Source: Candidatus Paceibacter sp. (GTDB lineage Bacteria > Patescibacteriota > Minisyncoccia > UBA6257 > 02-FULL-45-10c). Taken from it: a DNA stretch of 64,000 bases. The position numbers and the translations under genes are program-made. The stretch's first letter is position 1, and every line of letters starts with the position of its first letter. The DNA is taken from the NCBI GenBank assembly GCA_020724845.1, contig DYGE01000001.1:122664-186663 (forward strand), written 5' to 3'. This document shows, one piece after another, positions 1 to 64,000 of the stretch. The notes beneath the pieces were generated by a model that was given only the letters and a program-made list of their open reading frames with translations, was not told the DNA's origin and made no database searches.

Positions 1-403
1 CTCGTTTGCCGGCATTTTTTTCCTCTTCGGTTTCGCCAATGCACAAGATTGGAACCAAGCCAGTGTCAGTAGCTGCTTTTAATTTTTTTGCCACTATTTC
101 ATCAGTTTCTCCAAGTTTGTGCCGCCGCTCTGAATGGCCGACAATCACATACTCAACGCATAGATTTTTTAGCTCTTGAGCGGATACCTCGCCGGTAAAA
201 GCTCCTCCGCCGGCTGGCGGATTCTCCCAGAACACATCCTGCGCTCCCAAGCGCGCCTTTTTCAGAACTTTCGCAACTTCCTCTATAAAAACAAAGGGCG
301 GGGCAATAACGATATTCTCCTGATCACTGGCCTTGGCTAAAGAAATGGCTTCTTCCAAAGTCGCCGGGTTCATTTTCCAATTAAAAACTAAAAGTTTTGA
401 CAT
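1..403 (-). CDS. tpiA: Triosephosphate isomerase (3' part runs off the window)
   Basis: Manual translation from ATG at 403: MSKLLVFNWKMNP...GAQDVFWEN(PPAGG)GAFTGEVS...YVIVGHSERR...PILCIGET, all TIM motifs. Confidence 0.97.
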   Translation of the reverse strand, partial: MSKLLVFNWKMNPATLEEAISLAKASDQENIVIAPPFVFIEEVAKVLKKARLGAQDVFWENPPAGGGAFTGEVSAQELKNLCVEYVIVGHSERRHKLGETDEIVAKKLKAATDTGLVPILCIGETEEEKNAGKR

Positions 404-435
404 ACGCTTATTTTATCATAAAAAATCCCCGATGA

Positions 436-1038
436 TTATCGGGGGTGTTGAAGTATCCACTCTGGGAACATCTCAAACGTAAGCGGAGGATCTTGTAAAG
501 TCCGAAGCGGCCAGAATGAATCAAGCGCGTTATTGCTGTCCAGCACGACTACCTCGCGCTCCACATCTTCAAGATAAGGAGGCAATGGATCGCTGGTCAT
601 CGCCCGCTCATACGCCTGTAAATTCTCAAATCTTGCCGACACAATAACTCTACCGGAAGATCTGTTAAAGGAGAGCGCGATTTTCTTCTCATCAAGTTCT
701 CTTCTCTGCTCCGCGCTCACCGCGAAGGCGCCTCGCTTTTCGTACTTGTAATGAATTTCTACAATGCCTACGGTAGTTTTTCTCATCGCTTCCCGCGCAG
801 CAGCAAGGTCGGAAAAAACAAGCTCAATTTTTCTTCTCCTAACTCTTGCTCCGCCGCTTTTTAGCTTATCCACCATCGCATTCAACTCGTGTTCCGGATA
901 ATCCGCCTCATGTTTTTTGGAAATAATAAAATGGGGAATTCCCTGTACGTTATAGATATCAAGCGCTTTCCATTCTTTCCCTAAAAGCGACGTATCCAAA
1001 GTTTTCGGATCAACCGTGATGTGCAGGTCGTAGGCCAT
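436..1038 (-). CDS. Hypothetical protein (200 aa)
   Basis: ORF with TTGACT upstream (~1094-1099) and a terminator-like hairpin at 421-446; no family recognised. Confidence 0.75.
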   Translation of the reverse strand: MAYDLHITVDPKTLDTSLLGKEWKALDIYNVQGIPHFIISKKHEADYPEHELNAMVDKLKSGGARVRRRKIELVFSDLAAAREAMRKTTVGIVEIHYKYEKRGAFAVSAEQRRELDEKKIALSFNRSSGRVIVSARFENLQAYERAMTSDPLPPYLEDVEREVVVLDSNNALDSFWPLRTLQDPPLTFEMFPEWILQHPR

Positions 1039-1108
1039 TTGAGCCTAGTTGTAAAACGACGCTACGTTATAAATATCAGATCATCTCCTTGAAGTCAAAT
1101 AGAAATTT

Positions 1109-1570
1109 CTAAATAAGAAAATTCCCTACTCCAGTCGTAAGCGCAAGCACAATCACACCTGCGGTGAGCACTCCAAGCGAGATGAATGTCACCGCTTTGC
1201 CGAAGTCCACCCCGAACACGAACGCGGCGACGGACGCGCTCCAGGCGCCGGTAAGCGGAAGCGGAATCGCGGTAAAGAGAAAAAGCGCCAGCGAGCCCCA
1301 GACCTCAAACTTCCTAGTATGCTCCCGCCTGGTCTTTTCAAAAAGCCAAGTCAAAAACTGGTGCGCGTAATAGTTGTGATGCATTAAATATTCTGAAAAA
1401 AAGCGGAGGCCTAAAAGAACTGGCGCAATGGGGAGCAAATTTCCAAGCACGCTCAACGCATACGCTTTAAGCGGAGAAAACTGAAAGGCTCCAATCGCGA
1501 TTGGAATTGCTCCTCGAAGCTCCACAATCGGAGAAGCTGAAATTATAATTGTCCAAAGCTCATTCGTCAT
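1109..1570 (-). CDS. Small multidrug export-family membrane protein (COG2426-like)
   Basis: SPIVELRGAIP and AIPLPLTGAWS motifs; probable start MTNELW overlapping the PBP2 stop. Confidence 0.85.
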   Translation of the reverse strand: MTNELWTIIISASPIVELRGAIPIAIGAFQFSPLKAYALSVLGNLLPIAPVLLGLRFFSEYLMHHNYYAHQFLTWLFEKTRREHTRKFEVWGSLALFLFTAIPLPLTGAWSASVAAFVFGVDFGKAVTFISLGVLTAGVIVLALTTGVGNFLI

Positions 1571-3422
1571 TGATAAGTCGATTATAATAATACCACTCAA
1601 TGACGTCTTTCCCCACCGGCACCGCGTTTAAGCTTCCTTCTTTCGCGTCCTCAATTAAAACCAGGATCGCTATTTCCGGATTCTCCGCCGGCGCGTACCC
1701 CACAAAGAAAGCGTTTGTTTTGGTATTGTTGGCAATTTGGGCGCTTCCGGTTTTAGCCGCGGAAGTTACCGGCAGATTAGCGAGTAAATGCGCCGTGCCG
1801 TAATATTCAGAAACCGCGTCTTTCATGCCCTCCTGCACCTCTTTTATAGCATCTCCCAAATAAGAAAAATTCATGCTTATTTCCGGCTCCCGTTCTTTTA
1901 CTAAGTTCCCCTCGCCATCTACTACGCCTTTAACCAAATGAGGAGTATAGAGCATTCCGCCGTTCGCAATTACAGTGATGTAATTTAAAAGCTGAATCGG
2001 AGTCACCAGCAAATCGCCCTGGCCAATGGATACATTGTATGTGTCGCCGAGGCGCCAGATATCATTTTTGACTTCTTCTTTGATTTCCGGATCCGGCAAA
2101 AAACCAGCCTGTTCGCCGTCTAAATCTATCCCGGTTTTAGAGCCAAAACCAAATTCCTTCCAATACTCTTTCAATTTGTCTATGCCTAAACCGGAAACTT
2201 CCTCGAAACCTCCTCCAACGGCATAGAAATAAACGTTGCTGGATCTCGCTAACGCGGAACGAAGATCCACCCAGCCGTGCGGCTTCCAGTCTAAAAATCT
2301 GCTCGGCTGGTCCGGAAAATATGGATTAGGTATCTCAATGTATCCTTTGGAATATATCTCCTTTTTACTATCGATGAGATTCTCCGAAAGCGCGGCCAAA
2401 GCCACCAATGGCTTTATAGTGGATCCGGGAGCATAAGCTCCGGAAATTGCCCGATTAAAAAGAGGATTAGAAAATGAATTAAGCAGATTCGCCCTGTCGC
2501 TGGAACGATCGGCTTCGGTAAAAGCATTGCTATCAAACGCCGGCAATGAAACCAGCGCCAAAACTTCGCCATTCCTAGGGTCCAGCGCTATCCCAACCGC
2601 CGCAGTCCTCTCCAGCCGCCAGAGGGCCTGCTGCAAGCTGTCATAAAAATATTCTTGCAGGCCGCTATCAATTGTCGTTTGAATATGCTCACCGTTTTCC
2701 GGAGCTTCAAGCAATTTCTCGTCCAAAATATCCAAACGGGCGTTTCTGTAAACCAAACGAACGCCATCACTGCCGGCCAGCACGGAATCATAATATCTTT
2801 CCAGACCGGCTTTGCCGCTTACGTCATTAAACTTCGCAAGCCCGGTATACCCAAGAACATGTGAAAATGCCGGTCCGTTAAGATAGTGCCGCCGATAGTC
2901 ATCGTGCACTTCCAAGACAGAGTCATTAAGATCTTCCACTGCCTCAACTTGGTCGGGAGATATATTTCTGGCCAAGGTGATAAGAGCGCTCTTTTCCAGA
3001 TTGGCTTTCTCCACTAACTCTCTCAATTCCGCTTGCTCAACTTTTAATATAACGCTAACTTCCGCTAAAAGAGCGTCCAGATTAACTGAATTCCTTTTTG
3101 CCAAACCGGAATTCAGCACTAATCTGTAAGCGGATTCATTCTCAACTAATTGCTTTCCGTGGCGATCATAAATAATTCCTCTGACTGCCGGTATGGTAAT
3201 TGGCTGTTCAACGTTCATCGCCGACCTCGCTTCATAAAAATCGCCTTTTAGATAAGTGATATGGGCAATTCTGGCAAACACCGCGGCGCCGGCTAATATC
3301 GCGAAAAAGACCAAAAGGAAAAAAGTTTTCCTGGAAAGCGGAAGCTCCAAAGTTTCCAGGCCATTGCCTCTTTCCTCAAGAATGGCGTGCTCCAGATCAA
3401 ATTCTTCCTTTGGCTTGTGCAT
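1560..3422 (-). CDS. mrdA: Penicillin-binding protein 2
   Basis: N-terminal TM, RGIIYDR dimerisation motif, STIK (SxxK), SSN (SxN), KTG; start ATG at 3422 preceded by TAAAAT. Confidence 0.93.
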   Translation of the reverse strand: MHKPKEEFDLEHAILEERGNGLETLELPLSRKTFFLLVFFAILAGAAVFARIAHITYLKGDFYEARSAMNVEQPITIPAVRGIIYDRHGKQLVENESAYRLVLNSGLAKRNSVNLDALLAEVSVILKVEQAELRELVEKANLEKSALITLARNISPDQVEAVEDLNDSVLEVHDDYRRHYLNGPAFSHVLGYTGLAKFNDVSGKAGLERYYDSVLAGSDGVRLVYRNARLDILDEKLLEAPENGEHIQTTIDSGLQEYFYDSLQQALWRLERTAAVGIALDPRNGEVLALVSLPAFDSNAFTEADRSSDRANLLNSFSNPLFNRAISGAYAPGSTIKPLVALAALSENLIDSKKEIYSKGYIEIPNPYFPDQPSRFLDWKPHGWVDLRSALARSSNVYFYAVGGGFEEVSGLGIDKLKEYWKEFGFGSKTGIDLDGEQAGFLPDPEIKEEVKNDIWRLGDTYNVSIGQGDLLVTPIQLLNYITVIANGGMLYTPHLVKGVVDGEGNLVKEREPEISMNFSYLGDAIKEVQEGMKDAVSEYYGTAHLLANLPVTSAAKTGSAQIANNTKTNAFFVGYAPAENPEIAILVLIEDAKEGSLNAVPVGKDVIEWYYYNRLINDE

Positions 3423-3468
3423 GACCAAATTTTAATATAAAAAAAGCCCTATTGAAAGAGGAGGTTGT

Positions 3469-3797
3469 AAAACCAAGAAGATGTCCTTTCTTTAGACCGC
3501 CTCCATCTGCTAAACATAACCAGAAAGTATCCTCTGTGCGGCAACTGACGGAATCCTGATTTGCTCGGTTCGTCCGCCAGCTGGCGGACGAAAATCAGGG
3601 TGAGACGTAGGCGGAGTTATCACCCCGTGTTGGAAGGCAGGCCGCTATGCTATAGCATAGCGGTCGTCGGAAACCTGGAGGTGTCCGAGACGGGGGTCGG
3701 GGTGAGAATCTGGGACGGTAAGAGGATACTTTCTGGTTATGACACTTTGTCCCCACCGCGCAGCCCGAGTCTAAAGAAAGGACATCTTCTTGGTTTT
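3469..3797 (+). repeat. Structured palindromic element, copy 1 (nested inverted repeats; putative ncRNA or miniature mobile element)
   Basis: 29-bp perfect outer IR 3469-3497/3769-3797, 21-bp inner IR 3515-3535/3721-3741; core nearly identical to 60219-60460. Confidence 0.85.
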
Positions 3798-3809
3798 GGT
3801 AAAATCAGT

Positions 3810-4856
3810 TTAAATCTTTATGTCTTTAGGCCGCATCGGATTATTTACCACCTGATAGTACTTATCAAATTGCTCTACCGCTATTCCAGCGCCCCTCACA
3901 ACCGCGGTCAATGGATCATCAATCACTTTCACAGGAACCATAAATTCCTTTTCAAATAATTTGTCTAAACCCTTCAATAAGCTTCCGCCGCCGCAGAGCT
4001 GAACTCCATTCTTCAGAATATCGCCTACCAATTCCGGCGGCGTGGCTTCAATAACCTGCCTGATAGATTCAACCATTTCTTTCAGTGAACGGCTCATAGC
4101 CGCGCGGACATGGCTATCTTTAAGCACAACCTCTTTAGGCAAGCCGGTCGCCATATCTCTTCCCCGAATAGCCAATTCCAATTTTTGATCGATCGGCATA
4201 GCCGTTCCAATTACCATTTTCAATTCTTCAGCAGTCGGTTCGCCAATCGCGAGCTTATACTCTTCCCGCACAAATCGAATTATATCGTTATTTAGGCGGT
4301 CGCCGGCAATCTTTAAGCTTTCAGATGTGACAATGCCGCCCATTGAAATAACGGCTATTTCAGTCGTGCCTCCGCCGATATCCACTATCGCGCTGGCAGT
4401 CGGCTCATCAATCGGAAGGCGGGCTCCGATAGCGGCCGCCAGCGGCTCTTCCACCACATAGGCCTTATTAGCCCCGGCCCCAATCACCGCGTCCTCTACT
4501 GACTTTCTTTCCACTTCGGTCAGGTTGCTTGGCACTCCGATAACTGCCCGATTATAAGTCAAAAAGCTATTAGAAGCTCCAATTTTCCTAAAGAAATGCT
4601 TCAGCATCTCTTGCGTCATTTCAAAATCAGAAATAACGCCATTTATAAGAGGGCGGATGATATTAATATGCGCCGGGGTCCTGCCAACCATTTTCTTAGC
4701 CTCATCCCCGACTGCCAGAATCTGTCCGGTTTTGCTGTTCACAGCCGCGACTGATGGTTCATTAATAACTATTCCGCGCCCCGCGACGTAAACCAAAGAA
4801 TTCGCCGTGCCTAAATCAACTCCTATACCTTTTGAAAAATAATTAAAAAATTTCAT
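3810..4856 (-). CDS. mreB: Rod shape-determining protein MreB (paralog 1)
   Basis: GVDLGTANS, DIGGGTTE, LCGGGSLL actin-fold motifs; likely start MKFF at 4856. Confidence 0.96.
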   Translation of the reverse strand: MKFFNYFSKGIGVDLGTANSLVYVAGRGIVINEPSVAAVNSKTGQILAVGDEAKKMVGRTPAHINIIRPLINGVISDFEMTQEMLKHFFRKIGASNSFLTYNRAVIGVPSNLTEVERKSVEDAVIGAGANKAYVVEEPLAAAIGARLPIDEPTASAIVDIGGGTTEIAVISMGGIVTSESLKIAGDRLNNDIIRFVREEYKLAIGEPTAEELKMVIGTAMPIDQKLELAIRGRDMATGLPKEVVLKDSHVRAAMSRSLKEMVESIRQVIEATPPELVGDILKNGVQLCGGGSLLKGLDKLFEKEFMVPVKVIDDPLTAVVRGAGIAVEQFDKYYQVVNNPMRPKDIKI

Positions 4857-4863
4857 ATAAAAT

Positions 4864-5385
4864 TTATTCGCCTTGTGAATAATCCTCGTATTCTTGCTGT
4901 AAACTCTTTTCAATTTCTTCTGGAGTTTCTTCTTCGGCAGTCATTATACCCCGGCTCTTCTTGGATTGGAACCTTTCGAAAACCCTTAAAGCTTCTTCCA
5001 AGGCCTCTTTGTAGTCTTCCGGAGATCGCTTTTTCTTTAAATCCTCAAGGGCATCTTCAAGGGCGGATTTGAATTCTTCCTGGGATTGATTTTCTAGAGC
5101 TTTAGCAAGGCGGTCTTGTGATTTCAATCTCTCGCCTAGCAAGTATTCTCTCTCAAATTCTCTAACAATCTCCTCGGCAGTTCGCTGCTTGGGTTCTAAT
5201 GACCCTCCCCACTCCTGTCTTTTATTAACTTCTTCAGCGTATTTCGATAAGTCCTCCGTAGAAACTATCCTTGATTCTTCTTTCCCTACCCGTCTTCCAT
5301 GCTTTCGCTTTAGCTCTCCAAGTTTCTCTTCCGCTAATTTTTCAAATTCTTCCAATATTGCCGGCCTTTTTTCAGGATTTTCCAT
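4864..5385 (-). CDS. Hypothetical charged helical protein
   Basis: 173-aa E/K-rich ORF filling the gap between proS and mreB. Confidence 0.7.
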   Translation of the reverse strand: MENPEKRPAILEEFEKLAEEKLGELKRKHGRRVGKEESRIVSTEDLSKYAEEVNKRQEWGGSLEPKQRTAEEIVREFEREYLLGERLKSQDRLAKALENQSQEEFKSALEDALEDLKKKRSPEDYKEALEEALRVFERFQSKKSRGIMTAEEETPEEIEKSLQQEYEDYSQGE

Positions 5386-5399
5386 GATAAACAGTCGCG

Positions 5400-6668
5400 T
5401 TATTTTTTTAAGTTTACATTATTAGCTACCGCTCTAAAAAATTCTTCCTCATTAACCAGTTGCGACTCGCCTTCTGATCGGCGCTTGAGTTCCACTTTCT
5501 TGGCTGCCAGCGTTTTCTCACTGACCACCACACGCCATGGAATTCCCAATAAATCCGAGTCATTAAGCTTCTCTCCGGCTGATGCCTTTCTTTCGTCATA
5601 TAATACCTCGAATTCCCCAAAATGTCTAACCAGACTCTCATATACCTTGCTCGCCGCTTCGGTTACTTCTCCAGAATCTCCAAGGGATACAAGATGGACT
5701 TTAAAAGGTGCGACGCTCTCGGGCCATAATATGCCTTTTTCATCATTATGCACTTCTACAATGGTGGCCATTAATCTGCTTACGCCTATGCCGTACGCCC
5801 CCATGATGACCGGATGCTTTTCTCCTTTCTCATCAGTAAAATAAAGGCCTAAACTTTCAGAGTATTTTGTGCCTTGATTAAAAATATTGCCGACTTCAAT
5901 AGATTTTTTCATAGCTATCGCCCCGGAGCACTTGGGGCAAGCGTCTCCTCCCTTGAGCTTTGATATTTCTTCGTTCTCCGCGTACCCGCATTCTTCGCAT
6001 AGAAAGATTGTATCCTCTCCCACATCTGAAAGAACTTGGAATTCATGGGTAAATTTATCAGTAAATACTCCTCCGCCGGCGAGAGTATAAAACGATTTCA
6101 AACCGCATCTTTCGAACACTTTAAAATATGCCTCTTTTGCCCTTTCGTAATATGACTCCAGATCGCTTTCGGTCGCGTGAAAACTATAGAGATCTTTCAT
6201 CATAAATTCTCTCCCCCGCAGAAGGCCTGATTTTGCCCGAGCCTCATTTCTGAACTTAGTTTGGATCTGATACGCGGCAAAAGGAAGATCTTTGTAGGAA
6301 TGCACATGCTTGGAAGCAATAGCGGTTAGAACTTCTTCGTGCGACCAGCCCAGCACAAAATGCGGCTCTTTATCTCTCAAGCCCTTTGCGAAAAATCCGA
6401 CATCCAGATTCCATCGGCTGGTCGGCTCCATGTATTTCTTTTCTATCAATGCCGGCATAAACATTTCCTGGCCGCCAATCGCGTTCATTTCTTCTCTTAT
6501 GATATCCATCACTTTCTGAGCGACTTTCCACCCAAGAGGCAGGAATGAATATATGCCCGCGGAATTTTTGAACACAAATCCCCCCTTTATTAAAAGCTGG
6601 GCGTTTCTAGCCTCTTCCCCTTCTGGAGAGTTTTTAGTAGTTTTTGAGAATAGTTTAGATTGCAGCAT
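5400..6668 (-). CDS. proS: Proline--tRNA ligase (short form, no INS editing domain)
   Basis: QTKFRNEARAKSGLLRGREFMMKDLYSF, YGIGVSR, anticodon-binding C-terminus; 422 aa. Confidence 0.96.
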   Translation of the reverse strand: MLQSKLFSKTTKNSPEGEEARNAQLLIKGGFVFKNSAGIYSFLPLGWKVAQKVMDIIREEMNAIGGQEMFMPALIEKKYMEPTSRWNLDVGFFAKGLRDKEPHFVLGWSHEEVLTAIASKHVHSYKDLPFAAYQIQTKFRNEARAKSGLLRGREFMMKDLYSFHATESDLESYYERAKEAYFKVFERCGLKSFYTLAGGGVFTDKFTHEFQVLSDVGEDTIFLCEECGYAENEEISKLKGGDACPKCSGAIAMKKSIEVGNIFNQGTKYSESLGLYFTDEKGEKHPVIMGAYGIGVSRLMATIVEVHNDEKGILWPESVAPFKVHLVSLGDSGEVTEAASKVYESLVRHFGEFEVLYDERKASAGEKLNDSDLLGIPWRVVVSEKTLAAKKVELKRRSEGESQLVNEEEFFRAVANNVNLKK

Positions 6669-6680
6669 AGAGTAATATTA

Positions 6681-7724
6681 TCACAGTAATGTTAATATAT
6701 CCTTCACAGTTATCGCAAGAATCAATAGCAGCAGAAAAGCGAATCCCAAACCATTAGCTACCATTTCAGTTCTAACATCCAGCGGCCTGCCTTTAACTTT
6801 TTCGATCAGCAAGAACAGCAGCCGGCCTCCGTCTAAAGCGGGTATTGGAATAACGTTAAATACCGCCAAATTAAGGGAAATAATGGCAAGGAGCTGAATG
6901 AAATGCGCAACTCCAAGTTTGGTAGTTTGAACAGCCACATTCACAATCCCGACCGGCCCGACAAAACGCTCCAAAACGCTGAAATCAGTAAATAATCCGA
7001 TAACAAGATCGGCTAGGCCGGCGAAAATCAATCCAAGCATCCTGACAGAAGTTAAGAATCCTTGCCAGATGCTTTCCAGAAGCCCAAGCTTCGGCAATCC
7101 GGATTCAACTATAAAAATTCCTAAGTTTCCCTCGCCTTCAGGCACATCCACGCGCGGCGTAACCGTAATTTTAAGATCTTCAGTTTCCCGCCTGACATTT
7201 AACATAACTTCATTGCCTTTATTAGCATCAACAAATTCAAGCAAAGCCGGAACGGTCTGAAAATCAACCAACTGGTCGCCGGATTGGATCCCCGCGGATT
7301 CCGCTATGCTATCCTCGGCAACAGCGGTAATCAATACTGATTGCGGAATCCCAATCATAAAGACTGCCGATATCAGCAACCAGCCAAGCGCGAAATTCAT
7401 CAGCACGCCTGCGGCAATTATTACTGCCCGTTTTAAAATGCCTTGATGGCTAAAACTGCGCGATGAATCCACGCCCGCGGATTCATCTCCGCCGGCTGGC
7501 GGACGCTCGCCGTAAATCTTTACGAATCCGCCGAAAGGAAGCCAATTGATGCTATATAAAGTTTCCCCGATTTTTTTCCCAAAAATTCTTGGCGGCAGTC
7601 CGAAGCCGAACTCTTCCACTAGCAAACCGCCCCACTTGGCAGCAAAAAAATGCCCCGCCTCATGGATGATTATCAGAGCCGAAAGGCCAAAGAATATTAA
7701 GATGACTGACAAGATCTCCAGCAT
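6681..7724 (-). CDS. rseP: RseP-like site-2 metalloprotease (M50, PDZ)
   Basis: HEAGH, NWLPFGGFV, NVIPIPALDGG. Confidence 0.95.
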   Translation of the reverse strand: MLEILSVILIFFGLSALIIIHEAGHFFAAKWGGLLVEEFGFGLPPRIFGKKIGETLYSINWLPFGGFVKIYGERPPAGGDESAGVDSSRSFSHQGILKRAVIIAAGVLMNFALGWLLISAVFMIGIPQSVLITAVAEDSIAESAGIQSGDQLVDFQTVPALLEFVDANKGNEVMLNVRRETEDLKITVTPRVDVPEGEGNLGIFIVESGLPKLGLLESIWQGFLTSVRMLGLIFAGLADLVIGLFTDFSVLERFVGPVGIVNVAVQTTKLGVAHFIQLLAIISLNLAVFNVIPIPALDGGRLLFLLIEKVKGRPLDVRTEMVANGLGFAFLLLLILAITVKDILTLL

Positions 7725-7846
7725 TACTTCTAATAATACTATTTTTTGCGTGAAAAATCCCTACGGCCCTCCTATTGCTAAAATGGTAAAAATCTGCTAA
7801 TATATCCAAATCAAGAAACTTGAAAGCGGAGAGTAGGATGGCCGAA

Positions 7847-8233
7847 TCCAGCAACCAGCCTCCAAACTGGCTTTCCGGGCTTCCGGTGATAGGCAAAAAT
7901 ATCTACGCGTATCTTAAATACGACAAGAAAGGCGAAGAGCGTCTTGCCAAAATTCCCGTCGGGAGAATAACCTGCGACAGAAGAATGATCCACCTTGGCT
8001 ATATCGGACCAAGTAGGGTCCTAGGCGACCACCCGGTAATCACCGCAACTATCCCGATGGAATTGGATGAAGTCCTGTTCATTTTTTACAAAGATCTAAA
8101 CGGCGTTGATCAAGTATTGAAGAGCCCGGCCGTTATCTCAACAACTACTATTACTGTTCCGGACGGCAAGCTAATTTTAGCCCAATATCTTGATGGCGAA
8201 GAAAAGAAAATTGCCCAGATTCACTACCCTTAA
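7847..8233 (+). CDS. Hypothetical protein
   Basis: Divergent ORF with GGAG upstream of ATG at 7847, ending at a bidirectional terminator. Confidence 0.65.
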   Translation, partial: SSNQPPNWLSGLPVIGKNIYAYLKYDKKGEERLAKIPVGRITCDRRMIHLGYIGPSRVLGDHPVITATIPMELDEVLFIFYKDLNGVDQVLKSPAVISTTTITVPDGKLILAQYLDGEEKKIAQIHYP

Positions 8234-8237
8234 ATTT

Positions 8238-8261
8238 CAAAATGCCCTTTCGGGCATTTTT
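8238..8261. terminator. Bidirectional intrinsic terminator
   Basis: aaaatgccc-tttc-gggcattttt between convergent genes. Confidence 0.85.
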
Positions 8262-8807
8262 CTATTCCATAATCTCTCTAAGCTTGTTCTCTAACAAAGA
8301 TTCAATTTCTTTATTAGTTTTATCAACTGACTCCTGAATTTTTTCTTTTTCTTTGAAAGCCGCGTCTTCCGAGAGTTTGCCTCCCTCTTCCTGTTTCTTT
8401 ACTTCTTTGTTGGCTTCTTCCCTGGCGCCCCGCACGCGGATTCTTGCCTCTTCGGTCATCTTTCTCAAAACTTTTTCAAATTCTCTTTTTCGCTCGTCTG
8501 TAAGCGGGGGAAGATTTATCCTGATCATATTACCTTCAACGTTAGCCGCCACATTCAAAGACGAGGACTCAATCCCTTTTGCTACCGCGCTCACCGCCCC
8601 CTGATCCCAAACGCTGATTTGAATTTCTTTCGGCGGAATGACCGATATAGAGCCAAGCGCTTTTACCGGCATCTGCTGGCCGTAATAATCAACTTTAATA
8701 TCTTCCACCATCCGAGGAGAAGGCCGGCCGCCGCGAATCGTCTGAAATTCGCTCTTTAACGATTCGGCTACTGACTTTAGTTTTCCTTCAAATTGCTTTA
8801 TATCCAT
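8262..8807 (-). CDS. frr: Ribosome recycling factor
   Basis: IRGGRPSP, VDYYG, LPPLTDERKRE. Confidence 0.96.
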   Translation of the reverse strand: MDIKQFEGKLKSVAESLKSEFQTIRGGRPSPRMVEDIKVDYYGQQMPVKALGSISVIPPKEIQISVWDQGAVSAVAKGIESSSLNVAANVEGNMIRINLPPLTDERKREFEKVLRKMTEEARIRVRGAREEANKEVKKQEEGGKLSEDAAFKEKEKIQESVDKTNKEIESLLENKLREIME

Positions 8808-8920
8808 ATATTGTAGACCATTAGCCGTTAGTTAATTTAAACCCTGCAAACCAAGGGAAGAAAATAGACCAAAATACCGGCTAGGATCAATAAAATTATT
8901 AGAAAAAATGCTTTGTCCAT

Positions 8921-9715
8921 TTATTGTATAGCTTCTAATTGCAATCGTTTATTAGTATTATAACTCTTTATCAAAAATAATCTATGCAAAACCCCTTTTA
9001 ATACGTCTTTATTTTTTACTGGCTCCGCCCGCAAGCTTATAACTAACTCCTCAAAAAATAGGTCCAGTAAGCCAGGGATCTTCTTTTCCTGATCTATCAA
9101 ATCCTTAATCAGCTTGGATCTTCCCGGCCCTGGCAATTTTAAAAACTTGTCCGCGTAACCGACTGCCTCTTCGGTCAACTCATCGGAAACTAGCCGCATC
9201 GCCCTCCCAGGGCGCCCATATGCTGAAGAGACCGCTTTCATGTTGCTTGTTACTTTTTCCATTTCGCTATCTGCTAACCTGCCAAAATGGATTTTTTGCA
9301 AACGGGACTGAAGAGGGCTTATCAAAGTTTCCGGCTGATGAACTACTAAAATCAAAGTTGCCCTTTCCGGCGGCTCTTCAGTAATCTTTAAGATCGCGTT
9401 CTGCGCCTGCGTAGTAAGGTCGCCGGCATTATCAATTACTACCAGCCGGCGGGAGGAAATAACCGGTTTCTGCCATAAGAAATTTTTCAATTCCCGCATG
9501 GCATCAATGCCAGTAGCATCTTCCAGCAATAAAGAATCTTGAAGCGGTTTTTTGGATAATTCAAACTCCCCTGTTTCCAGAAAATTAGCAAAATGCTCCG
9601 CAAAATAAAATTTCCCCACCTCCGGCTCGCCGAAAAAAATGTAGCCATGGGCTAAATGGTTATTCTTAACCAGCTTTTTGAAATCTTTTACCAGATGAGA
9701 ATGGCCAATTATCAT
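8921..9715 (-). CDS. holB: DNA polymerase III delta' subunit
   Basis: HGYIFFGEPEVGK, AQNAILKITEEPP, LQSR. Confidence 0.9.
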   Translation of the reverse strand: MIIGHSHLVKDFKKLVKNNHLAHGYIFFGEPEVGKFYFAEHFANFLETGEFELSKKPLQDSLLLEDATGIDAMRELKNFLWQKPVISSRRLVVIDNAGDLTTQAQNAILKITEEPPERATLILVVHQPETLISPLQSRLQKIHFGRLADSEMEKVTSNMKAVSSAYGRPGRAMRLVSDELTEEAVGYADKFLKLPGPGRSKLIKDLIDQEKKIPGLLDLFFEELVISLRAEPVKNKDVLKGVLHRLFLIKSYNTNKRLQLEAIQ

Positions 9716-10722
9716 TATCTCTTATTCAGAAGAGTTCTCTTGTAGACATCCAGATGGCTCAAGATAATGCCGGCGCCTTTGGCTACGCAAAATAGCGGCT
9801 CTTCGGCAATATAAGTTTCCACGCCAGTCATTCGCTTGAAGAATTCGTCAATGTAGCGCAATTGCGCTCCGCCCCCGGAAACGATAATCCCCTTTTCCAT
9901 GATATCAGCGACTAATTCCGGCGGAGTTTCGTTGAAAACGCTTTTTACTGAAGCAGCAATGTCAATCAAGTGCTGATTAAGCGCCTCGGAAATTTCATTA
10001 GAATTCACAACTATATCTTTCGGCAGGCCGGAAACCATATCCCGTCCGCGAATTTGGATCTCTAACTTTTCTTTGGATGGAAGCGCGGACCCGACTTCCA
10101 ATTTTATTAATTCAGCAGTTTGCTCTCCGATATGGAGCGAGTATTTTTTCTTAATATAATCCATAATCGCTTGGTCAAATTTATTGCCGGCAACCCTCAA
10201 ACTTGACCAGGCGACAATTCCGCCAAGGGAAATAACGGCTACTTCAGCGGTCCCGCCTCCAATATTAATAATCATATTGCCGGAATAAGAGTTGATCGGA
10301 ATGCCGGCGCCAAGAGCGGCTAAAAGCGGCTCTTTGACTATATAAGCTTCTTTCGCGCCGGCTTCTTTCGCGGCATTCATTATCGCTCTGCGCTCGGTTG
10401 GAGTAATCCCCGCGGGAGCGGAAATCACTACGTCCGGCCGGATTATATTAAACGAACCGGTAGCTTTGGCAATAAAGTACTTTAACATTGCCTTGGTTAT
10501 GTAATAGTCGGCAATGACGCCCTCTCGCAGAGGCCTGTAAGCGGCAATATCATCAGGCGTTCTGCCGATCATGTCCTTAGCTTCTCTGCCGACAGCCAGA
10601 ACGCCATTATCCGGCAAACTCAAAGCAACGATAGTCGGCTCGTTGATAATGAAACCTTTGCCCGGAACAAAAACGATGGTATTCGCGGTCCCGAGATCTA
10701 TTCCTATTTTTCTAGTAAACAT
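9715..10722 (-). CDS. mreB: MreB/Mbl (paralog 2)
   Basis: GIDLGTAN, NIGGGTAE, VSGGGAQL; follows murA as mbl does in Firmicutes. Confidence 0.94.
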   Translation of the reverse strand: MFTRKIGIDLGTANTIVFVPGKGFIINEPTIVALSLPDNGVLAVGREAKDMIGRTPDDIAAYRPLREGVIADYYITKAMLKYFIAKATGSFNIIRPDVVISAPAGITPTERRAIMNAAKEAGAKEAYIVKEPLLAALGAGIPINSYSGNMIINIGGGTAEVAVISLGGIVAWSSLRVAGNKFDQAIMDYIKKKYSLHIGEQTAELIKLEVGSALPSKEKLEIQIRGRDMVSGLPKDIVVNSNEISEALNQHLIDIAASVKSVFNETPPELVADIMEKGIIVSGGGAQLRYIDEFFKRMTGVETYIAEEPLFCVAKGAGIILSHLDVYKRTLLNKR

Positions 10723-10728
10723 ATCCTA

Positions 10729-11988
10729 TTATTTTCTTAAAATATCGGCCCCTATTGCCCTTAGGCGCTCATCTAATTTTTCGTACCCGCGGTCAATTTG
10801 CTCAATATTATCCAGCTCCGATTCGCCTTTAGCGACCAAGGCCGCAATAACCAAAGTAGCGCCGGCGCGCAGATCTAAACTTCCTATCTTTGCGCCATGA
10901 AGCTGTGTCGGGCCGGAAATGAGCGCTCGGTGCGGATCTAAGATAACCGCGTCCGCGCCCATTTTTTTGAGTTCATCAATATATTTTAATCTATTTTCGT
11001 ACATAGTGTCAAAAATTAAAGAACCTCCTTGGGCTTGAGTCGCTAGTATTCCGAACGGCGCCTGCAGATCAGTCGGCAACCCAGGGTGCGGCATAGTCTT
11101 AACTTTAGCCGCCCGCAGTGAAGATTTTTGTCCGTTAACTATCAAGACATCGCCCTTAAAACTAAAAACGACGCCGAATTCTTTCAATTTCTGTAAAAAA
11201 GAGTCTAGGTGTGATTCTTCCGCTCCGACGATATTCAGATTGCTTTTAGTAGCCGCGCTCAAAATGGCAAAAGTCCCGGCCTCTATCGGATCATTGATAA
11301 TTTCGTACTCAATAAGACCGGCGGCTTCGCGATTACCAGGGGAAATTGAGAATTCATGGCTGGCAGTATTCTCTACAACCGTTCCTAACTCTCTTAAAAA
11401 CCCGATTAAATCCCAGACATGCGGCTCAATAGCTGCCAGCTTAATTTTAAAAGGGTGAGCGAATCCGAGCATTAAAAGATTCTCCGTAGCCGTAACGCTT
11501 AACTCCTTGAGGGTGATGCTCGGCAGTTTTACTTTCCCCAGCTGCATCAGGTAAACTCCGGAATCGGAATCAAAATTTACGCCCGCGCCCAGCTCGGCAA
11601 AAGCCTCCAAATGAGTGTCAATTGGACGCGCGCCGATATTGCATCCGCCCGGCATCACGAACGAAATTTTCCCAAAGCGGGCAAGCATGGGCCCAATCAG
11701 CAATATTGAGGAGCGGATTTGCCCCATCAATTCCTGGTCCAATTTCTCCGGATCAAGATCCTTATTGTCAATCTCAATAACATGTTCAGACAGCCAACGC
11801 TGCCTTGACCCCATACTCTTTAGAATTTCCAGAATTTTTAAAACATCGCCGATTCTTGGGATATTTTTCAGTACGCATGTTCGGCTGGTCAGCAGAGTGG
11901 CCGCGATAATCGGGGTTGCCGAATTCTTAAATCCGCCTACCTCAATATCTCCCCGCAGCGGCGCTCCGCCATTAATGATGAATTTCAT
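10729..11988 (-). CDS. murA: UDP-N-acetylglucosamine 1-carboxyvinyltransferase
   Basis: GFKNSA, PGGCNIGARPID (catalytic Cys), DLRAGA, IDRGYE. Confidence 0.97.
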   Translation of the reverse strand: MKFIINGGAPLRGDIEVGGFKNSATPIIAATLLTSRTCVLKNIPRIGDVLKILEILKSMGSRQRWLSEHVIEIDNKDLDPEKLDQELMGQIRSSILLIGPMLARFGKISFVMPGGCNIGARPIDTHLEAFAELGAGVNFDSDSGVYLMQLGKVKLPSITLKELSVTATENLLMLGFAHPFKIKLAAIEPHVWDLIGFLRELGTVVENTASHEFSISPGNREAAGLIEYEIINDPIEAGTFAILSAATKSNLNIVGAEESHLDSFLQKLKEFGVVFSFKGDVLIVNGQKSSLRAAKVKTMPHPGLPTDLQAPFGILATQAQGGSLIFDTMYENRLKYIDELKKMGADAVILDPHRALISGPTQLHGAKIGSLDLRAGATLVIAALVAKGESELDNIEQIDRGYEKLDERLRAIGADILRK

Positions 11989-12082
11989 TAATTAAATAAT
12001 ACCTCAATTCCACTGCCACTTTCCAATCTCTTTACGTTTGGTTAAAAAAGTTGTAAAGTATTGAAGAACAGAATCCAGATCT

Positions 12083-13405
12083 ATGACTCTAAGAACAAGA
12101 AGAATAATTTTTTATCTTTTCGCGGCGCTCTTCATACTAATAGGCGCGGTATCAATTTTTTATTCCAGCGGCTGGCGATTTGACCTAGAAACCTTTGAAA
12201 TAAACAAGCTCGGCGCGCTTTTTTTAAACATAACTCCGGAGGGCGCGACCATCGCGATTGATAAAAATACGTTTGACTTCAGCCCAAGTTTTTTAAAATC
12301 CGGCACTTTAATTGCCAACCTCTTTCCCAAGACATACACGGTAAAGGTTATGAAAGAGGGCTATCAGCCATGGACTAAAGAGATCCAGGTGTATCCTTCT
12401 TTGGTGACAGAGGTTCCCTCAGTCGTATTATTGCCGGAAAAGTTGGATTTAGGAGATCCAATTAACGAAGAAGTTACTAACTTTTGGATCGGTCCGAAAA
12501 ATATAATCGTTCTAAAAAATGGGAGATTGGAATTCCAGTCCCATAGAATTTTAGGCGCGGAGGTTTGGAAATGGTCAAATTCTGGAACAGCAGTTATCAC
12601 TAAACAAGATGGCAACTATTTCTTCATAGACCTGGAAAAACCGACCAGCGCGTTAAATCTGAAACTGGTCTTTGATAATTTAAACAAAGCCGGAGACGGA
12701 CAAATTTTGGACATAGATTTCCATCCTGCGCAAGATAATAAATTTATTGTGTTAGCCAGCGATGGACTGCATATTTTAGACGCTCAAAAGCTAACTTTAT
12801 CACTAATTGAAGCGGGAGCCGTTAATACATTCTCAACCCAAAACAACGAATTATTTTATGAGAAAACCGGGCAAATTTTTGCCTATAACCTGACTATCCA
12901 CTCCAATAGCCTTTTAACAGAGCAAGTTTTTGACGGCATTAGAAAAATCCAAGTATCTCCGTCCGGATATTATTTGTCCATTTTGGAAAACTCCGGAGCG
13001 CTCTATGTCTTCGACCGAAAGTCTTTAACCGCCTCTAAAATATCAGAGAATGCCGCTTATTCATTATTCTCGCCCAATAGCAAAAAAATAGCCTCGGTTA
13101 ACTCAAATCAGGAGTTAACCGTCTATCCGCTCAATGAGCCGGTTGAAGGGCTAAAAAACAGTTGGCAAGGGCCGGCCAATTTCCGTATCGGATCTCTCAA
13201 GAAAAATTCTATTTCCTGGCATGCAAATTCCGCCTATCTATTTATCAAATATCCGTCCACTCTGTATCTTTTAGAAGCAAATAACCTCCCCCCTATTAAC
13301 TTCCAAGTTATTGATCTGGAAAACTCTCAATATCAATACCGCGCGAGCTCTAACACTCTCTACCTTCTTAAAGGAGGCAGCTTATATAAACTAGCTCTTG
13401 GGTAA
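12083..13405 (+). CDS. Membrane-anchored PEGA-like / beta-propeller protein
   Basis: N-terminal TM, YTVKVMKEGYQPW PEGA-like motif, WS/SP repeats typical of TolB-like propellers. Confidence 0.75.
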   Translation: MTLRTRRIIFYLFAALFILIGAVSIFYSSGWRFDLETFEINKLGALFLNITPEGATIAIDKNTFDFSPSFLKSGTLIANLFPKTYTVKVMKEGYQPWTKEIQVYPSLVTEVPSVVLLPEKLDLGDPINEEVTNFWIGPKNIIVLKNGRLEFQSHRILGAEVWKWSNSGTAVITKQDGNYFFIDLEKPTSALNLKLVFDNLNKAGDGQILDIDFHPAQDNKFIVLASDGLHILDAQKLTLSLIEAGAVNTFSTQNNELFYEKTGQIFAYNLTIHSNSLLTEQVFDGIRKIQVSPSGYYLSILENSGALYVFDRKSLTASKISENAAYSLFSPNSKKIASVNSNQELTVYPLNEPVEGLKNSWQGPANFRIGSLKKNSISWHANSAYLFIKYPSTLYLLEANNLPPINFQVIDLENSQYQYRASSNTLYLLKGGSLYKLALG

Positions 13406-13825
13406 GGGACGGTTTTTAATCAAAAAATAAAGCCAGCCGGCGGATAATCCGCCCAGCAAATCCATAAGGAGATCAGACAAGGTATCATCCAAGGTCATTT
13501 CAAAGGCCTGCAGAAAATAATTGATCAAATATTCGTAAAATTCCCACATTACGCCGATTAAAGCCGTGAAGGATAATACGATGACTAGGAGTACAAACTT
13601 ATGTTCGGATAATATTCGGCTGCCTTCTTGGCCTTCAAAAAAAGATAAAAATAAGGCGGCTACTAGCCATCCGCCAAAAAAATGCAAAACCTCATCAAAC
13701 CACCAAAGCGCTTCTTCCATGCCAACTAGCGCCTGATGCCAGACGAATTGCGCGGCGATAAGAAGCAAAGCAATCAAAATTATTATTCTTTTGTCAGTAA
13801 TCCAGGTCATAATCAAGCTCCTCAA
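13391..13825 (-). CDS. Integral membrane protein (VanZ-like)
   Basis: WWFDEVLHFFGG, WEFYEY, DTLSDLLMDLLG. Confidence 0.75.
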   Translation of the reverse strand: MRSLIMTWITDKRIIILIALLLIAAQFVWHQALVGMEEALWWFDEVLHFFGGWLVAALFLSFFEGQEGSRILSEHKFVLLVIVLSFTALIGVMWEFYEYLINYFLQAFEMTLDDTLSDLLMDLLGGLSAGWLYFLIKNRPLPKS

Positions 13826-13827
13826 AT

Positions 13828-13864
13828 ATAAAACGAGACCAACAATAAGTTTGTCTCGTTTTAT
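13828..13864 (-). terminator. Terminator of the r-protein operon
   Basis: ataaaacgagac...gtctcgttttat hairpin just after rpsI. Confidence 0.7.
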
Positions 13865-13877
13865 GTTCTCTGCATCT

Positions 13878-14354
13878 TTATCTCTTTGCCCATTGGGGCG
13901 CCCTCCTTGCTTTTCTTAATCCGTATTTCTTTCGCTCAACCATTCTGGCATCGCGAGTTAGGAATCCGGAACGTCTTAGCCTTTTTCTGAAATCCTCATT
14001 AAAAATGGTCAAAGCCCTAGCTATGCCGTGCCTTACCGCCTCCGCCTGGCCCCTAAGCCCGCCTCCGGCTACTTTTACCGTAGCGCCAAGTTTATCCCTG
14101 ACATTCATAGTTTCCAAAGGCTTGAGCACTTCGTTCTGCAGATGCGTATCTCGGAAGTAATCTTTGAAATCTTTGCCGTTGACTACGATATCTCCCTGGG
14201 CGCTTGTAAACAAGCGGACTCGGGCAACCGCGGTCTTTCTTCCGCCCTTAGCTTCATAATATCTGGACTGTTTAGTGTCTCTCGGTTCTTCCTTCTGCGC
14301 GCTCTTTGCCGGTTTCGCTGCTGTTTTTTTAGTTTTTGCTTCTTTTTTAACCAT
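13878..14354 (-). CDS. rpsI: 30S ribosomal protein S9
   Basis: GGRKTAVARV, VERKKYGLRKARRAPQWAKR. Confidence 0.98.
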   Translation of the reverse strand: MVKKEAKTKKTAAKPAKSAQKEEPRDTKQSRYYEAKGGRKTAVARVRLFTSAQGDIVVNGKDFKDYFRDTHLQNEVLKPLETMNVRDKLGATVKVAGGGLRGQAEAVRHGIARALTIFNEDFRKRLRRSGFLTRDARMVERKKYGLRKARRAPQWAKR

Positions 14355-14356
14355 AA

Positions 14357-14698
14357 TTATTTGATGATCAATCTTTTAATGCGCTTTGCCTGCAGGAAAT
14401 TTTTCGGGAGCATACGTTCTACGGCATGCCTTAACACTTTCTCCGGGCTTTTTACAAAACGCTCTTTCAGCGTCGCGGATTTCAGGTGGCCCATGTAGCC
14501 GGTATGGCGATAATATTTCTTTCCTTCAAGCTTATCCCCGGTAAAAACCAAATCTTTGACGTTTTCAACCACTACCGTGTCGCTTCCTTCAAGATTTGGC
14601 GCGTAACGAGGGCTCTTTTTGCCCTGCAAAACTAAAGCTATATCCGAAGCCAATCGTCCCAATTTTTTATTTTTTGCGTCAAATTTATATTCTGCCAT
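14357..14698 (-). CDS. rplM: 50S ribosomal protein L13
   Basis: LGRLAS, KKYYRHTGYMG, AVERMLPKN. Confidence 0.97.
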   Translation of the reverse strand: MAEYKFDAKNKKLGRLASDIALVLQGKKSPRYAPNLEGSDTVVVENVKDLVFTGDKLEGKKYYRHTGYMGHLKSATLKERFVKSPEKVLRHAVERMLPKNFLQAKRIKRLIIK

Positions 14699-14711
14699 GT
14701 CTTTATAAAAA

Positions 14712-15044
14712 TTAAACGAATTCTATAACTGCCTGCCTGGCTGCGTCTCTTTTGCGCCGTTCCGCAGTCTTGAGGATGCGCAAATATCCGCCAGCTCGGT
14801 CTTTATACCTCGGAGCAATATCATAGTAAAGCTTGGAAGCGGAATCCTTCGGCAGCCGAGACAACAAAAGCCGCAAGCTGGCTAAATTCTGCTTTTTCGC
14901 TAAGGTAACCAATTTTTCCACTTTCGGGCGGAGCTCCTTCGCTCTTGCCTCTGTGGTCTGGATGCGTTCTTTCAGTATTAAGTTATTAGCCAAGGTTTTG
15001 GTGAAAGATTTTCGCCTACCTCGGATCCTTCCAAACTTGCGCAT
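14712..15044 (-). CDS. rplQ: 50S ribosomal protein L17
   Basis: IQTTEARAKEL, RAGGYLRI. Confidence 0.97.
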   Translation of the reverse strand: MRKFGRIRGRRKSFTKTLANNLILKERIQTTEARAKELRPKVEKLVTLAKKQNLASLRLLLSRLPKDSASKLYYDIAPRYKDRAGGYLRILKTAERRKRDAARQAVIEFV

Positions 15045-15832
15045 TATTTTTTCTTAGATTTTTTAGCTGTTTTGGTCGCGGCCTTTTTCTTAGCAGCTGG
15101 TTTTTTTGGCGCCGCAGGCTCCTTTTCTTCTACTTCCTTGACTTCAACGCTGGAAACCTTGTCAAAGTGGTCTTTCAAGATGTTAGCCGCTTTATGCAGC
15201 GCGGAAGACGGGGTAATACTGCCATCAGTCGCCAAAGTAATGATTAAGCGGTTATAATCGGTTCTGTCTCCGACACGCATATTTTCCACTGAAAAATTGG
15301 CCTTGACTACCGGGGAGAAAGACGCGTCTATGGCCATCGTGCCGATAGGGAGCTTATCCGACTTTCTAGCTTCAACCGGCACGTATCCCAAGCCTCTTTC
15401 CACGGTAAGCTCCATTTCCAGCTCCGCGGACTTGCTGCTTAGATTGGCAATGTGCGCGCCTGGATTAATAACCTCAACCTCCGCATTGGATTCAATATCG
15501 GCGGCAGTAACAGCCCTTTCCCCCTTAACTTTCAATGTTAAAGTTTGAGGCTCGTCGGTATGGGCTCGAAATCGGACTTTTTTCAAATTAAGGCCGATCT
15601 CTACGACGTCTTCAATAACATTAGGAATGGTTGAAAATTCGTGCTGAACTCCCTTTATCTTAAATTGGGTTACAGCTGCGCCCGGCAATGAAGAAAACAG
15701 AACCCTGCGAAGGGCATTGCCCATAGTAATTCCATACCCGGTGTAAAGACCTTCTATCTCAAATCTCCCCTCGGTATCGGTTTCGGAGACCTTTTTAATA
15801 GTGACTGACTCACTTAAATATGCGAACTGCAT
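15044..15832 (-). CDS. rpoA: RNA polymerase alpha subunit lacking the alpha-CTD
   Basis: GYGITMGNALRRVL, HEFSTI, VENMRVGDRTDY; ends in a K/A-rich tail. Confidence 0.97.
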   Translation of the reverse strand: MQFAYLSESVTIKKVSETDTEGRFEIEGLYTGYGITMGNALRRVLFSSLPGAAVTQFKIKGVQHEFSTIPNVIEDVVEIGLNLKKVRFRAHTDEPQTLTLKVKGERAVTAADIESNAEVEVINPGAHIANLSSKSAELEMELTVERGLGYVPVEARKSDKLPIGTMAIDASFSPVVKANFSVENMRVGDRTDYNRLIITLATDGSITPSSALHKAANILKDHFDKVSSVEVKEVEEKEPAAPKKPAAKKKAATKTAKKSKKK

Positions 15833-15864
15833 TGTTTATTAATTATTAATGATATTAATTAATT

Positions 15865-16476
15865 TTATTTTGAGTAATAGTCAACGACCATATTGACGTC
15901 AAATGGCACTTCCACTTCTTGCGGCAAAGCCACCATCTCTCCTTCCAACTTATCTTTATCCAGCTTCAGCCAAGTCGGAACTTCATATTTCTTAAGCCTT
16001 TCCGAAAGATCTTTCAGAGGGCCGGCATCATTGGATTCTTTTCTAATGCCTATTTTATCGCCTACTTTAACGATATAAGAAGGAACGGATACTTTGCGGC
16101 CATTCACGGTAACATGCCCATGCCCCGCAAGCTGCCTGCCGACAGATCTTGAGGGGGCGAAGCCCAAGCGGAACAAGACATTATCTAACCTGCTTTCCAG
16201 AAGCTGGATCATCACCAAACCGGTTACGTCGCTCTTTTTGGATGCCTCTTGAAACACTTTAAGCATTTGCGATTCTCTGATTCCGTAACTGAATTTGATC
16301 TTCTGCTTCTCATTCAGCTGCTGCCCCACTTCAGATGAGGAATGCCTGGCTTGCCCATGAAGGCCCGGCCGATGCGGCCGCCTTACCGTGGCGCATTTGG
16401 CAGAATTACAACGATGAGCTTTTAAGAAAAGCTTGGTTCCTAGGGCTCTTTCCTTTTTTTCTCTAGTATTAAACAT
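15865..16476 (-). CDS. rpsD: 30S ribosomal protein S4
   Basis: QLNEKQK, LESRLDNV, HGHVTVNG. Confidence 0.97.
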   Translation of the reverse strand: MFNTREKKERALGTKLFLKAHRCNSAKCATVRRPHRPGLHGQARHSSSEVGQQLNEKQKIKFSYGIRESQMLKVFQEASKKSDVTGLVMIQLLESRLDNVLFRLGFAPSRSVGRQLAGHGHVTVNGRKVSVPSYIVKVGDKIGIRKESNDAGPLKDLSERLKKYEVPTWLKLDKDKLEGEMVALPQEVEVPFDVNMVVDYYSK

Positions 16477-16478
16477 GT

Positions 16479-16928
16479 TTAAACTCGTCTAACTTTTTTA
16501 GGCCTTGGGCCGTTATGTGGTATCGGAGTTACGTCTTTAATTGATGTTATATTAAAACCTTGATTTCCAAAAGAGCGAATGGAGGAATCACGGCCGCTGC
16601 CAACGCCGTTAACGTAAATATCCACATCCGAGAGTCCAGTCTTCTTAAGTTTCTCGGCAATTGCTGAAACTACTTTTGAAGCGGCGAAAGGGGTAGCTTT
16701 CTTCGGTCCGGAAAAGCCCAAAGATCCCGCGGAAGCCCAGGCAACGGTATTTCCCTGTTGGTCAGTTACCGTAATAATAGTGTTATTATACGAAGCTCCA
16801 ATATAAACATTGCCCCGGCCTAATTTCTTGCCGGAACCCTTAGAGGCTTTCGCCATAGTAGCCTCTAGCGCGTCTTTTTCTTTTAATACCTCCTCTTGAG
16901 TTTGTTGTGCTATTTTTTTCTTTCCCAT
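16479..16928 (-). CDS. rpsK: 30S ribosomal protein S11
   Basis: ASYNNTI, KKATPFAA, DVTPIPHNG. Confidence 0.98.
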   Translation of the reverse strand: MGKKKIAQQTQEEVLKEKDALEATMAKASKGSGKKLGRGNVYIGASYNNTIITVTDQQGNTVAWASAGSLGFSGPKKATPFAASKVVSAIAEKLKKTGLSDVDIYVNGVGSGRDSSIRSFGNQGFNITSIKDVTPIPHNGPRPKKVRRV

Positions 16929-16995
16929 GTGAATAATATATTAATTTGGACACCAAGCACATAATGCTTTATATGCTCGGTTTCGCTGCAGTATG

Positions 16996-17379
16996 CTACT
17001 TCAGCTCAACCTTTCTCTTTCCACTGCCGGCAGTCTTTCTTACGTTGCCTCGCACGGTTCGAGAGTTAGTTTTAGTCCTCTGCCCTCTGACAGGCAAATT
17101 TCGCATGTGCCGAATCCCCCTATACGCTTTCAAATCCTTCAGGAGATTGATATTTTGTTTGACAACCTGGCGCAACTCTCCTTCAATCTTATAGTTTTTT
17201 TCTATAAACTCTTTGATCTTGCTAACTTCATCCGGGGTTAAATCTTTCGCCCGCTTATCCGAATCAATCTTGGTCGCGCCTAAGATTCTTTTAGATAAAG
17301 TTGGGCCGATACCATAAATATAGGTCAGAGACACCTCCACCTTTTTATTATCTGGTATATTTATTCCTGAAATTCTCAT
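16996..17379 (-). CDS. rpsM: 30S ribosomal protein S13
   Basis: LTYIYGIG, YRGIRH, LPVRGQRTKTN. Confidence 0.98.
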   Translation of the reverse strand: MRISGINIPDNKKVEVSLTYIYGIGPTLSKRILGATKIDSDKRAKDLTPDEVSKIKEFIEKNYKIEGELRQVVKQNINLLKDLKAYRGIRHMRNLPVRGQRTKTNSRTVRGNVRKTAGSGKRKVELK

Positions 17380-17397
17380 GTTGCTTGTAACTTATTG

Positions 17398-17511
17398 CTA
17401 TCCCTGCCTTTGTTTATGTTTTTTAATTTTGCAAACAATATAAACCCTGCTTTTTCTTCGCACGACTTGGCAATCTTTGCATATTTTTTTTACTGATGCT
17501 CGTACTTTCAT
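17398..17511 (-). CDS. rpmJ: 50S ribosomal protein L36 (missed by ORF track)
   Basis: Manual translation [37 protein letters not shown]. Confidence 0.97.
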
Positions 17512-17626
17512 CCCGTTAGAGGCAGGTCGCGGTCTTTGTTATCCCGGCATGCCTTAATTCAATCAAAATAATTATATTAAATATTATTCTCTCTAATCCC
17601 ACCAGCGACCGCGGCCTCTAACGGGA
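17511..17626. mobile_element. Miniature inverted-repeat element (tcccgttagagg...cctctaacggga) abutting the rpmJ start codon
   Basis: 12-bp terminal IR plus cgcggtc/gaccgcg inner IR; AT dinucleotide on both flanks. Confidence 0.7.
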
Positions 17627-17643
17627 TTCGTTCCTGACGATAA

Positions 17644-17886
17644 TTAAAGTCTCCTTACAATCCTTCCTCTTTTATCATCATAAGGAGTCATCTCCATAAT
17701 AACCTTATCTCCAGGGAGGATTTTAATATAAAACATCCTCATCTTCCCGGAAAGGTGGGCTAAGACTAATTTCCCATCATAGGTCTTAACACGAAAAGAA
17801 GCACCCGGTAGGGCCTCTTCAACGATTCCTTCAACCTTGATAACGTTCTTCTTTGAAGACTTATCCTTTTCTTGATTCTGTGTCAC
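17644..17886 (-). CDS. infA: Translation initiation factor IF-1
   Basis: [26 protein letters not shown]. Confidence 0.97.
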
Positions 17887-17925
17887 TGATATAAAAGTAT
17901 ATCATTATAGGGCTAAAATTGTCAA

Positions 17926-17995
17926 CCCCACACATAACTTAGGCCACATGAGGCAAAACAACTCTTGGAGTTGCTAGTCTAAGTTATGTGTGGGG
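17926..17995. repeat. Palindromic miniature element, family CCCCACACATAAC, copy A
   Basis: ccccacacataacttag/ctaagttatgtgtgggg IR; abuts TTGACA of the infA promoter. Confidence 0.85.
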
Positions 17996-18047
17996 TCAGC
18001 CCCTTATGCAACAAAGAAAAATCGGCATTTTTGCCGATGTATTAATA

Positions 18048-19127
18048 TTATTCCCGAACCACTAATCCCTTAGCCGCTTTAATGGTTACTTCCTTAAGCC
18101 CTCTTCTAACCTTGAAAGTCATTTCTTGGCCGACAGGCGCAGCGCGTATTCTTTCTATCGCCTGCCAGGATCCTTCTACCGGCTCACCGTCAATTTCCTC
18201 AATCAAGTCCTTCGGCTCAAAGCCGGCTCTTTCCGCCTCCGAATTCGGGAAAACCTGGATAACCTGTGCCGGAACGTTACCGCACTTAATATCGCTAGGA
18301 CAATTAAAGTGGACGCCTAGTCCCAAAAATCTCCTTCGATGTATAGTATCAATTCTAAATTTATCGCCGCTGATAACCGAGAGCTTCAAGAACGATTCTT
18401 TTTCCAAAGAATATTTTTCAGTGCCGGCGAGCGACTCCCTATCGGCAAATGTTCTTATGAAAACATCGTAGGCTTTTCCCGCATTATCAAATGACACGTC
18501 ACCTTTGTACAAAACCTTGCTCTTAAAAGCCGGCACTAAAGAAAGCAGCAAGTATTTGTATCCCTCGCCGTCCGCAAAAAATCCATGAACCAGCTGATCG
18601 CCCGCCTTAAAACCGGAACGGTCCGCCCAGCTTCCTTCCGTGACCGAACTAACCTTTGCGGAACCGATTTCTACCGGAATTTGGCTAAAAACTAGCTGCT
18701 CCAGCAATTCCTTGCTTGGGAAACTGTATGTTTTGACTTTAAAATCCTTCGGGCTATAGAACGCCAGCCGGGCATCTTCCCGCAAAGAAGCAAGGCGCGC
18801 GGATACGTCGGTTTCTGCCGGAACAACTTTGCCGTTGACTGCCAGCAGAAGGTCTCCGGCGCGAATATTTTCTCGAGAGAGATCTGACATATCATCGCCA
18901 GGCTGTAAATTGCCAAAATCGGCGTACCTGGAAGTTTCTTGAGGGGCTGCCTTCACGGCGGACAGGCGTAAATTAGAATTCTCTAAAACAAGGCCGATCT
19001 GTTTACGCAGGATATTCGCTTTCTGTTCCTGATTCAACGAAACGTGCAGCTGACGCGACTTCACGCGCATGGAGGCGCAGCCGCTGAAAACAACAGTAAG
19101 AGTAACGGCAACCAAGATTCTCTTCAT
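18048..19127 (-). CDS. Multi-PDZ-domain lipoprotein
   Basis: Lipobox FSGC; GSWADRSGFKAGD and NSEAERAGFEPKDLI PDZ motifs; AGGAG SD. Confidence 0.8.
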   Translation of the reverse strand: MKRILVAVTLTVVFSGCASMRVKSRQLHVSLNQEQKANILRKQIGLVLENSNLRLSAVKAAPQETSRYADFGNLQPGDDMSDLSRENIRAGDLLLAVNGKVVPAETDVSARLASLREDARLAFYSPKDFKVKTYSFPSKELLEQLVFSQIPVEIGSAKVSSVTEGSWADRSGFKAGDQLVHGFFADGEGYKYLLLSLVPAFKSKVLYKGDVSFDNAGKAYDVFIRTFADRESLAGTEKYSLEKESFLKLSVISGDKFRIDTIHRRRFLGLGVHFNCPSDIKCGNVPAQVIQVFPNSEAERAGFEPKDLIEEIDGEPVEGSWQAIERIRAAPVGQEMTFKVRRGLKEVTIKAAKGLVVRE

Positions 19128-19193
19128 TTCCTTTTCTCCTTTTCAAAAGATGGATACTGGCTGTAGGTTAATACAAATTATTCTTTTCGTCAA

Positions 19194-19325
19194 CCCCGCA
19201 CCTTTGCGAAATAGAAATCTCCACGGGCTTCGATTTAGATAATCCCAATAGATATGTGGCATATTGACTGCTTCGGGGCTCTTTTCTGTATTTGTACTGA
19301 AAAGCAATCTCGCAAAGGTGCGGGG
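19194..19325. mobile_element. MITE-like element, family CCCCGCACCTTT, copy D (132 bp)
   Basis: 16-bp perfect TIR ccccgcacctttgcga; interior homologous to 26813-26945 in reverse orientation. Confidence 0.8.
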
Positions 19326-19383
19326 AAACTTTAAAAACAAAAAAGCCGCGTATTTACGCGGCGCGCCATAAAATCAGGGCTGG

Positions 19384-19542
19384 CTACTTTTTAGGGAGAA
19401 ACGGCAAAAGTAATCTCAAAAGATCCATCAGATCCCCAAAAACCTTTTTAAACCAGGGCTTGATCACCCAATAGAATACGCCCAAAGACAGAACGACACC
19501 CATCCCAAGCCCCACAAGAAGAAGGACCAAAGAAGTGAGCAT
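19384..19542 (-). CDS. Small single-TM protein (52 aa; missed by ORF track)
   Basis: MLTSLVLLLVGLGMGVVLSLGVFYWVIKPWFKKVFGDLMDLLRLLLPFLPKK; GAGG SD, TTGACA-17-TATTAT promoter, terminator at 19339-19362. Confidence 0.75.
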   Translation of the reverse strand: MLTSLVLLLVGLGMGVVLSLGVFYWVIKPWFKKVFGDLMDLLRLLLPFLPKK

Positions 19543-19666
19543 GCTGTTCCTCAATGCGTGGAATGATGTACTGAGTTAAATAATATCCGAAATATCCAGC
19601 GGTGTCAATCTCTTGATTAGCTCCCCAACCCCTTCCCGCATTTTATACCGGAAGGTTCCGCTAATA

Positions 19667-21316
19667 TCACTCAACAGTAATGTTAATCTTGTCAGGATTT
19701 GTTGGCACGGTCTTTACCCAAAATGGCCATAGGGATATCGTCGCGCTTTCCAGGCCGGGCAAGGAAAAGACCGCGGTTTTTAGTTCTGTTTCTGATTTCC
19801 CTAAAATCCTGGACTGTAAATCATCAATATCAATGCGCTTTGCAAGGACCGCCTTGAAATCCACCGGGAAAGACAGGATGCCTTTTCCGAAATCAACCCT
19901 CGCCAGCCCGAACTCAATCTCCGAAGATCGGATGTCAAAATCTTCCCCATTGTCTCTTTTCGCTCTTAAAGCTAGCAGTTCCTGCAAGTCCTCTTCCTTG
20001 AAAGCCACCGCAGTCATTTTTGCTTCCGTAAAAATCCCAAATTCCCCATTCTCATCCGCCTCTTCATCAATTGCCTGCTCTAGCACCTCATACTCTGTTG
20101 CGCCATCAAGTACTTTGAACTCTTGGGGAATTTGAGTTAGCAAAGCGGCTTTTAGCCCACCCTCCAGCTCGTCCCCAGCTTTAGATCTTGCCTGGGCAAT
20201 ATCTTCGGAAGTCGGATAAGCAACTTCTCCAATAAAGCCTCCGGACATGTCGCCAGTAGATTCTCCATAAAAAGACTGATATTTGGGCGTTCCTTTAAAT
20301 CCGGGGATAGTAAATAGTTTCACCGGACCGATGTTAAATTCCGGCCCCGGCTCGTCGGCAATAACTTCCGCGTCAATGTTAGAAGGCACGATCTTACCTT
20401 CAATGATTTTGGCTCCCGGCACGGTTATGCCGTCAGCTAACCTATACATTTTTCCATCCGGACTTATAAAACGGGTTCGCTCAACCAATGGCTGCGGATC
20501 GGAACTGTAGCTGTTGTATACGGTAATTACGCCAGTCGCGTGCCGTTCAACTTGGCGCCTGCCAGTCGCGGGAAACTTGAGATGAAGATTCTTGCTTTCC
20601 GAAAAAATCTGGTTCGGAATACTCATGCTCCCGACATCTAAACCTATGCCGGTGTTGGTGTTGATGGAATCATTATAATTCCAATCCTTGGTCTGTGCCA
20701 CGATAGTAACCGCGGCCCGCGGCAAAACTACGGCTCCCGCCCAGCCGGCCAAAGCCAAAGCGGCGGCAACGATAAATATACTCAACCAGCGAGAGCTTGG
20801 CAAAGATAATTTAGGCATAGAAATTTTCGGCAAAGGCAATCGTCTTCCTTCCGTTGGCTTCTTTTCCTCCCCCTTTGACAGCTTGCCAAAAATAGTGAGC
20901 GGGCTCACCGGAGAGATAAATGGCTTTTCAGCTTCCGCTTCAATCGCCTTCGGCTCCTCCGCTTCTTCAACTTCCTCTTCCTGGAAAACTTTTGCTACCG
21001 GCTTTCTTTTCTTGGCCTTGCCTGCTTTTGGGGCGACTATGTCGGAAAACTGGCGCTTATTCTTAGTAAAGAATGGATTAACTGCTGACAGGCCGCTCAT
21101 TTCAGCTAATTCGATGACATGATCATCAACTGATTCAATAGAAATTTTTTTATCTAAGGCGTCGGCTTCCCGTTTCAAGAGGTGAAAATTACTCAAAGAC
21201 TCTCCTAGATGAGAAAACCTGGGTATGCTTAAAATAACCTCGTTATCAGGAGTATCGATAATTTTCTCAACGATGACCGCTACCTCATCGCTTTTGTTAA
21301 CTGAAATTTTCTTCAT
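19667..21316 (-). CDS. CPR conserved membrane-anchored protein (baseplate-J-like C-terminal region)
   Basis: Central TM; ATGVITVYN, ADEPGPEFNI, MSGG, SLWPFWV motifs typical of this CPR family. Confidence 0.75.
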   Translation of the reverse strand: MKKISVNKSDEVAVIVEKIIDTPDNEVILSIPRFSHLGESLSNFHLLKREADALDKKISIESVDDHVIELAEMSGLSAVNPFFTKNKRQFSDIVAPKAGKAKKRKPVAKVFQEEEVEEAEEPKAIEAEAEKPFISPVSPLTIFGKLSKGEEKKPTEGRRLPLPKISMPKLSLPSSRWLSIFIVAAALALAGWAGAVVLPRAAVTIVAQTKDWNYNDSINTNTGIGLDVGSMSIPNQIFSESKNLHLKFPATGRRQVERHATGVITVYNSYSSDPQPLVERTRFISPDGKMYRLADGITVPGAKIIEGKIVPSNIDAEVIADEPGPEFNIGPVKLFTIPGFKGTPKYQSFYGESTGDMSGGFIGEVAYPTSEDIAQARSKAGDELEGGLKAALLTQIPQEFKVLDGATEYEVLEQAIDEEADENGEFGIFTEAKMTAVAFKEEDLQELLALRAKRDNGEDFDIRSSEIEFGLARVDFGKGILSFPVDFKAVLAKRIDIDDLQSRILGKSETELKTAVFSLPGLESATISLWPFWVKTVPTNPDKINITVE

Positions 21317-21338
21317 TCTGTTAAAGATAGAAATCGTT

Positions 21339-22604
21339 TTATGTTACTAACCACCTCACTCTCCTGTTAGCCAAATGGCTCATCTTATCATTCTGCGGCA
21401 GGAAATTTATCTCGAAAAAAGCCGACAGCAAGGAGAACAGATTCCTTACCCTGACCGTTTTTTTCAATTGTACATCATATCCCAGCTTTTCAGTAATAAG
21501 ATTTGTGGATAAAGGAACTAGTTTCAATGATTTCTCAAAGCGGCTCTGAAATCTCCCGGAAAATACGATCGGGGGCATGGTAAAAAAGGAATTTACATAC
21601 ACCAAAGACACGCCGTCATTCGCGAGCGTCTCCAACCCGTTGGCGAATAATTGCAATTCCTTCACTAGGATATTTTCAAACCTTCTAAGAAATACCTGGG
21701 AAGCGTTATCCTCGGCATAATTTTGGATTATCTGCCTGGCGACCGGCGGATCAACTCGAAAATATCTGGCCAGCAAGTGGACTAAATCATTCTCCCCCCA
21801 GCCAAAATTGTCTAAATGAGCCAAGCGGCCATTTAAAGCGGAAAAAACAGAGGTTTGGTTTGGGAAAAGATTCGCCACTAAGAATTGGTTTTCCTCGAGA
21901 ACACGATTCAGCACATGGCTCATTGCCGTGCCCGATTCGGTTATAAGCGCTATATTGTCTTTCGGCAAAAGATCGCGTATTCCGCGCATCAACTCCCTAA
22001 TAATGAAAGTCTGGCTGAAAAATATTTCCACGGATTTCGCTTTGAAGCCGATTGGATTGACGATCTTGTGGCCGTCCAGCTTGATGCCGCGGATCCGGAC
22101 ATCGCTTAGCAGAACATCCACGTCATCAATATTCATTTTTCTGGCGACTCTCAATCGCTTGCGGTCAAAAAATCTCCAAATGGCCTGGGAAATCAAATTA
22201 TCAATATCCGCCTCATCAATAGTCTCTTTGCGATTCGGACGGACTAAAGAAACCGATGAATGGATCGTGGTGGCAAAGTCAGAATCTAGACTTAAAATAA
22301 TCTTATACCTCTCCAGCTTGCGGACTTTTTTCAGGCCCGCCTCCAGCTCGCGCAAAATTCCGGAGATGTTGAAATCCGCTACAGGAAGGATCCAATTTTT
22401 TTTGATATAAATTTTCCTGCGCTCCAAGCTAGCCTTTAAAACAGTTATTTGCACGTAATGATTCAGGACTTCTATGAGAAGGTAATTATCTCCGTATAAA
22501 AAGTGCAGAAGATGCTCCCTAGTCCGATTAAAACCCTTCTTCAAAGAAGAAAGAATGAGCGGAGTATTCTCCCTAATCGGATTTATGTAATTTAAGTCCA
22601 ACAC
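21339..22604 (-). CDS. Divergent FtsA/actin-like protein
   Basis: IKLDGHKIVNPIGFKAK resembles the FtsA 1C domain; normally paired with the downstream gene in CPR. Confidence 0.6.
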   Translation of the reverse strand: MLDLNYINPIRENTPLILSSLKKGFNRTREHLLHFLYGDNYLLIEVLNHYVQITVLKASLERRKIYIKKNWILPVADFNISGILRELEAGLKKVRKLERYKIILSLDSDFATTIHSSVSLVRPNRKETIDEADIDNLISQAIWRFFDRKRLRVARKMNIDDVDVLLSDVRIRGIKLDGHKIVNPIGFKAKSVEIFFSQTFIIRELMRGIRDLLPKDNIALITESGTAMSHVLNRVLEENQFLVANLFPNQTSVFSALNGRLAHLDNFGWGENDLVHLLARYFRVDPPVARQIIQNYAEDNASQVFLRRFENILVKELQLFANGLETLANDGVSLVYVNSFFTMPPIVFSGRFQSRFEKSLKLVPLSTNLITEKLGYDVQLKKTVRVRNLFSLLSAFFEINFLPQNDKMSHLANRRVRWLVT

Positions 22605-22649
22605 CCTTAATTATACCATAAAAACAAAATCGGCTCGCCTTGAGCCGAT

Positions 22650-23297
22650 TCAAACCTTGCGAGCCAGTATGGCGCGCGATAATTCGTCAAATTTAACGTC
22701 CGAGTTAGCTATTTGATACATAATCCCCTTGGTAGCATGCCAAAGCCCGAACAAATGCCCTTGTTCGTGGGCGGTAACCAAGGCCAGCTTCAAGCGATAA
22801 TCCAGGCGGCTAAAATCAGTTACTGGTAGCGCGTACCCGTTAATGGATTGCGCGTCATCGGTCCCCACAACCATCACTCCGTTGCCAGCGGCTTTACCCT
22901 TATGTATAGGCGCAAAGCCATTACCGGTGAGCATCAGGCCGCTCAAAAACAGACTGACGTTTGTCCTATCCTCGCCGCGAAGCAAGATCGCTTCTTCAAA
23001 CAAAATTAAATCCAGCTCCTTTTTGCAGACTTGATAGAAAAAAGATACTTTCGCGAGCGTTCTCAAGAAAAAAATCCACGCTTCCGCAAGGAAATCCCTT
23101 TTCCAATGCTTAACCTTGACGCGGTCAAGATCATATCTTAGCATCAGCCCGTTCTCAACTTGATATATGCGCATCACCTCTTCCAAAATATCTTTTGGAG
23201 TAACCTTGTGAGCATACAAATCTTCTCCCGCTTTCGCGTCCACATAAACAGTAACTGTCCTAAGCAGCCCCAAAGGACTGTAGTCGCTATCAGGCAA
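22650..23297 (-). CDS. Zinc metallopeptidase (metzincin)
   Basis: HEQGHLFGLWH (HExxHxxGxxH) plus Met-turn GIMY. Confidence 0.8.
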   Translation of the reverse strand: MPDSDYSPLGLLRTVTVYVDAKAGEDLYAHKVTPKDILEEVMRIYQVENGLMLRYDLDRVKVKHWKRDFLAEAWIFFLRTLAKVSFFYQVCKKELDLILFEEAILLRGEDRTNVSLFLSGLMLTGNGFAPIHKGKAAGNGVMVVGTDDAQSINGYALPVTDFSRLDYRLKLALVTAHEQGHLFGLWHATKGIMYQIANSDVKFDELSRAILARKV

Positions 23298-23408
23298 CTA
23301 TCCCCCGTATTTAGCTATAAAGAATCGTTATCTGTAAAATAACTCAATATCCAGAGCGAGTCAAAAGAAAAATAGTAAAAGCTCCGATTACTCGGAGCTT
23401 GTGTAAAG

Positions 23409-24485
23409 TTAAGAATCCTGCCCGCCGTCCACGACCTCGGCGTCCACGACATTCGTCTTGTCCACCTTTTCGTTTTTCGGCTTCACCTCTTCCACTATCA
23501 CTTCGCCTTCTTCCCGGTCTCCATCTCCATCCTGATCGGCGCCACCCTTGTCCTTGTTGGGGCCGGTCAGCTGCTTCATGTTATCCTTACGCTTCTGCTT
23601 GAACTCCAGCAGTTCCTTATCCAGCGTCTTTCTGCCCTGGTCCAGCAGCTGGAGCATTGCCCCGGAGGTGATGGAATACTTATCCACCAACTGCGCCGCC
23701 TTAACCGAATGGTTGATCGCCTCGAGAGAAGCAATGAACACTTCGCTCAAAACACCCCTAGCGGCGAACATGGCTTGGCTCGTCTTAGTGAGCTCGCGCG
23801 CGGTATCCCGCAAAGCGCTCATCTCGCGCTGCGCCTGGGTGAAGTCATGATATTGCTTCATGCCTTGCCGGAAAACAGTGAGGCCGGCAATCGCCGAACG
23901 CCTCAACGTTTCCAGAAGCGCGTTGCCAATCACGATATTGCCTTTAAGGTTGTTGAGGATATCCTGCTTCTGCTCTTCTCTTTCCTCTTCTGTCAGCGCT
24001 TCAAACTCCTCGTCAAGCAGCTGCACCACCTCATCAAAGATCTCAATTCCAGCTTTCTCCGCCATGTAATTCTGAAGCTCTTGAGCGCTCCAATTTTCCT
24101 TTTCAGCGCGCTTGATGTCCTCTTCCAATTGCTGAAGCTCTTCTTTCTTTTTGATCGTAACCTGCGCGATAGTACGCAACGCTTCCTGGGTATTGTTCAG
24201 ATTCCCTTCCATCTGAGACTCCATCATGTTCATGACATCCGTCTCTTCCATAATGTAACGAGAAACCCGAGCCGGGAGTGCGGGCATCCAACTCTTAGGA
24301 GTAACTTTGGCTAGGGCTTTTGCAAGGATACCCCTGCCGTTACCACCATCCAAATTCAGCGCCTCTTTGATATCATCATTGATGCCCTGAAGGTTAGTAC
24401 CGCTCTCTTGCAACTTCTTGACAGCGGACCGCAAATCCGCATCCGACTGGATCTTCTTCAGCTCCTTCTTTTGGTTCTCGGACAT
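23409..24485 (-). CDS. Long coiled-coil hypothetical protein
   Basis: AAGGAGG SD before MSENQ; heptad-rich, acidic tail; own TTGACG-17-TAATAT promoter. Confidence 0.8.
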   Translation of the reverse strand: MSENQKKELKKIQSDADLRSAVKKLQESGTNLQGINDDIKEALNLDGGNGRGILAKALAKVTPKSWMPALPARVSRYIMEETDVMNMMESQMEGNLNNTQEALRTIAQVTIKKKEELQQLEEDIKRAEKENWSAQELQNYMAEKAGIEIFDEVVQLLDEEFEALTEEEREEQKQDILNNLKGNIVIGNALLETLRRSAIAGLTVFRQGMKQYHDFTQAQREMSALRDTARELTKTSQAMFAARGVLSEVFIASLEAINHSVKAAQLVDKYSITSGAMLQLLDQGRKTLDKELLEFKQKRKDNMKQLTGPNKDKGGADQDGDGDREEGEVIVEEVKPKNEKVDKTNVVDAEVVDGGQDS

Positions 24486-24620
24486 CGTGCCTTCCTCCTT
24501 CTTCCTTTTACAGATTTTAACTTCTTGATGCTGGTCATATATTAGCATATTACTTAAAAGGCGTCAAGGACATTCAGGCCCAAAGAAAAACCACCCTGTG
24601 TCAGGGTGGCCCGATAAGAG

Positions 24621-24869
24621 TTATCGGAAGAAAGTGTTGCCGTTCCGCACCGCATACCAGATGTAAGCGAGTACGAGAACAACCGCTAAAGGAAGGGCAA
24701 ACGAGGAGAATAAGCCAATCACCAGAGCCAGCGCCCAGAATACTCCGTAAGCGCTGACTAAGAAGAGAATGGCCCGCATCAGCAAGCCGCCGGAGGATCC
24801 CTTCAGCAGGTACTTGAGAAGCGCCAAAACGAGCGGATTCAGTAAGAGCTTACGCAGGATCGGAGGCAT
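24621..24869 (-). CDS. Small hydrophobic membrane protein
   Basis: 82 aa with 2-3 TM; GGAGG SD inside the upstream gene. Confidence 0.7.
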   Translation of the reverse strand: MPPILRKLLLNPLVLALLKYLLKGSSGGLLMRAILFLVSAYGVFWALALVIGLFSSFALPLAVVLVLAYIWYAVRNGNTFFR

Positions 24870-25200
24870 TGCCCTCCGCGCCTCCTTTGTCGATCTTGGT
24901 CTCCTCAGCGGTCGTCTCGATCACCTGATCCGTCTGACCGACCTCTTTGACGTAGCCCTCCAAAGCCGCCCTGGCGCCGGCGACAACCGACTCCACGGCT
25001 TCGCTGTGGGTCTGGCCCACCTTGCGAAGCGGCTCGTAACGCCCGTAGAGCAGGCGCTTCAGCTGAAGGTTCGGATCCACCGAACGCTTCGCCGTCTCCA
25101 CCACTTCGGCGCCGGCTCGCTTCGCGAGACCGAGTATGTCCTGTCCGACTTTCAGCGCCGCCTGTCCGAGCGATTCCTTCCCGGGTCTTCCTCCCGTCAT
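24850..25200 (-). CDS. Hypothetical amphipathic helical protein
   Basis: GAGGTG SD; overlaps the next gene (operon). Confidence 0.7.
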   Translation of the reverse strand: MTGGRPGKESLGQAALKVGQDILGLAKRAGAEVVETAKRSVDPNLQLKRLLYGRYEPLRKVGQTHSEAVESVVAGARAALEGYVKEVGQTDQVIETTAEETKIDKGGAEGNASDPA

Positions 25201-25314
25201 ATTCTCACCTCTCCTTTGCAGTTTCCACTAGCTGTCAAACTATGCTGCTTTGCATATACTAACAAAAAAGCCATCTCCCGTCAAGAGCGAGAGATGGCTC
25301 GGTAATTTCCAGCG

Positions 25315-26130
25315 CTACCAACGCTTCCAATCAAAGACAGCCGCGGTTACTAAACTCTGAAGCTTCTCAAGTTCAAAATACTTGGTGCTCTCCTGAAAAA
25401 CTTGCTCAACCTCAACAGCGTTCCCGATCTTCAGCGCGCACTCGGCTGTTAAAACTATGACGCCATCATCAAGCAGACGACTCTCCCTTTTAACCTCAAA
25501 ATGGTGCTCCAGGAATTTCCTATCGCCTGATCGAATGGCGACCAATTGCTTGATGCGCAGCCGATCTTTTTCGTCAACTTTCAAAATAGTCTGCAGCATA
25601 ATCTTATAAGATACCGTACGGCTTTTAAAAGCGCCTAAAAATCCTCCTTCCCCGCAGCTGCAGGATATGGTCTCCTCCGATAAAACCGCCCACTCGGTGA
25701 AAGAATTAAGAAGAGCAGCCAACGTAGGATTGCTCACCCTTTTACCGGCGCTAATTTCTCTTGGCGCGGCTGGATTTTTCCAATCAAGATAACTCGCTAT
25801 ATCCGCTACCACAGATCCAGGCGAAGGCAGCTTAGTGGCCTTATCCCAGGCAATCTTACGATTAATTAAGTCGTCATTCAGATACCTAATCGTTTCTGCC
25901 TGCGCCTTGAGCGCTGCATAAAACATCACCAGAAGATAAGAAGTGCTTGCGTTCTCTTTGCAAAACCTCTTGATCTTCCCGCAAATCCGCTGCAGCCTCC
26001 GGATTGACTTATGGTAGTCAACGAAATCCCGGGGCAGATCTTTTTGAGCGAGCTTAACCTGATCTGGCGCCGCTTGGCCGTTTGTCGATTTCGGTATTCT
26101 CCCCTCTATATCTCCACCATAGTATACCAT
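25315..26130 (-). CDS. Hypothetical protein
   Basis: 271 aa, coupled to the upstream gene; terminator at 25264-25298. Confidence 0.7.
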   Translation of the reverse strand: MVYYGGDIEGRIPKSTNGQAAPDQVKLAQKDLPRDFVDYHKSIRRLQRICGKIKRFCKENASTSYLLVMFYAALKAQAETIRYLNDDLINRKIAWDKATKLPSPGSVVADIASYLDWKNPAAPREISAGKRVSNPTLAALLNSFTEWAVLSEETISCSCGEGGFLGAFKSRTVSYKIMLQTILKVDEKDRLRIKQLVAIRSGDRKFLEHHFEVKRESRLLDDGVIVLTAECALKIGNAVEVEQVFQESTKYFELEKLQSLVTAAVFDWKRW

Positions 26131-26132
26131 TC

Positions 26133-26738
26133 TTAACCCTCCGGATCCGATTCAGATTCAACAATCTTCTTTGGTTTGCGCGCGGTAAGTTCATGGCGCA
26201 GCTCCTTAAAAGGAAAAAACTCCTGGCCATCAAGCGAATGCGATTTTAGCAGTTCATGGCATCGGAAATACACGAGACTGTCAGCTTGGTAAATAATCGC
26301 AGTCAAAACAACTGTTGCGATGAATGTTCCCATGCCACCGAAAAACCAGAAGGCGGCATCTCCTAGAAAGAAGCCCATTTTCAGATACAAGGATACCAGA
26401 GAAATACTGACCAAGGGGTATGAAATCCTTTGAAGGATCGCCCAGGGCTTCGCTTTTTCAGCGAGAAAATCAGCTAATTCTCTCAACTGGCCCTCGTTGA
26501 AAGCCCGTAAATTCTTTCTGCGCACCCCCTCAAAGTGGCGCGCCGTTTCAATGAAAGCTTTCACGAATTTTTCCTTACGCTCGCGCAATTCTCCGCTCAT
26601 AACCTTTATTGCGGCTATCCTCCGCGTCCGTTCGTTGCCCTCTCTCACGCTTCGCAAAGTCTCCAACAACTGCTCGCGCTCCCTCTGCTTGACCAGATTG
26701 GCTTCCGGCCTTTGGACCATAGCTTGCTCGCCTGGCAT
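26133..26738 (-). CDS. Two-TM membrane protein, paralog of 27003-27659
   Basis: AGGAG SD; shared motifs FNxxQLxExAxxLAxK and LLKxH...FPxxxF/L. Confidence 0.75.
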   Translation of the reverse strand: MPGEQAMVQRPEANLVKQREREQLLETLRSVREGNERTRRIAAIKVMSGELRERKEKFVKAFIETARHFEGVRRKNLRAFNEGQLRELADFLAEKAKPWAILQRISYPLVSISLVSLYLKMGFFLGDAAFWFFGGMGTFIATVVLTAIIYQADSLVYFRCHELLKSHSLDGQEFFPFKELRHELTARKPKKIVESESDPEG

Positions 26739-26812
26739 ACTTCCTCCTTTTCACTTCTCAAGAAGATTACCTGACTGTTTCATATTATATAATAATAATT
26801 GTAAAAGGTCAA

Positions 26813-26945
26813 CCCCGCACCTTTCAAGGATTGCTTTTCAGAATAGACGCTGAAAAGAGGATAACGATTTATCTATAACAATCTTTAACTAAAATACCTT
26901 ACTGAATTCACGTATGGGTGAATTCTTATCCTTGAAAGGCGCGGG
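26813..26945. mobile_element. MITE-like element, family CCCCGCACCTTT, copy E (133 bp)
   Basis: cccgcacctttcaaggat/atccttgaaaggcgcggg TIR; TCAA direct repeat on both flanks. Confidence 0.8.
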
Positions 26946-27002
26946 TCAATAAAAAAGCCTCAAGGATTGTTATCCTTGAGGCGGCTGAAACAAAAGCGGT
27001 TA

Positions 27003-27659
27003 TTACTTCTTCGCTTCCTGACGATTCTGGTTCCACCCAAGACAAGCGGCAAATTTTTCCACTGGAAAGTAATTCTGCCCGTAATGCCTTTTCAGCAAAG
27101 AACGGAAATAAAAGAACCTTAGGCCAGTGATAACCGAATTCTTGCTGTAAAAGACGATTCTACCCGCGGATTTCAACAGGCCTCCGACAAATGAAAGAAG
27201 CTGTCCTTGTAGAATTTTTCTGCCCAAAACCAGGGGAAAAACAACCGCTATCACTAAAGATATCAATAACAAAGGAAGTAAGACCGGAGCTAAAATCAGA
27301 GAACCGATTCCTAAGATCGGAACATAAAGCCCCGTCTTCATAATAAACCACACAACCAGGAAGCCGGCGCCAAGTTCGAGCGGCGCCCAAACGGCCATGC
27401 TCCTCATTACCTTTCTGGCGAGCAGATTGGCTGTTTCTGACAGCTGTTCCTGATTAAATCCGGTTAAGTCGGTTATATGGCCAATGACTTTATGGGCTCT
27501 GGCCAGCTTAAGAAAATCTGCCATAAACTGATCCCTGGCCCCCGATAACTTCAGCTGCAACTCTCTCTGCTGTCTCTCGGAAGATTTGCTAGCCAGCTTA
27601 GAAATGGTTGCCTCGCGCGGAGTGGACTTGATCAGCTTGAATGATCGCTCTTCGTCCAT
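27003..27659 (-). CDS. Two-TM membrane protein, paralog of 26133-26738
   Basis: GGAGG SD; hydrophobic hairpin; shared motifs. Confidence 0.75.
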   Translation of the reverse strand: MDEERSFKLIKSTPREATISKLASKSSERQQRELQLKLSGARDQFMADFLKLARAHKVIGHITDLTGFNQEQLSETANLLARKVMRSMAVWAPLELGAGFLVVWFIMKTGLYVPILGIGSLILAPVLLPLLLISLVIAVVFPLVLGRKILQGQLLSFVGGLLKSAGRIVFYSKNSVITGLRFFYFRSLLKRHYGQNYFPVEKFAACLGWNQNRQEAKK

Positions 27660-27740
27660 CTTTTCCCTCCATATTCGGATTTTCCTGTACCGAGATACAT
27701 GATAACATATTTTTCTAAAAAAGCAAAATTTAAAAACGCC

Positions 27741-28358
27741 TCATTCTTGAGGCGCTAAATGAATTTCTTTTGCTTCCTTTATAACTTTTTCCAGCTCATC
27801 CGCCAGCTCCTCGCTGACACTCTTGACCATCCGCTTATTGGAACGCCAGCGATTTTGGATAATCTCTCTGTTTATCTCTATCACTTTCAAATGCGGCACT
27901 TTAACCTCTCTCAACTCTCCATCAATCCATTTCACAACCGTTTTAATGCCATCGGGCAATTTTACCGATAATACAGCTCTTAAACGCTCCTTATTTTTAC
28001 CTAATTTAGGCCGATATTCCATTTTAACGGAGACAAAGTGCGGCACATGCTCCGAATTCGGCACAGCCCGGTAATCAACTAAACTATGCTTGCGGCTCTT
28101 TAACTCTTCCTGCAGCGAATCAAGCAATTTCGCCGCTATTTTCTCTTGCTCCTTATACTTATCGGAAGACACCTCGTTTCCTTCCGCCCAGCGGACTATC
28201 CTTGAGTCTTTAACTTCTAAATTCTGGTAAACATCAACGTAACCCAAGACTATCATATAGCCGGCCGCTGGCGATACATTCATGGCCATCAAACTGAAAG
28301 ATAAAATCCCTGCCAGTATCGCTTTCTGGCGGCTTGCCATTTGCCTGCCTGCCTTCAA
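27741..28358 (-). CDS. Secreted hypothetical protein
   Basis: Signal-peptide-like ILAGILSFSLMAMNVSPAAG. Confidence 0.7.
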   Translation of the reverse strand: MKAGRQMASRQKAILAGILSFSLMAMNVSPAAGYMIVLGYVDVYQNLEVKDSRIVRWAEGNEVSSDKYKEQEKIAAKLLDSLQEELKSRKHSLVDYRAVPNSEHVPHFVSVKMEYRPKLGKNKERLRAVLSVKLPDGIKTVVKWIDGELREVKVPHLKVIEINREIIQNRWRSNKRMVKSVSEELADELEKVIKEAKEIHLAPQE

Positions 28359-28430
28359 ATTATTTTCAAGCTACAAAAAAAATTTTACAAAAAATCCAAG
28401 AAGATGGCAAATGAAGCTGCCGAGTAAATC

Positions 28431-30167
28431 TCATTCTACGTCAGCGCGGATACGCTTCACCCCCGCGCCGACGGATTCTTGTTTAGTAATTTTAAATTTG
28501 CCGACCTTCAACGTATTGGTTACATGAGGGCCGCCGCAGAATTCTTTGCTAAAAGCATCATCCAAATTATGGCCGGCATAATATACTTTTACCCGATCAG
28601 GGTATTTTTCTTTGAAGAAGAACAGAGCGCCGGTTTCCTTGGCCTCTTCTAGCGGCATTTCTTTATAGCTCATCAGCAAATCCTTTTGGACAACCTCATT
28701 CACCAAGTCCTCAACTTTCTGCAGTTCTTCCGACGTTAATTTTCGAGGAAAAGAGAAATCAAATCTTAATCTTTCCGCGGTAATGTCCGATCCCATCTGC
28801 TTCACCTCGTCACCAACGACCTTTCTCAAAGCCGCCTGCAAAAGATGGGTAGCGGTATGAAGGCGGGTAACTTTTTCCAGCTCTTCTTGAGTGGAGGCCT
28901 TTAACTCTCCGGTATCTAAAATCAAGCCGTGGCCGCCAAATTTCTTTTCCAAGCCGGCGCGCGAGATTTCCTGGTGTTTCTCAAATTCTTTATCAAAATC
29001 TTCTTTTTTCAACTCCCCCGTCTTATCCGGAACCAATTCTTTCTGAAGCTCAAAGGGCAAGCCGAATGTTTCATAAATATAGAATGCATCTTTGGCTGAA
29101 ATCGCGTCGTATTTTTCTATCTCCTTAACGCCTTGCGCGAGCGCTTTCTCAAATTTGGACTTCTCATCCATCATCACATTTAAAATCTCCCTGTCATTCT
29201 CCATTTCCGGATACCATTTTGCATATTGGTTTTTAATTACCGGAACAGCCAACGCAAAAAGCTCGGCGTGAATGTCATGCTTAATTTCATAGACTAAGAC
29301 TCTGCGAAGCAATCTGCGCAAAATATATCCGGCTTCTTTATTGGAAGGCCGCACGCCATCGGCAATCAAAAATATGGCTGACCGCAAGTGATCCGCAAGC
29401 ACCCTGACAATCCTGTCTTCTAAACCCGGCTTAGCTTCCCGAATAACCGATGCCAGCGGATGAAAAAGATCAGTTTCAAAGACATTGCCAGATCCCTGCA
29501 GCATTACCGCCAACCTTTCCAAGCCCATTCCCGTGTCCACTCCCGGCATTTCTAATTTTTCCAAGGATTTATCGGATCTGCAGTAATACTCGTTAAACAC
29601 CAAATTCCAGATCTCCACTCCATCTACATAGATCTCCGTAGTCGGACCGCAAGGCCCTTCATTTCCAGTCGGGCCCCAAAAATTATCCTCTCTCCCATGC
29701 TTTTTGATATTCTCCTCCGGCAAACCGACTTCTTTATGCCAAATATCATATGATTCCTTATCAAAAGGCACTTCCTCGTCTCCGCCAAAGACAGTCACAT
29801 AGATCCTATCCCTGCTTAACCCAAGGATATTCACGACAAAATCGTAGGCCCAATTTATCGCCTTTCTTTTGAAATACCCGCCGAAAGAAAAATTGCCCAG
29901 CATTTCAAAAAATGTCAGGTGAGTTTTATCGCCCACCTCGTCTATGTCGGAAGTCCTAAAACACTTCTGGACGGAAGCAGTATTCCTGCTCCCAAACTCT
30001 TTCATCGGATCGGCTTTTCCTATGTAATACGGTTTGAATTGCTGCATGCCGGCGGTAGTCAAAAGCACCGACGGGTCATCGGGAATTAATGACGAGGACT
30101 TGACCACTGCGTGCCCCCGCTCTTCAAAAAATTGCAGAAATTTTTTGCGAATTTCACTGGATTCCAT
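28431..30167 (-). CDS. alaS: Alanine--tRNA ligase (short, no C-Ala domain)
   Basis: TTAGMQQFK, HLTFFEMLGNFSFG, DTGMGLERL, HTATH and FCGGPH editing motifs. Confidence 0.97.
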   Translation of the reverse strand: MESSEIRKKFLQFFEERGHAVVKSSSLIPDDPSVLLTTAGMQQFKPYYIGKADPMKEFGSRNTASVQKCFRTSDIDEVGDKTHLTFFEMLGNFSFGGYFKRKAINWAYDFVVNILGLSRDRIYVTVFGGDEEVPFDKESYDIWHKEVGLPEENIKKHGREDNFWGPTGNEGPCGPTTEIYVDGVEIWNLVFNEYYCRSDKSLEKLEMPGVDTGMGLERLAVMLQGSGNVFETDLFHPLASVIREAKPGLEDRIVRVLADHLRSAIFLIADGVRPSNKEAGYILRRLLRRVLVYEIKHDIHAELFALAVPVIKNQYAKWYPEMENDREILNVMMDEKSKFEKALAQGVKEIEKYDAISAKDAFYIYETFGLPFELQKELVPDKTGELKKEDFDKEFEKHQEISRAGLEKKFGGHGLILDTGELKASTQEELEKVTRLHTATHLLQAALRKVVGDEVKQMGSDITAERLRFDFSFPRKLTSEELQKVEDLVNEVVQKDLLMSYKEMPLEEAKETGALFFFKEKYPDRVKVYYAGHNLDDAFSKEFCGGPHVTNTLKVGKFKITKQESVGAGVKRIRADVE

Positions 30168-30276
30168 AGACAAAATTTTATCATGAAATTCGCAAACCAG
30201 GAAGTGAAAATTTTGATTATCGAATTTCTACTTCCTGAAAACAAAAAGGCGCATACGCAGCGCCCTTATTTAAGGT

Positions 30277-31077
30277 TTACGGCCCAACACTTATGGACCA
30301 ATTATAAAAGCCTTTTATGTGATATATCCCGCCTCTAGCAAAATGGAAATGTATAGATTTCGCAGTTCTTGAGCGTAAATCTAATTCAGATAACAACTTT
30401 CTGTTTCTCCTAAAAAGATCTCTAATTTCAATTACTTTTTCTTTTCTCTTAGTTGTGCCAAGGCCGCCTTCATACTCGATCCTAAAGATTATATCGCCCT
30501 CTTGAAATCCTGCCTTATGCGCAAAACTCTCCGGAACCACATGATTCACAACAGCCTCTCCGCTCAAATTAGTAACTTCCAAATCGGAAGCTGCCAGTTT
30601 CGCGACCTCGTCGTTGGAAATATACTTAGTTCCCGAAAGGCCAGTGATTTTATCAATCACCTCCACAGTGATAAATTCATGCTCCTTATAATACGAGCAT
30701 TGATTTCCGGTTGTGGATTTATGAAAAATCTGCAGGACCTCTTCGGGCGTCTTATGCAAAGCAGATTCAAATGTAACTTCGCCAGAACCGCCGCCTTTCG
30801 ACCAACAGCTAACAGAAATCGCCAGGATAAGGTCTCCGCTCCGTAGCGGAGCAGAACCTATTCCGGTATGTTTTTCTCGCAGGGTGGCATCCTTTGATGA
30901 ATATTTAATCGCAGGAACTAGTTTAGGAGACGAAGATGCATCTACCAAGCTCATGCCATAATCATAATAGAAAAGCAAATACGGCCTGTCCGCGAACTGG
31001 GCAGATGCTTGATTCGTAAAAAACAACACCGCGACTGCTAGGATTATCTCTCTCACCACACACCTCTCAAAGGACAA
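30277..31077 (-). CDS. Secreted PDZ-like hypothetical protein
   Basis: Signal-like N-terminus (ASA), VVPESFAHKAGFQEGDII; start uncertain. Confidence 0.65.
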   Translation of the reverse strand: MSFERCVVREIILAVAVLFFTNQASAQFADRPYLLFYYDYGMSLVDASSSPKLVPAIKYSSKDATLREKHTGIGSAPLRSGDLILAISVSCWSKGGGSGEVTFESALHKTPEEVLQIFHKSTTGNQCSYYKEHEFITVEVIDKITGLSGTKYISNDEVAKLAASDLEVTNLSGEAVVNHVVPESFAHKAGFQEGDIIFRIEYEGGLGTTKRKEKVIEIRDLFRRNRKLLSELDLRSRTAKSIHFHFARGGIYHIKGFYNWSISVGP

Positions 31078-31188
31078 CTTCCGTCAAATTTCTCTGACCA
31101 CCATAATATACAGCTAATATATCACTATGTCAATAAAAAGCGCCCACATCGGGGTTTTTCCATTTTTCCGTTGCTAGCCAAATATTCT

Positions 31189-32742
31189 TTATTTCAAAAC
31201 TCTCTGAATTAGGGGGCGAGCCGCTTTTTCCCGGTCAAATTTTTCTTTGAGCTCCGCAATAAGCCCATTCAGTTCCAATTCCAACTGCCAAAGCAATACT
31301 TTGGAATTCCTCAAAACAGGCATAATCTTGTCTATCCCAGCCTCTTCCGCCGCCAAGTCCGAAAGCTCCACCAATACCCGCTCCGAAAGAGCCAGTAACT
31401 CAAAGAGGCGCTGGTTACTTTCTTGATTAAGACTATTATCGGCCGCTTGACTGAATAACGAATCGTATTTATTCCTAAGCTCTCCCATTTCGTAACTCAA
31501 ATTGTCCGTAAAAGAAATTCGATTAAGGGAATTCTTAGCCGCGGCAGCCGCCACGCTGGCTTGCCCGAAAGAAGAAGCATATTGTCCGATGGCAAAAGAT
31601 TCTTCCGCCTGCTCCAAGTTAAATTCCGCGTTTGCCAAAAGCTCATTTAAAGATTTGCTTCGCAAATTTTCTTTTTGGATTTTGTTCTCTAAAAATTCGG
31701 CGGTTTTTGAAGCTCTCGCCAGCATGTGTTCCGCCTCTGTTTTGCCTATTTTCCTAGAATTCTCTGAAAGCTCTAAAAGAAGCTGTCTTACCAAACTGAA
31801 GTCATTTTTTAATTCCTGATCGGTAAAATACTCGCGGCTTTCATCCATAACCCTAATCCTCGCGGAAGAATCCCCCGGCAGGCGCTCTAACAAAGCTGGC
31901 AAAACAGAATTAAGTTCACTAATAACTATCCTGGCTTGAGTTTCCAATAACAGATCTTCCTTGGATTGCAGGAGCAGCTCGCTTAGCCATTCATTTAATG
32001 GAAGCGACCCTTCCCAGCTATCTAATATTTCAGCAGATCTTAACGCCTTAAAAGCTCCGCCAGGCTGATTCGCTAACACGGAAGCAAAACGGATTCTGGA
32101 GCTTTCCTGGTTGTCTAGCTTAATTAAAGCGCTGGTAACAACCGCCCCGAGCTTCTTTTCTAAAGAGCTAAGCTTTCGGCTTCCTGCCGGATCGTTATCC
32201 GGCTCCAACTGATCAAATAACTTACTATGCTTCAATCCGGCATCCAGCAGGCGATTTAATAAATCGCTAAGGCCTGCGTTTCTGTCATCTCTTTCAATTC
32301 GCGCCAAATAATATCCGAGGTTATCCAGGGTGGCTTCATATGCATCAAGCGCCGAGACTAGGACCTCGCTATTATCCGGAATAATCTCTTCTAATCGCTT
32401 TAATTCCGCCGCCTTTTCATTTAAAGTATTAAGTTCAAATTCCGCTTTCTCCACGGCATTAAATTTAAAAGCGCGCAGAGTAGTCCTGCGAAACTGCTTC
32501 ATAAAATAAAACGGATTGGTGTTCAATATCCCAGGGTTAATCACTCCTAAGTCTTCCAAATCCACAGCCTCTTCTTCTATCAACCTTAGAACCAGGCTAT
32601 TTTGGACCTCCTGGGCGTTAGCAATCGGGCTTCCAAACATGGCTGGATTTAAAGCGGCGCTAGCCATCAGAGGCGCTGAAACCAAGCCGAAAACGGCTGT
32701 TAAAATAGATATTTTATTGCGTTTACCCATGAATTTCGGCAA
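31189..32742 (-). CDS. Secreted helical protein (DUF5667-like)
   Basis: Signal peptide, PGILNTNPFYFMK motif typical of CPR DUF5667. Confidence 0.75.
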   Translation of the reverse strand: MPKFMGKRNKISILTAVFGLVSAPLMASAALNPAMFGSPIANAQEVQNSLVLRLIEEEAVDLEDLGVINPGILNTNPFYFMKQFRRTTLRAFKFNAVEKAEFELNTLNEKAAELKRLEEIIPDNSEVLVSALDAYEATLDNLGYYLARIERDDRNAGLSDLLNRLLDAGLKHSKLFDQLEPDNDPAGSRKLSSLEKKLGAVVTSALIKLDNQESSRIRFASVLANQPGGAFKALRSAEILDSWEGSLPLNEWLSELLLQSKEDLLLETQARIVISELNSVLPALLERLPGDSSARIRVMDESREYFTDQELKNDFSLVRQLLLELSENSRKIGKTEAEHMLARASKTAEFLENKIQKENLRSKSLNELLANAEFNLEQAEESFAIGQYASSFGQASVAAAAAKNSLNRISFTDNLSYEMGELRNKYDSLFSQAADNSLNQESNQRLFELLALSERVLVELSDLAAEEAGIDKIMPVLRNSKVLLWQLELELNGLIAELKEKFDREKAARPLIQRVLK

Positions 32743-32856
32743 TTAAGCCAATAAAAAAAGCCTATTCAAATAAGCTTTCAGATATAGTTTCACGATAAAA
32801 ATGACCTTATTTACTTAAGGTCATTATACCATATCGACTCCCAAAAGTCACCTCTT

Positions 32857-34104
32857 CTAGTAACCCTCTATCGTGTGGGATTTGCCATGCTGGCGAATAC
32901 GACTCAATGCTTTAGCTTCAATTTGCCTGATGCGCTCGCGAGTGACCGCAAATTCTTTGCCTACTTCTTCAAGGGTATGAGTAATACCGTCTTCCAGGCC
33001 GAAGCGCATTTGTAGAATCTTCTGCTCTCTTGGAGTCAGGTCAACCAAGATTTCTTTAATTCTTTCCCTAAGCAAGGTTTGAGAAGCGATCTGGGACGGC
33101 GTTAAGCTGTGAGTATCTTCAATAAATTCAGACAAAGACGACTCGTCATCCTCCTCGCCGACAGGCGCTTCCAAAGAAACCACTTCTTGCGAAATCTTTT
33201 GGATATGATGGACCTTTTCGACCGGAATACTCATTTCAATCGCTATTTCCTCTGGAAGAGGGTCGCGGCCAAGTTCCTGAATAAGGTGCCGCTTCGCTTG
33301 CGTGTATTTTGAGATAGTTTCCACCATATGCACCGGGATGCGAATAGTTCTGGACTGATCAGCCAAAGCGCGGGTAATCGCCTGCCTGATCCACCAAGTT
33401 GCGTAAGTTGAGAATTTAAAGCCGCGGCGATAGTCAAATTTAGATACCGCTCTAGCCAAGCCAATATTGCCTTCCTGAATAAGGTCCAAAATGCCCAAGT
33501 GCGGACTTCGGTTCACATAACGCTTCGCGATTGAAACTACTAAACGCAAATTAGCTTTTATGAATCTCTGCCTGGCCTCCTTATCCCCTTTCTCTATTCT
33601 CTTGGCCAATTCTCGCTCTTCTTCCGTTGTGAGAAGGTCGGTACGGCCTATTTCTTTAAGATAAGTCTGCACCGAATCGGGTAATTCCGCGCCCCCTCGG
33701 TCAACTTCCTCCAATTCCTTCTTGCTGATCTCATCTTTCGGCAATTCAATCAACTGACTAGTCTCCACAACCTTAATATTGGCAGTTTCCAGCTGGGTAT
33801 AGATCTCTTCCAAGAAAGCCACGTCGTCTTCAACGCGCGGGAAATAGTGGAGCACCTCGGTATCCGTTACAAATCCTCGGCTGCGGCCCCTGTCAATAAG
33901 CTCTTCAAGATTCTGTTCATCAGTCCCGGATTTTTTCGCTGGCCTTGCTGCCTTTTTCGGCTCTTTCGCCCCGCCCTTTCTGGCCTTTTTTCTAGCAGAC
34001 GCCTTCTTACCCTTTTTAAGAGGCTTTTTCTTGGCTTTAGGCTTCACCGCCTTCCTTTTTGCCTTAGAGCGCTTAGATTTTTTTAACTTATTTTTTTTCA
34101 TCAT
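32857..34104 (-). CDS. rpoD: Primary sigma factor RpoD with Lys-rich N-terminal extension
   Basis: [44 protein letters not shown]. Confidence 0.97.
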
Positions 34105-34237
34105 AAATTTTAAGCCTTCCTATATTAGTTCCTACTATTAGAATATCCGCGCTTAATTCGTATATTCGGAAAGTCTACTTGCTTAATTTTGATTCCTTTC
34201 AGTGGAAAAAGCAATACTTGGCCTAGAACGCGCCTTC

Positions 34238-35977
34238 CTATCGTAAGGCATTTAACTCGCTTGAAAGGGCGGCGTATTCCTCCATGGCTTCTTGGAGGCC
34301 CTGATCGCTCCCTGACTGCTCCAGACGGTGGATTAACTCGCTTACTTCTTGCCGCCTTTCCTTTAAATATTCAACTTTCAATTCCCGCAGTAGGTTTTGC
34401 ATCTCTTTCTTTAAAGTCTCCGCCTCAAAATCCTGGTTTTCCAAGCTAAACTTCAAGCTAATCGTGTTCATAATCTCCCGAAGCTCGTCTTTGGTCTCAT
34501 TCGCATCGCTGACTAGGCTCTCATAAACCCGGAGATGTTCTTTCGGGAAGTACCGCAAGCTCTCCTCTAGCAAGCGCAAGTCATCTTTAAGATGCATCAT
34601 TACGCCTAGAAGCCTTTCGGAAAGCAATTCCCTTCTGGAAAGCTTTCTGGAGTCGGACTGGCTGGCAGCGGCATCCAACTGTCTCTCTAGCGCATTAACC
34701 CCCTTAAGCATTTCCATCTCTTCCGCTAAAATACTTTCCTCTATCCTGACAATAGCTGACAACTCCTTTAGCCAATGGTTTCTGTCAATCGGACTGGCTA
34801 AGCGTTTTATCTTTGAAAGAACAATACGGAGGTTTTTCTTTTTTGATTTAACGTCCGCAGGCGCGTTCTTTGCGTATTTATGGAAATAATATTCCATTGC
34901 TGATTTCGCTTGCTCCGCCAAAGACTTTATTATCCCGGGTTTCTTCTTGACCACATCAGCCGGATCCTTTAAATCCTTATCGTCAATAGTCAAAAGCCGA
35001 ACAGCGAAATCGTGCGCGCCGGCAAGGTCAATCGCGCGCTCAGCCGCTAACTCTCCCGCCTCGTCAGCATCAAAACTCAAAACCAGCTCATCTGCCAATC
35101 TGCGCAAAGCTTGCAGATGATCTTCGGTAAGCGAGGTGCCGGAGGTAGCGATAACGTTCTTAATGCCGTCTTGCCAAACCATCAAAAAATCCATCTGGCC
35201 CTCCACCAGTACCGCGGTTTTAGTTTCCCTGATCTCATTTTTAGTCTTGTAAAATCCGTATAATATTTTTGATTTTTGGAAAATGGGGGTTTCCGGGCTG
35301 TTAACATACTTGCCGACATTAGGATTGTCCGCGCCCGGAAGAATCCTGCCGGTAAAAGCGACTACTTTGCCGAAATGGTTATGAATAGGAAACATCAGGC
35401 GGGAACGAAAACGATCCCAATAAGTGCCCCTTTCGGTTTTGATGGTCAGTCCGGCTTTTTCTATATCCAGGATATTATATCCGAGCTTGAGCAAATGCCT
35501 GGTTAAAGCGTCAGAAACGCCAGGCGCCAAACCAAGTTCAAATTCTTGGACTGTTTCCAGCTTCAGCCCGCGCTCCCTTAAATAAGCATTAACTTCCTGG
35601 GACTTGTCCAAACTCGCTTTAAAGAAATTCTTCGCCTCTTCCATTATTTTATAAAGCGAATTATAGGACTGAAAATCCCGGTTGGCGCCGCCTTTCAGCT
35701 CTACCCCGGCTTTCTCCGCTAGAATTTTAAGGGCGTCATAGAACTCAATATTTTCATATTTCATTAAGAATTTAATAATGTCTCCGCCCTCGCCGCAAGA
35801 ACCAAAACAATGCCAGGATTGCCGCTCTGGAGACACTATGAAAGAAGGAGTTTTTTCCCTATGGAACGGGCAAAGGGCTTTGAAATTTTTGCCAGCTGGT
35901 TTCAGTTCCAGGTATTGTTTTAGAAAATCAACGATATCCAGCTTTTCTTTTATAATTTGAGCAGTGTCGGATGACAT
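34238..35977 (-). CDS. dnaG: DNA primase
   Basis: CPFHREKTPSF zinc finger, KYVNSPET, EGQMD, FDAD TOPRIM. Confidence 0.97.
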   Translation of the reverse strand: MSSDTAQIIKEKLDIVDFLKQYLELKPAGKNFKALCPFHREKTPSFIVSPERQSWHCFGSCGEGGDIIKFLMKYENIEFYDALKILAEKAGVELKGGANRDFQSYNSLYKIMEEAKNFFKASLDKSQEVNAYLRERGLKLETVQEFELGLAPGVSDALTRHLLKLGYNILDIEKAGLTIKTERGTYWDRFRSRLMFPIHNHFGKVVAFTGRILPGADNPNVGKYVNSPETPIFQKSKILYGFYKTKNEIRETKTAVLVEGQMDFLMVWQDGIKNVIATSGTSLTEDHLQALRRLADELVLSFDADEAGELAAERAIDLAGAHDFAVRLLTIDDKDLKDPADVVKKKPGIIKSLAEQAKSAMEYYFHKYAKNAPADVKSKKKNLRIVLSKIKRLASPIDRNHWLKELSAIVRIEESILAEEMEMLKGVNALERQLDAAASQSDSRKLSRRELLSERLLGVMMHLKDDLRLLEESLRYFPKEHLRVYESLVSDANETKDELREIMNTISLKFSLENQDFEAETLKKEMQNLLRELKVEYLKERRQEVSELIHRLEQSGSDQGLQEAMEEYAALSSELNALR

Positions 35978-36019
35978 ACCAGAATTTTAATCCAAATTTT
36001 GGCTAATTAAAAGACTTGG

Positions 36020-36082
36020 CCCCACACATAACCGGAGTTAGCACTAAGTACGCAAACTTTACCGCTCTGGTTATGTGTGGGG
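36020..36082. repeat. Palindromic miniature element, family CCCCACACATAAC, copy B
   Basis: ccccacacataacc/ggttatgtgtgggg; directly followed by TTGACA-17-TAAGAT of rpmB. Confidence 0.85.
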
Positions 36083-36123
36083 TTGACATAGACAGTTTTC
36101 AACTATAAGATAAAAGCTAACTT

Positions 36124-36312
36124 ATGAAACAGTGCGCGATGTGCGCCAAAAGCTATTTGAGCGGCGGAACCCGCAAATTGCTTCGCGGCCACTACAATCC
36201 AACTAATCAGACTAGAAAACAACCTAATCTCCAATGGGCAAACAACCCGGATGGACCAGGGCGAATTAAAGTCTGCGTAAAATGCAAAAGGAAACTAAAA
36301 AAATCGGCCTAA
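36124..36312 (+). CDS. rpmB: 50S ribosomal protein L28
   Basis: CxxC...RKQPNLQ...IKVCVKC. Confidence 0.88.
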   Translation: MKQCAMCAKSYLSGGTRKLLRGHYNPTNQTRKQPNLQWANNPDGPGRIKVCVKCKRKLKKSA

Positions 36313-36374
36313 AAGCCGGTTTTTTTATCAACAAAAAGGGCTCCGCGTGATGATAATCACGGGAGCCCAATGCG

Positions 36375-37295
36375 CTAAGCGCCGCTCTTTCTAATACCCA
36401 CGCATTCCAGAAAACTGTAATCCCTTGTATGGTAAGCCGTAAACCATTGGCGGCTGACTTCCTGAAATCCGGCCACCTTGAGTTCTTCTTCGATCCCTCT
36501 GAGGTGGGCGGCGCCCCAAATAGTAACGACATGACCGTTGGCCAGATGTTTCTTAATGCCGCGAACTGCCACTTCATTTCTCACATCAAGAATGAGCGCT
36601 TCAGTCAACCTCTTCTTTTTGGAAAAGGAAGCCAATGCCTTGAAAAGAACAGAGAAAGCAGGGAGTTGACTGAACAGCTTGTTGATTATCCATCTCAAAA
36701 ACAGCTGAGCGGATTTATCCCGCGACAGGTCAACAGCTGCCAGAGCCGCCTGCTCCTCTTTCTTAATAAGAAAAAGATCATGCTCCGCAAAGGCCTTAAT
36801 AAGCTGAGACATTCTTAAATCTGTATTAATCCAGGCAGGATCGTAGGATAGGCCCTTCTTCTGGTGCTGCAAACCCATCACGTCACAAACCCGCTCAAGA
36901 TACTTAAACAGCAGGCTGCAGCCCCCTGCTACGGCACGCTCTTTTTTAGTTAGGCCGGCTTCCTCTTCAGCAGATAATTTCTCAACCCTTTCAAAAAGAA
37001 CCGTGTATCCGGGGAGAGAATCAATCAACTGCTGAAGCTTCCGATAGTACTCCTGCTCTGCCATATGTATGACAGCAACAAATACTACTCTCCGCTTGGT
37101 CACTGGATGTTCATAGAAAATCGCTGGAGTTTCCAGCTTCCCGTCAACAGTACGAATTCCGTTGACGCCAACGGTATTCACCATCCAAACGAACAGGCGC
37201 CACAAAGGATAGAGCAGCGCCAAACCGCTTAGCATCGCCGCAGATTTCAGCAACGACCACAACGAGCTTATCACGCCCATCTTCTTGCTTCCCAC
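36375..37295 (-). CDS. Hypothetical membrane-anchored protein (TraB-like fold possible)
   Basis: AVIHMA..YY, LFE, RNE, WGAAH motifs; AAGGAGG SD. Confidence 0.7.
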   Translation of the reverse strand: MGSKKMGVISSLWSLLKSAAMLSGLALLYPLWRLFVWMVNTVGVNGIRTVDGKLETPAIFYEHPVTKRRVVFVAVIHMAEQEYYRKLQQLIDSLPGYTVLFERVEKLSAEEEAGLTKKERAVAGGCSLLFKYLERVCDVMGLQHQKKGLSYDPAWINTDLRMSQLIKAFAEHDLFLIKKEEQAALAAVDLSRDKSAQLFLRWIINKLFSQLPAFSVLFKALASFSKKKRLTEALILDVRNEVAVRGIKKHLANGHVVTIWGAAHLRGIEEELKVAGFQEVSRQWFTAYHTRDYSFLECVGIRKSGA

Positions 37296-37412
37296 CTAGT
37301 CCTCCTTTATGCTGATTTTGTCATAGAACTGTTAATGAATATAATAACAAATATAATAAAATATGTCAAGTTCAACTAAAAACCCGCCTAAAAACTGGCG
37401 GGTTTCAATATG

Positions 37413-37483
37413 TCGGGCTGCTGGGAATCGAACCCAGACTAAATCCACCCCATGGACTCGTACTACCACTATACTACAGCCCG
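37413..37483 (-). tRNA. tRNA-Pro(GGG), CCA not encoded
   Basis: CGGGCTG acceptor stem, AGTCC-ATGGGGT-GGATT anticodon arm, CTGGG-TTCGATT-CCCAG T arm. Confidence 0.95.
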
Positions 37484-37580
37484 AAAAATTTCTAACGGGA
37501 CCAGTGCGCGTAAGCTGCCACTACCCCATACTCCGATATCCAATAACTTAATATAAACCGAAGCATGCGATACCGCAACA

Positions 37581-37603
37581 AAAAATCCGCCAGCTGGCGG
37601 ATT
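37581..37603 (-). terminator. Terminator formed by the TCCGCCAGCTGGCGGA palindrome
   Basis: Palindrome at 37586-37601 immediately after the stop of 37602-38579, followed by a U-tract on minus. Confidence 0.7.
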
Positions 37604-38579
37604 ACTTCAACAGAGGAACAATCGCGTCAAACACCTTTTGCCTGTCAGCTTCACTACGATCCAGCACTATTCGCGTATGAGGAATGTGCTTATGCGTGTC
37701 AGCAAGTATAAAATTCTTCGCATCATCCAGAATGACCTTTTGCTTCGCCGAGTCGACTATCCCGCGCTGCCTCATATTCTTTAGAAGCACCGCTTCGGAT
37801 GCAGGAATCAGATTAATGAAAACAACGTTTATCTCCAGCCGGCATTCGTACAGGGCTTGCGCTCCGCTAGGAGTCATAGCGCAGATCGCGTTCTTAGTTT
37901 TCAGGACTCTTTTTATCTCATCCAGAGAAGAGCCGTAATAATCTCCGTACTTATGCACGCTCTCCAAGAACCGGCAACTCTTCTTCGCCGCCTCAAATTG
38001 CTCCTTGGTAACATGATGATAGTATTTCTTGTCATTTTCGTCGCGCGGACCGCGAGTCGTGAACGTTTTTACTCTAGCAAGCTTGTTCGCGAAATGCTTC
38101 ATAAGCTCTTCTATCCAATGAGTCTTCCCGCCGGCGCGATTGGCGACTAATACGGCCAGGGTATGAGAGCCGCGCAATTCCCGGAAGGGATCCCCTAAAA
38201 CTTTAGACCACTTTTCGTGATTTTCTCCCCAGAGAGGATCAAACTGCGGGAAAACCCTAATCCTCTTTTCCGGATCCCAGTCCAAACGATCCCAAACTTC
38301 TTTATAAACCCCCTCGGAGGCGCCGTAAACGCGAGTCCCGCCGGGAGCTAAGCGCTGTAAACCAAAGGTAAAAAACTGAATGGTATCTTCCCTGCCAACC
38401 GGACCGCCCTCAAAATCCTCGTATGGGCCGGCGGCAAAAGTCTGTATTGGAGCAAATCCGGCTTGCCTAGTATGCTCGGCAAATTCGTGGAAGCGATCTT
38501 GCATAGTTCGCCTAGACGGAGCGGCAATATAAACAATCGCCTCCTTTCCCCGAACCGGCTTCAGCATTTCCGCGACCAT
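37602..38579 (-). CDS. Fusion: NDT/DUF4406-like N-terminal domain plus guanylate kinase-like domain
   Basis: N-term VYIAAP...SEGVYKE; C-term GGKT, TTRGPR, YHHVTKEQF, YGDYYG. Confidence 0.75.
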   Translation of the reverse strand: MVAEMLKPVRGKEAIVYIAAPSRRTMQDRFHEFAEHTRQAGFAPIQTFAAGPYEDFEGGPVGREDTIQFFTFGLQRLAPGGTRVYGASEGVYKEVWDRLDWDPEKRIRVFPQFDPLWGENHEKWSKVLGDPFRELRGSHTLAVLVANRAGGKTHWIEELMKHFANKLARVKTFTTRGPRDENDKKYYHHVTKEQFEAAKKSCRFLESVHKYGDYYGSSLDEIKRVLKTKNAICAMTPSGAQALYECRLEINVVFINLIPASEAVLLKNMRQRGIVDSAKQKVILDDAKNFILADTHKHIPHTRIVLDRSEADRQKVFDAIVPLLK

Positions 38580-38640
38580 ATTTCCTCCTGTCTACGAGCT
38601 ATTTTTAAAATACACCAACCCCGACAAACTTTCAAATTAA

Positions 38641-38757
38641 AACCCCGCCCTATCGTTCCCTGCATTGAAACAGGTGGGTGGGCTCATCATTAACGCCACG
38701 GCGCTAAGAAATTTGCCCTCCCTTTATAAACGACTTGTCAGGAAAATGGGCGGGATT
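38641..38757 (-). ncRNA. Putative 6S-like hairpin RNA with central bubble
   Basis: Four nested helices, three of them with G-U pairs only on minus; U-run at the 3' end. Confidence 0.5.
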
Positions 38758-38854
38758 CACTATTAAAATAACATATTCCCGAGGCGCAAGCTACCTTGCG
38801 AAGTGCATAACTTTTGGCCTATATTAAAGTAAATTGTTCTTTAAATGAGGCAGA

Positions 38855-39445
38855 ATGATTTTTGGGGCACTGCTTTTGACAGTGGTACTGCCAGTGATAG
38901 GCATCACCGCTTGCGTCGGCATCCATCATTACAAAGAGAATAAACTGCTGGAAATTTTCTTGGTCATTGCCGAGAAATCAATTAACCAAAAAATCAAAGA
39001 TGAGCAGGCGGACAAAGCCATAAACATTCTGCATAACAACAAGAAAATACCCGCGCCGAATCCGATCCAGATAAACATCTACAACCCAGACGGAGCCATA
39101 GTGGCCTTTTATCTCTTTAAGGCCGAAATACGATACCTGCTGGATTGCATAGATAAGCGCCGAAATCAGAGAAAATACCTTTCCTCGCTGTCTCCCAGGG
39201 CTAGAGGTGACGTACTTAAATTCATTGATAACACAAAGAGATTTCTAAAATTCATTGACTTTGATCATATGGATTTTGAACTGCGATCCCTGTTTCTGCA
39301 CAAAACCTATCGCGCAACCGTGCTGATGTGCCGAAAAATCCCGGATGAAAACAATTATCCTGAGCTGGATTTCATCCCGCTTTTTGAAATTGTTGATAAA
39401 AGCCCCACTAGAACCGTACGACTACTGCCTTACTTCCCTACTTAA
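38855..39445 (+). CDS. Hypothetical membrane-anchored protein
   Basis: N-terminal TM, GAGG SD. Confidence 0.65.
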   Translation: MIFGALLLTVVLPVIGITACVGIHHYKENKLLEIFLVIAEKSINQKIKDEQADKAINILHNNKKIPAPNPIQINIYNPDGAIVAFYLFKAEIRYLLDCIDKRRNQRKYLSSLSPRARGDVLKFIDNTKRFLKFIDFDHMDFELRSLFLHKTYRATVLMCRKIPDENNYPELDFIPLFEIVDKSPTRTVRLLPYFPT

Positions 39446-39446
39446 T

Positions 39447-39508
39447 CCCACACATAACTAAGGTTAGCGCCATAGGCGCAAGTTTTAACTGTCTTAGTTG
39501 CGTGTGGG
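39447..39508. repeat. Palindromic miniature element, family CCCCACACATAAC, copy C
   Basis: cccacacataactaag/cttagttgcgtgtggg; between convergent genes, supplies the stop of the exonuclease gene. Confidence 0.8.
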
Positions 39509-40102
39509 ATTTTTGATTGGCAATTCTTTAATGGATTTATAAACGTCGTAAGCGGCTCTGGCGCCGTTAATAGCGCGGTGCGGCAATGGCTCCGGGTGAA
39601 GTCCTAGAAATTCTGCCAGCCGGCTTAATCGGTATTTTTCCAGCTCATACCCCTTGGCCTCCAAAGCCGCCTTAGCGTGGCTTAAAAGGTCAATCCGATG
39701 ATAATCTAAGGAAGTCTTAATACCAGTCAGCGCATAAGCTATGTCCATGAAGCCCCAGTCCCAGGTGACATTATGCGCGGTGAACACTGCCTCCTTAACT
39801 TTTTCGTTGTACAAGGCCATCGCCTCTTTTAGGCTAAGCGCGTCCTTCCAATCTGCCTCATCATAGCCATTAACTTCTTGAGCGCCGGGATCCATGCGTT
39901 CCGGATGCTCAATCTTAACTTTGACATTGAGTTCGTCCATAACCGTCAGAGTTTTCTGATCAGCCAGTATCAGGCCAATCTCGCAGATTTCGTGCCAGGG
40001 CTGAAAAATTCCGTTTTCGTAACGGAACATTTCCAGGCCGGTCATTTCCAAGTCGGTAAACGCCAGCGGCCTGTCTAAAAAACTCATTTTATCTTCTTGC
40101 AT
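39494..40102 (-). CDS. DEDDh 3'-5' exonuclease
   Basis: FTDLEMTG, AHNVTWDWGF, PHRAING. Confidence 0.88.
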   Translation of the reverse strand: MQEDKMSFLDRPLAFTDLEMTGLEMFRYENGIFQPWHEICEIGLILADQKTLTVMDELNVKVKIEHPERMDPGAQEVNGYDEADWKDALSLKEAMALYNEKVKEAVFTAHNVTWDWGFMDIAYALTGIKTSLDYHRIDLLSHAKAALEAKGYELEKYRLSRLAEFLGLHPEPLPHRAINGARAAYDVYKSIKELPIKNPTRN

Positions 40103-40105
40103 GTT

Positions 40106-40633
40106 CTATTCGGCTATATCGTCCAGGTTTATATCGTATAATATTTTTTCTCTGACGCTCTTATACTCAACTAACTCATTCTCACTGAACCAAACTTTGG
40201 TTTCCTTTTCCGCGTCTTCCGGACTGGAAGAAGCATGCACCAAATTCCTGACCGCTCTGCCGGCGCCTTCGCTATCCGCCAAATCATATGAATCAATCGT
40301 GAAATCTCCCCTAATGGTTCCGACATCCGATTTTAGCGGTTCCGTCGCGCCCACTAACTTGCGGACTACCGGAATCGCCTTGTTGCCCTCAAGCACCATC
40401 GCCACCACCGGGCTGGCAGAAAGGAAATAAGCCAAATGATCTAAAATATTCTGCGGCAAATTCGGATTTATTTTGTAATGCGTATAGGCCTGCTCTTTGG
40501 TCGGCAGCAAAAACTTCATCGCCACAATCTTCAAGCCGGCGCGCTCAAAACGACCGATTATTTCCCCGACCAAATTTCTCTGCACCGCGTCGGGTTTTAA
40601 TAAAACTAGTGTCCTCTCTTTTGGATTCGCCAT
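40106..40633 (-). CDS. ndk: Nucleoside diphosphate kinase
   Basis: ERTLVLLKPDAV, GTIRGDF, NLVHAS. Confidence 0.96.
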   Translation of the reverse strand: MANPKERTLVLLKPDAVQRNLVGEIIGRFERAGLKIVAMKFLLPTKEQAYTHYKINPNLPQNILDHLAYFLSASPVVAMVLEGNKAIPVVRKLVGATEPLKSDVGTIRGDFTIDSYDLADSEGAGRAVRNLVHASSSPEDAEKETKVWFSENELVEYKSVREKILYDINLDDIAE

Positions 40634-40648
40634 AAATTAAAATTTTCT

Positions 40649-41359
40649 TTAGGTAATAATAGTACCAATAAATTTATTGTTTTTAAAGTACTTATCCAAA
40701 TTATCTAGATCATTGCCTTTTAGAAGTGCCACTTTCAAGCCAAGCTTTTCCGCTTTCTTTGAGGCAATCGGGTCAAATGGCACGTTCATCCCCGGCCGCC
40801 ATTCCTGGTCAACAAATTGCCTAAGTTCTTTCCAGGTTATCTTATCAATCGGCTTCGCATCCGGAAATTGCTTCGGATCCTTATCATAAAGCCGATCTAT
40901 GTTGGATAAATTCATGACAGTATTAATTTTATATTTCTCGCATAAAAGCACGGCGTCATAATCGGTAGACCACCCCGGCTTCCAGCCGGCGCCGATCACC
41001 ACAGGAGCTTTTGCTTCTTTGAGATTCTCATAGTCCTTAATGATCGCTGGATCGGCTAAATCCCGAAAAATCGTCCTGATTAAATGCGCGTTAAGTCTGG
41101 TAGTATGGATACCCAGCCAGTCCAGATCTTCCGAAGTCAACATCGGGCCCAAAACCTCCTTGCTAACATCCCGGTATTGCCTAGCGACTTTGCCGCCTCC
41201 GGTAATAATAAAAAACTGATAACTATTGTTATCAGCCAATTTTTTACGGATAAATTTATTGAATTCGGAGAGAAATTCGGTATCAAGGCCTTGATCAGTA
41301 AAAATCAAACTGCCCCCTAAAGAAATTACTACTCTATCTTTCTGGTTATTTTTATCCAT
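40649..41359 (-). CDS. pyrH: UMP kinase (archaeal-type)
   Basis: ISLGGS, GGGKVARQY, GWKPGWSTDYDA, PFDPIA; probable start MDKNN overlapping the aspS stop. Confidence 0.92.
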   Translation of the reverse strand: MDKNNQKDRVVISLGGSLIFTDQGLDTEFLSEFNKFIRKKLADNNSYQFFIITGGGKVARQYRDVSKEVLGPMLTSEDLDWLGIHTTRLNAHLIRTIFRDLADPAIIKDYENLKEAKAPVVIGAGWKPGWSTDYDAVLLCEKYKINTVMNLSNIDRLYDKDPKQFPDAKPIDKITWKELRQFVDQEWRPGMNVPFDPIASKKAEKLGLKVALLKGNDLDNLDKYFKNNKFIGTIIT

Positions 41360-42782
41360 TGTTTTTTTCAGTTTCTTCTTTGGCAATTTTTATTCCCAGC
41401 TCTTTAAGCTGCTCTTTACTGACATCGCTCGGAGCGCCCATCAGCAGATCCCGGCCGTCGCCGGTTTTTGGAAACGCGATCACCTCCCGGATATTCGGTT
41501 CGTTTTGAAGAATCATTACTATTCTGTCCAATCCCGGAGCAATGCCGCCGTGCGGAGGAACGCCATAAGTAAACGCTTTTAATAAATGCCCAAATTTTTC
41601 CCGCACGTCTTCCGGCTTGTTGCCCATAGCCTCGAAAACTGCCGCTAACAATTCCGGGTCGTGTATTCTGATGGAGCCGCCGCCTACTTCATAGCCGTTC
41701 AAAACAAAGTCGTATTGATCAGCCATAATTTCTCCAGGATTTTTCTCGAATACCGCTCGAAATTCCGCAGCATCCTTCACTTTTGGTTTGGTAAATGGAT
41801 GGTGCACAGCATCCCACCTCTTTTCAGTTTCTTTCCATTCAAATGCAGGAAAATCCACGACAAAAAGAAACGCTAATTCGTCAGGGTCATTTTTGTCGCC
41901 CCTGACATCCGGCTTGTCGGTATTGTATTTCTCCATTACCTCTTTGTAAGGCACCCTGGGAATCCTACCATTCGCATCCAGTTTCAGCTTCTTGTTGGGA
42001 TACAATTTTCTGACCATCCCTAAAAATAATTCTTCGGTCAAATTCAAAATATCATCTTCAGTAACAAAACTCATCTCAATATCCAATTGGGTAAACTCCG
42101 GCTGGCGGTCGCCGCGGGTATCTTCATCGCGGAAACATCGAGGAAATTGAAAATACCGTTCCAAGCCAGCTACCATCAGCAACTGCTTGTATTGCTGAGG
42201 CGACTGCGGCAAAGCATAGAATTTTCCATGATGCAGGCGGGAGGGAACCAAATAGTCCCGGGCGCCCTCTGGGGTGGATTTTCCAAGAACAGGAGTTTCT
42301 ACTTCCACAAAATCCTTTTCCGTCAAAAAGTCCCTTACGTATTTAGTAATTCTATGGCGGGCCTTAAGGTTGTTTTTAAGCCGGGAACGGCGAAGGTCCA
42401 AATAACGATATTCCATCCTATGATCTTCGCCTATTTCGTAGCCATCGCCGGAAACGTCAATCGGCGGAGTTTCGGCCTGGTTCAGAACCTCTAATCCTTC
42501 GGCCAAAACTTCGTACTCGCCGGTAGCCAAATCTTTATTGACTAAATTTTCCGGCCGCTTGTTTATCTGGCCGGTAATTTTTACCACCCACTCCTGCCTT
42601 AGGGTGCTCGCAATCTCATACAATTCCTTCGGCTTGCTCAAAAAAACTACCTGGCACTTGCCGCTCCTGTCTCGAAGATCAATAAAAATTATTTTACCGT
42701 GATCGCGCCGGACATCCACCCAGCCTTTCAGTTCAACTTTCTCGCCTTCTTTTTTTGTAATGTCGTTTATAAGGGTTCTCAT
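41352..42782 (-). CDS. aspS: Aspartate--tRNA ligase (no GAD domain)
   Basis: RRDHG, PEGARDY, LPQSPQ, FRDED, PPHGG. Confidence 0.97.
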   Translation of the reverse strand: MRTLINDITKKEGEKVELKGWVDVRRDHGKIIFIDLRDRSGKCQVVFLSKPKELYEIASTLRQEWVVKITGQINKRPENLVNKDLATGEYEVLAEGLEVLNQAETPPIDVSGDGYEIGEDHRMEYRYLDLRRSRLKNNLKARHRITKYVRDFLTEKDFVEVETPVLGKSTPEGARDYLVPSRLHHGKFYALPQSPQQYKQLLMVAGLERYFQFPRCFRDEDTRGDRQPEFTQLDIEMSFVTEDDILNLTEELFLGMVRKLYPNKKLKLDANGRIPRVPYKEVMEKYNTDKPDVRGDKNDPDELAFLFVVDFPAFEWKETEKRWDAVHHPFTKPKVKDAAEFRAVFEKNPGEIMADQYDFVLNGYEVGGGSIRIHDPELLAAVFEAMGNKPEDVREKFGHLLKAFTYGVPPHGGIAPGLDRIVMILQNEPNIREVIAFPKTGDGRDLLMGAPSDVSKEQLKELGIKIAKEETEKNNG

Positions 42783-42849
42783 TTGTTTTTATTTTGATTA
42801 TCAGTCAATAACAAATATAACCTAATTTTTGAAAAAGAAAAAGGCGCCT

Positions 42850-43071
42850 TTACAAGGCGCCGAAAGACCGTTGGTCTTTCTTCTTAAGGTTCAAACGGGA
42901 TTCCAGCGTATCCCCTACAACCGCGAAAATCCAGACAAAAGCCAGCAATCCGATCCCAATCAAGGCTAGATCGCTGATTCCCTTCATCTTCGCCCAGAGA
43001 ATAAGCGCTCCGATCGGAGCAGACAAAACGGATCCGTACCGAATGCTCTGCTTCTGAATCATCAGCCGCAT
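42850..43071 (-). CDS. Small two-TM protein
   Basis: AGGAGG SD before MRLMIQ; own TTGACA promoter. Confidence 0.65.
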   Translation of the reverse strand: MRLMIQKQSIRYGSVLSAPIGALILWAKMKGISDLALIGIGLLAFVWIFAVVGDTLESRLNLKKKDQRSFGAL

Positions 43072-43178
43072 ACCAGGCCTCCTTTGCGATTTTTTATAAT
43101 ATAACATATTTCTCTCTATTTTGTCAAATTAAAAAGGCCCTGCCGCCAGTTTGTAACTGACAGCAGGGCTTTGGGAGA

Positions 43179-43427
43179 TCACGCGGGAATCTTCTTCTCC
43201 ATAATCTCCCGAGCTAGCTCTGATTCGCTGTTTCCGCATCGGTAGCAATGAATCATCGCGGCTCGGCCGCTCTTGCCCGACTTAGCGTATGTCAGGCAAC
43301 TGCCGCACTTCCGGCATCTGGGCGTCATAGCCCAGTTCAGGAAGAACATCAGTACGATCAGCCCTAATCCAGCGATCACTCCCACGCAAAGAGTAATCAC
43401 GAAGGCCTGCAGAATCGCGCTCATCAT
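43179..43427 (-). CDS. Small membrane-anchored zinc-ribbon protein
   Basis: TM then CRKC...CYRC; GGAGG SD; terminator at 43130-43168. Confidence 0.7.
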   Translation of the reverse strand: MMSAILQAFVITLCVGVIAGLGLIVLMFFLNWAMTPRCRKCGSCLTYAKSGKSGRAAMIHCYRCGNSESELAREIMEKKIPA

Positions 43428-43542
43428 TTCCTCCCCCAGCCATATTTTATAGACTATAGCATTGTAACACACATTATTCCAAATTGTCAAATCAAAAAAT
43501 AAGGCCCACCTTGCGGTGAGCCTTTGTGATAAAAGTCAATTA

Positions 43543-44208
43543 CTACTTAGTAACCTGAAGCGGGTCCATCGTGCCGGTCTCGTAAGCCTCGCGCGTGCTC
43601 TTAGTAAGCACGATCAGATACATCTGCTCGCGAGCCTCCGTGCCGCGCAGGACCTTGGTTCCAATCCTGGCCTCCAATCCCTGGCTGGGGAAACCCAGCC
43701 AACCCACGACCCGGCTCCGAACCAACCCCTTCTCGCGCCACACGTCATAGCCGCGAAGCTGATCCAGAAGCTTGGTCTGCTTGTTCTTATACGCCTCCCG
43801 AAGAGAGGCGACCAAGCTGCCAACACGGTCGTAGATGTCCAGGCCTTTCAGATCTGGATAGGCCTCCATGATCGCCGAAAAGAACGGCGTTCCTTGGCCA
43901 TATCCCATCTTTCCGTTCTCCCCTTCGTAGCGGCCTTTCACCGCGTCCGAGAGAATCTGGTCGAACTTCTCCGACTTCAGATTGGCAATGCCGATCTGCT
44001 CGTGGAAGTTCGAGATCAGGTTGGAGAGCTCGTTCTGGTTGTCCGAGTACTGCGCGTTCAGCTGCTTCTCGCGGGCGATTCCTTCGTTACGAACGCCGTC
44101 CACATAGAAGAAGAGCACCGCGCCCGCGGCCAAAAGGACCGCGAGCAGGCCGCCGAGCGCCACCAGACCGACTACCAGCGCGCTGCCACTGTCTTTCCCG
44201 TTCTTCAT
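43543..44208 (-). CDS. Membrane-anchored LemA-like helical protein (phage-type family)
   Basis: N-terminal TM, QLNAQYSDNQNEL, AVKGRYEG, EAYPDL; GGAG SD. Confidence 0.75.
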   Translation of the reverse strand: MKNGKDSGSALVVGLVALGGLLAVLLAAGAVLFFYVDGVRNEGIAREKQLNAQYSDNQNELSNLISNFHEQIGIANLKSEKFDQILSDAVKGRYEGENGKMGYGQGTPFFSAIMEAYPDLKGLDIYDRVGSLVASLREAYKNKQTKLLDQLRGYDVWREKGLVRSRVVGWLGFPSQGLEARIGTKVLRGTEAREQMYLIVLTKSTREAYETGTMDPLQVTK

Positions 44209-44282
44209 GATTTTTCTCCTCTTTGCTCCAGCATCTGCCGGAGCGGTTCTTGTCCCGACTCAACATCGGGACAGCCCAGCGA

Positions 44283-45728
44283 TCAGCGATAAGTTCTTCG
44301 CCACCGCGGGGCGTACGGCCACGCTCTTTCCCCTACTAGAATCGCCGCAATCCATGCCAGCATAGAAGCCAAGAAGGCCCCGATAGCAATCCAGATTTTC
44401 TGCTTCCTCGTAAGCTCTATTTCACTCTTAAGGTATTCAAACCCGCGCATGCGCACCCTTTGAAACTTGCTACTCGGATCATCCAGGCCCCAAAAGATGC
44501 GGTTAAGCATGCCTTTGCCATGGACCAGCTCCGCAGTCTGGTGCCGCAGATTGTTCTCGCTCATCCGAAAGACGAATTTCCCCTGAATCTTTCCGATCAA
44601 CGATTCCGGAGTCAAAGGGCTGCCTGACAGAGATTCCCTTATGGTAGCCGTCATATGCTCATTGCCAAGGGGCATGCCGGTAATGGCTCTCGCCCAACTC
44701 ACCGAATTGCCGTCACTGGTACCCACCAGAACAATAATGCTGTTCTTGCTGATAGCGTTCTTTTGAAAAAACTTCGGATTCTGCCAGTAGGCCTTAAGCG
44801 CCAACAGGTACTCGTCCGGATTGGCGGACACTTCGTCGTTTTTCACAATGACTAAGTGCAAGTCGCCTTCCAGTTCGGTGCCGATACCGGCGTTCAAATA
44901 AGACAAACTCTTCTGCCAGCCGTAATCATTGCCGGGGTTAAATCCAACGAAATACGCCTTACGCGCGTGATAAAAATCATGCACATCAGTCGTAAGCGCC
45001 GGAAGCAACCCTTTGGCTAGATACTTCTCAATCGCGCCGGAATGCTGCTGCAAGATGGTTCTCTCGCTTGCCAAAATGAAGTTGTCGTATCTGGCCCGCG
45101 TGGTAACCGGCCCCGGTTCTCCGGAACTGACTCTCTCCTGGACTCTCTCCCAGAAAGGCGGGATGCCTGTACCAGCCCTGCTAATCACATAATCCGGAAC
45201 ATTGACCCCAGTCCGCCAGCGATGAGCCTGCGGGTTATCCGGGAGACGATGCTCGCTGATCGTGTAATCACCGAGCGTCGTTTGAACTGTGTAAGTCGTC
45301 TCCTGATCAACATAAGGACAGCTATGATACCGCTTCTCTCTGCGCGTGCAAGTCTTATGAACCCGACGCCTATTCTCCCCGCTACCGGTATAGTAGCTAC
45401 AGTCGTAGCTTACAGTAACCCAGTACGGATCGCAGTCGTATTCGTAACGGCAAGGGCCGTCGCGAGTACAGCGGTAAACCTTGGTCAAGGCCTTCAGCTC
45501 CCAACCATTCCGGTATTCATAGAACCCGAGGTTGTTCGCTTGCGCCATTTTCCAGCCCCCGTAGAGGCTCAACGGAACGAGAAGGACGCTAATAGCGGCT
45601 AAGCCAATGGCGTACTCCGTCCAGGTGATCTCCTTATCGCTATTGGAAGAGTCCAAAGCGAACTTAACCAACAAACCTGCGATAGCAGCGGCAATGACCG
45701 CTAAGATCGCTAGAGCAAACATCGGCAT
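44283..45728 (-). CDS. Multi-TM protein with a Cys-rich extracytoplasmic domain (phage-type family)
   Basis: 2 N-terminal TM, CTRDGPC..YDCD, YDNFILAS, AYW...KNSIIV, C-terminal TM; GGAGGTG SD. Confidence 0.75.
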   Translation of the reverse strand: MPMFALAILAVIAAAIAGLLVKFALDSSNSDKEITWTEYAIGLAAISVLLVPLSLYGGWKMAQANNLGFYEYRNGWELKALTKVYRCTRDGPCRYEYDCDPYWVTVSYDCSYYTGSGENRRRVHKTCTRREKRYHSCPYVDQETTYTVQTTLGDYTISEHRLPDNPQAHRWRTGVNVPDYVISRAGTGIPPFWERVQERVSSGEPGPVTTRARYDNFILASERTILQQHSGAIEKYLAKGLLPALTTDVHDFYHARKAYFVGFNPGNDYGWQKSLSYLNAGIGTELEGDLHLVIVKNDEVSANPDEYLLALKAYWQNPKFFQKNAISKNSIIVLVGTSDGNSVSWARAITGMPLGNEHMTATIRESLSGSPLTPESLIGKIQGKFVFRMSENNLRHQTAELVHGKGMLNRIFWGLDDPSSKFQRVRMRGFEYLKSEIELTRKQKIWIAIGAFLASMLAWIAAILVGERAWPYAPRWRRTYR

Positions 45729-45811
45729 GCCATACACCTCCCCTATAGGATTTTTCAGGTGCTGCAAACTGACGATATTATAGCTTAAATTTAATATAAT
45801 GTCAAATTATT

Positions 45812-46687
45812 TTACTCTCCGGAAAAGACCCGTATTTTGCCGTCATTCGCTGTAATTTTCACTAGTCCGTTCAGGTCAGTCCTGTAAATCTGCGAGCCGA
45901 AACTGGCTAACCTAGCCAACGTCTGGCCGGTAGGATGGCCGTAACTATTCTTCCCTACCTCAATCACGGATATCAGCGGAGTAACCGAGCTTAGAAACTT
46001 CCAATCGGAGGAATATTTTGAGCCGTGATGGCTGACTTTCAAAATATCCGCGTCCACATCGTACTTATCAGCGATCCGCCTTTCGGTTTCATCGCTAATA
46101 TCCCCGGTAAACAAAACTTTAGCCCCTTCGCTCTCAAGCAGCGCGACCAAGCTTAAATCATTAACATCCCTGGCCCATCCGTTTTTCTCGGGTGATAAGA
46201 TGCTAATTTGAGAATCCAGATATTTTATCCTGTCTCCGGAAAAGAGAGTTATCCTCGCTACCTCTTTTTCTCTGATAACCAGTTCCAATTCCTGCCAAGC
46301 GGAGCTCTGGCTAGTTTGCCCGCCCAGCAATACCGCGCCTACTTTATAATCCTTTACAAGCTCAACGAAACCGCCGAAATGATCCAACTGCGGATGAGAA
46401 ATCATCACTAAATCTATATAACGGTCATTAACGGGCAGAATATTTTCCAGATTGGCCTGCAGCTTGCCATTCGGTTGCCCGCCGTCAATTAAAAGCTTCG
46501 GCCCGCCGGGCATAATGATCAACGAACTGTCCCCTTGCCCGACGTCTAAAAAATACAGCTCTAAATCTTGGGAGTCTGCCGGAAAAATAATTAAAAACCA
46601 AACCAGCGCGTCCAACGCTACCAGCGAGGCAACGACAATCTTGAGATGCTTGATATTATCTTCTCCTTTCATAAAATAAAAATCCAA
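45812..46687 (-). CDS. ComEC-associated metallo-beta-lactamase domain protein
   Basis: FLDVGQGDS, SHPQLDHFGG, LKVSHHGS, NSYGHP. Confidence 0.93.
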   Translation of the reverse strand: MDFYFMKGEDNIKHLKIVVASLVALDALVWFLIIFPADSQDLELYFLDVGQGDSSLIIMPGGPKLLIDGGQPNGKLQANLENILPVNDRYIDLVMISHPQLDHFGGFVELVKDYKVGAVLLGGQTSQSSAWQELELVIREKEVARITLFSGDRIKYLDSQISILSPEKNGWARDVNDLSLVALLESEGAKVLFTGDISDETERRIADKYDVDADILKVSHHGSKYSSDWKFLSSVTPLISVIEVGKNSYGHPTGQTLARLASFGSQIYRTDLNGLVKITANDGKIRVFSGE

Positions 46688-48056
46688 TTAAAAATAAATA
46701 ATACAATGCCGCGGCAAAAAATCCAAAAGATTCGGTGACTATCGCCAAACTTATTTTTGAAAATAAATCTATGACCCAAAGCTCATATGACAAGAGCAAG
46801 TTCAAGGCCACTCCCACAATGCCGGCTAAAAAATCGGAAAAAAGTCCAAGACCGCCCATTATGAAACCAAGGCCCATAGTAACAGGGATAACGGAGAGGA
46901 TAAGGATGTTGGCAAGAAAGGAAGTCAGCGAGAACATGCCGAAATTGCCAAGCAGAAGCGGTACGACCGCCAGCTGGGCGGAAACCGTGGTAAGCATATT
47001 CTCTTTCCAATCCAGCCGACCCTTACCATGCATCCCGGACACATCCTGCAGAACCGGCATTAAATAAACGATTCCCAACAAAGCGGCAAAGGAGAGCTGA
47101 AATCCCAAGTCAAACGCCAAAATCCTCGGATTAAATAGGGCCATCGCGAACGCGGCTATGACGATCGCGTTTCGCATGCTGTAAAGACGCTCAGTCTCTT
47201 TCGCCAAAAGCGCTATGATACCCATAATGGCCGCCCTGATGATGGACGCTTCTCCACCGGTCATCAGCACAAATAAAATAATCACTAAGACGCTTAAATA
47301 AAAAGTGGCGCTTCTTGAAAAATAAACGCCGAAAAATCCGGCTGCCACCATAGCGATAACGGAAATATTATATCCGGAAAGAGCAACCAGATGAGTCGTG
47401 CCGCTAAGCGACATCTTCTCCTCAAATTCTTTTGAGAACTCCTGCCGTTCGCCCAAAGTAATGCCGGCCAAAAAAGCGGCTTTTTGCGATGGCAAGCTGC
47501 TCTTGAAAACCCTTATTATCCTGTTTTTCAGGCGCAGCAATGCCGCTTTAACAAAATTGCCCCGGCCGGATTCCAGCAGCTCGATTTGGGCATAGTTAGA
47601 TATGCCGGCTATGTTTTCTTTTTGATAATAATCCAGGAAATCGCCCTCCGGCCGCTTAATAATGCCGCTTATTTTTAGGGAATCGCCGTATTCAAAATCC
47701 GGATATCGCGCGGCGTTAACCTGTATTTGCCCTTTATGCGGGTCGCGCAAATTCACCAGCAGTCTCTGTCGGGATTGGAAATGTTCGGCTTTTCTGACTA
47801 CGCCGGTAACCTCTGACGACTCATCAAAAGGAATTTCTATAAATCCCCGCGCGTAATCAAAAACGAAAAAATATAATCCGCCAATTAACAGCGCCAGCGA
47901 CAAAAAAGCAATCAGAAATTTCCTGAAAAATAAAAAATAGGCTGGCAACAGCAAGCCCAGCAGCAAAACCGCCGACAAACTATTAAAGACGCTAGCGAGG
48001 AAAATTCCTAAGAGGAAAAAGGCGCAAAACCAGAAAGCTAGGTCATGAAGATGCAT
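46656..48056 (-). CDS. comEC: ComEC/Rec2 DNA uptake channel (membrane part)
   Basis: GTTHLVALSGYNI, SIIRAAIM, DLGFQLSF; probable start MHLHD. Confidence 0.93.
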   Translation of the reverse strand: MHLHDLAFWFCAFFLLGIFLASVFNSLSAVLLLGLLLPAYFLFFRKFLIAFLSLALLIGGLYFFVFDYARGFIEIPFDESSEVTGVVRKAEHFQSRQRLLVNLRDPHKGQIQVNAARYPDFEYGDSLKISGIIKRPEGDFLDYYQKENIAGISNYAQIELLESGRGNFVKAALLRLKNRIIRVFKSSLPSQKAAFLAGITLGERQEFSKEFEEKMSLSGTTHLVALSGYNISVIAMVAAGFFGVYFSRSATFYLSVLVIILFVLMTGGEASIIRAAIMGIIALLAKETERLYSMRNAIVIAAFAMALFNPRILAFDLGFQLSFAALLGIVYLMPVLQDVSGMHGKGRLDWKENMLTTVSAQLAVVPLLLGNFGMFSLTSFLANILILSVIPVTMGLGFIMGGLGLFSDFLAGIVGVALNLLLSYELWVIDLFSKISLAIVTESFGFFAAALYYLFLIGFLFYERRR

Positions 48057-48111
48057 CCCTCTAAAATACAAAAAGGCCCGCCTTGTTACAAGCGCGGGCC
48101 AGAAAAAACAA

Positions 48112-48540
48112 CTAAAGCGTATCAGCGGATCGGGTTAGAAAACTGCCGTCAGGCAACAGAACCGTTATTTCTTGAACTGCCGGGAAAAGCCGGAAAATAG
48201 TATCGGTGTGCTTTTCAGCGGCAAGCAAGATTCTGTCCAGTCGCTCCTCCTCTTGTCTTTCTTTGCATTCCTCTAGGAGACGATCCGCGGCCGCCTTCAG
48301 CTGCTCTTTATGGCGCTGAAGGACCCAAGCAACGGTTTCCTTTCTCTGCCTTGCCAAATCCTTCTCCAGTTCGCCACGATAATACCGATCGGCGTCGCGG
48401 TGCTTTTCCAGCCGCACTCTCTTCAGCCATTCGGCGTGGCTTTGCGAAATTCTTAGAGCGCGCGCCACTTCCTGGACGCTCGCCCCTCTACGGAACAGCA
48501 GGTCGGACTCGCTGTAAAGATCGCTCTGTTTTAGCCTCAC
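48112..48540 (-). CDS. Hypothetical protein with N-terminal HTH-like motif
   Basis: GASVQEVARALRIS; GGAGGT SD; terminator at 48070-48099. Confidence 0.65.
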   Translation of the reverse strand: MRLKQSDLYSESDLLFRRGASVQEVARALRISQSHAEWLKRVRLEKHRDADRYYRGELEKDLARQRKETVAWVLQRHKEQLKAAADRLLEECKERQEEERLDRILLAAEKHTDTIFRLFPAVQEITVLLPDGSFLTRSADTL

Positions 48541-48611
48541 AGCTTACCTCCAAAGATTGTACGGCCTTGCACTAGCGATATAATAACACGAAAAGTAACT
48601 TAATGCAAGAT

Positions 48612-48908
48612 CTACCGCGCTTGCTTGCCGATTTTTAAAAAGTCCTTCATTTCCCTTATTAAACCATCCCATTCTTCATCCCGAATCTGGCTTAAACCGG
48701 GGACTTTATCCTCTAAAAATTTATTGATCTCTGTGGCGCTGCCGCTTTCGGCTAACTGGTTAAACTCCGCCTGGTCCTCCTTGTTTAATTTCTCATAAAC
48801 CCTTAATAAGAGCCGCCTTAAAAGCGAATCCGCCAGCTGAACCATCACCTGATTCTTTTCTTCTTCGGTAAATTTTTCCAATCCGAGTTCTTTAATTAAA
48901 TCCGCCAT
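48612..48908 (-). CDS. CPR small protein (DUF5663-like)
   Basis: ELGLEKFTEEEK...FLEDKVP pattern. Confidence 0.7.
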   Translation of the reverse strand: MADLIKELGLEKFTEEEKNQVMVQLADSLLRRLLLRVYEKLNKEDQAEFNQLAESGSATEINKFLEDKVPGLSQIRDEEWDGLIREMKDFLKIGKQAR

Positions 48909-48949
48909 ATATTCATTATACTAGATTGTTGTCAGTTGTTAATTGTTTC

Positions 48950-50980
48950 CTAGTACCATGGGGTCGGCATCCTCTGTAAAAACTGCTCAATAGTTAAATT
49001 CGCTTTGTCAGCTGAATACCACGGCCTCAATAAATCGGCTAATTTTCTCTGCCTGAATATTTCTTCTGCCCTGGCTTCTTGCGGGCTGGCAAAAGGTATC
49101 TCTTTAGAGAAGAAGTAGTCGCCCCACCAGGATCTTCCTCGATGAGCCATAAATTCCTTGACTGTCATATTTTTAACCGCGTCGTACTGCTCCAAGCTTA
49201 GCCTGGTATTCCGCCAAATGTAATCATTATAGCCCTCCACCGCGTTCGCGTAAGATTCCGCGTTGCTGAACTCCGCGAATAAATCAGAAAAATCTTTACC
49301 GCCTTCTTCCGGTACCACCTCTCCCATCTTGTCAAATAGGCCCTTTAAGATATCTTCTTTTTCTCCTAAATTGCCATGCTCAAAATGGAAGCGAAGATTG
49401 CGGATTTCATTAGCGTCGAGCTGATTATCTCTGAAAGCTTCCGCGGCGTCTTCAGCAACAGCCGTTTCTAGCCACTTCGGCGGCTGTTTTCCGGCCTGTT
49501 CATACATAGCGTATAAATCCTGATTCGTGCCAATAGAAAGCTTATCTTTTACATCAATGACTTCAAAATGGCCCGGCCCGCCTCCTTCTCCGACGATAAA
49601 ACGAACCTGATCGCCCTCATGAACCAAAGCAATGTCTTTAATAGGAACTTTAACGCCATCAACTTCAACCGTGGAGTTTTCCCAAGCGGCCCGAAATTCT
49701 TCCGGAGACATTTTCGCTTCCGCCGCCAGCGCTTGAGCGGCTCCAGAAACGCTTCCGCCTTTTTCTATAGTGTGCAAATATTCTAAAGTTTCGCTTGCCT
49801 TGATAGCCTCTTCCGACGAAGATCCTTCAGGAATAATCGGTGATTTCTCTTTAGCAATTTCTTCAGGAGAAACTACAACGCCTTCCGGGCTTCCGCCGAA
49901 AAGCTTCATAACATTTTCAACAGCATGCATTGCTACTCCAGACCCGACTAAAGTGCCAAGCGTACCCGCCATTAAATAACGCCTGAAACGCATCTTATTT
50001 TCCCACTCCTTAAGATCGCCCATAACTCCCGCCATCTTACTCTCCAAAGCCGCATCACTTAATTTCAGGTAATTCACCATATCAGTAGCTGTTTTGACTT
50101 CCCTTTTTTCCAAGCTTTCCGATACCGCTCTTTGGTATTGCTCAATCGCTTCCACATTCAATGCTTTTTCCTGAGACTTTTTCAGCCAGCTTTCTAAACC
50201 GACGCTTAATGCGCCACTTGCCAAAACCTTCTGGAGAGCATATTCGCCGGTTATCAGCGCTCCAAGGGCCAATCCGACTCCCCCGCCAGTTCCTGCCGCG
50301 ACAACCGTTCCACCGACCAATGCGCCGGCCAAGACCAGTTTTGTCTTTAGAGGAGCGCTCTTATAATCCTCTGCCAGCTTTCTAAAGAAACCCAAAAACT
50401 TATTTCCAGCGCTAACTTCCTTGGTCTTAGCTTCGGCCTCAAATTGGCTTTTGAGATTGTATACCTTAGTAAATTCACTAACCAAAAATTGGGTGCCGCC
50501 TTTTTCCAATTCCGCCTTCCTTTCTTCATCTTTCAGCCCCTTTTCATCCATTTCCTTTTCCGCTGCGTTCAATCTCTGCTGAAGATAAATTTGCCTTTCC
50601 GTAAAGTATTCCTTTTGAGCCGCTTCCAAATCCGCCAGCATCTGCTTGGCTTTAGGGTCAATTTCAAAATGCCTGGCCTTTTCTTCTTCAGTTAAGCTAG
50701 TACTTTCTAAACCTTCCTTCCTTTTATCAATCTGCAATTTAGCCCGCAGGTATTTTTCGCGCGCCTGATCTAAAAACTCTTCCGGAGCTTTTTCTTGAAT
50801 CTCCGGCTCCGCGCCTTCTTCCCAAGCTGGCACCAATTCTGGTTCCTCCGAAGTTTCTCCGGTTGTCCTGACTTTAATTTCGGGGAGATCATCGCTTTCC
50901 ACGGTCGGCAAAACCGGCCTTTCTTTCGGCTTTTCTTCTTGTGGATTTAGCTGGGGATTTTTTGGAATTTCCGCGGCCAT
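48950..50980 (-). CDS. Large CPR hypothetical protein (coiled coil, Gly-rich hydrophobic segments, LysM-like region)
   Basis: 676 aa; HTIEKGGSV...LVHEGD LysM-like. Confidence 0.7.
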   Translation of the reverse strand: MAAEIPKNPQLNPQEEKPKERPVLPTVESDDLPEIKVRTTGETSEEPELVPAWEEGAEPEIQEKAPEEFLDQAREKYLRAKLQIDKRKEGLESTSLTEEEKARHFEIDPKAKQMLADLEAAQKEYFTERQIYLQQRLNAAEKEMDEKGLKDEERKAELEKGGTQFLVSEFTKVYNLKSQFEAEAKTKEVSAGNKFLGFFRKLAEDYKSAPLKTKLVLAGALVGGTVVAAGTGGGVGLALGALITGEYALQKVLASGALSVGLESWLKKSQEKALNVEAIEQYQRAVSESLEKREVKTATDMVNYLKLSDAALESKMAGVMGDLKEWENKMRFRRYLMAGTLGTLVGSGVAMHAVENVMKLFGGSPEGVVVSPEEIAKEKSPIIPEGSSSEEAIKASETLEYLHTIEKGGSVSGAAQALAAEAKMSPEEFRAAWENSTVEVDGVKVPIKDIALVHEGDQVRFIVGEGGGPGHFEVIDVKDKLSIGTNQDLYAMYEQAGKQPPKWLETAVAEDAAEAFRDNQLDANEIRNLRFHFEHGNLGEKEDILKGLFDKMGEVVPEEGGKDFSDLFAEFSNAESYANAVEGYNDYIWRNTRLSLEQYDAVKNMTVKEFMAHRGRSWWGDYFFSKEIPFASPQEARAEEIFRQRKLADLLRPWYSADKANLTIEQFLQRMPTPWY

Positions 50981-51008
50981 TATTTAAATAATAGTACAGG
51001 CCGGTTTT

Positions 51009-52328
51009 TTAGACAATCACGCCTCCGCCAAGCATCATTATAGAATTTGAACCCTCCTTCGCTGAAGCTTCCGCCTTCGCCAAGGCTTCGGCGGACAGGT
51101 CGGCGGGCAAGTAAAACACCGCCGATTGCCCAGAGGCAACAAATTTTTGAGGTTGGCTAAATACAAGCTTGAATAAAGAATTATGAATCACGAATGATGC
51201 GGGAACTAGCGGCTGCCTATAGCGCACTCGCGCTAAAACTGGAACGCTTAATTCCTTATTCTTAATTCCCCTGCCGCCTGCCCGGCCAGGGGGCAGGCTT
51301 AATTCCATATTTACAAGATTCACATCTCTTAACTCAATCTCCTTTTTGTAAAGCATCGGGTCGTCCTCCGAAGCTATAACGACAGTATTAGTTTTCACAT
51401 CCTTGCTCGCCACATAAAATGGTTGTTGGTTATTAGTTGTCGGTTGTAAGTTCACCCCTATGCGCCTTTGGCCGATCGTATAAAAATACGCTCCGCTATG
51501 CTTTCCGACTGTTTCGCCAGCGGAATTCAAGACTAAGCCCATTTTTTCCGGAATGTAATTACCCAAAAAATCCTTAAGCGTAACCTGCCCAAGAAAACAA
51601 ATCCCCTGCGAATCCTTTTTCTCGGCGTTCGGCAAGCCAAATTTCTTTGCCAGCTTCCTCACCTCCGGCTTGGTATATTCACCAATCGGAAACAAACAAT
51701 GCCGTAGCTGCTCCTGCGTCAGCGTCCATAAAAAATAGCTTTGATCTTTATTTTTGTCTTTAGCGATATATAAAGAAAAAATATTTTGGGTCAATCTGCC
51801 GAATTGTCGTGGAGAAACTACGGAAGCGCCAAAAGATTGGTTTCCGCTGAAGGCGGAATTTTGGCGCTGAGGCGTAGCGGGCACTCGCCGCTGGAGCGAG
51901 TGAACCGCGGTTCTCGCAGACGATTCGACTGAGCGACTTCTGCCCAAGCGGACATAGTGCCCGGTCGCCACATAGTCCGCCCCCATTTCCAATGCCTTCT
52001 GCAGAAACAATCCAAACTTAATCTCCTTATTGCACATCACATCCGGATTCGGCGTAAGACCTTTGCGATATCCGTCAACCATATATTCAACCACTTTATC
52101 TTTATATTCCTGCTCCATGTCAAAAACATAAAATGGAATGCCTAAAACCTCCGCCGCTCTTCGCGCGTCCTCCGCATCCTGTTCCGCGCAACCGTCAACG
52201 TTGTAGCACTTTAAATGCGCGCCAACCACGTCAAAACCGCGCTCTTTCAAAAGCGCCGCCGCAACAGACGAATCCACTCCCCCGCTCATTCCCACGAATA
52301 CCTTTTTGATCTTTTTACTTTTTGGCAT
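51009..52328 (-). CDS. mnmA: tRNA-specific 2-thiouridylase MnmA with multiple in-frame insertions
   Basis: MSGGVDS, NPDVMCN, ATGHY, KDQSYFL, SQGICF, YTIGQR, RVRYRQ, GQSAV all intact. Confidence 0.96.
   Translation of the reverse strand: MPKSKKIKKVFVGMSGGVDSSVAAALLKERGFDVVGAHLKCYNVDGCAEQDAEDARRAAEVLGIPFYVFDMEQEYKDKVVEYMVDGYRKGLTPNPDVMCNKEIKFGLFLQKALEMGADYVATGHYVRLGRSRSVESSARTAVHSLQRRVPATPQRQNSAFSGNQSFGASVVSPRQFGRLTQNIFSLYIAKDKNKDQSYFLWTLTQEQLRHCLFPIGEYTKPEVRKLAKKFGLPNAEKKDSQGICFLGQVTLKDFLGNYIPEKMGLVLNSAGETVGKHSGAYFYTIGQRRIGVNLQPTTNNQQPFYVASKDVKTNTVVIASEDDPMLYKKEIELRDVNLVNMELSLPPGRAGGRGIKNKELSVPVLARVRYRQPLVPASFVIHNSLFKLVFSQPQKFVASGQSAVFYLPADLSAEALAKAEASAKEGSNSIMMLGGGVIV
51786..51947 (+). repeat. 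Structured element, divergent copy 3, in-frame inside mnmA
   Basis: 162 bp (54 codons), ttggg...cccaa ends, same AACTACGGAA / TGAGGCGTAGCGG architecture as copies 1 and 2. Confidence 0.75.
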
Positions 52329-52395
52329 AGCTATAAAATACAATCATTTTTAATGAAAAGCAAATATATTTTTCGTTATCTATTATGGCCGTTCG

Positions 52396-53697
52396 TTATT
52401 TATCAGTTGTAAGTTGCGGGTCGTTTGTCACTTTGTATACATCCCCCGCGCCCATAGCGATAATCATGTCTCCTTTCTTCGCCTCTAATATTAGAGCCGC
52501 GCGCGCATCAGCAAAAGAACTTACGTATCGCGCGTTTTTGTGGAATTTCTGCATTTTCTCCACCAAATCCCGCGAGTGGGTGCCATCGTCTTTTTCCCGC
52601 GCCGCGTAAATGTCCGCCACCAGCACCGCGTCCGCGTCACCAAAGCTTTTCGCAAAATCATTCATTAATAATTTCGTCCGGCTGAAAAGATGCGGCTGGA
52701 ACACACAAAAAACCTTGCGTTTACCCTGGGCTTGTCGAAGGGCCGCTAATGTGGCTCTGATCTCCGTCGGATGATGGCCGTAGTCGTCATACACCAGCGC
52801 GCCGCTTTTAGTCTTTCCTTTGTATTCAAATCTCCGCCAGGTGCCGCCGAACTCCTTCAGCGATTTTGCGGCCTGCTTCACATTCGCTCCAAGAATTTTA
52901 GCCACCGCCAGCGCCGCCTGCGCGTTTTCCTGATTGTGCCTGCCGATCAGTTTCAAATTTAGATTCCGCGGCATCTTGGTATAGTCAACCACAGTACAAC
53001 GCGTGCTCCTTACTATTGGAGCAAGATATTTCCCATTCGGATTGCATACGATAAAGCCATCCGGACCGGCCTTCTTCACAAATTCAGTAAACGCCTTCTG
53101 GATATTTTGAACCGTCCCATAATAATCCAAATGGTCGTTATCAATGTTGGTAACCACCGCGATCTTCGGATGAAGGTTGAGGAAAGATTTTTTATACTCG
53201 CACGCTTCCACCACAAAATAATTGCTTTTGCCGGCAACAAAGTTACTTTCTCGCCCTGAGCCAGTCGAAGGGTCTCCTTTAAGGAGGCTGCCGACAATAA
53301 TCGTCGGATCCAATCTTAAATCCCGAAGCATAGTGCCAATCATCGCCGTAGTAGTTGTTTTTCCATGAGAACCGGATACCGCGATAGTATATTTGTCTTT
53401 GGAAATTTCACCAAGCATTTCAGGATACGACAACGTTCGAATGCCAAGATTTTTTGCTTTAATCAATTCCGGATTATCTTCGCGGATCGCCGGCGAGTAC
53501 ACCACCAGATCAACATCCTTATGTAAATTTTTCTCGTCATGCCCAAAATAAATTTTCGCCCCAAGTTTTTGCAACTCTTCCGTAATCTCCGACCGGGACA
53601 TATCCGAACCAGTGACGCTTTTGTTTTTCGCTAGCATCATCCTCGCAATCGCCGAAACCCCGATGCCTCCGACGCCTATGAAATGTGCTCTTTTCAT
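52396..53697 (-). CDS. murC: UDP-N-acetylmuramate--L-alanine ligase
   Basis: HFIGVGGIGVS, GSHGKTTT, EACEY, DDYGHHPTEI, FQPH; probable start MKRAH. Confidence 0.96.
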   Translation of the reverse strand: MKRAHFIGVGGIGVSAIARMMLAKNKSVTGSDMSRSEITEELQKLGAKIYFGHDEKNLHKDVDLVVYSPAIREDNPELIKAKNLGIRTLSYPEMLGEISKDKYTIAVSGSHGKTTTTAMIGTMLRDLRLDPTIIVGSLLKGDPSTGSGRESNFVAGKSNYFVVEACEYKKSFLNLHPKIAVVTNIDNDHLDYYGTVQNIQKAFTEFVKKAGPDGFIVCNPNGKYLAPIVRSTRCTVVDYTKMPRNLNLKLIGRHNQENAQAALAVAKILGANVKQAAKSLKEFGGTWRRFEYKGKTKSGALVYDDYGHHPTEIRATLAALRQAQGKRKVFCVFQPHLFSRTKLLMNDFAKSFGDADAVLVADIYAAREKDDGTHSRDLVEKMQKFHKNARYVSSFADARAALILEAKKGDMIIAMGAGDVYKVTNDPQLTTDK

Positions 53698-54431
53698 AAA
53701 CCCCACCCCTTTATTGCCTTTTCCCACCTCTGCAAATTCCCACAGTCAAACCATTTGCCGCTTGATTTATAAGCCGCCAGCTTACGCTCCGCCGCTAGCT
53801 TGGGAAACAAGTCTTTTTCAATCATTAAAAATTTCTCCCCGGCTTGGATTTTGCCAGCCAGATGTTCGCGAACCTTCGGATCAATCAGATAAAGGCCGGA
53901 AGAAATAAAATTCGTCGGCGGATTTTCCGGTTTTTCTAAAAAATTACAAATGTGATCGCCCTCACAAATTAATACGCCATATTCGTTCGGGTTCGGCACC
54001 TCCACCGCCGCAATCGTCGCCAGCCCACGAACTTTTTGATGATGCGCAGCCATCGCAGAAAGATCTACTTCTTTCAACTCATCGCCGTTCGTCAAAAAGA
54101 ACGGCTCATCTCCGGTCCAGGTATGAAGCTGGTGCGCCCAATAGCCGAAAGTGCCCATCGGCTCCTCTTCCGCCATCAGATTAATCCATAGTCCGTTAAA
54201 ATTATTCTGATAACGCCTTAGCCACCAGGAAAAATCCTCCAGATCATCTTTACGTACGGTAATCGCCACCTCCTCTACCCCGTGCGCCTTAAACATTCCA
54301 ATGAGGTAGTTGATGATCGGCTTTTTATTCACCGTAAGTAGCGGCTTAGGAGTTTCCAAAGTAACCGGATAAAGCCGAGTTCCTTTCCCGCCGGCAAGAA
54401 TAATCGCCTTTTTAATTCTTATTCCGTTCAT
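53694..54431 (-). CDS. NDP-sugar nucleotidyltransferase
   Basis: ILAGGKGTRL, PKPLL, NGD, FLEKP, WFDCG. Confidence 0.92.
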   Translation of the reverse strand: MNGIRIKKAIILAGGKGTRLYPVTLETPKPLLTVNKKPIINYLIGMFKAHGVEEVAITVRKDDLEDFSWWLRRYQNNFNGLWINLMAEEEPMGTFGYWAHQLHTWTGDEPFFLTNGDELKEVDLSAMAAHHQKVRGLATIAAVEVPNPNEYGVLICEGDHICNFLEKPENPPTNFISSGLYLIDPKVREHLAGKIQAGEKFLMIEKDLFPKLAAERKLAAYKSSGKWFDCGNLQRWEKAIKGWGL

Positions 54432-54471
54432 ACACCTAAATATAACCTATTTCCGGTCTGCAGGGTTAACC

Positions 54472-54501
54472 AAAAAAATATCCACGTCCGAAGACGTGGA
54501 T
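54472..54501 (-). terminator. Intrinsic terminator of the large ncRNA
   Basis: AUCCACGUC-UUCG-GACGUGGAU followed by a U7 tract on minus. Confidence 0.9.
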
Positions 54502-55101
54502 GAAGGGGGTCGGAAAACGCACTTGGCGATCCTGAAAGGCGAGGTTTTCCCTGGCCTTAATCAAGTTCGCTTATCAGTATCCAGCTTGCCCCGATGTTAT
54601 GGGTAAGCGGGCGGGAATCAGATGTTGAAGGCCAGAGATCCGGCGCGCGCGATTGGCGCGCGGCCCATGGATTGCCTTCTTCCGAGGATTCCCACTGGAT
54701 ACTTGTCACCCTGCATTTCGCAAGGCTGCGTTTTCCGGTGAAGGTACGAAAGAGAAGTGGCTTTTGCCGGTGCTTGATTTACTCGCGTGCTTCAGACGCA
54801 TTTGCGAAGTAAATCCCGACAGGCCCGGATGTCGCGACACCCGAGACGCTCCATATGGGAACACAGCCCATAGAAGCGAAGCCGACCTGATGCGCCGAGG
54901 GAGCGAGTCACGGGGGATCGTGCCCGTTCCTTTGTACCCCACCAACTCCGCCTCAATTGCGGTAGCTGGACTCGGTGACCAGGTTCTAACCATCCCAGAG
55001 CGTTGTTGCGCCCTGGGTGCATTCTCCGCGGCGCCAGCCGACGCCCCCGTATCGGGAGGGCCAGCTCGTTCTGCGCCTGACCGGAGAAGATTTTCAAGGT
55101 T
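54472..55101 (-). ncRNA. Putative large (~620 nt) structured ncRNA of unrecognised class
   Basis: Own promoter and terminator, >12 helices with minus-strand G-U pairs, long-range stems, probable pseudoknot, no credible ORF. Confidence 0.8.
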
Positions 55102-55107
55102 AGGGAC

Positions 55108-55135
55108 ATTATAGCATAATAACAGAATCTGTCAA
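55108..55135 (-). promoter_or_regulatory. Sigma70 promoter TTGACA-16-TATAAT with extended -10 TG
   Basis: Minus strand TTGACAgattctgttattaTGcTATAAT. Confidence 0.85.
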
Positions 55136-55209
55136 CCCCTTAGTAGAACTTCGGCTAGGCCGCCTTTAGCGGCCTTATCGCTGAAAGCCACCGAAGTTTC
55201 ACTAAGGGG
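55136..55209. mobile_element. Palindromic miniature element with TCAA direct repeats
   Basis: ccccttagt..aacttcgg/ccgaagtt..actaagggg; TCAA at 55132-55135 and 55210-55213. Confidence 0.75.
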
Positions 55210-55318
55210 TCAAGCTCTATGACCAAAAACTCTTTGTAATTCACCTTCACAATGTTCGGAAATAAAGAAGGAGGCTCGCTGTTGAAAATTTTTTAGTAGG
55301 ATACTATAATTCAAAAAC

Positions 55319-55891
55319 ATGCTTAGTTATAATGAATTAAAAATTGGAACAATTTTTGAACTGGACGGCCAGCCGTATGAAGTTTTGTCATACGAATTTT
55401 TGCGCATGCAGCAGAGAAAACCGGTCGCCAAGACCAAAATTAAGAATTTAGTCACCGGTCAGGTGCTGGACAGAAACTTCCACCAGAACGAAACTTTCAG
55501 CGAAGCAGAGGTAGATAAACAAGAAGTTACTTATCTTTACAACCACCGCGGGGAATATTGGTTTTGCGAGAAAGGAAATCCAAAAAACCGATTCTCTCTC
55601 ACCGAAGAACAGCTCGGGAGCGCGGCTCAATTCTTGAAAGCTAATACCGACGTAACTGCGCTGAAATGGGAAGAAAAAATCCTGAACATCAAGCCGGCTA
55701 TCAAAGTTGACCTAGAAGTTACCGAAGCGCCGCCAGCCGAACGGGGCAATACTGCCCAGGGGGGCAACAAGCTGGTAACTCTGGAAACCGGAGCTAAAGT
55801 CACGACTCCGATGTTCATAAATACTGGTGACATCGTCAGGGTCAATACGGAAACCGGGCAATATGTGGAAAGAGTGGAAAAGGCCAAATAA
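55319..55891 (+). CDS. efp: Elongation factor P
   Basis: KIKNLVTG, YLYN, RGNTAQG, LETG, RVNTETGQYVER. Confidence 0.95.
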   Translation: MLSYNELKIGTIFELDGQPYEVLSYEFLRMQQRKPVAKTKIKNLVTGQVLDRNFHQNETFSEAEVDKQEVTYLYNHRGEYWFCEKGNPKNRFSLTEEQLGSAAQFLKANTDVTALKWEEKILNIKPAIKVDLEVTEAPPAERGNTAQGGNKLVTLETGAKVTTPMFINTGDIVRVNTETGQYVERVEKAK

Positions 55892-55926
55892 AAAAACCGC
55901 TAGTTCAAAAACTGGGCGGTTTTTTA

Positions 55927-57609
55927 TTATTCTGGCGCGATTTCATCTAAATCATCCTGGTCGCTTTGCTTGCTTAAAGACTTTTCCAAAGCCGCGCGCA
56001 ATTCGCTAAGGTCGGCTTTCTGCTCTGGCCGCCTGTCCGGCCTTTCCGGCTTTGGAGCGATAGGCGGAGGGGCTGGCGCCCGCGGCGGCCTGCTCGGCTC
56101 CTTCTCTTGGACCGGCTTCAATACATCGGCTAGCGGCCGTTCATGTTTCTTAGGCGGCCGTTCAGTTCTTGGCTGTCCCTCGTCTTTTCTTGGCGGCCTT
56201 TGGAAGCGCTGTTCCGCGCCTCGGTTGTAACTTGGGCGAAGCATCCTGGACATCGGCTGTTCCTGCCTCCTGCCCGGCCGATCAGAGCCAGCCCCTTCCG
56301 GCGCCGACTGCTTGCTTCGTTCCAGCCAATCTTCCGCGATCTTTCCTTCTATCACCTCTCTAGGCGTTCCGTAGTTTTTTCTAGTGTTTTGAATAATCAA
56401 TTCTTTGAAATTTTTCTCCGGGGTCGGATGCGGCGGAATAGTCATGGCCGAAAAAGGCCTGGAAGCAATGCCGTCAATCATCAGCTTAGTGTAGAAATTG
56501 TATTTGGGAAGATTCACGAAATCAATAGCCATGAAATCCGGCTGAAATTCCCTTTCCAGGAATTCCGCGTCTTCCGCGCCGACACGGAAAGAAAGCAATG
56601 TGCCGACGTTTCCGAAAATCGCGTCACGGACTTTAGTGTTGGTATCGCGGACCAGCTGCCTGATATATTGGTGGGCTAAAATCAAACAAAGGCGGTATTT
56701 TCTCGCTTCAGACAAGATGCTGGCGAAAGAATCAGTGGCAAAGTTTTGAAACTCGTCAACATAAAGATAGAAATCTTTTCTTTCGCTTTCCGGGATATCC
56801 ACCCGCGACATAGCGGCCAGCTGCAGCTTGGTAATGACCATTGCCCCTAAAAGCGCGGAGTTGTCCTCGCCGATTTTTCCCTTAGACAAGTTAAAAATCA
56901 GTATCTTTCTCTCATCCATTGCCTTTCTCATATCAATAGAAGAATGGGACTGACCCAGAATATTTCTGATCAAAGGGTTGGTGACCAGTTGGCCGACTTT
57001 GTTCTGAATGGCCGCCGTCGCCTCCGTCTCAAATTTCTGGCTGTATTTCGCGTACTCATTCACCCAAAAACCCTTAACCACCGGGTCTTTTAAATTATCA
57101 ACCACCTTTTTGCGGTAATCCTTGTCGGAAAACATCCGCATGATGCCTAGCAGCGTTGAACCGGGATACTCCAAAAGAGCCAGCAAAGCGTTGTTTAAAA
57201 TGTATTCCATGCGCGCCGACCAAAGATCGGCCCAAATTTTCTTGAAGACGCCCATAATGCCGGAGGCGACCAAATGCCGGAATTCGGTACTGACTTGTTC
57301 CAAGGGATTAAAGGCAATCGGATGCGCCATATCAGAAGGATCAAAATAAATCACGTCCTTTAAGCGCTCTTCCGGAATAAAATCCAAAAGGCGCTCGGCG
57401 AATTCTCCGTGCGGATCCACTACGCCGATTCCATGTCCGGCAAGGATATCAGAAATAACCATATTTTCTAATAAGGTCGTTTTACCGACGCCGGTTTTTC
57501 CGATCACGTACATATGGCGGCGGCGGTCATCTATCTTAATTCCAAACTGGATATTTTGGTTCCGGAAATTGGTTATCCCGAAATTTGTTTTTTTCTCTTG
57601 TTCTAGCAT
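55927..57609 (-). CDS. VirD4/TraG-HerA-like ATPase
   Basis: RRRHMYVIGKTGVGKT, DPHGE, YVDEFQNF, SEARKY, AHQY; Pro/Arg-rich tail. Confidence 0.88.
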   Translation of the reverse strand: MLEQEKKTNFGITNFRNQNIQFGIKIDDRRRHMYVIGKTGVGKTTLLENMVISDILAGHGIGVVDPHGEFAERLLDFIPEERLKDVIYFDPSDMAHPIAFNPLEQVSTEFRHLVASGIMGVFKKIWADLWSARMEYILNNALLALLEYPGSTLLGIMRMFSDKDYRKKVVDNLKDPVVKGFWVNEYAKYSQKFETEATAAIQNKVGQLVTNPLIRNILGQSHSSIDMRKAMDERKILIFNLSKGKIGEDNSALLGAMVITKLQLAAMSRVDIPESERKDFYLYVDEFQNFATDSFASILSEARKYRLCLILAHQYIRQLVRDTNTKVRDAIFGNVGTLLSFRVGAEDAEFLEREFQPDFMAIDFVNLPKYNFYTKLMIDGIASRPFSAMTIPPHPTPEKNFKELIIQNTRKNYGTPREVIEGKIAEDWLERSKQSAPEGAGSDRPGRRQEQPMSRMLRPSYNRGAEQRFQRPPRKDEGQPRTERPPKKHERPLADVLKPVQEKEPSRPPRAPAPPPIAPKPERPDRRPEQKADLSELRAALEKSLSKQSDQDDLDEIAPE

Positions 57610-57614
57610 GTAAT

Positions 57615-58898
57615 TTAAATTGGCAAATTAGCCGGCGGTTCGCCCTTGCGGGTGTCCAAACGGCGCAGTAATGGCGCTTCAACCGTAACCAGCGGGAAGT
57701 GGAAAACTGTAGCTAGTTCCTCGGTATTCAAAATTGACGATTTTATGGGAAACCAGCGCATTTTATAAAGTTCATAGATGACGCGCTTGCGATAATTAAG
57801 CCGTTTCTTCCTAAACCAGCTTTTGTAAGTTAATTTCCTTGAAGTTATAAAGGTCAGCGTATCCGTGATCGGCTTAAAGCCGTTCATATCCTGGGTGCTG
57901 AACTGCTTGAAAGCGCCATTCACCGCCGCGATATTTGCGGGCGTAAAACTGTCTTGCCTATCAATATAAATAAACCTGATGGCAGCTTCATATCCCAGCT
58001 TGGACATTTTATTCTCCACGCCCTCCAGGATGTTCTTCTCGCCCGGAGAAAGGTGTAGCATCTTAATCTTCTCATCTTTCTTAGGGGCCTCTGACCAGAC
58101 AGGATATTCCGCCGGGGCTAAAGTTAGATTCCGCAAAAACTCAAAAAATCCGCCGACAATTACTTCAATCCAACCAGGCTTCTTCTCCTTTTTGCGATCC
58201 ATAATCTTATCCCGAATTTCATCGCCTTCCGCCTTCCATTTGTCCGGCACCGGCTTGAGTAAATATTGCAGCCAGATTGCTTCGCCCTCCTTCAGCCGAG
58301 ACATAACTTCCGTGATGGCGGCAATCGGATCTAAGCGCTGCTCCTCAACATTTGCCTCAAAAAATTCGTAAGTCTTGATAGGATAGACATTCTCTTTAGC
58401 TAGAATAAAATCGTTGCCCCACAAATCATAAGCGTCGTTGGGAAGCGTATCCGGCATCAGCTTAACATAATCTTCCGCTTCATGGAGCTCGGCGTCCGGG
58501 TATTCTGAATAGATCACTGATTCCACAAGATTTCTATGCGTCTCCGGGCAACGAACATAAAAATGCACTCCGCCGGCATAACCGACCAATTCAAAGGTAA
58601 ACCAGCTTAAATCGGATCCTTTGAAATATTTGTCCTCAAAACTCGGGTCGGTAACGTAAATGGCGTGCAGGGCGGAAAAAATATTTTCCATTGCCTTAGG
58701 GGTTTTAAGAATGTTGCGCGGTATCTTTATCTCTAAAAGAACCCACTTGATATCCAGCTTCCAAAGACGATTTAACCCCCACACCCAAAAATCTCGCCAG
58801 ACAAAAAACAAGCCGAGCGGAACAATAATCCACCAGCTGACTAAAAAAACCTCTAGAGTAGACTTGCCTATGCCGAAAAGAACGGTATTGAAATCCAT
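57615..58898 (-). CDS. Membrane-anchored partner of the ATPase (CPR conserved)
   Basis: LLEIKIPR, FELVG, YPIKTYE, DPIAAITE, LNTEELATVFHFP. Confidence 0.8.
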   Translation of the reverse strand: MDFNTVLFGIGKSTLEVFLVSWWIIVPLGLFFVWRDFWVWGLNRLWKLDIKWVLLEIKIPRNILKTPKAMENIFSALHAIYVTDPSFEDKYFKGSDLSWFTFELVGYAGGVHFYVRCPETHRNLVESVIYSEYPDAELHEAEDYVKLMPDTLPNDAYDLWGNDFILAKENVYPIKTYEFFEANVEEQRLDPIAAITEVMSRLKEGEAIWLQYLLKPVPDKWKAEGDEIRDKIMDRKKEKKPGWIEVIVGGFFEFLRNLTLAPAEYPVWSEAPKKDEKIKMLHLSPGEKNILEGVENKMSKLGYEAAIRFIYIDRQDSFTPANIAAVNGAFKQFSTQDMNGFKPITDTLTFITSRKLTYKSWFRKKRLNYRKRVIYELYKMRWFPIKSSILNTEELATVFHFPLVTVEAPLLRRLDTRKGEPPANLPI

Positions 58899-58953
58899 GT
58901 ATTAATTTTAGAACGAACAAGAACTAAAGTAAAAACCCTTGTATAACTAAAAG

Positions 58954-60000
58954 TTAGACAGACTTTACAGTATAACGCCCGTCGTCCAATCTCCTAAAGT
59001 GCTTGCGGTTTTGCAAGTTGATCATTACGGTGTTTTTCTTCAGTAATCGCTCCTTTAACACTAAATTCAACAGCTCTTTCGGAGTTAACGGCCCGTTTTG
59101 CTTAAGAATTCTAGCCATAACTTCCCTGGCAGTGCCCGGCATCAAACCGAACTCCTGCAAGCCGTACATTCCCCTGCCAACCAGAACAAAGCGGTTATCT
59201 TTAATAAGCTCATTATGGACAGTTTGAGGATGGGCGACTTTTTCAGAATTTTTTCTGACTTTATTAATCATCTTGGCAATATCTTGAAAATGGAGCGGTT
59301 TTTCGTTTTTCTTGAGCACTAAATGGGCCCAGTCTCGTACAGTTCTCGGATTAACCTCCGGCCATTGAGCAAGGCCGAAATCTCCGTATTCATTAACGTG
59401 AAATTCTTTGGAGGTGGAAATGTAATTAAGGGCAACCAAATCTTTCAGGTTATGCGGCTTAATTGCTTCGCTGAAAAGCGAATCAACATCCGCGTGGCTG
59501 ACTACCTGGCTCTTCTTGCCCTTCATAAATTTAACGAGTTTAGCCACTAACCCAACGGCCTTCTTCTGGTCTGCTTTATTCAAAGCCCAGTAGCTGTAAA
59601 CATTTTCGTCTTCCGGAACAAAAGTCAGATCTTTGGAGGCTTCTAAAAGAAAGCGGGCCTTGTTGCCAAAATTAGCCGTGTTGGGGTCGGCTACCATGGT
59701 TTTTAAGTCAGCGAACAGAAGGCTCTCCCTTCGGATGCCGCCGACATTCTTCAAGTGGGCCTTAACCAATTCAACAAATGCCTTGCCTTCGTTTTTCTGC
59801 AAAAGCTTATTAAGATCATTCAGGGCCCCGGCCTCAATCTGCCTTACTCTTTCTCGGGTAATACCCTTACTATCGCCGATTTCGGCTAAAGTTTTGGTTT
59901 GGCCGTCTTTCAATCCAAAACGACCCTCCAAAACTTCCCTTTGCCTTTGGTCGAGGGCTGCTAATAAATCACTGACTATTTTTGATACCTTGACGTTCAT
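58954..60000 (-). CDS. Sigma70 region-4 HTH plus C-terminal winged-helix (HARE-like) protein
   Basis: RFGL...TLAEIG..GITRERVRQIE; PLHFQDIA, QTVHNELI..RFVLVGRGMYGL. Confidence 0.8.
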   Translation of the reverse strand: MNVKVSKIVSDLLAALDQRQREVLEGRFGLKDGQTKTLAEIGDSKGITRERVRQIEAGALNDLNKLLQKNEGKAFVELVKAHLKNVGGIRRESLLFADLKTMVADPNTANFGNKARFLLEASKDLTFVPEDENVYSYWALNKADQKKAVGLVAKLVKFMKGKKSQVVSHADVDSLFSEAIKPHNLKDLVALNYISTSKEFHVNEYGDFGLAQWPEVNPRTVRDWAHLVLKKNEKPLHFQDIAKMINKVRKNSEKVAHPQTVHNELIKDNRFVLVGRGMYGLQEFGLMPGTAREVMARILKQNGPLTPKELLNLVLKERLLKKNTVMINLQNRKHFRRLDDGRYTVKSV

Positions 60001-60218
60001 AAAACGATTTATGTAGATAGTACCATAATTCCTTTTGGAATGCAAGTCTTACCTACTAAATATTTAACATCTATATAATAGCATACTTATATGAAAAGCG
60101 CAAGTCCCCACCAAGATTCGCGTAAGATCATCAAATAATCTGCTATCTTTTACGACTATATGTATTTTTTAAAATCACACATAGGATAACAGATTCCAGA
60201 AAAAATGTAAAGAGTCAC

Positions 60219-60460
60219 AACCACCAGAACCTATTTCAGCTGCACGCCTCCACCTGATAAACATAACCAGAAAGTATCCTCTGTGCGGCAACTGACGGAA
60301 TCCTGATTTGCTTGGTTCGCTTGCGAAAATCAGGATGAGACGTAGGCGGCGCTGATCGCAGGAATCAGCGAACGCTGGTGCCGGTAGGAGGATACTTTCT
60401 GGTTATGACACTTTGTCCCCACCGCGCAACCCGACGCAGCTGAAATAGGTTCTGGTGGTT
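60219..60460 (+). repeat. Structured palindromic element, copy 2
   Basis: 25-bp perfect outer IR 60219-60243/60436-60460, largely different in sequence from copy 1; core shared with 3469-3797. Confidence 0.85.
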
Positions 60461-60479
60461 TTACCTTCGGATCTAAATT

Positions 60480-61358
60480 TTATTTCCGGTGCAAAAAAGT
60501 AAGAAGTGGGCTGGCTACAAAAATGGAAGAATAAGTCCCGACCAGGGTGCCTATTAAGATGAGAAGCGTGAAAAAGCTTAAGGAAGAAGCGCCGAAGAAG
60601 TACAAGGCAACCAACACTAAAACCAGGGTCAAGGAAGTGTTGACCGATCTCGCCAGGGTCTGATTGATGCTGTCATTTATCACTCCGTCAAAACTGGCGT
60701 TCCTTTTAGAGAGCAAAAGATTTTCGCGTATTCGGTCAAACACAACGATTGTATCGTGGACCGAGAAGCCCATTATCACCAGAATGGCGACGATGAAATT
60801 CGTATCCGCCTCAACGCCGTATTGCCATCCCCAGAAAGCGAACACGCCGGCTGAAATCAGAGCGTCATGAAACAAAGTTACTAAAGTAGTCACTCCGTAC
60901 TTCCAAGAGCTGACCGGATAAGAAACCTTCCTGAAGGCGAAAGCAATATACAGAGATATGCCAATCAAAACCAGAACAAAAGCCAAAAGAGCGCGGCTGC
61001 GAAGCTCGCGTCCGATTGCCGGCCCGATGCTGGCAAAACTCAATTCTTCAAATTCTCCCAATTCCGCCTCAACTAATCCGGCCAGCTCCTGATGCCGTTC
61101 TTCCGAAATGTCTCTCATCCGGATTGAAAAATCTCCGGAGTTTTCGCCTTGCCTGACTAAAGCGTCTTCCTGATTTTCCAGCGCAGCTCTTATCGCGCTT
61201 ATACTAACATCATCAGAGATAAAACGTACCTGCCAGTGAGTTCCTCCAACAAAGTCTATTCCTTGTTTAAATCCGAAAACCGCCATGCTGGCTATGCCCG
61301 CTACAACCAGCAAAGCTGAAACTGTCAGATATATTTTTTTATATTTAATAATTTCCAT
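60480..61358 (-). CDS. secF: Protein translocase subunit SecF
   Basis: GIDFVGG, GFSVHDTIVVFDRIREN, GTYSSIFVA. Confidence 0.96.
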   Translation of the reverse strand: MEIIKYKKIYLTVSALLVVAGIASMAVFGFKQGIDFVGGTHWQVRFISDDVSISAIRAALENQEDALVRQGENSGDFSIRMRDISEERHQELAGLVEAELGEFEELSFASIGPAIGRELRSRALLAFVLVLIGISLYIAFAFRKVSYPVSSWKYGVTTLVTLFHDALISAGVFAFWGWQYGVEADTNFIVAILVIMGFSVHDTIVVFDRIRENLLLSKRNASFDGVINDSINQTLARSVNTSLTLVLVLVALYFFGASSLSFFTLLILIGTLVGTYSSIFVASPLLTFLHRK

Positions 61359-61370
61359 AATCGAAAGTTG

Positions 61371-62675
61371 TTAGTTGCCTGCCCGGCCAGGGTTAGTTGT
61401 TAGTCGCCCGGCAAACGCCCTTAATAATGTCCTAGTAACTGTAATCGCTGTGAACATGCTTACCAAAACACCGATGAGCAAAGTCAGGGCAAACCCCTTA
61501 ACAAAACTGGAAGTGAAATAGAACAGAATAATAGTAGTCAAGATAGTTGTTAAGTTGGAATCGCGGATTGAAGTCCAGGCTCGCTGGAAACCATCCTCCA
61601 CCGCTAATGCCCGGGAAGATCCTTTCGCTAATTCCTCTTTCATGCGCTCAAAAATTAGGATATTAGCGTCCACTGCCATGCCGATAGAAAGAACGAATCC
61701 AGCTATGCCAGCCAGTGTCATAGTTATGGAAAAGACCTTGAAAACTGCCAAAGTCAGAATTACATAAATTCCAAGCGCCATCACAGAAGCAAGTCCAAGC
61801 CCCCAATAATACAAAACCATAAACAGCATCACCGCCAGCGTGCCCCAAGCCCCTGCCATGATCATTTTCTGAAGAGAATCCTGTCCCAGAGACGCCCCAA
61901 CTGTCTGCTGATTGATCAGTTTAATTGGAGCCGGCAAAGCTCCAGCATTAAAGCGCTCCACTAATTCCCTGGCTTCCTGCAGGGTAAATTGGCCGGTAAT
62001 CTGCGCCTGCCCGCCAGTAATCTTTTCCGAAACTCGCGGAGCGCTGATTAAATTATTATCCACAAAGATCGCGAGCGGCTGGCCGACGTTTCTCTCCGTT
62101 ATGGCCTCAAAGAGTTCCGACCCTTCCGAATCAAATTCTATAAATATCTGCGGCTGATTGGTGACATTGTCAAAAACTAACTGGGCTTTTTTAGCGTAAC
62201 GTCCGGTTAATTCGGTCGGCCGGAAAGTCGGCTGATCCACCGTTTCAAAATCCAGGCCTAATTCTTCCGGCACCTCAACTTGCTCAACCGATTCAACCTC
62301 GGCAAAAAATAGAAATGGGGTTTCGCCGATCTGCTGAATGGCTTCGCTGATATTCTGAACTCCGGCCAGCTCAACTAATATCCGATAAGAATCCCCGGCT
62401 TTGGAAGTAACCACATTCGGCTCGCTAACGCCGAACAAATTAACCCGGCGCTCCAAGACATCCCGGAGACCGGACATCACCGGATCGCGATCCGCGAAAT
62501 CAACCCCGGACATATCAACTTCATATATCAATTGGCTTCCGCCAACTAAATCCAAACCAAGCCGCCACGGCAAGAAGCTGTCTATGGCTTTTCCTTGCGG
62601 GTACACAAAATAGCCGGCTAGAACCGTTATCGCCAAAATTACCAAAAGAGTTGAAAATGCTTTCGCGCGAGACAT
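61371..62675 (-). CDS. secD: Protein translocase subunit SecD
   Basis: LGLDLVGG, GVSEP, GALP, GMAVDANILIFER. Confidence 0.96.
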   Translation of the reverse strand: MSRAKAFSTLLVILAITVLAGYFVYPQGKAIDSFLPWRLGLDLVGGSQLIYEVDMSGVDFADRDPVMSGLRDVLERRVNLFGVSEPNVVTSKAGDSYRILVELAGVQNISEAIQQIGETPFLFFAEVESVEQVEVPEELGLDFETVDQPTFRPTELTGRYAKKAQLVFDNVTNQPQIFIEFDSEGSELFEAITERNVGQPLAIFVDNNLISAPRVSEKITGGQAQITGQFTLQEARELVERFNAGALPAPIKLINQQTVGASLGQDSLQKMIMAGAWGTLAVMLFMVLYYWGLGLASVMALGIYVILTLAVFKVFSITMTLAGIAGFVLSIGMAVDANILIFERMKEELAKGSSRALAVEDGFQRAWTSIRDSNLTTILTTIILFYFTSSFVKGFALTLLIGVLVSMFTAITVTRTLLRAFAGRLTTNPGRAGN

Positions 62676-62784
62676 AATGAATTAACCAACAACCTACAAC
62701 TTGCGACTCACAATATAAAATAAACAATTAGAAATTATTCTACTACAAACAGATAAAAATTGAAAGAGAAAAAGGAAATCAGCT

Positions 62785-63414
<630 letters not shown>

Positions 63415-63526
63415 AGATTAAGTAGCGCTACTTAGGAAACCACAAAGAGTATTTTCTTTGTGGTTTTCTGGCTAGTTGCTTCTATAAAAATAACTCCCTT
63501 TCGGGAGTTATTGCAAGCTGGCTGGC

Positions 63527-63871
63527 TTAATGCCCAAACTCTTCAACCACCTGCTGGCTTTTGAGATAACTAAGAATTTTAGAAGTAACTTCTGGTATTA
63601 TTTCTTCCCAGGCGAACGCGTGAGCAATTTTGATGTGGATGTCGTACTGGTCCAGCCAAATGCTCTGAACACCACTGACCCGAAAAAGCTGTTCGGCCAA
63701 ACCGTAACCCTCATTCGGAAACCCATAAGAATCTACTTGGACCAGATCCCACCTTCGCATATATACTTCCAAACGAGTATTAATTAAAGTCCTAATGCTA
63801 AAAAGCATAATTGACGGGTCTATCGTTCTTATTACATCAATCCTATTCCACTGCGGGTCTCGTTTTTTCAT
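63527..63871 (-). CDS. Hypothetical protein, Nfu/NifU N-terminal-like domain
   Basis: LAEQLFRVSGVQSIWL...WEEIIPEV resembles Nfu_N; terminator at 63489-63512. Confidence 0.6.
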   Translation of the reverse strand: MKKRDPQWNRIDVIRTIDPSIMLFSIRTLINTRLEVYMRRWDLVQVDSYGFPNEGYGLAEQLFRVSGVQSIWLDQYDIHIKIAHAFAWEEIIPEVTSKILSYLKSQQVVEEFGH

Positions 63872-64000
63872 TTAGTTTTCAAGTTGAGGCGATCCTGGCT
63901 ATAGATTACCAGAATTTTATTAAAAAATCAAGCGCTTGATTTTTTATTTTCTCCTGCTATCCTTTTATCAGTTCTGAACTTAAGCGAATAAGAGGCAGTT

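Follow-up and report, generated by a model that had tools for sequence, protein, structure and literature searches.

What kind of element changes its stems from copy to copy while its loops stay the same, and how does it spread? The question is raised by a long palindromic structure between mreB and mrdA in a 64,000-nucleotide stretch of DNA from Candidatus Paceibacter sp., which as a whole we call the window. An earlier note on this DNA had described a second large copy and suggested that structure and loop sequence are under selection, as expected of a mobile structured RNA or of a single-stranded DNA (ssDNA) substrate of a trans-acting enzyme of the HUH (Y1/RAYT) or IS110 type. We have followed the structure through the genome that holds the window (G000), through 149 genomes of its order, which we take to be Paceibacterales, and through 149 genomes from across the phylum, both sets being scanned with a covariance model, R1.

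Two nested families

The coordinates of the two large copies, their perfect outer arms of 29 bp (copy 1) and 25 bp (copy 2), and their shared loops, core and inner stems (21 and 20 bp) are all as first described; the blocks common to both are 96% identical over 75 nt and 53 nt. Each large copy had been taken for one element, but it is a nest of two independent and separable families, a core of about 150 nt and a shell of about 110 nt. In copy 1 (3469–3797), the copy-specific left arm of the shell (3469–3497) pairs perfectly with the right arm (3769–3797), from which the mreB stop is 12 nt away. Between the arms lie a 5′ loop strand (3498–3514), conserved in shells carrying other cargo, a core (3515–3741, +, the folded strand), and a 3′ loop strand (3742–3768). 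The core has a basal stem (3515–3535/3721–3741), a C-G-S-A/G-A-G loop, and an arm A with a GCTCGG bulge (3563–3568) and a palindromic cap (3574–3587), all on the plus strand. Copy 1 is atypical in that a third hairpin module (3613–3718, +) substitutes for arm B. The same arm-B-less variant occurs at two more G000 loci (C12:4372–4475 and C1:48743–48846), and a weak solo relative lies at C7:76368–76427 (E = 0.01).

Copy 2 has secF on one side and a sigma-70 region 4/HARE-HTH gene on the other. Its shell (60219–60460) has arms at 60219–60243/60436–60460 and loops at 60245–60261 and 60408–60434, and it encloses a complete core (60262–60407, +) with the arm A bulge at 60310–60315 and the arm B loop CGCAGGA at 60357–60363; this core scores 135 bits against model R1, of which copy 2 was itself a training sequence. 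A third copy, mentioned earlier without coordinates, was found by the covariance model at 118 bits: a core without a shell (51787–51940, +), in frame and antisense inside mnmA (51009–52343, −), where it lengthens the variable loop of MnmA after GHYVRL by about 50 residues. Folding z-scores are −9 to −11, with no shuffled sequence equally stable, and the window holds 53 local 14-mer inverted-repeat seeds, against 0–1 in 20 shuffles. The AACCA/TGGTT ends noted for the outer stems are present in copies 1 and 2 but absent from other shells. The window also contains two mreB-family genes (3810–4913 and 9715–10722) 5.9 kb apart, with 72–74% identity in aligned stretches, and a two-copy inverted repeat of 47 nt (19279–19325/26813–26859, 79%) that is unrelated to the core and shell.

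Across copies, the basal stem of the core (mostly 16–21 bp) leads through an internal loop and a short helix to a three-way junction, from which arise an arm A with the C-G-S-A/G-A-G loop, a one-sided GCTTGG bulge and a variable hairpin, and an arm B whose apex is a CGCWGGA loop. In the shell, an outer stem and a pair of conserved loop strands surround a cargo; this may be a short hairpin, a second shell in inverted position, or a core, which can point either way. G000 has 18 cores (15 model matches and 3 split across contig ends), 11 of them in shells and 7 solo, as well as one empty shell (C9:17810–17921); in run X1, the summed contig depth over one shell with its core was about 10 times that of the flanks. 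Copy-specific arms match 22/22 across contig ends of G000, so that three contig pairs can be joined through split elements (C2 start to C14 start, C9 end to C13 end, C11 end to C10 end).

Searching with a covariance model, as the earlier note had advised, did reveal further copies. Model R1 has matches in 71 of the 149 genomes of the order, with 1–20 copies each (at least, the best 20 candidates having been scored per genome). Several families are without a match (0/7), and in others every sampled member has the core (7/7, 5/5, and 6/6). Across the phylum, 7/149 genomes have matches, G000 being counted in both sets, and a model of the empty shell has matches in 4/149. Viral contigs gave 5 and 3 pattern matches, none a true copy. 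The carriers are ultra-small groundwater bacteria, in which the repeat is gene-less and lies between genes and in frame within genes. Cores are nested, too, in unrelated outer hairpin elements or in another core (L193 and L234 in G001; L245–L247 in G078; L206 in G077), which indicates that more shell-like families exist.

A match to a described RNA family had been named as one way in which the element might prove to be known. At the gathering threshold, Rfam 15 detects only tRNA in the window, and it gives only sub-threshold chance matches to copy 2, the empty shell, and a typical core, so that neither core nor shell matches any Rfam family. The 6S RNA model has 0 matches in G000, and likenesses to SAM-I, HDV, twister, 5S, and SRP RNA were considered and dropped, there being no model match. 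Nor did the literature outside subscription papers yield a description of this family; within that literature, core and shell are a real, undescribed pair of nested palindromic families. The cluster tables of one preprint, judged by its accessible part, may hold the family (bioRxiv 10.64898/2026.10.21.760802).

A conserved fold with loops of DNA type

Covariation extends beyond the stems of the first two copies. On a MAFFT alignment, RNAalifold found that 39 of 46 pairs had changed on both sides, and the figure was 44 of 45 when 99 distant copies were aligned to the model; 94% of cells were paired in this second alignment, which leans toward the structure, against about 40% in slid controls. 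Mutual information detected nested pairs only, with no pseudoknot signal. The three-way junction is thus conserved, with free covariation in its stems and four unpaired motifs that stay constant; C-G-S-A/G-A-G is present in 90 of 99 copies, and the exact GCTTGG bulge in 101 of 160. The resemblance of the ACG-GA/GAGA-CGU internal loop to a kink-turn, proposed earlier, did not hold up. A kink-turn has a 3-nt bulge 5′ of tandem G·A/A·G pairs, and the 90 copies with C-G-S-A on the left and G-A-G on the right have no 3-nt bulge and carry one extra base between the two G·A pairs.

The folded strand of the core can be identified by its wobble pairs. On the strand that reads GTGCGG, G·T pairs exceed A·C pairs (128 vs 64), which argues that this is the strand that folds; shell polarity leans to the opposite strand (8 G·T vs 18 A·C, p = 0.08). 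Of 161 segments, 145 could be scored and 16 were dropped; on the folded strand, 62 of the 145 cap arm A with a GNA triloop, and on the opposite strand 1 does. The other loop types tallied were GNRA (5) and cUNCGg (0). As a background, G000 has 369 perfect hairpins, of which 10 have GNA on either strand. These counts are dependent, since copies share ancestry, and the cGNAg caps span 15 stem contexts, with GAA, GCA, and GTA represented there and GGA added in the full tally. Mini-hairpins of the form GCGNAGC are described, in the accessible text of one report, as extraordinarily stable as DNA and far less so as RNA (PMC13037366). Because triloops of this DNA type are found on one strand, we think it likely that the core folds as ssDNA rather than as RNA, with the caveat that tandem G·A pairs and conserved bulges are typical of RNA too. 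Of the two natures suggested earlier for this mobile, structure-conserving, multi-copy element, the ssDNA substrate is therefore favored over the structured RNA.

Insertion sites and exchanged interiors

Insertions of the element lie in intergenic DNA, within other hairpins, and, with the reading frame kept, in protein loops that tolerate them; both orientations occur. Among 182 distinct copies no neighboring gene family occurs more than 5 times. Fourteen of the 182 were called inside long open reading frames, among them mnmA, AlaRS, LepA, IscS-like, tgt, and phosphomannomutase genes. All three cores in the window are antisense to the local genes, as the earlier note had remarked, but elsewhere the bias is weak: 47 antisense versus 32 sense in codirectional contexts (p = 0.11), and 11 versus 3 for the copies within genes (p = 0.057). 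Part of the latter is explained by stop codons, since stops close every reading frame of the folded strand in 80/182 copies and of the other strand in 54/182. In 104 of 164 cases the folded strand coincides with the C-rich strand, opposite the template of lagging-strand synthesis, on which ssDNA exposure is greatest; cases in which replication and transcription biases are discordant divide 13 to 13.

Relatives with empty sites, which had been suggested as a check, exist. In AlaRS, 18 of 21 orthologues are empty, and that of G003 is filled, with 44 codons added after E-V-A-P, no duplication, and a stem that extends 12 nt into native codons. The genes of G007 and G008, which represent two genera other than that of G003, retain an 8-codon remnant that fits a deletion between 6-nt near-repeats. 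One old insertion is the simplest reading of this series, although independent insertions in G003, G007, and G008 may account for it. Cores occur in mnmA of six genomes, in both orientations, and in two of the six the stem reaches the conserved R-L/R-I codons. The loop of mnmA after GHYVR appears to be a sink for insertions of several kinds, including low-complexity repeats and short palindromes as well as cores (L070, L146, L326–L354), and the window mnmA (51009–52343) has two more short insertions near its 3′ end.

The ends of the element are not defined by sequence. The stem ends of 180 copies have no conserved bases, and direct 4-mer repeats flank 25 of 180 inferred ends versus 18 when shuffled; a slight excess of 2-, 3-, and 8-nt direct repeats makes a short duplication possible. 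In G000, no empty palindromic target matches the arm profile convincingly, and among contigs of four read runs over C1:43500–49800 there is no joint that removes an element and no empty allele; the contigs of the RNA run leave the elements uncovered.

The outermost stem and the interior have different histories. In the 11 G000 shells, identity is 41% in the arms, 90% in the 5′ loop, and 99% in the inner stem; the core basal stem is identical inside shells and differs among solo cores whose interiors are 99–100% identical, an edge pattern that recurs in other genomes in 19 sister pairs, which are non-independent. Copy-specific outermost stems thus surround near-identical interiors, which points to an outermost stem that is tied to its locus and an interior that is homogenized. 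There is no sharp break between donor and target in the basal stem, along which divergence is spread. Interiors are flipped in two of eight readable shell-plus-core copies of G000. Loci L180 and L187 have flanks that are 99.6–99.9% identical, around a shell interior that is reversed and replaced, with two compensatory arm changes and a core in one allele only (the L180 allele comes from a single assembly, and L092, which has the same allele, may be the same assembly). At L112 and L170, the site and arms are the same and the cargo hairpin has been replaced by an inverted shell. Two other candidate allele pairs were set aside: L099 and L165 differ by an N gap, and L167/L174 looks chimeric.

Such flips and swaps at one locus fit template switching combined with conversion between copies. 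In the available portions of two papers, template switching is described as homogenizing arms and inverting spacers (PMC8604942; PMC8794818). Perfect outer arms need not reflect selection, since template switching makes such arms; bulges survive template-switch correction and, together with the internal helices, look to be under selection. The suggestion that structure and loop sequence are selected thus appears sound for the helices and bulges of the interior, and the perfect outer arms can be explained by template switching (PMC8604942, in the part accessible). Many terminator-like hairpins of G000 likewise have perfect arms of 17–28 bp, some of them loopless (C13:4164–4214, C3:25195–25243, C1:80945–81000), which suggests a general arm-extending process. 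In the same genome, a perfect 107-bp inverted repeat (C6:51–157 and 1487–1593; L141) surrounds one gene for a 309-aa membrane protein, possibly as an invertible segment or an assembly artefact.

Candidate enzymes and modes of spread

No enzyme of the proposed types is in the window, as the earlier note had said. The search for one elsewhere was likewise negative: there is no linked gene in 182 neighborhoods, clustering of neighboring genes at 61 and then 182 loci shows no enriched enzyme, and profiles for Y1, IS110, tyrosine recombinase, reverse transcriptase (RT), and GIY-YIG, together with a motif scan of 895 G000 open reading frames, revealed no specific partner, the incomplete annotation of the genome leaving room for an unknown protein. 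It might still be supposed that the element is a non-autonomous substrate of a known enzyme acting in trans, either Y1/RAYT, IS110, or an integron- or Xer-type tyrosine recombinase. Folded ssDNA, extrahelical bases, and insertion without target duplication resemble HUH and attC substrates, and loss of the enzyme from some carriers is conceivable. The Y1 profile, however, is absent from G000 and G007 and does not co-occur with the core (21/71 carriers vs 21/78 non-carriers, p = 0.86), and the Y1 genes found elsewhere have unrelated flanking repeats of their own. IS110 (PF02371) is in 0/5 carrier genomes, three of which are at least 96% complete, the attC motif RYYYAAC is in 0/11 shell left arms, and the one tyrosine recombinase gene is XerC/D-like, with no integron-type context. 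We therefore consider both of the enzymes named at the outset, and the trans-acting known enzyme in general, very unlikely.

A different class of enzyme deserves attention. Small GIY-YIG genes (about 85 aa) are abundant in core-carrying genomes, where they lie between inverted repeats of several families (L135, L138, L382–L413, L428–L439). These cassettes have conserved ends and short target duplications at start codons or −35 boxes, and gene-less copies of their ends are common beside them, two families numbering 12 and 5 such copies in G000 and the window containing three (17510–17627, 17926–17995, 36020–36082). Two small GIY-YIG proteins are encoded in G000, at C9:22997–23215 and C13:4633–4848. 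At L139 in G006, a GIY-YIG gene is followed directly by sequence that looks by eye like 16S rRNA, apparently an insertion into the rRNA. The Ssn GIY-YIG nucleases cut ssDNA hairpins strand specifically and ignore RNA, according to the accessible text of Chenal et al. 2025 (PMC11893778). Given that Ssn nucleases cut ssDNA hairpins on one strand and that gene-less derivatives abound here, small Ssn-like GIY-YIG nucleases are, by analogy only, the natural candidate, and our best guess, for an enzyme that could mobilize core and shell. Among the copies inspected, no core or shell encloses a nuclease gene; one core has a GIY-YIG gene as a neighbor, 67 nt away and outside it. The 5′ strand of the core was compared with a cassette end and the likeness rejected (best match 10.9, vs 10.6 shuffled). 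The degenerate SRM motif, which the available text of the same source describes as a short stem of defined sequence that flanks its gene (PMC11893778), is in 0/182 cores and 0/29 shell interiors. GIY-YIG matches occur in 125/149 genomes, and at least 9 core carriers are without a strong match, so that the profile gives no signal. Core and shell also differ from the cassettes in having no conserved ends, no consistent target duplication, and no shared end sequence.

The attC sites of integrons are folded single strands with variable stems, conserved extrahelical bases, and one active strand, all of which recall the core, but cassette arrays are missing here. To our knowledge, no dedicated enzyme has been described for the Rickettsia palindromic elements (RPEs). 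MITEs such as ERIC and Correia elements are, like core and shell, gene-less, 100–300 bp long, and multi-copy with inverted ends, but the ends here are not conserved in sequence (the 41% arm identity of 11 copies in one genome) and there is no consistent target duplication, with none at the AlaRS site and a short one possible elsewhere. RPEs, in the part of the source available, are palindromes of about 150 bp, dispersed and often in frame in unrelated genes (PMC10969869), which is also the habit of the core. As far as RPE descriptions go, the core differs from them in that its sequence is free while its junction and unpaired motifs are fixed, and in that it has no conserved peptide, nests in a second family, and carries DNA-type loops. 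REP, BIME, and REPIN-RAYT repeats are dispersed, mostly intergenic palindromes, some intragenic, that are thought to act as ssDNA (PMC3733652, accessible part); the core differs in its larger branched fold, in having no GTAG/CGTC foot, and in its stem ends and its independence of Y1 genes. The Ssn/NTS/SRM system, in its accessible description, shares strand-specific ssDNA hairpins in dispersed copies (PMC11893778). Our best reading is that this family works like the RPE, REP, and attC-type ssDNA elements and yet belongs to none of them by their defining features, the RPE-like in-frame habit excepted.

The alternative that the core is a structured RNA (a ribozyme, an RNA that binds protein, or a SINE-like RNA copied back into DNA by a DGR reverse transcriptase) is in our judgment unlikely. 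It would account for the three-way junction, tandem G·A pairs, fixed mismatches, and strong covariation, and for the antisense bias within genes, as if sense RNA were harmful; RT genes, of DGR type in G000, are in 4 of the 5 carriers first tested. The G000 RT, however, belongs to a separate, compact DGR (C6:10905–13090; L128, L145) with an antisense Avd-like gene, a target of 135 aa, and a template repeat (several DGRs occur in G012), and RT was not found in the carriers G001 (99% complete), G006, G009, and G010. Moreover, the loops are of DNA type with hardly any GNRA or UNCG, G·T pairs make up only 3% in the core, closed reading frames explain part of the bias, A-rich loops are conserved, contrary to DGR adenine mutagenesis, and Rfam has no match. 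Retro-elements of the DGR, retron, or group II kind are thus poorly matched, RT being neither linked to the core nor co-occurring with it.

Spread with no dedicated enzyme, driven only by natural transformation, recombination at short homologies, and template switching as the host replicates, we regard as decidedly unlikely. The unlinked neighborhoods, the precise, duplication-free AlaRS and mnmA insertions with stems running into native codons, the long perfect arms of ordinary hairpins, and the persistence of the arm-B-less variant at three loci are all in its favor; against it, unpaired motifs fixed across the order imply a specific reader, because template switching alone should erase bulges. 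We give the least credence to the idea that the core is no selfish element and is kept by the host as an ssDNA signal, for instance to mark priming sites or to modulate transforming DNA as it enters. Some families retain it throughout, mini-hairpins mark priming sites (PMC13037366), and Ssn/NTS modulates transformation in Neisseria (PMC11893778), both in the accessible text of those sources, but the 0–20 copies per genome (at least) lie at unrelated sites, whole families are without the core, copies within genes decay, and the strand bias is weak and in the wrong direction for priming.

We propose instead, and give the proposal an even chance of being right, that core and shell form a gene-less, two-family repeat that folds as ssDNA, is moved by an unlinked ssDNA hairpin nuclease, and is reshaped by template switching and conversion. 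The folded strand would be exposed during replication or DNA uptake and recognized by its shape, the GCTTGG bulge, and the CGCWGGA loop; the candidate nuclease would then cut that strand near the stem base, and the strand would be joined into a new site. Template switching between the arms could keep them perfect, extend them into flanking host DNA, and flip the interior, while short-homology conversion between copies may homogenize everything inside the outermost stem. Copies within genes would be translated and might decay into short new peptide loops. A bolder reading, possible but more than we would count on, is that this is the first natural branched ssDNA family under order-wide selection, defined by shape, read by a nuclease or itself catalytic, with a terminal stem that is partly host DNA and interiors that are swapped.

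Almost no complex folds of natural ssDNA are known; the known cases (attC, REP, NTS) are simple hairpins, and ssDNA more complex than a hairpin would be rare, according to the accessible part of one paper (Weinberg 2017; PMC5737381). The core, with its three-way junction and four unpaired motifs that do not vary, occurs in about half of the sampled genomes of a CPR order; it is a rare candidate for a complex natural DNA structure under selection and a directly testable substrate, as an ssDNA oligonucleotide against the reverse strand and against RNA. The family also carries a warning, in that covariation in long perfect stems can stem from template switching and is no proof of RNA. Finally, it bears on the movement of RPE-like palindromes that have no transposase linked to them and on the way in which they add peptide to essential proteins, the AlaRS series presenting insertion and decay at one site.

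Follow-up and report, generated by a model that had tools for sequence, protein, structure and literature searches.

The region at 54472..55135 on the minus strand of the window (the whole 64,000-nt stretch of DNA analysed here), between a nucleotidyltransferase gene and efp, encodes an RNA that is real, expressed and lineage-restricted; it forms a new RNA family, though the kind of element is known. Its 3' core is a structured non-coding RNA (ncRNA), and a comparison of two sequences shows that compensatory changes preserve the fold of this core in a second genus. We consider it probable that the locus is a stand-alone gene for a structured ncRNA of an undescribed family, the core of which works in trans, as a stable particle, and not as a leader. 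The genome holding the window (G000) consists of 872 kb in 14 contigs and is 96.9% complete; its family-level relatives have genome sizes of 0.5-0.9 Mb. Patescibacteria have among the smallest genomes of free-living type, and a strongly promoted, 0.6-kb non-coding unit in such a genome is costly, and so probably does something. Three assets that are rare among orphan RNA candidates come together here: a conserved core with compensatory changes, RNA evidence and a likely processing site. The RNA is thus a well-defined candidate for probing of its structure, for pull-down experiments and for assays of cleavage or ligation.

The features of the locus and of the RNA are collected in Table 1. A first-pass annotation, made from the sequence alone, had described a GC-rich block between the nucleotidyltransferase gene and efp, and its description of the block and of the signals at both ends was borne out. 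GC content is 0.55-0.62 across 54500-55100, vs 0.38-0.49 in the flanks. The minus-strand TTGACA-16-TATAAT promoter (55135-55108) matches the consensus at 12/12 positions and carries the TG extension, with a predicted transcription start at ~55101. The UUCG-capped terminator with its U7 tract (54501-54472) has a 9-bp stem, reads ATCCACGTC-TTCG-GACGTGGAT followed by A-T7, and starts 9 nt past P1, the closing stem of the core. Three promoter-like sites were counted in the RNA region, compared with 1.0 +/- 1.0 in shuffled sequences. Immediately upstream of the RNA promoter, and outside the RNA, is a palindrome (55135-55210) of which BLAST found copies on another contig of the same genome (G000:C11) and in two relatives (G003 and G010); it looks like a small dispersed repeat. 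A further gene next to efp (55927-57609, minus strand) encodes a VirD4/TraG-like coupling ATPase (PF10412, PF02534).

Table 1. Features of the RNA locus, its conserved core and its genomic surroundings; positions are those of the window unless a contig is named.
Feature	Position	Strand	Basis or description
Sugar-phosphate nucleotidyltransferase gene	53694-54431	-	PF00483, E = 3e-37
Likely own promoter of nucleotidyltransferase gene, AT-rich	54432..54471	-	directly before ATG at 54431, read by eye
Intrinsic terminator	54472..54501	-	9-bp stem, UUCG loop, U7
Conserved core RNA, four-way junction	54505..54743 (~235 nt)	-	independent folds of two copies
P1, closing stem	54727-37/54511-21	-	core fold
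P2, hairpin	54708-26	-	core fold
P3, long-range stem	54694-54703/54576-85	-	leads into P3a and P3b
P3a	54687-93/54613-19	-	core fold
P3b, variable tip	54674-79/54627-32	-	core fold
Segment B, 32-nt GC-only hairpin tip of P3b	54642..54673	-	displaced in RNA-library contig
P4, hairpin	54609-12/54588-91	-	core fold
P5, long hairpin	54526-70	-	core fold
Junction GCCAAG, invariant	54522-27	-	precedes 3' strand of P1
5' domain, ~355 nt of GC-rich helices	54744..55101	-	specific to G000
Promoter	55108..55135	-	TTGACA, 16-nt spacer, TG-extended TATAAT; 12/12 consensus matches
Palindromic repeat element	55135..55210		arms 20 nt, 90% complementary, 36-nt centre
efp	55319-55891	+	gene on opposite side of RNA unit
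Archease, RtcB RNA ligase, beta-CASP/RMMBL ribonuclease operon	G000:C8:6930-10123 (L100 923-4116)		RtcB found in 1/23 family genomes

In the comparison with shuffled controls that the first-pass annotation had proposed as a check, the minimum-free-energy (MFE) fold of the full predicted transcript (54472-55101, minus strand, 630 nt) reached -281 kcal/mol (z = -7.5), and 0/20 shuffles folded as well. The plus strand of the same stretch gave -266.1 kcal/mol (z = -5.3). The helices listed earlier were all found in the minus-strand MFE fold, namely UUCUCCG/CGGAGAA, AGCUGGC/GUCGGCU, CCCAGGGCG/CGCUCUGGG, CCAGCU/AGUUGG, CGCUUC/GGAGCG, CUCGGGUGU/ACAUCCGGG and GAUUUACU/AGUAAAUC, as were the long-range stems 54727-37/54511-21 (11 bp), 54696-54703/54576-83 and 54687-95/54611-19. 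G-U pairs account for 17/215 predicted pairs and occur in 13/30 helices of at least 4 bp; at least six such helices had been claimed for the minus strand.

The efp locus was compared across 28 genomes. At most of these loci a gene directly adjoins efp, and in two genomes (G008 and G007) the same nucleotidyltransferase gene abuts efp with no RNA insert. One genome of a different genus (G012) has a ~760-nt gap at this locus, of which 138 nt match the 3' part of the RNA in a sensitive BLAST (66% identity). G012 has a promoter of the same layout (TTGACA, 16 nt, TG-TATTGT), 19/25 bases of which align with the G000 promoter. In G012 the promoter lies ~18 nt before P1, vs ~355 nt intervening in G000, and the unit common to both genera is therefore the 3' ~235 nt. 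The earlier proposal of a single RNA of ~620 nt thus holds for a stand-alone, non-coding, structured, minus-strand RNA, but only the 3' ~235 nt of it are conserved.

Each copy carries an additional part of its own. The 5' domain of G000 folds at -156.3 kcal/mol by itself (z = -4.25), and BLAST found no relatives of it among 60 related genomes, nor did any other search made here. It is flanked by two copies of CTTCTC (55084-55089 and 54752-54757), a direct repeat that is weak evidence, as a 6-mer could recur by chance; the domain is either an insertion in G000 or a deletion in G012, and would be a precursor or accessory part of the RNA. The G012 copy has instead a 3' extension of ~130 extra nt, made up of a 53-nt hairpin and a long nested, different terminator (L016 931-1050). 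A stretch of ~215 nt with a long GC-rich palindrome (L016 717-930) follows between this terminator and the nucleotidyltransferase gene, and the RNA copy lies ~340 nt from that gene. A strain variant assembled from one DNA run (X4) has a last 5'-domain hairpin that is 23 nt shorter (window 54777-54810); on another contig of the same run, the 175 nt upstream of the promoter (55140-55314) are replaced by 386 other letters.

Folded independently, the G000 and G012 cores gave the same helix order and the same architecture, with z = -6.9 for the G000 core and z = -5.7 for the G012 copy, and 0/200 shuffles as good in each case. P1 is 11 or 15 bp long across the two copies, and the G000 core fold with the shared P4 lies merely 1 kcal/mol above the optimum. 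In P3, both sides are changed between the genera in 7/8 pairs and no pair is broken. With an unguided MAFFT alignment and its RNAalifold structure, 41/41 pairs form in both copies, and 12/41 pairs are double changes (5.9 +/- 1.7 in shuffles, 0/500; 0-3 in slid controls). A model-fitted alignment raised the count to 62 pairs, with 94% of cells paired and 18/62 double changes (9.0 +/- 2.2 in shuffles, 0/500 as high; 1-2 in slid controls); being fitted to a model from the G000 sequence alone, this alignment leans towards structure by construction. The covariation amounts to one comparison, of two sequences plus one near-identical strain variant (X4), in which the only substitution within the core, 54618 T>C (plus strand; A>G for the RNA), converts one U-A pair to U-G. 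The 18 double changes that preserve the fold between the genera, at ~66% identity, argue for selection on the core. The first-pass annotation had taken G-U pairs to point to selection on RNA structure; compensatory changes are seen in both alignments (18/62 and 12/41 pairs).

One element of the first-pass fold did not survive the comparison. The 11-bp complementarity between 54628-54638 and 54548-54558, read earlier as a pseudoknot, is present in the G000 sequence, where it mirrors a second alternative pairing, GAAGGC/GCCUUU, but the corresponding regions of G012 contain no complementary run of at least 6 bp. We regard this pseudoknot as unsupported, since it is not conserved in G012, the sole relative.

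The block contains long open reading frames (ORFs; one of 153 aa on the plus strand and two, of 105 and 95 aa, on the minus strand), as expected of a protein-coding gene or pseudogene from a GC-rich donor. Such an origin is hardly credible in view of the remaining evidence. Pfam matched none of the five ORFs within the RNA unit, a search among proteins of 84-268 residues gave no homologue of the 153-aa ORF, and the ATG of the 105-aa ORF falls within the -10 box. A tblastx comparison of the G000 and G012 copies produced no common frame, only short pieces of 5-17 residues spread over several frames, and the indels between the two genera are of 1, 2 and 6 bases. On the question raised by the first-pass annotation, whether homologs conserve a reading frame or base pairs, no frame is conserved between the genera and the base pairs are kept.

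The RNA matches no described family. With Rfam 15 (4227 models) at the gathering score, only a tRNA at 37413-37483 passed in the whole window, and at E <= 10 the region 54300-55350 gave four chance-level matches of 13-17 bits. The G012 locus likewise gave chance-level matches only; for the ribozyme models this was a lone Hovlinc row outside the RNA, at 14.4 bits vs a threshold of 42.3 bits (E = 4.2). The strong Rfam match that, by the first-pass annotation, would have removed the novelty was thus not found among the 4227 families. The same annotation had noted the lack of RNase P and tmRNA hallmarks, in agreement with which the genome's own copies were located elsewhere: a full-length RNase P RNA (RF00010) at G000:C12:13867-14236 (102.6 bits) and the tmRNA (RF00023) at G000:C8:25602-25982 (145.2 bits). 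SRP RNA (RF00169, RF01854) was rejected as it has no match in G000 or in the region, and there is no Ffh M domain for it to bind. We also rejected 6S RNA (RF00013), which has no match in G000 and from which the present RNA is set apart by its four-way junction fold and its occurrence in 2/23 family genomes, and Y RNA/YrlA, the TROVE partner of which (PF05731, Ro60/Rsr) occurs in 0/5 genomes searched, both carriers included. Self-cleaving ribozymes and group I or group II introns have no Rfam match at E <= 10 in the G000 region. Linkage to a retron or reverse transcriptase was discarded, the nearest such gene of G012 being ~3 kb off behind two genes and that of G000 being on another contig. Literature search listings showed no paper on RNAs of this kind, or on loss of SRP, in Patescibacteria.

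Carriers of the RNA are few. BLAST of 54440-55300 against 60 relatives matched the upstream palindrome and a 34-nt piece only. A two-sequence model (R1) found the RNA in 2/23 family genomes and 2/151 sampled order genomes, and a structure-guided model (R3) found it in 2/23 family genomes at E <= 1 and in 1/151 class genomes, this one being G000 itself. G012 is therefore the one carrier among the 22 other family genomes, and the ~300 sampled order and class genomes yielded no carrier beyond these two. A model based solely on the G000 sequence detects G012 at 69.5 bits, and by efp G012 is no closer to G000 than other genera are (70% identity vs 64-72%), so orthologues of similar divergence in those genera should have been seen. 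No second copy of the RNA was found in G000 or G012. Wider searches with the motif GCCAAGTGCNTTTTCCGAC returned eight loci in species-representative genome contigs, one of them real (L057, with the same score as the G012 copy), 17 in viral contigs with none real, and 11 in JGI metagenomes with none real, including one match of 10.6 bits confined to the P1 strands. A three-part motif gave nine loci in viral contigs (0 real), and phage blastn gave one 54-nt chance match. The motif scans of all species-representative genomes, JGI metagenomes and viral contigs thus added no copy to those known. Presence in 2/23 family genomes and in no other of ~300 sampled indicates an accessory gene, not a core one; the view that the RNA is retained in a very reduced genome was therefore overstated. 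From its occurrence in 2/23 family genomes, the RNA is dispensable and could be a decaying element.

How the two genera came to share it may be explained either by an ancient origin with losses or by transfer. The carriers are not sisters in the efp tree, and their nucleotidyltransferases are the most similar pair (84.5% identity vs at most 81.3% for others). The patchy occurrence (2/23) and the efp tree are also what would be expected of the remains of a selfish or mobile RNA element (for example, a decayed RNA of intron-like or retroelement type) that is still transcribed without host function. The intergenic site gathers insertions (the palindromic repeat, the 386-letter replacement in the strain variant and the palindrome in G012), and the 5' domain is specific to G000, both in keeping with such an element. 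We nevertheless regard it as quite unlikely, given the 18 double changes across genera at ~66% identity, the conserved promoter, the lack of a second copy in either genome, and the lack of an adjacent transposase, reverse transcriptase or nuclease gene in G000.

Five sequencing runs hold the stretch or part of it, one of which is an RNA library (X5); this run and three DNA runs were compared over 53600-56000. X5 contributes one contig of 215 nt, at depth 18.7 and 100% identical to the window (0 differences), covering exactly 54529-54743, so that only the final ~24 nt of the conserved core are missing. The presence of the core sequence in an RNA library is direct evidence that it occurs as RNA in nature. 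The evidence from X5 is one assembled contig from one run, and strand, ends and level are not readable from contigs. X5 gave no further cover over 53600-56000, be it of the flanking genes or of the 5' domain (54744-55101), and at the RNase P locus only pieces of 33-35 nt from other organisms; absence of cover in X5 does not count as evidence. The first-pass annotation had predicted an abundant transcript from ~55101 to ~54475 in metatranscriptomes, of which 54529-54743 is represented in the contig.

The contig is permuted relative to the gene. In RNA sense it runs through 54673-54642, then 54743-54674 and then 54641-54529, which creates two joints found in X5 only: 54641|54674, which skips 32 nt, and 54743|54642, which goes back 102 nt. 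All three DNA runs are collinear across both sites, with a joint depth of 0. The preferred and likely reading is that the permuted contig is a cDNA artefact. The reverse transcriptase would have bypassed the all-GC hairpin (segment B), run off at 54743, the 5' end of the RNA, and finally copied the bypassed loop. Reverse-transcriptase artefacts of hairpin bypass are of a known kind, and an artefact of this sort would account for the use of the same boundaries by both joints. If this reading is correct, 54743 would be a real RNA 5' end, six nt before P1, and the core would be processed off the 5' domain.

Alternatively, the transcript may be cut at 54744/43, 54674/73 and 54642/41, by itself or by an enzyme, and re-joined in vivo, for example by RtcB-archease, in which case the permuted order (the 32-nt hairpin, 54743-54674, 54641-54529) would be a real mature or intermediate form. 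Both joints occur in one contig at depth 18.7 and are absent from 3/3 DNA runs, and the cuts around the hairpin, as read from the fold, are staggered across a 4-bp helix (AUCC/GGAU). RtcB is found in 1/23 family genomes, G000 only, within an operon of archease, RtcB and a beta-CASP ribonuclease (Table 1). We consider this cut-and-rejoin pathway unlikely, however: a cDNA artefact accounts for the same contig more simply, the contig is a single assembled one from one run, and G012 carries the RNA without RtcB. Archaeal-type splicing was rejected, as G000 has no splicing endonuclease EndA (PF01974), and no self-cleaving ribozyme family was matched at E <= 10. A specific version, in which the core would free itself at 54744/43 and the 32-nt hairpin would be excised and moved to the 5' end, with ligation by archease-RtcB, is very doubtful. 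If true, cutting and re-joining would yield a bacterial RNA with a mature sequence order unlike that of its gene. A processed or catalytic RNA would be compatible with the trans-acting role that we favour.

The position of the RNA also suggests a cis-acting leader or attenuator: like a riboswitch, the RNA together with its terminator would govern read-through into the operon of the nucleotidyltransferase and the Mur ligase. In 2/2 genomes the RNA immediately precedes that operon and is transcribed in the same direction, the terminator comes 9 nt after P1 in G000, and the automatic scan detects no further minus-strand promoter ahead of the gene. Being of common ancestry, though, the two occurrences count as one observation. 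An AT-rich -10-like box precedes the nucleotidyltransferase ATG in genomes with and without the RNA, and the layout TTAAC...TTATA(A/T)T...ATG is the same in relatives that lack the RNA; the promoter scan does not call it, its spacer being 19 nt. By eye, we found no alternative pairing between the core and a terminator arm, and no antiterminator. The G012 copy is set apart from the gene by its second hairpin, its different terminator and ~215 nt that include a long palindrome, and the strength of the RNA promoter is as usual for stable RNAs. A leader function is accordingly rather improbable, and the nucleotidyltransferase gene's own -10-like box, the separation in G012 and the stable-RNA-strength promoter argue for an independent, trans-acting RNA gene. 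In four genomes (the window; L015, L021, L016) the -10-like box lies only ~8-10 nt before the nucleotidyltransferase ATG, which suggests that this mRNA is leaderless or has a very short leader.

For the trans-acting RNA, we propose that a primary transcript of ~630 nt would be cut at or near 54744/54743, freeing the core and making the 5' domain a removable or accessory part. The invariant sequences of the junction and loops (GCCAAG, UCCCGCCC...GGGGCAA) would be a putative binding site for a protein or small ligand. The search for a partner found no Ro60, no linked reverse transcriptase and no adjacent candidate gene.

Among known systems, the RNA most resembles the raiA motif RNA (RF03072), OLE, ROOL and GOLLD, which are likewise stand-alone, GC-rich, multi-helix bacterial ncRNAs with their own promoter and terminator, a patchy distribution and an orphan function. 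raiA RNA is ~200 nt long, and the size of the core is close to it. Unlike these RNAs, whose models match neither locus at E <= 10, the present RNA is hosted by Patescibacteria, where only two genera are known to carry it, and its accessory domain occupies opposite ends in these genera, 5' in one and 3' in the other. It shares with 6S RNA a length of ~200 nt, a strong promoter and a long closing stem, and no 6S RNA is detectable in G000. However, 6S RNA is a rod with a central bubble and normally a core gene, whereas the core described here has a four-way junction and occurs in 2/23 family genomes. The lysine, cobalamin and glmS leaders also have a closing P1 round a multi-way junction that contains invariant bases, a terminator shortly past P1 and an operon for cell-envelope precursors downstream. 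The present RNA differs from them in that it has no Rfam match and, by eye, no visible antiterminator, in that the gene downstream seems to have retained a promoter of its own, and in that the G012 copy is ~340 nt away from that gene.

Two further observations concern the family of G000 as a whole. SRP RNA (RF00169) was found in 0/23 family genomes, and RF01854 had no match in G000. The Ffh M domain (PF02978) occurs in 1/23 family genomes, only in the 85%-complete G006, and G000 lacks any SRP54-type GTPase domain (PF00448), which means that both Ffh and FtsY went undetected in it. The controls of these searches were positive in 12-14 of 14 reference genomes, and the family of G000 appears to lack the signal-recognition-particle pathway. 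Reverse-transcriptase genes (PF00078, ~330-370 aa) are present in 9/23 family genomes, often several per genome, with five matches in G012. Examples are G012:C5:222217-222825 and G000:C6:11070-11672, and none is linked to the RNA in G000. These genes may be diversity-generating retroelements.
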